Below are positions 1 through 22,938 of a stretch of DNA of 22,938 bases, in pieces. A program made the translations under genes and the position numbers. Within the stretch, counting starts at the first letter, position 1. Each line of letters starts with the position of its first letter. Below the pieces are notes generated by a model. The model was not told the DNA's origin. It saw nothing but the letters and a program-made list of their open reading frames with translations, and did not search any database. Origin of the DNA: Vulcanimicrobiaceae bacterium. Its GTDB lineage: Bacteria; Vulcanimicrobiota; Vulcanimicrobiia; Vulcanimicrobiales; Vulcanimicrobiaceae. Location of the stretch: contig JBHEMM010000023.1 of the NCBI GenBank assembly GCA_046262595.1, forward strand, positions 1 through 22,938, written 5' to 3'.

Positions 1-722
1 CGCTTGCGCGCACGCAGCCAAAAGATTTCGAGCTCCGTGATGCCGGATACTTCGAGGGCTGTTTACCGATCGAAGAGATGGCGGATCGCGGCGAGGAGAC
101 GCTGCGCTTCGGACCGCTCAAACCGGTCGGCCTGCGCGATCCGCGCACCAATCTCACACCACACGCCGTCGTGCAGCTGCGCAAAGAAAACGCCGAAGGC
201 ACCGCCTTCAATCTCGTGGGCTTTCAAACGCGCTTGAGCTGGCCTTCGCAGAAGGAAGCGTTCTCCAAGTTCCCGGGCTTAGCCAATGCTGAGTGGCTTC
301 GCTTGGGCGTCATGCACCGTAACACGTTCATCGACTCGCCGCGTGTTCTGGACGCCTCACTGCGCTTGCGGTCGGATCCGCGCTTGTTTTTTGCAGGCCA
401 GATTACAGGCGCCGAGGGCTACGTCGAGGCGGCCGCGTGCGGAGCGATGACCGGCATCCACGCCGCGCGTCAACTGCTCGGGTTACAGCCCATCGCTTTT
501 CCGCAGCAAACGGCATTTGGTGCAATTGTGGCACATTTGCAGAACACGCAAACCGCCGACTTCCAACCGGCAAACGTAACGTGGGCGCCGTTCCCGCCGC
601 TGGACCGCGCCATTCGCGACAAGAAGGAACGGCGCCGCGCACTCGCCTCGCGTGCAACCGTCAGCCTGCTCGAGTTCATAAAGCAAGACAGGCGTGCATT
701 TCCGGCTTTGTCCGCCTTTTAA
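1..722 (+). CDS. trmFO: Methylenetetrahydrofolate-tRNA-(uracil-5-)-methyltransferase TrmFO (Gid), 5'-truncated
   Basis: Frame open from base 3: YFEGCLPIEEMADRGEETLRFGPLKPVGL, NLVGFQTRL, GVMHRNTFI, FFAGQITGAEGYVEAAA, FQPAN are TrmFO signature segments; stop TAA 720-722. Confidence 0.96.
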   Translation, partial: LARTQPKDFELRDAGYFEGCLPIEEMADRGEETLRFGPLKPVGLRDPRTNLTPHAVVQLRKENAEGTAFNLVGFQTRLSWPSQKEAFSKFPGLANAEWLRLGVMHRNTFIDSPRVLDASLRLRSDPRLFFAGQITGAEGYVEAAACGAMTGIHAARQLLGLQPIAFPQQTAFGAIVAHLQNTQTADFQPANVTWAPFPPLDRAIRDKKERRRALASRATVSLLEFIKQDRRAFPALSAF

Positions 723-872
723 CAGTTAGCACCGGTGCCGTAGGTAAACGACGCGGCGCGGATAACGTACTACGGTGAAGCGCCGCGGCCGATGCGTAAC
801 TCGCAACATGGATAGAGCTCCGGCTCGGCAGCGACGCCTCATCACCTGACAACTGTGGAGGAAGTCAAAAAG

Positions 873-3800
873 ATGGGTTTATTCCGACGGCATGCAGCCG
901 GGCTGCGCGCCGTATTTAGCGTCCTTCTTGCCGTAACGTTCGTTATCGGCGGGCAAGGCGCGGCATTCGCCGGCACGACCGGTATCATCAACGGCGTCGT
1001 CACCGATCAACAGACGAAAGCGCCGATTTCCGGCGTACGTGTAACGGCCGCCGCTCCCTCGGGCTCATACACCGCGACGACGGACCAGCATGGATTCTAC
1101 TCCATGACGGGCGTGTATCCCGATTCGTATACCGTCTCTTTCCAGGCCGGCAGTTACGCGCCGGTCGTGCAGCCGGGTGTTGCGGTCTTCGCGGACCTCA
1201 CCGCCACGGCCAGCGCCTCGATGACCAAAGAATTGAGAACGATTGCGAAAGTCACCTCGCGCAGCGCGGGGGGCGCCTTTCAGCCCAACCAAACCGTGGA
1301 CACGTACACGGTTACGGCGGCCCAAGCGAATCAAATTCTCGGTAACAACATCAACCTGAGTGAATCGCAGCTCATCGCATCGCTGCCGGGCGCCTCGTTC
1401 GACAGCAGCGGTTACCCCGTCATTCGCGGCGGCCGTGAAAACGAAGAGAGCTTCCAGTTCGAAGGCATCCCGTACACGGACGCGTTCACCAACCAGTTCG
1501 TGAACACGCTTTCGCTCCCGGGCCTCGGCTTGCAGTCCGCGCAGCTTACGCCGGGCGTTTCCAACGCCACGTTTGCTTCGCAAGGCACCGGCGCACTGAA
1601 CCTCATCGTCAAGCGCGGCACGTATCCGGGCTTTGCCACGGGCCAGCTCGCCGTCGGCGAGCCCTCGTTCCGGCACTCGGCGAACTTTGAATGGGGTTGG
1701 GCCACGCCCGACGGGCACTGGTCGAACTACATGTCGTTTGCCGGCCGCAATCTGGCGCCGCAATACCGTTACAACTCGCTCGATATCGGGCGCTTCGGTT
1801 CGACGCAGATGGAAAGCGACCGCGAGTTCATTAATAACCTGGTCTACCGCTTCGGCAAGAACAACGGGCAATCACTGCAAGTTTTTGCCGACGTCGCCGA
1901 CCACCATTTCTACGAAGGCTACGGCGGCTACGGCGCCACGTGCTTCGCGTCGTGCGATCCGGCTTTCTTGCGCAATGCTTCCGCGTTTACAGGGATCGAT
2001 TTCCCGAACTGCTACGGCACCAGCAACACTGCCGGCTCCATCGCGGGGAACGGCGCGACGAACTGCGCCGACATTCTCTCGATAGTTCCGCTCGATCCGT
2101 ATCAGAGGAGCGCTTCCGAAACGCTTGCGCAAGCGAACCGCAACTACGAAACGTATTACCAGCCCAACGCCTCGTACAAGTTGCAGTATACCAACAACCT
2201 AAACTCCTCGACGTATCTCTCCGTCATGGCGTATAAGACCAACGCCGTGGTCATCTTCGACTTCCCCGAGGGAAGCGGAACCAACCCGTTCGGTTTCAAT
2301 TCGCATTTGCAGCAGGGTGGACAAACGACCGGCGGCAAGATCGACTTGACCAAGCAATTGAGTGAGAAGCACGTGCTCAAGCTCGGCGGCAATTTCGCTT
2401 GGCTGCATCCCGTCTACGATCAGCCGTGGACGACCTTCGGCTTCTGGAACGGCGTCTTTGGTAATGGAGAAGTGTACGACTTTCTCTCGCCGGCTCAAGG
2501 CGGCACGGGCTACCTTGCAGCGAACGGCATTCCCGCCGGAACGCGTATGCCGCCTTCGTATGAAAGCGCGAACTCGAACCGTCAAGATTTCGGCGTATAC
2601 CTGAACGATACGTGGACGCCGAACGCGCGCTTGAACGTCGATATCGGCGTACGCATGGACGGAACAAACCAAAAGTTCAACTTTCCCGTCGGCATGAACG
2701 CGAACTGCGAGTTTTATTACCTGCCGACTTCGATAACGGCTCCGGCCGACCCGAGCGGCATTCGCACGCCCGGCGACTGCGGAACCGCAACGTTCGACGT
2801 CGGCAATAACAAACTGCGTCCGCGCGTGGTGCAGCCCGTCATGGCCGTCAGCTGGAAGCTCGGCAACAATGACGCGGTTCGTGCGGCATACGGCCGTTCC
2901 GTCGAGTTTCCGACGCTGGGGGCCGAAGACTTGTCGGCAGCGCGCAATTACTACAGCCGGTACAATAACGTTCCGTCATATTCCGCGTACTCGAATGCTC
3001 CGGCGGCGAATTGCGGTATCTTCTTGGATACGCTGTGCTCGAGCTACGCCGACGAGTTGTATTGGGACAACCAAAACGATATTCTCGGCGTCCCGATCCA
3101 GCCGATTAAACCGGAAGTGTTTACCAACTACGACGTTTCGTATTCCCATCAATTCACGAACGGGTTTTTAAACGGCGTACAGTTCAAAATCACGCCATGG
3201 CTGCGCAATGCGCAAGATGCGTTTGCCGCGGCTCAAACGCCCAAAGTGGTCAACGGCAAGATCGTCACCGATCCGGCGACCGGCGCGATTCTCTACAATC
3301 CGCCCACGCAAAGTAACCTGGGTTACAGCCGCGCCGACGGTATCGAACTTTCAATTACGCGGCAAGTTGCCTACGGGCTTTCCGGCCAGTTCTCGGCAAC
3401 GTATCAGAACGAAGTGTCCAACGTCGTGCCGCTCTCGGGAAGCGAGGATTTCTATCCGTCGGTTCCTGCAGCGTCGCTTGCGCTGGGCAACAAGTACCGC
3501 GTCGGCTTCCTCTCACCGTTCCAGACGACACTCGCGCTGGATTACCACACGCATAACGGGTGGCGCTTCAGCCCGCAGTTCTTCTATAACATCGGATATC
3601 CGTACGGCTCGGGACTCATGGGCGCCAGCTTCGTTGACGGCGTCGCATACAACATCCCGAATACAAACTACTCGGCGGGCCTTATCGGCGCTCCGGCCGG
3701 CGCGCCGCAGTACATCGATCCGATGAACCCCGGAACGGTCTTCGATCCCAACATCGTCGCTTCGCGCGGCACGCCGGAAAAAGCGTCGCCCGGCGGCGAA

Positions 3801-4112
3801 TTGACGCATCCGAGCACGAACATCAACTTCACGACCGAGTACGAGCTGCCGAACCATCAAATGACGTTCGGCGCAACGATCCTTGACGTGACCAATGAGC
3901 TGTTCAGCGGCCCCTCCTTGAACGGACGCTACCAGCCCGTTGCAACCGGTATCTCCGGTCCCCTTAGCGGTTCGAGCGCGAACACAAAGCTGTACGGTCC
4001 GGCCTATGGGCTCGTGAACTATAGTTCACTGCGCCAGCCGTTCGCTCCGTACATTAACACGCCTAACGGCGCGGGCCGCACTTTCTACTTCTACGTCACC
4101 ACGAAGATCTAA
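873..4112 (+). CDS. TonB-dependent-receptor-like outer-membrane beta-barrel protein with N-terminal carboxypeptidase-regulatory-like domain
   Basis: GGAGG 857-861 before ATG 873 (GTG 855 is an alternative). Signal peptide ending AAFA; GIINGVVTD..APISGVRVT..TDQHGFY..YTVSF domain; plug-like LPGASF..VIRGG..FEGIP; barrel strands (GVYLNDTWT, LNVDIGVRMD); C-terminal beta-signal-like GRTFYFYVTTKI. Confidence 0.85.
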   Translation: MGLFRRHAAGLRAVFSVLLAVTFVIGGQGAAFAGTTGIINGVVTDQQTKAPISGVRVTAAAPSGSYTATTDQHGFYSMTGVYPDSYTVSFQAGSYAPVVQPGVAVFADLTATASASMTKELRTIAKVTSRSAGGAFQPNQTVDTYTVTAAQANQILGNNINLSESQLIASLPGASFDSSGYPVIRGGRENEESFQFEGIPYTDAFTNQFVNTLSLPGLGLQSAQLTPGVSNATFASQGTGALNLIVKRGTYPGFATGQLAVGEPSFRHSANFEWGWATPDGHWSNYMSFAGRNLAPQYRYNSLDIGRFGSTQMESDREFINNLVYRFGKNNGQSLQVFADVADHHFYEGYGGYGATCFASCDPAFLRNASAFTGIDFPNCYGTSNTAGSIAGNGATNCADILSIVPLDPYQRSASETLAQANRNYETYYQPNASYKLQYTNNLNSSTYLSVMAYKTNAVVIFDFPEGSGTNPFGFNSHLQQGGQTTGGKIDLTKQLSEKHVLKLGGNFAWLHPVYDQPWTTFGFWNGVFGNGEVYDFLSPAQGGTGYLAANGIPAGTRMPPSYESANSNRQDFGVYLNDTWTPNARLNVDIGVRMDGTNQKFNFPVGMNANCEFYYLPTSITAPADPSGIRTPGDCGTATFDVGNNKLRPRVVQPVMAVSWKLGNNDAVRAAYGRSVEFPTLGAEDLSAARNYYSRYNNVPSYSAYSNAPAANCGIFLDTLCSSYADELYWDNQNDILGVPIQPIKPEVFTNYDVSYSHQFTNGFLNGVQFKITPWLRNAQDAFAAAQTPKVVNGKIVTDPATGAILYNPPTQSNLGYSRADGIELSITRQVAYGLSGQFSATYQNEVSNVVPLSGSEDFYPSVPAASLALGNKYRVGFLSPFQTTLALDYHTHNGWRFSPQFFYNIGYPYGSGLMGASFVDGVAYNIPNTNYSAGLIGAPAGAPQYIDPMNPGTVFDPNIVASRGTPEKASPGGELTHPSTNINFTTEYELPNHQMTFGATILDVTNELFSGPSLNGRYQPVATGISGPLSGSSANTKLYGPAYGLVNYSSLRQPFAPYINTPNGAGRTFYFYVTTKI

Positions 4113-4121
4113 GGAGAGCCG

Positions 4122-5201
4122 GTGAAACGATATCTTATACTCCTAATGCTCGCCGGCGCGGCCGTTGCGGGTTGCTCGACGAATGGTTCGGAGATCAACC
4201 CGTCGCTGGTGCAGGCGAACGTGAACAACGATAAACTGGAGTTCGCCGTCGGAACGGCGAACTTCCAAGGCACAACGTATCTGAACACCGTCGTCTCGTT
4301 GCGCCAAGCCAGCGGCGCGAGCGCGGTGCTCTTAGATACGCCGACCATCACGGGGCCGGCCGGTTTCACCGTCCCGGCAGTCGGATCGGCCGGAACTGAC
4401 GCAGGCACGAATCGTATCAGCGGCACGCCGCAGTCGGTACCGACCAATCCGTACACGCCGCCCCCCGTGACGACGTTCAACCAGTCAGGCGGTGCGTTTT
4501 CGTACGGTTTTGCGCCGTTCAACTCCGGCACGACGGGCGCGGCGTTGTATCCGGGCAACCCGCCGCTCTACTCGCAGCCGTTCTACATCGCCGCGGCGTC
4601 GAAGCTGTCGTTCTACGGCGGCCCGCCGGCATTTCCGTTCTTCAACGACGGAACGTATCCGAGCGGTTTCCTAGGATATTCGCAAGGGTTCACGATGTTT
4701 GGCGCAACGCCGGTCGGCGGCGCGTACACGTTGAGCGTGCTGGTGCCTGCAGCGAACGCAGCTCCCGTAACGTTAACGGCGTCGGCGAATCTTAACCCCG
4801 CTATCGTGGTGGGCGTTCCGGTTATCACCGGCGTCGTCACGAACGGTGCCGGCGGACTTACTGGTACGATAACGCCGGGAACGGGCGCTACGGAAAGCCT
4901 GGTATACATCCAGGACGTCACGGCGGGACTGCGTTACACGGTGGGACCGATTGCAGGTACGGCGCCCGCAGCGTTCACGCTTCCAAACACGCTTGGTCCG
5001 TGCAGTACGCGAGGCTGCGGTGCAACGGATACCACGCCGAGCATTGCCGCAGGCGACACGTACAGGGTCTACGCGGCCTCGTTCGACTATCCGGCGTACG
5101 AATCGGCGCCGCCGATCAGTACCTCGGCTACGCCTACGATTATCGGCGGAAACGGTCAAGCCGACATCGGCGTCTCGACGACGACGAGCGGAACCTACTA
5201 A
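4122..5201 (+). CDS. Lipoprotein of unknown function, partner of upstream TBDT-like gene
   Basis: AAGGAG 4111-4116 overlaps the upstream TAA; GTG start; MKRYLILLMLAGAAVAG-C lipobox; Gly/Thr/Pro/Ala-rich, probably beta-rich mature part. Confidence 0.85.
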   Translation: MKRYLILLMLAGAAVAGCSTNGSEINPSLVQANVNNDKLEFAVGTANFQGTTYLNTVVSLRQASGASAVLLDTPTITGPAGFTVPAVGSAGTDAGTNRISGTPQSVPTNPYTPPPVTTFNQSGGAFSYGFAPFNSGTTGAALYPGNPPLYSQPFYIAAASKLSFYGGPPAFPFFNDGTYPSGFLGYSQGFTMFGATPVGGAYTLSVLVPAANAAPVTLTASANLNPAIVVGVPVITGVVTNGAGGLTGTITPGTGATESLVYIQDVTAGLRYTVGPIAGTAPAAFTLPNTLGPCSTRGCGATDTTPSIAAGDTYRVYAASFDYPAYESAPPISTSATPTIIGGNGQADIGVSTTTSGTY

Positions 5202-5221
5202 ACCGCAAACTGTTGCGGATC

Positions 5222-5258
5222 AAAAGACCGGGAGCGGTTCGCCGCTCCCGGTCTTTTT
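5222..5258. terminator. Bidirectional intrinsic terminator
   Basis: Perfect 16-bp inverted repeat AAAAGACCGGGAGCGG-TTCG-CCGCTCCCGGTCTTTT with A and T tracts at the ends, between convergent genes; a small hairpin CCGCAA-ACTG-TTGCGG (5203-5218) precedes it. Confidence 0.92.
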
Positions 5259-5955
5259 AATGCGCTATCGCGTAACGTACGGAAACGGCGGCGTTTACTT
5301 TGACGCGCAGGTAGTCGCCGATCGGCATCGGCTGCTGCATGCTGCCTTGTCCGATGGAGTACTGCGTCGTGCACGCGTTGTCGGCGTTGCCGTAAAGCAT
5401 GCGCGCGTCTATTGCGAGAACTCGTCCTAGCTTTGCGCCGATGTGGCGGGCGATACTTTCCGCCTGCACGCGCGCTTGTGCGACCGCCGCATTCTGCGCT
5501 TGTTCGAGCAGTTGCGCGCAGTTGGCGGCACGCAGCGTGACTTGCGCGTCGGTCAAGTTCACGTTCGATGCGGCGACCGCCGAACCGACTGCGGCCAGTC
5601 CGCGTTCGAACTGCGCGAGCGTCGGATCGTTCACCGTGAATGCAAGCGTTGCTTGGTTCACCCGGGCGGAAGTATTGACATACGCCGGCGTGAGGATGTC
5701 GCTGCGCCGCACGCCCGCGCTCGTAAGCGCATCGATAATAGGCCGCAGCGACGCGGAGGTCAGCGCCGTATTTTGAGCGGCGTATATGCGCAAAATCACC
5801 TGAGCCGATGCTGCAGGCGCCGCTACGGAGGCGGCGCCGCTGACGCTGATGCCGTCATTCGCGAAAGGGGTCGCAGGGACGGCCGCCATGCGAGGCAGGC
5901 CCATCGCCGGCACGATTTGCGCGAGCAGGACGGCTGCACAAAGAAAGACGTTCAT
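5257..5955 (-). CDS. SIMPL (DUF541) domain exported protein
   Basis: Start ATG 5955 (MNVFLCAAVLLAQ hydrophobic leader); ISVSGAASVAAP..AQV, AQNAAVAQARVQAESIARHIGAKLGRVLAI and C-terminal VNAAVSVRYAI match the SIMPL pattern. The longer ORF to 6111 overlaps hslV and is rejected. Confidence 0.8.
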   Translation of the reverse strand: MNVFLCAAVLLAQIVPAMGLPRMAAVPATPFANDGISVSGAASVAAPAASAQVILRIYAAQNTALTSASLRPIIDALTSAGVRRSDILTPAYVNTSARVNQATLAFTVNDPTLAQFERGLAAVGSAVAASNVNLTDAQVTLRAANCAQLLEQAQNAAVAQARVQAESIARHIGAKLGRVLAIDARMLYGNADNACTTQYSIGQGSMQQPMPIGDYLRVKVNAAVSVRYAIAH

Positions 5956-6009
5956 CCGGCCGCCGTTCGTGCAACTCCACGCACCCCCTTTGGGTAGAGA
6001 ATGCGTAAG

Positions 6010-6537
6010 ATGAGAATTCGATCCACGACTATTCTGGCGGTGCTGCGCGAGGGCAAACTCGCCATAGCCGGTGACGGCCAAGTGACATTTGACAAGATCG
6101 TGATGAAGCACGGCGCGCGCAAGGTGCGCCGCATTGCCGGCGGCAAGGTGCTTGCGGGCTTTGCGGGATCCGCCGCCGACGGCATTACGCTGTTAGAAAA
6201 GTTCGAAGCGAAGTACAATGAGTATAAGGACATTACGCGCGCCGCAGTCGAGCTTGCCAAAGAGTGGCGCCAGGACCGCGCGCTGCGCCGTCTGGAGGCG
6301 CTGCTCATTGTGGGCAACGCGGAGCATTTGCTCGTGCTCAGCGGCAACGGCGACGTCATCGAGCCCGATGAAGGCATGGCGGCGATAGGCAGCGGCGGCG
6401 CCTATGCGCAGGCTGCGGCCGCGGCGCTGCTGCGCAACACGGATATGGGTCCCGAAGATATTGCGCGACGCGCGCTGGAGATCGCCTCGGAGATCTGCAT
6501 TTATACGAACAGCACCATCGTCGTGGAGGTGCTCTAA
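6010..6537 (+). CDS. hslV: ATP-dependent protease peptidase subunit HslV
   Basis: [59 protein letters not shown]. Start 6010 or 6001. Confidence 0.97.
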
Positions 6538-6538
6538 G

Positions 6539-7963
6539 GTGGAACTGACGCCGCGCGCGATCGTCGCGGAACTCGATAAATATATCGTCGGCCAGCACAA
6601 CGCGAAGCGCGCGGTGGCAATTGCCATGCGCAACCGCTACCGGCGCGAGCGCATCACGGGCGAACTGCGCTCGGAGATCATTCCGAAGAACATTTTGATG
6701 ATCGGTCCGACCGGTGTCGGCAAAACCGAGATCGCCCGGCGCCTCGCCGCGCTCGTCGGCGCTCCCTTCGTCAAGGTTGAGGCGACGAAATATACCGAGG
6801 TTGGTTATGTCGGGCGCGACGTCGAGTCCATGGTGCGCGACTTGGTGGAACATGCGGTGCGCATCGTTACGGAAGAACGGCGTGAAGAAGTCAAAGATTC
6901 AGCCGCACACCTGGCCGTAGAACGCGTCATCGACCTGCTGCATCCGGAGACGCGCGCGCCCTCGCCGCCCGGCCAGCCGAATCCGTTCGTGGCTTCGCTC
7001 GGCTCGATCTTCGGCGGCAACTTCGGCCAGCCGCAGCCGCAGCCCCAACCGCCGCCGGCGCCTCCGCCGAATGCGAATGCCGCGACGGTTCGCGAGCAAG
7101 CGCGCGCGGATATCGAACGCGGTTTCTACGATGTGCGTCTGGTGGAGATCGAAACCGAAGAAGCGCAAAGCATGCCGATCGGCGTAATGGGCGGCGGGGG
7201 CTTCGATCAGGGTATGGGGGGCAATGATTTGGGCGAGATGCTCGGCGGCATGCTGCCGAAGAAACGCACGCGCAAACGCGTGACGGTTCAAGAAGCACGG
7301 CGGATCTTCGAGCAGGAGGAAGCTGGGAAACTCATCGACACGGACGCGGTCAAACGCGAAGCACTGCGGCGCGCGTCCGAGAACGGCATCATCTTTATCG
7401 ACGAGATCGACAAAGTGGCCGGTCGTGAAGGCGGCCGGGGTCCGGACGTCTCGCGGGAAGGCGTGCAGCGCGACATTCTCCCAATCGTGGAAGGCAGCAC
7501 GGTCACGACCAAGCACGGCCCGATCAAAACGGACCATGTCCTCTTCATCGCCGCCGGCGCATTTCACATGAGCAAACCATCCGACCTGATCCCCGAGCTG
7601 CAAGGCCGGTTTCCGATCCGCGTCGAGCTCGATTCGCTCACGGCCGAGGACTTTAAAACGATTCTCACGCAGCCCAAAAACGCGCTCACCGAACAGTACA
7701 AGGCGTTGCTGGCCACCGAAGGCGTGGCGCTGGAGTTTGCAGCCGACGGTATCGAACAGCTCGCCCAGTTTGCGATGCAGGTGAACGAGCACAGCGAAAA
7801 CATCGGCGCGCGCCGCTTGCACACCGTGCTCGAACGTTTGCTGGAGGACGTGAGCTACGCCGCTCCGGAAGAGCATGCGGCGGTAACCATCGACGCCGCA
7901 TACGTGCGCGACAAGCTCCAAGACGTGGTTGCGAACGCCGACCTCAGCAGTTATATCTTGTGA
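6539..7963 (+). CDS. hslU: ATP-dependent protease ATPase subunit HslU
   Basis: GGAGGT 6525-6530 then GTG 6539; [17 protein letters not shown], Walker [21 protein letters not shown], Walker [27 protein letters not shown]-terminal DLSSYIL. Confidence 0.97.
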
Positions 7964-8946
7964 TTCTGGTCCTGGGCGGCACGCGGTTTGTCGGGCGGCA
8001 TATTGCCGCCGCGGCCGTGGCGGCGGGAGCCCAAATCACCTTGTTCAATCGCGGAATGACGAGCTCGCCGACGGTGAACGGCGTAAGCCAAGTGCATGGC
8101 GATCGGCACAGCGATCTGCACCGGTTGGACGGGCGCGAATGGGACACGGTCATCGACACGTGCGGCTATACGCCGGTTGAGCTCGAGCAAAGCGCCCGTT
8201 ACTTCGCGCAGCGCACGGCGCAGTACGTGTTCATATCATCGATCTCCGTCTACCGTCCCGCGCCGGCGCCGCTGAACGAGGATTCCCCCGTGCTCGCATT
8301 ACCGCGTCACGCCGATCGCTCGCAGATGAATCCGGAATTGTACGGCGCGCTCAAAGCGGCGTGCGAGAAGGTCGTGATCGGCACGTTCCGGCACCGCGCG
8401 GCCATCGTTCGTCCCGGATTGGTTGCGGGGCCAGGCGACCCGACCGATCGCTTCACGTATTGGCCGTTGCGGTATGCACGCGGCGGCACGGTCTTGGCAC
8501 CGGAGTCGCCCGCGCAGCCGATCCAATACATCGATGCGCGCGACTTAGCGGCATTTACCGTGCGTCTTGCTTTGAGCGCCCGGTGCGGCATCTTCAACGC
8601 GGTGACGGAGCCCGGTTCGGTGACCTTCGGCGACCTGTTCGCTGCGTGCGCGCGCGCGAGCGGCGCGCGTTCACCTGTTGCATATGCGAGCGCGGCATTC
8701 TTGCAGGGCAGCGGCGTCGAACCATGGTCCGACTTGCCGCTTTGGATTCCGTCTAGCGGCGACTGGTCCGGTTTGCTGCATGTCGCGAGCGCGCGGGCCG
8801 GGCTTGCGGGGCTGCACACACGGGCAGTCGCTGACACCGCGCGCGACGTGCTGCGCTGGGCGCAACGCGCCGGGTTGCCGCCCGAGGGTTTGAAGGCCGG
8901 CCTTTCGTCCGTGCGGGAGCGGGAATTGTTAGCCAAAGTAAAATAA
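7960..8946 (+). CDS. NAD-dependent epimerase/dehydratase family protein (extended/atypical SDR)
   Basis: GTGA overlap with hsl[51 protein letters not shown]. Confidence 0.9.
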
Positions 8947-8952
8947 CGCCGC

Positions 8953-9489
8953 ATGCCGTATGTCCGGGAAATCATTCGTGACGGTCACCCGACCTTGCGA
9001 AAGATTGCCAAAAAAGTAAATCCGAAGGAGATTGCCGATCCGCTTTTTCAGCAATTGATCGACGACATGTTCGAGACGATGTACAAGGCGCCCGGCGTGG
9101 GCCTCGCCGCGCCGCAGGTCAACGTTTCCAAGCGTCTCTTCGTCATGGACACGGGCGAAGACGACGAGCATCCCGAAGGCGGCGAGTACACCGTCATCAA
9201 TCCGAAGATCGAACTAGCGGAAGAAGAAGTCGAGCTCGTCGAGGGGTGCCTTTCGGTGCCGGGTTACGTCGGCGACATCGTGCGTTTCGATCGCGTTGCG
9301 GTGAGCGGATTGGATCGCAGCGGAAACCGAATCCGTTTGGAAGGCCGAGGATTATTCGCGCAAGCGCTCCAGCACGAAATCGATCATCTCAACGGTGTGC
9401 TCTACATCGACAAGGCGAAAAATCTCCGGCTTCCGCAAAATAAAGAAGAGGAAGAAGCGGCTGAAACGGCCGCCGCTGAAGCGTATTAG
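8953..9489 (+). CDS. def: Peptide deformylase
   Basis: All three motifs present: GVGLAAPQ, EGCLS, QHEIDHLNG. Confidence 0.97.
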   Translation: MPYVREIIRDGHPTLRKIAKKVNPKEIADPLFQQLIDDMFETMYKAPGVGLAAPQVNVSKRLFVMDTGEDDEHPEGGEYTVINPKIELAEEEVELVEGCLSVPGYVGDIVRFDRVAVSGLDRSGNRIRLEGRGLFAQALQHEIDHLNGVLYIDKAKNLRLPQNKEEEEAAETAAAEAY

Positions 9490-10369
9490 AACGCTGTTTT
9501 TCGGAACGAGCGCGTTCGCCGTTCCAAGCCTGCGCGTAATGGCCAGGCGTACCGATCTCGCAGGTGCCGTGACGCAGCCCGACAGCCGTTCGGGCCGCGG
9601 GCGGCAGATGCACGCGTCGCCGGTAAAAAGCGCCGCTGTTGCGCTCGGCGTTCCGGTTTACCAGCCGGCTTCGCTGCGCGCCTTCGCGAATGAACTGCAG
9701 GGAACATACGATCTCTTTGCGCTGGCATCGTACGGAAAGATTTTGCCGCAAGCACTGCTGGACGTCCCCGCATTTGGCGCGCTGAACGTGCATCCGAGTC
9801 TGCTTCCGCGGTACCGCGGCGCAACGCCGATTCAGAGCGCGCTGCTCGATGACGCGCGCGAAACCGGCGTGACGATCATGCTTATGGATGCGGGCCTCGA
9901 CACCGGCGACATCGTTCTGCAAGAAGCAACGCCCGTCGAGCCGCAGGAGCGTTACGGAGAATTGCACGATCGCCTGGCACAACTGGGCTCGCAGCTGCTC
10001 GAGCGCGCTCTGGGTGCCGCGCAGGACGGCGCACTTCCCCGCCATCCGCAGCAAGGCGAAGGCAGCCTCACGCATCCGTTCGGAAAAAGCGATCTCATCT
10101 TAGATTGGAATTGGCCCGTGCGCCGCGTGGTCAGCGCAGTGCGGGCGTTTTCCCCCACGCCCGCGGCGCGCGCGCAGCTGCGCGGAGAAGCGGTCAAACT
10201 GCTGCGCGCGCAACCGTTTGCCGGCGAACGCTTCGATGCGCCGCCCGGATCGATCGTTTCCGCGCACGGTGAGGCGGCCACCGTGCAGTGCGGCGACGGC
10301 GCTGTGGACGTGCTGGAGCTGGTGCCGGCGAACCGCCGCGCGATGTCCGGCGCGGCGTTCCTGCGATGA
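9461..10369 (+). CDS. fmt: Methionyl-tRNA formyltransferase (start codon uncertain, probably non-canonical CTG 9461/9476 or ATT 9485)
   Basis: FFGTSAFA, VTQPD..GRG, SPVK, YGKILP, NVHPSLLPRYRGATPIQ, TGVTIMLMDAGLDTGDI; lies between def and rsmB. Confidence 0.93.
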   Translation: MKRPPLKRIRTLFFGTSAFAVPSLRVMARRTDLAGAVTQPDSRSGRGRQMHASPVKSAAVALGVPVYQPASLRAFANELQGTYDLFALASYGKILPQALLDVPAFGALNVHPSLLPRYRGATPIQSALLDDARETGVTIMLMDAGLDTGDIVLQEATPVEPQERYGELHDRLAQLGSQLLERALGAAQDGALPRHPQQGEGSLTHPFGKSDLILDWNWPVRRVVSAVRAFSPTPAARAQLRGEAVKLLRAQPFAGERFDAPPGSIVSAHGEAATVQCGDGAVDVLELVPANRRAMSGAAFLR

Positions 10370-11700
10370 GCGCGCGCGACGTTGCGCTGCAAGTTGCGCG
10401 CGATGTGTTTCCCGCAGGTGAGCGGTCGGCGCAGGAGCGCGGCGCGCAAGAAGCGCTGGACTACCGTTTGAATAAAGCGCCGCTGGATGCGCGCGATCGC
10501 GCGTTCGCAACGATGCTCGCGTTCGGTTCGATCAAGATGCGGCGTACGCTGGATTGGTATCTCAAGCCGTATGTCGGCGATCGCGACAAGACACTGCCGC
10601 CCGTCATCGCCGAGATTCTGCGTTTGGCCGTCTTCGAGTTGCGGTTTGCTTCCAGCGGCGTGCACGCGGTCGTGAGCGAATGGGTCAGCCTTGCGAAAAA
10701 ATACGGTCATCGCGGGACCGCCGGATTAGTCAACGCGGTGCTCCGGTCGTTTCTGCGCGACGATCCGAAAACGCCGCAACCGGCCGACTTCGAGAACGAA
10801 GACGATTATCTGGGAACCGCGTTCTCGTATCCCACCTGGCTCGTGCGGCAATGGCGCGAGGTGTTCGGCGGCGAGCGGCTGGAGACGATGCTCCAAGCAG
10901 GCAATGCGCCCGCGCAAAGCGCGGTCGTATTCAACCGCACGAAGGCAAGTGCGGACAATGTCATCGCGTGGTTTACCGCTCGCGGCGCGCAAGCGGAGCC
11001 GTCGGGTTTGGCCGAGGACTGCGTGCTGGTCTCCGATGGCGCGCTGGCGCGCGCCGGCGAAGCGCAGAGTGAGGGGGCGTGGTGGGTCCAAAGCGAGTCT
11101 TCCGCGCTCGTAGTGGACGTTTTGAATCCGCAAGGCGGCGAGAAAATTGCCGATGCGTGCAGCGGGCGCGGCAGCAAGGCGCTGCAGATCGCCGCGCGCA
11201 TGCACGGCGAAGGCACGCTGATCGGCATCGAACGCGATGCGCACAAGGTTGCGGCGCTGCAGCGCCGCGCGCACCACGCCGGATTGGCGTTGGCAACGGT
11301 GCTAGGCGACGCGACGCTCGCCGTTCCGGCAGAGCGGTTCGACCGCGTGCTGATCGACGCCCCATGTTCCGGAACCGGCGTCGTGGGCCGTCACCCGGAA
11401 GCGCGCTGGCGCAAACGTCCGGGCGACGGTGAACGCTTGGCGCACACGCAGCGCGCGCTGCTCGAGGCTTTTTCCTCGCGCATTCTTCCCGGCGGCGTGT
11501 TGGTGTATGCCGTTTGCTCGGCGGACCCGCGCGAAACTGTGGAAGTGATGGAAACGTTCTCGCGCGGTAGCGCGCTGCAGCGCGGGCTCATTCCCGGCGC
11601 GCTGGGCGAGTTTCAAACCGCTGCGGGCGACGTGCTCGTTCCGCCGGGCATCGCCGGCCGCGACGGTTTCTTTATCGCGCGGCTCGAAGCGCAGGCATGA
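10366..11700 (+). CDS. rsmB: 16S rRNA m5C967 methyltransferase RsmB/Sun (NusB-like N-domain + SAM methyltransferase)
   Basis: ATGA overlap with fmt; LRLAVFEL..AVVSEWVSLAK..GLVNAVLR, SYPTWLV, VQSESS, FDRVLIDAPCSGTG, RHPEARW, LVYAVCS, DGFFIARL. Confidence 0.9.
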   Translation: MSARDVALQVARDVFPAGERSAQERGAQEALDYRLNKAPLDARDRAFATMLAFGSIKMRRTLDWYLKPYVGDRDKTLPPVIAEILRLAVFELRFASSGVHAVVSEWVSLAKKYGHRGTAGLVNAVLRSFLRDDPKTPQPADFENEDDYLGTAFSYPTWLVRQWREVFGGERLETMLQAGNAPAQSAVVFNRTKASADNVIAWFTARGAQAEPSGLAEDCVLVSDGALARAGEAQSEGAWWVQSESSALVVDVLNPQGGEKIADACSGRGSKALQIAARMHGEGTLIGIERDAHKVAALQRRAHHAGLALATVLGDATLAVPAERFDRVLIDAPCSGTGVVGRHPEARWRKRPGDGERLAHTQRALLEAFSSRILPGGVLVYAVCSADPRETVEVMETFSRGSALQRGLIPGALGEFQTAAGDVLVPPGIAGRDGFFIARLEAQA

Positions 11701-12377
11701 GCTGGTTCGCGCGGATCGAGGAAGGCTGCGCCGCTTTTATCGAGCGTGCGTTCGCGAGTATGTTTCCGAGCGACGTCGAGCCCGCGCAGATCGCGCGAAA
11801 ATTGGTCGCCACGATGGAAGCGCGCAGTGCGAACAGCGAGGGCACGGTTAGCGCACCGGCGGCCTACTGCGTTTTTGTCAACCCGCTCGATTTCGCGCGC
11901 CTTTCCCAGCATCAGACGTATCTTGAAGGCGAGTGGAGTGCATTGCTTGCCGATGTCGCGCAGCGCGTGGGCATCCGTTTGGACGGCACGCCGGGCATCA
12001 CGCTCAAAGAACATCCCCGCGTGCCCGCAGGCGCAATCGAAGTGCATGCGGTCCTTGCCGGTGAAGCGGACGAAGCGCCTGCGCAGTTCCGGCTGCTGCC
12101 GCTCGGCGACGCCGATGCGCCGGGGCATGCGGTAAACGGCGCGACGCGCGTGGGCCGCAGCGCACAATGCGATATCGTCCTCTCCGACCCGAGCGTCTCG
12201 CGCAATCACGCTCTGCTGGACGTTCAGGGCAGCACGCTGAGCGTGCATGACGCAGGTTCGACCAATGGCACGTTCGTGAACGGCGAACGGATCGATACAC
12301 ACACGCTCGCGCCCGGCGACACGATCGCATTCGGAAAAAGCTTATGGACCTGCGCCTCGGTTCGCTCGCGATCCTAG
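11697..12377 (+). CDS. fhaA: FhaA-type protein: DUF3662 N-domain + FHA domain
   Basis: ERAFASMFPSDVEPAQIARKL..APAAYCVFVNPLDF resembles DUF3662; FHA motifs VGRS, VSRNHA, DAGSTNGTFVNG, LAPGDTIAFG. Confidence 0.88.
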   Translation: MSWFARIEEGCAAFIERAFASMFPSDVEPAQIARKLVATMEARSANSEGTVSAPAAYCVFVNPLDFARLSQHQTYLEGEWSALLADVAQRVGIRLDGTPGITLKEHPRVPAGAIEVHAVLAGEADEAPAQFRLLPLGDADAPGHAVNGATRVGRSAQCDIVLSDPSVSRNHALLDVQGSTLSVHDAGSTNGTFVNGERIDTHTLAPGDTIAFGKSLWTCASVRSRS

Positions 12378-12775
12378 GCGCGCTGGCGCTGTTCGGCGCC
12401 GTCGCTTCGAAGGTGCGCACCGAGCCGCCCGAGCTGCCTGCGCCCGAGCGCGCAATGGCTGTCGATCTGACGGTTAACGAGACGGCGCGGCGCGGCGGGA
12501 AGCGCGAGGTGCGCCTGCGGTTGGAACCGGGATCACCGCAGATCATCGGGCGCTCGAGCGACGCCGCCGTCGGGGTGCTGGACCCGGAAGTGAGCCGCCG
12601 GCACGCTTCGCTGCGCGCGGTCGGCGGGGTCGTCTACCTGGCCGACTTGGGCAGCGTGAACGGCACATTTTTGAGCGGAAAGCGGGCCGGGACGGACGGA
12701 ATCGAAGTTCTTGCTGGAGACGTTATCGATGTGGGAACAACTCGAATGACCGTGAGCGCGATCGAACCGGCATGA
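12344..12775 (+). CDS. fhaB: FhaB/FipA-type membrane-anchored FHA protein
   Basis: N-terminal hydrophobic segment LGSLAILGALALFGAVA; FHA motifs IIGRS, VSRRHA, DLGSVNGTF, GDVIDVG; follows fhaA with a 34-nt overlap. Confidence 0.82.
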   Translation: MDLRLGSLAILGALALFGAVASKVRTEPPELPAPERAMAVDLTVNETARRGGKREVRLRLEPGSPQIIGRSSDAAVGVLDPEVSRRHASLRAVGGVVYLADLGSVNGTFLSGKRAGTDGIEVLAGDVIDVGTTRMTVSAIEPA

Positions 12776-13476
12776 ACGTCGCCATCAGCGGAGACCGCAG
12801 CAGCGCTCTCTCGGAAGAACTCGCGCCCGGCACGCACGTCGTCGCATTGGCGCGCGGTTTCGGTCATATCGAGGGAATTGCGGTCGCGCCTGCAGTGCTC
12901 GGACGGCTGCGCGTCGAGCTGGCGCGCCGGCTGCGCGGCGAGCGCCTTGCGCGCGCGAAACGCCGTATCAACGGTATCATGCCGCTGCTCACCGCCGCGT
13001 TCGGACGCGTCAACGCCGACGTCCACGCGCGCAGCGCCTCAAACGATGATCACGTAACGGCGGGCTGCTCACTCACCGGCGCGCTGCTCGTCGGCAACTG
13101 CGTGTATCTGGCGCACACCGGTTCGACGGCCGCGTATTTGTGCCGCGATGGGTGCGTCGTTTCTCTCACGCGCAACGATGCGATCGAAACGCCGGCGGGC
13201 GCGGTGCTCACCCGCTCGATCGGCTGCGCGCCCTCGCTGCAGCTCGCCGTATCGAGTTTTTCGCTCAACGAAGGAGATGCGCTCGTGCTCGCGCGCCGGC
13301 GTTACACGGCCGCCGAGGAACACATGCGTCAATGGGAGCGCGAAGCGTCGCTCGTCGTGCGCTACGCAGCCGGACCGCCCGGCGTGCCGGGCATACGGTA
13401 CGGTGGACATCTCAAGCGGATCACGTTCGGAACGGTTGCCACGGTGCTGTTTTACACGCTGCTTTGCCTGAGATAA
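12772..13476 (+). CDS. PP2C/PPM-fold (PstP-like) protein lacking catalytic aspartates, with C-terminal hydrophobic anchor
   Basis: ATGA overlap with fhaB; colinear PP2C-like segments ALARGFG, GCSLTGAL, YLAHTGSTAAYL, SLTRND, VLTRSIG, LNEGDALVL; occupies the pstP position between fhaB and rodA. Confidence 0.78.
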   Translation: MNVAISGDRSSALSEELAPGTHVVALARGFGHIEGIAVAPAVLGRLRVELARRLRGERLARAKRRINGIMPLLTAAFGRVNADVHARSASNDDHVTAGCSLTGALLVGNCVYLAHTGSTAAYLCRDGCVVSLTRNDAIETPAGAVLTRSIGCAPSLQLAVSSFSLNEGDALVLARRRYTAAEEHMRQWEREASLVVRYAAGPPGVPGIRYGGHLKRITFGTVATVLFYTLLCLR

Positions 13477-14717
13477 AGCTGGCGCTCTCGCGCGTTTGGC
13501 CGACCGCGTTTGCCTTAGCAATCGCGGCTTTTTTCTTTTCGTTCGCACCGCCGAAAGCGATCGGGCCGCCGTGGCTACTTGCGTTGCTGGCCGTGCTAAC
13601 GCTTGCCTGGGTGCTGCTGCAGCCTAAAGCCGCCCAGCGTGATGACATGCTTCCGGCGATCGCCGTCGTCTTGGCGTCCGTGGGATTGCTTCTTGTCGCC
13701 CGTCTCTCGCCCGAGCTCGCGCATAAACAGCTCTGGTGGCTGCTCATCTCCGTCGGACTCGCGGTCGCGTTCGGCGTGCCGCTTACGATGTTCCGGCGGA
13801 TGGCGTCGTACAAATACGTGTGGGTGCTGCTGTGCTTGGTGCTCTTTGGGATGCTTGTGGTATTCGGTCAAGAAGTGAACGGCGCAAAGTTGTGGATCCG
13901 TTTGGGCCCCGTTCAGTACGAGCCCGTCGAGCTGATCAAGTTGTTCATCGTCTTTTTTCTCGCTGCGTACCTTGCTGAAACGGCCGACGTGATCGCGCGC
14001 GCGCGCCCGTGGTCCGTGCGCGCAAATTTGAAATATTTGGGACCGTTGTTTCTGGGCTGGGGCGTTTCAATGGGCATTCTGATGCTGCAGCGCGACATCG
14101 GCATGGCGGTTCTGCTGCTTGCGACGTTTTGCATCATGCTCTACGGCGCGACCAAGCGCTGGGATCTGCTCGTCGGCGGCTGCGTTATCTTCGGCGGCGC
14201 GGCACTTTGGGCCGTCCGCCATTATCACTACGTCGGAACGCGCATCGCAGTCTGGCGCAATCCGTTCGCGGATCCGCTCGGCGCCGGGTATCAAGCGGCG
14301 CAGAGCTACTACTCGCTCGCCGCGGGCGGCGTGCTCGGAACCGGCTACCGCCTCGGGCATCCGGGCTACACGCCCGACGCCGCGACGGATTACATCTACT
14401 CCGCACTCAGCGAGGAGTTCGGCCTTATCGGCGCTCTCATCGTACTGGGTTTGCTGCTGGTGCTCGTGCGCCGGGTGCTGAGCGTGGCGACGTACCAGCC
14501 GGACTTGTACACGCGCTTATTGGCGGTCGGATTGAGCGCAACATTGGGCTTCCAAGTGTTCATCATCGTCGGCGGCGTCATCGGACTGTTCCCGCTTACG
14601 GGCATCACACTGCCGTTCATCTCGTACGGCGGCAGCTCGCTTGTCGCAAATTTTCTGCTCGTGGCCCTTGCGTGGTCCATGAGCGCGCGTCCACGCGCGG
14701 CGGCTGCGCGCGGCTGA
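13464..14717 (+). CDS. rodA: SEDS-family peptidoglycan glycosyltransferase (RodA/FtsW/SpoVE)
   Basis: Multiple TM helices; NGAKLWI..EPVELIK, QRDIG, GYQAAQS, PDAATDYIYSALSEEFG, PLTGITLPFISYGGSS. Likely TTG start 13464 overlapping the upstream stop; rodA rather than ftsW is assigned from synteny. Confidence 0.9.
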   Translation: MPEIKLALSRVWPTAFALAIAAFFFSFAPPKAIGPPWLLALLAVLTLAWVLLQPKAAQRDDMLPAIAVVLASVGLLLVARLSPELAHKQLWWLLISVGLAVAFGVPLTMFRRMASYKYVWVLLCLVLFGMLVVFGQEVNGAKLWIRLGPVQYEPVELIKLFIVFFLAAYLAETADVIARARPWSVRANLKYLGPLFLGWGVSMGILMLQRDIGMAVLLLATFCIMLYGATKRWDLLVGGCVIFGGAALWAVRHYHYVGTRIAVWRNPFADPLGAGYQAAQSYYSLAAGGVLGTGYRLGHPGYTPDAATDYIYSALSEEFGLIGALIVLGLLLVLVRRVLSVATYQPDLYTRLLAVGLSATLGFQVFIIVGGVIGLFPLTGITLPFISYGGSSLVANFLLVALAWSMSARPRAAAARG

Positions 14718-14753
14718 AGAAGGCGCTTGCGTCGCAAGGCAGTAGTACCTGCT

Positions 14754-15224
14754 ATGAAGATGCGCATGACGGTTCTTATTCCGGCCCTAGCGGCGGCGCT
14801 CGTGGTGACAGCCTGCTCGGGCGGCCAACAACATTCCAGCAGTTCGACGACGACGGCAGCGTCGCCGGCGGCCACATCGGCGGCGATGCACGCGATGAAA
14901 CCGGCGGCCTCCAACGGTGCCGCGGTGTATAACGCCAACTGTTCGAGCTGTCACCAAGCCAACGGTAAGGGCTCACCAGGAGCGTTCCCGCCGCTCGCCG
15001 GCAACGCCGTCGTTACGGGACCTGCCGCTAAAGTGATCCACATCGTCAAAAACGGTTTGACGGGAACGATCAAAGTCGGTTCGGCGACGTACAACGGTCA
15101 AATGCCCGCGTGGAAATCCTCGCTCAAGGACCCAGAGATCGCCGCGGTCGTTTCGTATATCCGATCGTCGTGGGGCAATCACGCGCCGGCCGTAACGGCC
15201 GCGCAAGTCGCCTCCACAAAATAG
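14754..15224 (+). CDS. Lipoprotein mono-haem cytochrome c
   Basis: Lipobox VVTA-C, Ser/Thr/Ala linker, haem motif CSSCH, FPPLAG, distal Met in YNGQMPAW, IAAVVSYIRSSWGN. Start may be 14754, 14760 or 14766. Confidence 0.92.
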   Translation: MKMRMTVLIPALAAALVVTACSGGQQHSSSSTTTAASPAATSAAMHAMKPAASNGAAVYNANCSSCHQANGKGSPGAFPPLAGNAVVTGPAAKVIHIVKNGLTGTIKVGSATYNGQMPAWKSSLKDPEIAAVVSYIRSSWGNHAPAVTAAQVASTK

Positions 15225-15225
15225 C

Positions 15226-16305
15226 TTAACGCAACAGCGCGTAGCCCTCGAGCGTCGCCTGCGCCGCATGCCTCCATGTAAGCGTGCGCAGGCGTTCGCG
15301 CATCGTTTCCCGCGCTCCGCCGCGCGCACAGCCTATCGCGCCGAGCACCGCTGCGCGGATCGACTGCGCGCTGCCCGGATCGCAATACGCCGCATCGCCG
15401 CCGAAGTACTCGAACTCGCTCGCGCGGTTTCCAGCGACGATCGCGCAACCCGCCGCCGCCGCCTCCAAACTCGCGATGCCCGGCGTTTCGAGCCATGCCG
15501 GCAGCGCATGCACGAGCGAACGCCGCATGAGCGCGAAAACCTGCGCACGATCGAGTGGTCCGGTGAAGGTGACGCATTTGTTCCAACGCTCGCATAGCCG
15601 GCGGTAATACCCGTCGTAGCATTCACCGGCCAGCGTGATTGCAACGTCATCCTCGCGCAGCGCATACAGCATCATGGCCTGATTTTTTCGCGATTCGACG
15701 CGGCCTACGCATAGGACGCCCTTGCGCGGGTGCGCCGGGAGTGCGTCCTCAACCGCTGCGGCGTCCACGGCATTCGGAACGACGTGCACGCGCGGATGGT
15801 GCAAATCTAAATCAACGACGTAGCGATACGCTTCGGCCGTGCTGTTCGGCAGCAGGACGCCGGCCAGCTCCATCAGTTCGCGCTGCGCCGCTTTACGTTC
15901 GGCGGCCGCGCGCCGCGCGCGCGCGCGTGTCAATTCGCGCGGGCAGCGCTCGCGAATGCGTGCCAACCGCTTCTCGACGGCGCCTTCGCGCAGTGCAAGC
16001 GCTTTTTCAACGGCCGCCGAACGCGCGTAGAACTCGGTTAGGTCCCACCAAATCGGCGAGAGCGCAAGTGGTGTTGCCGAACGGCGGCATGCATCGATCT
16101 GCGCGCGCGCCAGCAGCGGATCGAAGACGCCGAAAACGTGCGCGATGTCGTAGCCGCGCGCGTCCGGCTGCGCCGAGGCAGCGATGTCGACGGTGTGGCC
16201 CATGGCGCGCAGTGCTTGCGCGGTTTGGATGGCTTGGACGGCGTCGCCGCCGGTGCGCTGCACGGCATCGGGACGGATCACGTAAAGGATGCGCAGGCCG
16301 GCCAT
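15226..16305 (-). CDS. Glycosyltransferase, GT4 family (GT-B fold)
   Basis: GGDAVQ N-terminal loop, VVPNAVD, LCVGRVESRKNQ, ETPGIASLEAAAAG (E-x7-E), TWRHAAQATLEGY. Confidence 0.9.
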   Translation of the reverse strand: MAGLRILYVIRPDAVQRTGGDAVQAIQTAQALRAMGHTVDIAASAQPDARGYDIAHVFGVFDPLLARAQIDACRRSATPLALSPIWWDLTEFYARSAAVEKALALREGAVEKRLARIRERCPRELTRARARRAAAERKAAQRELMELAGVLLPNSTAEAYRYVVDLDLHHPRVHVVPNAVDAAAVEDALPAHPRKGVLCVGRVESRKNQAMMLYALREDDVAITLAGECYDGYYRRLCERWNKCVTFTGPLDRAQVFALMRRSLVHALPAWLETPGIASLEAAAAGCAIVAGNRASEFEYFGGDAAYCDPGSAQSIRAAVLGAIGCARGGARETMRERLRTLTWRHAAQATLEGYALLR

Positions 16306-16366
16306 GCCCGGTTATGCGCAGAGGACCGTTGCATCGCCTTCCGGCATGGAGCAAGAGCGTGAGACG

Positions 16367-16969
16367 CTAAGTGACCTGCGCAAGGCCGGCGTCCGGCCGT
16401 TCGACGCACTGCGTGAAGTTGCACGCGAAAAGCGCCTCCACGTACGCGTACATCGCGGGATCGAGGCGCTTGAGGCGCATTCGCGTGGCGCGCGGCCAAA
16501 ATGAGTTGGGATCGTTCACCTCGACGTAGGCGCGCACGGATTCCGCGAAATACTCGTCGGGCGCCGTCGCGGCGTACGGCGTGACGTAGGCGGCCGCTTG
16601 CGCGAACAAGGCGCGCATGCTCTCTGAGGCGGTGGAATGGTAAACGCCGCCGCCGAGCACGCAGTCGAGTGCGTGCCCGAATTCGTGCGCAACGGTCATG
16701 GGCGAACGGGAGCGCAGATACACCATGCGTTCCTCCACGACGAAGAGCCCGGCGGGCGGTGCGGGCCACGCATCGACGTCGATCGCCAGGCGCCGCAACG
16801 CGGCCGATCGCTCCGCATAGCGCTCGCCTTTGTGCAGCGGCACGATGCGCACTCCGCCGCCTTGCGCAAAGCGCAGCGCCGGCTCGCCGAAGCGCTCCAA
16901 CGTATGTAAGACGCCGGCGAGTTCACCGGCGTCGCGTGTCTCCAGCAGCAGCTCTGCACTCGTACTCAT
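16367..16969 (-). CDS. Zinc metallopeptidase-like protein, anthrax-lethal-factor/Pro-Pro endopeptidase/MtfA-like catalytic domain
   Basis: HEFGHALD, then PYAATAPDEYFAESVRAY and LKRLDPAMYAYV; start ATG 16969 (the upstream part of the 384-aa ORF crosses a terminator and another gene); no signal peptide. Confidence 0.8.
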   Translation of the reverse strand: MSTSAELLLETRDAGELAGVLHTLERFGEPALRFAQGGGVRIVPLHKGERYAERSAALRRLAIDVDAWPAPPAGLFVVEERMVYLRSRSPMTVAHEFGHALDCVLGGGVYHSTASESMRALFAQAAAYVTPYAATAPDEYFAESVRAYVEVNDPNSFWPRATRMRLKRLDPAMYAYVEALFACNFTQCVERPDAGLAQVT

Positions 16970-17009
16970 TCGTACGAGTATCCCGCACGGTTGTGAACGG
17001 CGTGTGAGC

Positions 17010-17048
17010 AAAACATGAAGGCCTTGCGTTAACCGCAAGGCCTTCATG
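17010..17048 (-). terminator. Intrinsic terminator of the glycoside-hydrolase-like lipoprotein gene
   Basis: Perfect 15-bp inverted repeat CATGAAGGCCTTGCG-N5-CGCAAGGCCTTCATG followed by TTTT on the minus strand, about 20 nt after the stop at 17068. Confidence 0.85.
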
Positions 17049-17067
17049 CTTCGCAAGCGGAGCTGCG

Positions 17068-18573
17068 CTAGGAGCAGCCGTTGCTTGTCAGTAGGAAATA
17101 GGCGTCGGCGGGGTTCACCGTGAGCGGATTTGAAACGGCACGCCCCTCGATATCCGTATACGTGCGACCTGAAGGCAGCGCCAACGAATACGGCGTACCG
17201 TTCGGTGGATTGCCGGTTGCATTGACGATAGAGAGCCCGCCTTGGAACTTGCGTTCGTAGACGTTGGTTGACGGCTGCGTGTAAGCGCCGCAAGCCGCGC
17301 CGTATGTCGTGCTGTATTCGTTGCGGTACGAGTAGTTCGATCCGCCGTGCGGAGAGATGTAGACGTCTTCGCCGCCCTCGTTGCCGATCGCATAGGTTGC
17401 AAGCGCCCAGTCGACTTGCTGCGGCGTTAGCGTGGACGGATCGTTGGAGCAGCCGCTGCCCGTGCAGTAGTAGTCCGTGACGAGCACCGCTATATGGTGC
17501 TGCTGCGTATACTCGACCCATTCCAGCGTGTTTGCGAACGCATTGGCGGTTAACAGCGATCCGTAAGCCGTATAGCCGTTTTCATCCACCATACCGTCCG
17601 TGTACGAAAGAATTTGCTCTTCGCTCGGATTCGTCGGATGGTTGTACAGCGGATGATTGATCAGCAGTTTGAGCCCGGCGCCGTGCACGGCGGAACTGGT
17701 TTGACCGACCCACGCGACCATGTCTTGAGCAAATTGCGGATCGTTACGGTTGTACGTGGTGCCTGGCGTTCCATAACGGCGCTGGAACGTTCCCGAAGCG
17801 TCGTAGGTGCCGCAGCCGTATTCGCCTGACTTAACGCTTTGACCGAAGTTCGGATTGCCGCCGTCCAAATAATTGATCAGGTCGGTATTATCGGCGGCTA
17901 ACGCGTTGTAGCTATTCGCCTGCAGATACGGTATGAGCAGCTGCATTTGGTATTGCTGCACGGCGGGCTCGTAGAAGGCCAGCGGAACGTCAGTAAAATA
18001 GCTTCCCGACCAAGCCAAGTCGTGCGTCGGATTTCCGCTGCTGTCGCATGCGTACAAAATCCAGTCCGGGTGGTTCGTCTGCCACCAGGAAAGGTCATGC
18101 GTTGAGACGAGATTGTCGTCTTCCGGCGGCACCATATACCGCGAGAGGATGATTCTGCTGTTCGCGGCGCGCCAGGTCTGCGGCGAGAATGCGCCCCACA
18201 CGCTGTCGTACCGCGGCGCCTCACTTTGAATTTGCGAGCTCGTAAGCGCCGGTTCTCCGCCGTAGTTGTCGAGGATCTGTGTCAAGCCGAAACGTCCGCT
18301 CGTGTCCGGCTGCATCGTGATGCTTTGCGTTGCGGGCGTTGAGCCCGGCGTCGGAGTGACCGTCGGCGTCGGCGTCGCGGTTGCATGCGAAGTGGGCGTA
18401 GGTGTGGCCGTTGCATGCCCCGTTGGCGTGGGTGTCGGGCTTGCGCCGCCGCCATTGCCGCCGCCCGGTGCAGGCGGCGTACCGCCGCCGCCGCCTCCGC
18501 CGCACGCGCTAAGCGCCAGCGCGAGAACGATGCTTCCAAGAAAAAGAACGCGTGTTGAAGATGCAGGCCGCAC
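17068..18573 (-). CDS. Lipoprotein with Gly/Pro-Thr linker and putative glycoside hydrolase domain (GHL15-like)
   Basis: GGAGGG before GTG 18573; lipobox LALSA-C; poly-Gly and PT linker; WQTNHPDWILY, YNALAADN, GMVDENG, C-terminal VYERKFQGGLSIVN resembling the 'hypothetical glycosyl hydrolase family 15' pattern. Confidence 0.7.
   Translation of the reverse strand: MRPASSTRVLFLGSIVLALALSACGGGGGGGTPPAPGGGNGGGASPTPTPTGHATATPTPTSHATATPTPTVTPTPGSTPATQSITMQPDTSGRFGLTQILDNYGGEPALTSSQIQSEAPRYDSVWGAFSPQTWRAANSRIILSRYMVPPEDDNLVSTHDLSWWQTNHPDWILYACDSSGNPTHDLAWSGSYFTDVPLAFYEPAVQQYQMQLLIPYLQANSYNALAADNTDLINYLDGGNPNFGQSVKSGEYGCGTYDASGTFQRRYGTPGTTYNRNDPQFAQDMVAWVGQTSSAVHGAGLKLLINHPLYNHPTNPSEEQILSYTDGMVDENGYTAYGSLLTANAFANTLEWVEYTQQHHIAVLVTDYYCTGSGCSNDPSTLTPQQVDWALATYAIGNEGGEDVYISPHGGSNYSYRNEYSTTYGAACGAYTQPSTNVYERKFQGGLSIVNATGNPPNGTPYSLALPSGRTYTDIEGRAVSNPLTVNPADAYFLLTSNGCS
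18345..18502 (-). repeat. Low-complexity coding repeats (poly-Gly; PT repeats with duplicated HATATPTPT)
   Basis: Encodes GGGGGGGTPPAPGGGNGGGASPTPTPTGHATATPTPTSHATATPTPTVTPTPG; coordinates approximate. Confidence 0.75.
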
Positions 18574-18650
18574 AATACCCTCCGTCATGGCGAGCATACC
18601 GTTACGGCGGCCGTTTGCAGAACGGGCTGTTGGGCACGAAAAAGGGGCCT

Positions 18651-19052
18651 TTAGTCTTGTTTAGCTCTGCAAGACGCGCAGCGGCCGTGAAAACTCACCC
18701 GCGCATGTGCTATTTCCCCGCCTCGGGCGCGTTCCAGACCGGCGAGAACGGGCGGCGGCAGCGCGTAATCCACGTCATCGATGGCTCCGCATTGCTCGCA
18801 TTGGAAATGCGCGTGCGCGCCGGCTGCGCGTTCGTACAACGCGCCGCCAGCACCGGGCAGCGCTATCTCGGAGATCAGACCAAGCTCGCGCAGACGGCCC
18901 AACGCACGGTACACGGTTGTTTCGCCGATTCCGGGCCGGCGCGCTTTCGCGGCGGCGAGCACTTGAGCCGCGGTCAGATGTTTGCCCGCGCCTTGTGCGC
19001 AGACAACCTCATAGACCATCGCGTAGTTTTTTGCCAGCCGCCGATCTTCCAC
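18651..19052 (-). CDS. Fur-family transcriptional regulator
   Basis: HLTAAQV, IGETTVYRALGRLRELGLI winged helix, HAHFQCEQCG and C-terminal CASC zinc motifs. Subfamily (Fur/Zur/PerR/Nur) not resolved. Confidence 0.92.
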   Translation of the reverse strand: MEDRRLAKNYAMVYEVVCAQGAGKHLTAAQVLAAAKARRPGIGETTVYRALGRLRELGLISEIALPGAGGALYERAAGAHAHFQCEQCGAIDDVDYALPPPVLAGLERARGGEIAHARVSFHGRCASCRAKQD

Positions 19053-19058
19053 GGCAGC

Positions 19059-19067
19059 ATTGTATCA
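19059..19067 (-). promoter_or_regulatory. Extended -10 element for a probably leaderless fur-family transcript
   Basis: Minus strand TGA-TACAAT-GCTGCC-GTG: TGn plus -10 hexamer 6 nt before the start codon, no Shine-Dalgarno. Confidence 0.65.
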
Positions 19068-19072
19068 CGCGC

Positions 19073-19411
19073 TTACGCGATGGGCGGAGGAACCGCGTGG
19101 CCGGGCCGCTCACCGGCTTGCGAATGCGATCCGCTCCACGTCTGACGCGGCGCATCCTCGCGCAGCGTTTCCGGGGCCTGCATTGACGAGCGCGCACCCG
19201 AACGGCGGTACAGGAAGTACGCCAGCAGTCCGGCGCCGGCGGCCGCGGGCAGCGCGAACCAGATCCACGAGGGCAAGCCGGCCGGCTGTTCCTGACCTTG
19301 CAGATAAAGGCGCTCGCGCGCGCAGTCGGCATGCTCGGGGTCGCCCTCGACGAAAACATTTCGGTGGTGCTCGCATTTGTTGTTCAGGCAGGTGTAATAA
19401 ACGACTTCCAT
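19073..19411 (-). CDS. Small single-pass membrane protein with N-terminal Cys/His cluster
   Basis: ATG start; CLNNKCEHH...HADC; TM WIWFALPAAAGAGLLAYFLY followed by RR; fills the gap between fur and the padR promoter. Confidence 0.7.
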   Translation of the reverse strand: MEVVYYTCLNNKCEHHRNVFVEGDPEHADCARERLYLQGQEQPAGLPSWIWFALPAAAGAGLLAYFLYRRSGARSSMQAPETLREDAPRQTWSGSHSQAGERPGHAVPPPIA

Positions 19412-19448
19412 GGGCGAGTTTTACCCGATTTGTGCAAGCCGACGCGCC

Positions 19449-19477
19449 GTGACAATCTGTTAAAGACATGCTATATT
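19449..19477 (+). promoter_or_regulatory. Sigma70-type promoter of the padR-acyl-CoA dehydrogenase-fadB operon
   Basis: GTGACA (19449-19454), 17-bp spacer containing TG at 19469-19470, TATATT (19472-19477), in an AT-rich island 10 nt before ATG 19488. Confidence 0.7.
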
Positions 19478-19487
19478 AATTTTATCA

Positions 19488-19895
19488 ATGCACGCGCACA
19501 GCAAAGCCGCCCGGGCCGCCGAAGAGGTGCTCAAGGGCCCCGTCAAGTCGAAGACTTTGTTGCCCGTGCTCATCCTCCATCTGCTGCAAGAGCGCCCCGA
19601 CCACGGGCTGGCCCTCATGCAGCGCGTCGAGGCGATGTGCGGTGGTCTGCTCAGCGCGAACACCAACACGATCTATCCGCTCTTGCGCCGTCTGGAGGAA
19701 CGCGGATTTCTCACCGGCGAGTGGGACCACCCCACGAAGCGGGCGCGCCGCCTCTACCGCATTACGCCGGCCGGCCGCGACCGGCTCAAGCGCATCAAGT
19801 CCAACATGCTGCCTTATCTGCAGATGTTATCGGAGTCCGTCATGCGGCTGCGCCGCGAGCTCTACGACAGTTCACCCGCATCCATCGCCGGTTAA
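19488..19895 (+). CDS. PadR-family transcriptional regulator
   Basis: LILHLLQERPDHGLALM, NTIYPLLRRLEERGFL, RRLYRITPAG. Confidence 0.92.
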   Translation: MHAHSKAARAAEEVLKGPVKSKTLLPVLILHLLQERPDHGLALMQRVEAMCGGLLSANTNTIYPLLRRLEERGFLTGEWDHPTKRARRLYRITPAGRDRLKRIKSNMLPYLQMLSESVMRLRRELYDSSPASIAG

Positions 19896-19911
19896 GGCGG
19901 AAAGAGCACCG

Positions 19912-21729
19912 ATGAGCAGTTATCAAGCGCCTTTGCGCGACATGCAATTCGTTCTGCGCGAACTTGCCGGACTGCAAGACGTCGCGAATCTGCCCGGAAA
20001 CGAAGAGGTCATCGACGCGGCCGATCCGATTCTCGAAGAAGCGGCAGCGTTTGCGCACGGTGTGCTCGATCCGATCAATAAAACGGGCGACAAGCAAGGC
20101 TGCACCTGGAAAGATGGCGCCGTCACGACGCCGGCGGGTTTTAAAGAGGCGTATCAGCAGTTCGCGAAGGCCGGCTGGATCGGTTTGCCGGTTCCGGCGG
20201 AATACGGCGGTCAAGGGCTTCCATCGCTTATGCTCGGTCCGACGCTCGAGATGTGGAATGCATCGAACATCGGTTTTGCAAACGGTCCGCTGCTCAATCA
20301 AGGCGCGATTGAAGCAATCGAACTCGTCGGCTCGAACGAACAGAAGAATCTGTACATTCCAAAACTCGTCGATGGCTCGTGGACCGGAACCATGTGTTTG
20401 ACGGAGCCGCAAGCGGGCTCTGATCTCGCGCAAGTCCGCACGAAAGCCGTGCCGTCCGGTGACCATTACCTACTCAGCGGCCAAAAGATTTTCATTACGT
20501 TCGGCGAGCATGACATGGCCGAGAACATCATCCATTTAGTTCTGGCCCGCCTTCCCAATGCGCCCGAAGGAACGAAAGGCATCTCCCTCTTCATCGTTCC
20601 CAAGGTGCTGGTGAACGCGGACGGATCGCTCGGCGCGCGCAACGACATCGTGTGCGCCGGCATCGAGCATAAAATGGGCATCAATGCCAACCCGACGTGT
20701 ACGATGAACTTAGGAGAGAAGAACGGTGCTGCCGGCTACCTGATGGGCAAGCCGAACGAAGGCCTCAAATATATGTTCATCATGATGAACGCCGCGCGGT
20801 TTTCCGTGGGCGTGCAGGGCCTTGGCCTTGCGGACCGCGCTTATCAAAGCGCGCTGCAGTACGCGAAAGAACGCGTGCAGTTCCGCGACGTCGCTTCGCG
20901 CTCGCCCGAGCCCAAACGCATCATCGAACATCCCGACGTGCGCCGCATGCTCATGTGGATGAAATCGCAAAACGAAGCGATGCGCGCGCTCTCGTACGTC
21001 ACGGCCGCATCGCTCGATTTCGCAGCCAAACATCCTGAGGAAAAGGTTCGCCAAGAACACAAAGCGTTCGTCGATCTGATGATACCGGTGGTCAAAGGGT
21101 GGTGCACGGAGACCGCCGTGGATTTGTGCTCGACCGCCGTGCAAGTCTTCGGCGGCATCGGATACGTCGAAGAAACGGGCATCGCGCAGCAGTACCGCGA
21201 CGTGCGCATCACCACGATCTACGAGGGCACCACCGGCATCCAAGCGCTGGATCTGGTGGGACGCAAAGTAGCTGCGGACATGGGTGCCGCCGCAACGCGC
21301 GTGATCGGCACGATGCACAAAACAGTGAAAGAACTCGAAGCGAGTGAAAACGAGGACGTCAACGCGATTGCGGAGCCGCTGAAAAAAGCGATCGGCGCGC
21401 TGGCTGAAACCTCGCAGTGGATCGGCATGACGGCGATGGGCGATCTGCGCAAAGCCGTCGCGTGCAGCGTCCCATATCTCAAACTCTGGGGCATCACGGC
21501 GGGCGGCTGGCAGATGGCGCGCGCGGCGCTGGTGTCGGCGGCGAAGATCGCCGGCGGCGATCCGGATGAATTCTACGCCGCGAAGATCGCGACGGCGCGG
21601 TTCTACTCCTCGCACGTGCTCACGCAGAGCGCGTACATCAAACGTCAGATCGTCGAGGGAGCGGGCGATGTAATGAGGCTTACCGAGGCGCAATTCGATC
21701 TCGATCGCAAGGCGGCAGTGACGGCGTGA
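19912..21729 (+). CDS. Acyl-CoA dehydrogenase (about 600-aa FadE5/DmdC-like type)
   Basis: YQAPLRDMQFVL, EYGGQGLP, GTMCLTEPQAGSDL, GQKIFIT, GTKGISLFIVPK, EHKMGI, MFIMMNAAR, FGGIGY, IYEGTTGIQALDL. Confidence 0.95.
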   Translation: MSSYQAPLRDMQFVLRELAGLQDVANLPGNEEVIDAADPILEEAAAFAHGVLDPINKTGDKQGCTWKDGAVTTPAGFKEAYQQFAKAGWIGLPVPAEYGGQGLPSLMLGPTLEMWNASNIGFANGPLLNQGAIEAIELVGSNEQKNLYIPKLVDGSWTGTMCLTEPQAGSDLAQVRTKAVPSGDHYLLSGQKIFITFGEHDMAENIIHLVLARLPNAPEGTKGISLFIVPKVLVNADGSLGARNDIVCAGIEHKMGINANPTCTMNLGEKNGAAGYLMGKPNEGLKYMFIMMNAARFSVGVQGLGLADRAYQSALQYAKERVQFRDVASRSPEPKRIIEHPDVRRMLMWMKSQNEAMRALSYVTAASLDFAAKHPEEKVRQEHKAFVDLMIPVVKGWCTETAVDLCSTAVQVFGGIGYVEETGIAQQYRDVRITTIYEGTTGIQALDLVGRKVAADMGAAATRVIGTMHKTVKELEASENEDVNAIAEPLKKAIGALAETSQWIGMTAMGDLRKAVACSVPYLKLWGITAGGWQMARAALVSAAKIAGGDPDEFYAAKIATARFYSSHVLTQSAYIKRQIVEGAGDVMRLTEAQFDLDRKAAVTA

Positions 21730-22938
21730 CGATCGCGATCATCACGCTCGACAATCCGCCCGTTAATGCGCTGTCGTTTGCGTATTCGGCGCAGCTCCTC
21801 GCGCAGGTGCAGTCCGCCGAAAACGATGCGTCGGTGGAAGCCGTTGTATTCACCGGCGCGAACGAAATCTTTAGCGCGGGCGCCGACATCAATGATTTTG
21901 TGAACGAGCCGGCCGCGGACAGCAAGACCGTGCGCGACGTCATTGCTGCCATCGAGAATGGCGGCAAAGTGTATGTCGCCGCAATCGCGGGCAACTGCAT
22001 GGGCGGCGGCCTCGAACTCGCGCTCGCTTGTGACTATCGCGTCGCGAGCGCCACATCAAAACTCGGGTTGCCCGAGATCAAGCTCGGTTTGCTGCCCGGC
22101 GCAGGCGGAACGCAGCGTCTTCCCCGCCTGATCGGCGCGCAAGATGCGCTGCAGATGATGCTCAAAGGTGAAACGGTCTTGGCCGAGGACGCCAAGACAA
22201 AAGGTCTGATCGATGCGGTTGCCTCCGGAGACGTTCTCGAAACGGCAAAAACGTATGCCGGCAAAGCCAAGCGCCGCGTCTCGGAAATGAATCTTTCGCT
22301 GCGAGGCCTGCCGGCAAACGCGGTGCCGTTCGTCATCGCTCAGGCGCACAAGATGTGCCCCGCGGAAGACAACGGCGGATTCGCGGCTCACAAAGTCGTG
22401 GACGCCGTACAGGCGGCGTTCGAACTGCCCTTTCACCGCGGTCTCGCGCGGGAAGCGCGGCTGTTTGAAGAACTCGTGCGTTCGCAGCCCTCACTCGCAC
22501 TGCGCCACATCTTTTTCGCGGAGCGCGAACTCTCAAAGATTCCGGGATTGCCTTCGAACGGCCAGGGCGGCGCGGCGCAAATTGCCAAGGCGGGCGTGGT
22601 GGGCGGCGGAACGATGGGCACCGGCATCGCTATTGCATTCGCCAACGCCGGCATTCCGGTCACGGTCATCGAGCCGAGCAGCGAGCAGATCGAAAAAGCG
22701 CGCCGGATGGTTTTCGGCATGTTCATGCATCAAGTCAAACGCGGCCGGCTTACGCAAGAAGAAGCATGGAAGCGGGGACAATCCATCGTTTTCACCGGCG
22801 ATTACAACGACGTGGCCGCCGCGGATGTCGTGGTCGAGGCCGTGTTCGAGAACATGGACGTAAAGAAAGAAGTCTTCCGTACACTCGACGCTATCGTCAA
22901 ACCGGAAGGCATCCTCGCTTCGAACACGTCCACGCTCG
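21726..22938 (+). CDS. Multifunctional enoyl-CoA hydratase / 3-hydroxyacyl-CoA dehydrogenase (FadB/FadJ-like), 3'-truncated
   Basis: Not in the ORF track because it has no stop in the window; GTGA overlap at 21726; TLDNPPVNAL, FSAGADI, GGGLELALACDYR, LPEIKLGLLPGAGGTQRLPRLIG, GVVGGGTMG, VVEAVFE, ASNTSTL. Confidence 0.95.
   Translation, partial: MTIAIITLDNPPVNALSFAYSAQLLAQVQSAENDASVEAVVFTGANEIFSAGADINDFVNEPAADSKTVRDVIAAIENGGKVYVAAIAGNCMGGGLELALACDYRVASATSKLGLPEIKLGLLPGAGGTQRLPRLIGAQDALQMMLKGETVLAEDAKTKGLIDAVASGDVLETAKTYAGKAKRRVSEMNLSLRGLPANAVPFVIAQAHKMCPAEDNGGFAAHKVVDAVQAAFELPFHRGLAREARLFEELVRSQPSLALRHIFFAERELSKIPGLPSNGQGGAAQIAKAGVVGGGTMGTGIAIAFANAGIPVTVIEPSSEQIEKARRMVFGMFMHQVKRGRLTQEEAWKRGQSIVFTGDYNDVAAADVVVEAVFENMDVKKEVFRTLDAIVKPEGILASNTSTL

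Follow-up and report, generated by a model that had tools for sequence, protein, structure and literature searches.

PstP-type phosphatases are regarded as the needed counterweight of PASTA kinases. In a stretch of 22,938 nucleotides from a Vulcanimicrobiaceae bacterium (GenBank assembly GCA_046262595.1, contig JBHEMM010000023.1; hereafter, the window), the position of the PstP gene between fhaB and rodA is taken by an ORF in which the catalytic aspartates cannot be recognized. This locus raises the questions of whether the ORF is a true PstP orthologue, whether it is decaying or kept for another function, and what that function might be. The frames overlap from rsmB through rodA (Table 1), and the gene order around the slot is conserved among relatives; def-fmt-rsmB also precedes prpC-prkC in Firmicutes. 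Downstream, rodA is followed by a cytochrome c gene, and pbpA-pknB is located on contig C9 rather than directly behind it. A promoter scan returned nothing above chance.

As the preliminary description had stated, the ORF is uninterrupted (234 codons, no internal stop) and overlaps both neighbors, by 4 nt with fhaB (ATGA) and by 13 nt with rodA when its probable start, the TTG at 13464, is used. The homology of the ORF to PstP/Stp1 is weak but clear, and beyond chance. PstP (1txo) matched the sequence with an E value of 8e-5, and a profile of the orthologues matched PstP with an E value of 3e-22. The NCBIfam Stp1 profile NF033484 gave an E value of 1e-8 and 35 bits, which is below its cut-off of 230, a cut-off that was reached in none of 201 genomes, intact copies included; the PF00481 score (19.6) was also below the cut-off (20.3). 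The AlphaFold model (pLDDT 87.7) had bacterial PPM phosphatases as its best fold matches, namely tPphA (Z 20.5, rmsd 2.6 Å over 182 residues, with model residues 2-198 lying on chain residues 1-240) and PstP 1txo (Z 18.3, rmsd 2.9, 181 aligned residues), and no match to a non-PP2C fold was found in the fold and structure searches. The proposed PP2C scaffold was thus borne out, as was the assignment to the PstP slot: the gene lies between fhaB and rodA, occurs as a single copy, aligns with PstP motif by motif through the orthologue profile, and is linked to intact relatives by a continuous series. The protein is the PstP orthologue of this lineage, turned into a pseudophosphatase, that is, a PPM fold without the catalytic aspartates that is kept by selection.

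Table 1. Features of the pstP slot and its surroundings, with positions in the window.
Feature	Position	Strand	Basis
def-fmt-rsmB, conserved upstream context	8953..11700	+	domain match, gene-order comparison
fhaA; FhaA_N and FHA domain, pThr-binding residues intact	11697..12377	+	domain match, residue check
fhaB; N-terminal hydrophobic segment and FHA domain, pThr-binding residues intact	12344..12775	+	domain match, residue check
pstP-slot gene; PP2C/PPM-fold pseudophosphatase, 234 aa (P0001)	12772..13476	+	homology searches, AlphaFold, fold comparison
PPM domain of reduced size, aa 1-200; lacks the motif-1 loop, the flap and part of the last two helices through deletion	12772..13371	+	model, fold comparison, length comparison
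G7-D8-R9, clade-specific short loop in place of the RxxNED loop	12790..12798	+	alignment, conservation counts
R28-G-F-G; D38 slot (Arg here, variable in clade), then invariant GFG	12853..12864	+	alignment counts
Loop aa 87-97, R-x-A-S-[HN]-x-D-[YH]-V-T-A, before GTT-equivalent strand; D93 invariant; R87, A89, Y94, T96 gained in clade	13030..13062	+	conservation counts
H115-T-G-S-T-A-A-Y; Ser in the D118 slot, Ala for the GDSR Arg, T119 almost invariant in clade	13114..13137	+	alignment counts
R176-R177, D191-G192 slot; [HRK]-R in most clade members	13297..13302	+	alignment counts
Uncharged helix at the C terminus, aa 217-233; homologue of the transmembrane helix in intact orthologues, not followed by an outside domain	13420..13470	+	alignment, model, hydropathy
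rodA (SEDS family); probable TTG start within Leu-Cys codons of the pseudophosphatase	13464..14717	+	domain match, start-codon analysis

All of the altered motifs that had been quoted for this protein are present (ALARGFGH, AHTGSTAAY, LTRNDA, and LVLARRRY), and RxxNED and the final DN are absent. In the alignment of the orthologue profile to PstP, in which we take D25, D118, and D191 to be residue numbers of the metal-ligand slots, D38 corresponds to R28, D118 to S118, and D191-G192 to R176-R177, and the segments that hold R20/D25 and D229 are deleted, so that every metal ligand is lost. The substitutions at three slots are real, but, as a correction to that description, most of the losses are deletions. 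Only 27 residues precede the D38 slot, compared with a median of 35 in the intact orthologues (eight fewer), the substrate-binding flap has 12 residues instead of a median of 27-28, and the last helices have 21 instead of 47. One change that had been counted, GMG to GFG, is present but is a lineage trait, because the intact orthologues also carry GFG. In PMC3052367, the source of the numbers R20, D38, and D229, Arg20 is the phosphate-binding residue of PstP, and a single D38G or D229G change removes > 90% of its activity. Because one such change is already sufficient, the pseudophosphatase very probably cannot dephosphorylate. An Arg-rich helical insertion (aa about 43-65, window positions 12898-12966) is absent from PstP and occurs in both active and dead orthologues of the class; its R47, R52, and R55 are nearly invariant, and a membrane or partner contact is possible.

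The distribution of the slot gene was examined in related genomes. Of 41 related genomes, 38 had a match, as did 177 of the family's 201 genomes, in nearly all cases a single one; none of the 150 matches listed for these 177 genomes had an internal stop. The 64 related loci came mostly from Vulcanimicrobiota/Eremiobacterota, in agreement with the Atlas cluster; they were found with a motif pattern typical of the dead form, so the sample is non-random. The alignment comprised 120 distinct copies after 14 duplicates, four frame-broken copies, and one truncated copy were dropped. No conclusion rests on unpublished genomes alone: G105, G114, and G046 enter the tallies only, G036 is one of ten outgroup copies, and G022 is one of ten deletion checks. 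Database labels for the dead proteins are "hypothetical" or, wrongly, "PrpC."

In the tree of neighboring proteins, the other orders retain all five aspartates and the outside domain, and the family splits into two branches. In the first, the aspartates are mostly kept and the outside domain is lost. The second contains the dead clade, with 78 aligned copies from at least 31 genus codes (support 0.98); the same clade was recovered, on a long stem, in the tree of the pseudophosphatase itself (support 0.76). The eight-residue motif-1 deletion, the loss of D25, D118, and D191, the deletion of Arg20, and the replacement of the GDSR Arg are common to 78/78 copies. D38 is kept in seven of the 78, and an Asp occurs in the poorly aligned D229 column in three. 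The flap has been shortened to 12 residues, except in the basal subgroup, where it is longer, and the last helices have a median of 28 residues vs 47. A subgroup of six full-length slot proteins within the first branch (L132, L134, and L137-L140, from g33, g43, g48, g64, and g78) is losing its ligands one at a time: D118, D191, and D229 are gone, D38 is His or Glu in three, and dN/dS is 0.079. Their neighbors L127, L133, L135, and L016 show intermediate states. With the 78 dead copies in one clade and these six in the other branch, the dead clade goes back to a single ancient loss of catalysis, and the second loss was independent.

In 24 genomes, no match to the slot gene was found, and all ten of those examined showed a clean deletion in which fhaB abuts rodA (L146-L150 and L198-L202, six genus codes). 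Five of the deletion genomes were placed on the tree, three of them at separate points inside the dead clade, and fhaA, fhaB, and rodA are retained where the gene is deleted. Since it was cleanly deleted at least three times inside the dead clade, the pseudophosphatase gene is, judging from these genomes, non-essential. In a list of the 150 best representative proteins, short dead copies carrying the motif-1 deletion came first and canonical enzymes after them; apart from these, only P0118 and P0120 stood out as partly decayed. P0118 and P0120 are near-identical longer PPM proteins with GFG and decayed D118/D191 motifs. In addition, P0041 has two PPM domains in tandem, one of them intact and the other apparently dead, and the bin G066 holds a dead-type copy (L188) and a higher-scoring Stp1-like copy (on C234), which may reflect contamination.

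We also analyzed whether the dead gene evolves under constraint. Codon models gave dN/dS values of 0.153 (the genus of the window), 0.104, 0.099, 0.046, and 0.036 in five subsets of the clade, the first nested in the second, and w = 1 was rejected in each (2dL 183-1461). At the same loci, the values for FhaA, FhaB, and RodA were 0.03-0.19; intact sister copies had 0.092 and the outgroup order 0.011. With a counting method applied to 80 pairs, which were picked by rodA dS alone and share ancestry, so that they are not independent, the median dN/dS was 0.22 for the slot gene, 0.19 for FhaA, 0.24 for FhaB, and 0.18 for RodA. These rodA-chosen pairs were used because NG86 values from pairs picked by protein identity (median 0.063) are biased low. 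Within the genus of the window, pairwise values were 0.18-0.40, above those of RodA. The dead protein is therefore as constrained as the FHA proteins and less constrained than the active outgroup enzyme. Neutral decay toward loss of the gene is very improbable and is refuted by the codon tests: repeated clean deletions, a second lineage losing its aspartates, and four frame-broken copies speak for it, but none of the 150 matches listed has a stop, neutrality is rejected, a congener of one broken copy is intact, and two broken loci have broken neighbors, as from assembly errors. Repurposing rather than decay, as had been proposed, is supported by these values, by the dead state of the close relatives, and by the PP2C fold.

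In the same genome, an intact PASTA kinase is encoded behind pbpA, apart from the fha-rodA operon (G000:C9:19901-23461, five PASTA matches); its activation loop, QQTMAMTRPG, has two Thr that relatives also retain. Three further PASTA matches lie in a separate ORF on C16. The other Hanks kinase of the genome (G000:C3:1142-1882) is soluble and has a helical C-terminal region; it resembles a kinase in many relatives and lies beside genes that we take, from their translations, to be rnhB and a YraN-like gene. All 54 genomes that were picked to represent every group gave a PknB match, and VAxK, HRD, and DFG were intact in all 30 kinases read. Co-loss of the slot gene with the kinase was therefore rejected, as the 54 include five deletion genomes. 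The pThr-binding residues are intact in 76/76 FhaA and in 77-78 of 78 FhaB proteins.

Searches of this genome, which is 90% complete, turned up no further Stp1-type phosphatase, nor, the slot gene aside, did profile searches of the 201 genomes. Of the 69 NF033484 matches, 55 had a position to compare, and these 55 were the pstP-slot gene. Back-up by another PP2C was considered and rejected: almost all of the 17 strong PF13672 matches in the 201 genomes are in sister genera, the one that was read, in G204, belongs to an accessory gene linked to vWA, and the three matches within the clade all failed to fit a canonical PstP profile. The 2.4-Mb genome has 17 SpoIIE-type phosphatase matches and four metallophosphoesterase matches, and such enzymes may stand in for PstP in resetting PknB signals.

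What, then, is the retained protein for? In our reading, to which we give a probability of roughly 0.55, it is a non-essential, tail-anchored adaptor or docking part in the PknB-FHA-RodA cell-wall pathway. The C-terminal hydrophobic tail that had been described is retained as an uncharged helix, but it is only marginally hydrophobic here (17 uncharged residues, best 19-residue Kyte-Doolittle mean 1.32). A mean of 1.6 is reached in 68 of 77 clade members, and the tail is apparently lost in two of the 77. With moderate confidence, the pseudophosphatase would be held by this tail on the inner face of the membrane. In two dead copies (L123 and L124, g47), the tail is basic and amphipathic instead of hydrophobic, and Pro occupies the T96 position.

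The conserved surface was recounted in 37 copies from 31 genus codes that had been found without the motif pattern, because motif conservation is circular for the 64 loci fished with the same motif. The residues that the dead clade has fixed and that are seldom seen elsewhere are G7, D8, R9, R65, R79, V80, R87, A89, Y94, T96, A97, T119, A120, and A149. In the unbiased set, D93 is conserved in all 37 copies, T119 in 36, Y94, A89, and D8 in 35 each, R87 in 34, and T96 in 30, with Ser in a further two; the other five, two of them in the genus of the window, have P, D, N, or V. Outside the dead clade, Thr occurs at this position in about one of 37. The best-kept surface is the loop beside the old site, R-x-A-S-H-x-D-Y-V-T, with the gained Thr96. 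From general PPM topology, we assume that the G-D-R loop, GFG, the 87-97 loop, H-x-G-x-T, and the 176-177 pair cluster and face the former active site, and that T96 is exposed.

The loops around the former active site may serve as the docking surface. Presumably unable to remove its own phosphate, the slot protein could have become a standing PknB substrate, and phospho-Thr96 in the H-x-D-Y-V-T loop would then bring FhaA or FhaB close to RodA. In mycobacteria, PknA/PknB efficiently phosphorylate inactive PstP mutants on Thr (PMC3052367). The mycobacterial PknB sites of PstP (T137, T141, T174, and T290) are not conserved here in our reading of the profile alignment, and the five replacements of T96 count against this dock. 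By analogy, we prefer this phosphorylation step, but taken alone it remains tentative, at well under even odds. The broader proposition that the clade converted the one phosphatase opposing PknB into a substrate of the kinase and a dock for FHA proteins, leaving a PASTA-kinase circuit without a cognate eraser, is about as doubtful; if true, the eraser would have become part of the read-out, with reset by SpoIIE-type enzymes or turnover.

The preliminary description had suggested that Arg might replace the metal cations, giving a phospho-reader, an anti-phosphatase, or a scaffold that would link the FHA proteins to RodA. In a reader or anti-phosphatase, basic residues of the old metal site would bind pThr on PknB or on the PknB substrates and protect it from other phosphatases, for which the 17 SpoIIE-type matches would provide competitors. 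At the D191 slot, 74 of 78 copies (H41, R25, K8) and 33 of the 37 unbiased copies have a basic residue, the next residue is Arg in 63/78 and 29/37, and R9 and R148 are conserved. At the D38 slot, Arg occurs in 37/37 of the largest subclade and 4/4 of the genus of the window, two groups that lie apart on the tree. However, the full count there is R43, T8, D7, H5, N5, S4, A3, E2, and K1, with Arg in only 17 of the 37 unbiased copies at a fast site (rate rank 147 of 200), and R176 and R177 rank 101 and 74; the proposed Arg pocket is only half borne out. One genus-level clade has HE/RP at the D191 slot and the next residue, and the clade containing Rubrimentiphilum lacks all three Arg. The phosphate-binding Arg20 and the substrate flap are deleted, and the operon already has two intact FHA readers. 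Replacement of the metals by Arg is weakly supported, and we consider this reading unlikely.

It is somewhat less likely again that the frame is kept mainly to pass ribosomes to rodA, with selection doing no more than removing misfolded membrane products. Of 77 copies, 50 have an NTG codon of the rodA frame 10 nt ahead of the pseudophosphatase stop, including all 50 with Cys or Trp at -3, the Leu before Cys is CTT in 15 of 18 (vs 11.6% in the neighbors), and deletion lineages simply join fhaB to rodA. The terminal Cys or Trp is thus a by-product, because the rodA start codon overlaps those codons; a lipidation or sorting signal was rejected, since Cys alternates with Trp and always carries the start codon. 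However, the overlap accounts for the last codons only. The 200-residue domain has a dN/dS like that of FhaA and newly fixed loop residues, and although a short deletion would be cheaper for coupling and occurred repeatedly, most of the clade keeps the domain.

New chemistry, in which the remodeled pocket binds or converts a small anionic ligand (lipid phosphate or nucleotide) without metal, is also quite improbable. The invariant H115 and D93 and the near-invariant T119, H91, Y94, D136, and R148 remain, and many Arg were gained. However, H115, D93, D136, and R148 may be structural, because they are also (nearly) invariant in active orthologues, H91 and Y94 differ in the window protein, and no fold other than PP2C was matched.

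The docking reading was compared with known systems. PstP (Rv0018c) belongs to the actinobacterial fhaA-fhaB-pstP-rodA-pbpA-pknA-pknB locus (PMC6554272), and it shares with our protein the fold, the fhaA-fhaB-X-rodA order, and a C-terminal helix, which spans the membrane in PstP and putatively does so here; a PASTA kinase behind pbpA is likewise present in our genome, but on another contig. Unlike PstP, the window protein lacks the metal ligands, Arg20, the flap, and the outside domain, and whereas PstP is essential in mycobacteria (PMC6554272), the slot gene was deleted in several lineages here. TAB1 and PHLPP2 also have a PPM fold under selection after an ancient loss of activity, with a proposed membrane scaffold role (PMC12002173), but they are eukaryotic and each keeps one metal site, and PHLPP keeps the flap; the window protein keeps neither a ligand of any site nor the flap. 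The C-terminal domain of E. coli RssB is likewise a bacterial PP2C-like pseudophosphatase that acts by protein binding (PMC6546054); it differs in being a SpoIIE-like domain fused to a receiver, a proteolysis adaptor that is not a PstP/Stp1 orthologue and has no known Hanks kinase link. The closest analogue of the preferred step is the mycobacterial MviN (MurJ) pseudokinase, a dead membrane signaling enzyme that is phosphorylated by PknB, recruits FhaA, and is dispensable (PMC12599244, PMC6180346); MviN is, however, a kinase fold fused to a flippase, and its phosphorylation and FHA binding have been demonstrated, whereas for the window protein both are a proposal. The MurJ of our genome, whose match lies in two frames in this assembly, ends soon after the flippase domain with no pseudokinase extension and therefore offers no MviN-like FhaA dock. 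DivIVA/Wag31 was not found in this 90% complete genome.

To our knowledge, few bacterial PPM pseudophosphatases have been described. In the literature covered, which excludes most subscription journals, we found neither a published PstP-type pseudophosphatase nor a PstP from this phylum. The clade-wide pseudophosphatase in the PstP slot is real and was not found in print. Thus, a large clade has an intact PknB and two intact pThr readers, and the only Stp1-type phosphatase found in it is dead or deleted. The pattern suggests, as far as sequences can tell, an enzyme turned into a membrane docking part and kept under selection. The family forms a natural series, from intact copies with the outside domain through short intact, partly decayed, and remodeled dead copies to deletion, in which a non-catalytic PstP role and the resetting of PknB signals are open to direct tests.

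Several other ORFs of the window were recorded. A small Cys-rich membrane ORF (19073-19411, -) has no match; the adjacent Fur-like ORF with CxxC motifs (18651-19052, -) was not called by Pfam at E 0.01. A 200-aa HExxH protein (16370-16969, -) has a weak, below-cut-off ATLF Pfam match (E 3e-5) and resembles a small zinc peptidase, with no signal peptide seen. Two lipoprotein-like ORFs without a Pfam match lie at 17068-18597, with a Pro/Thr linker, and at 4122-5201, the latter after a TonB-dependent-receptor-like protein with a carboxypeptidase-regulatory-like domain (855-4112).
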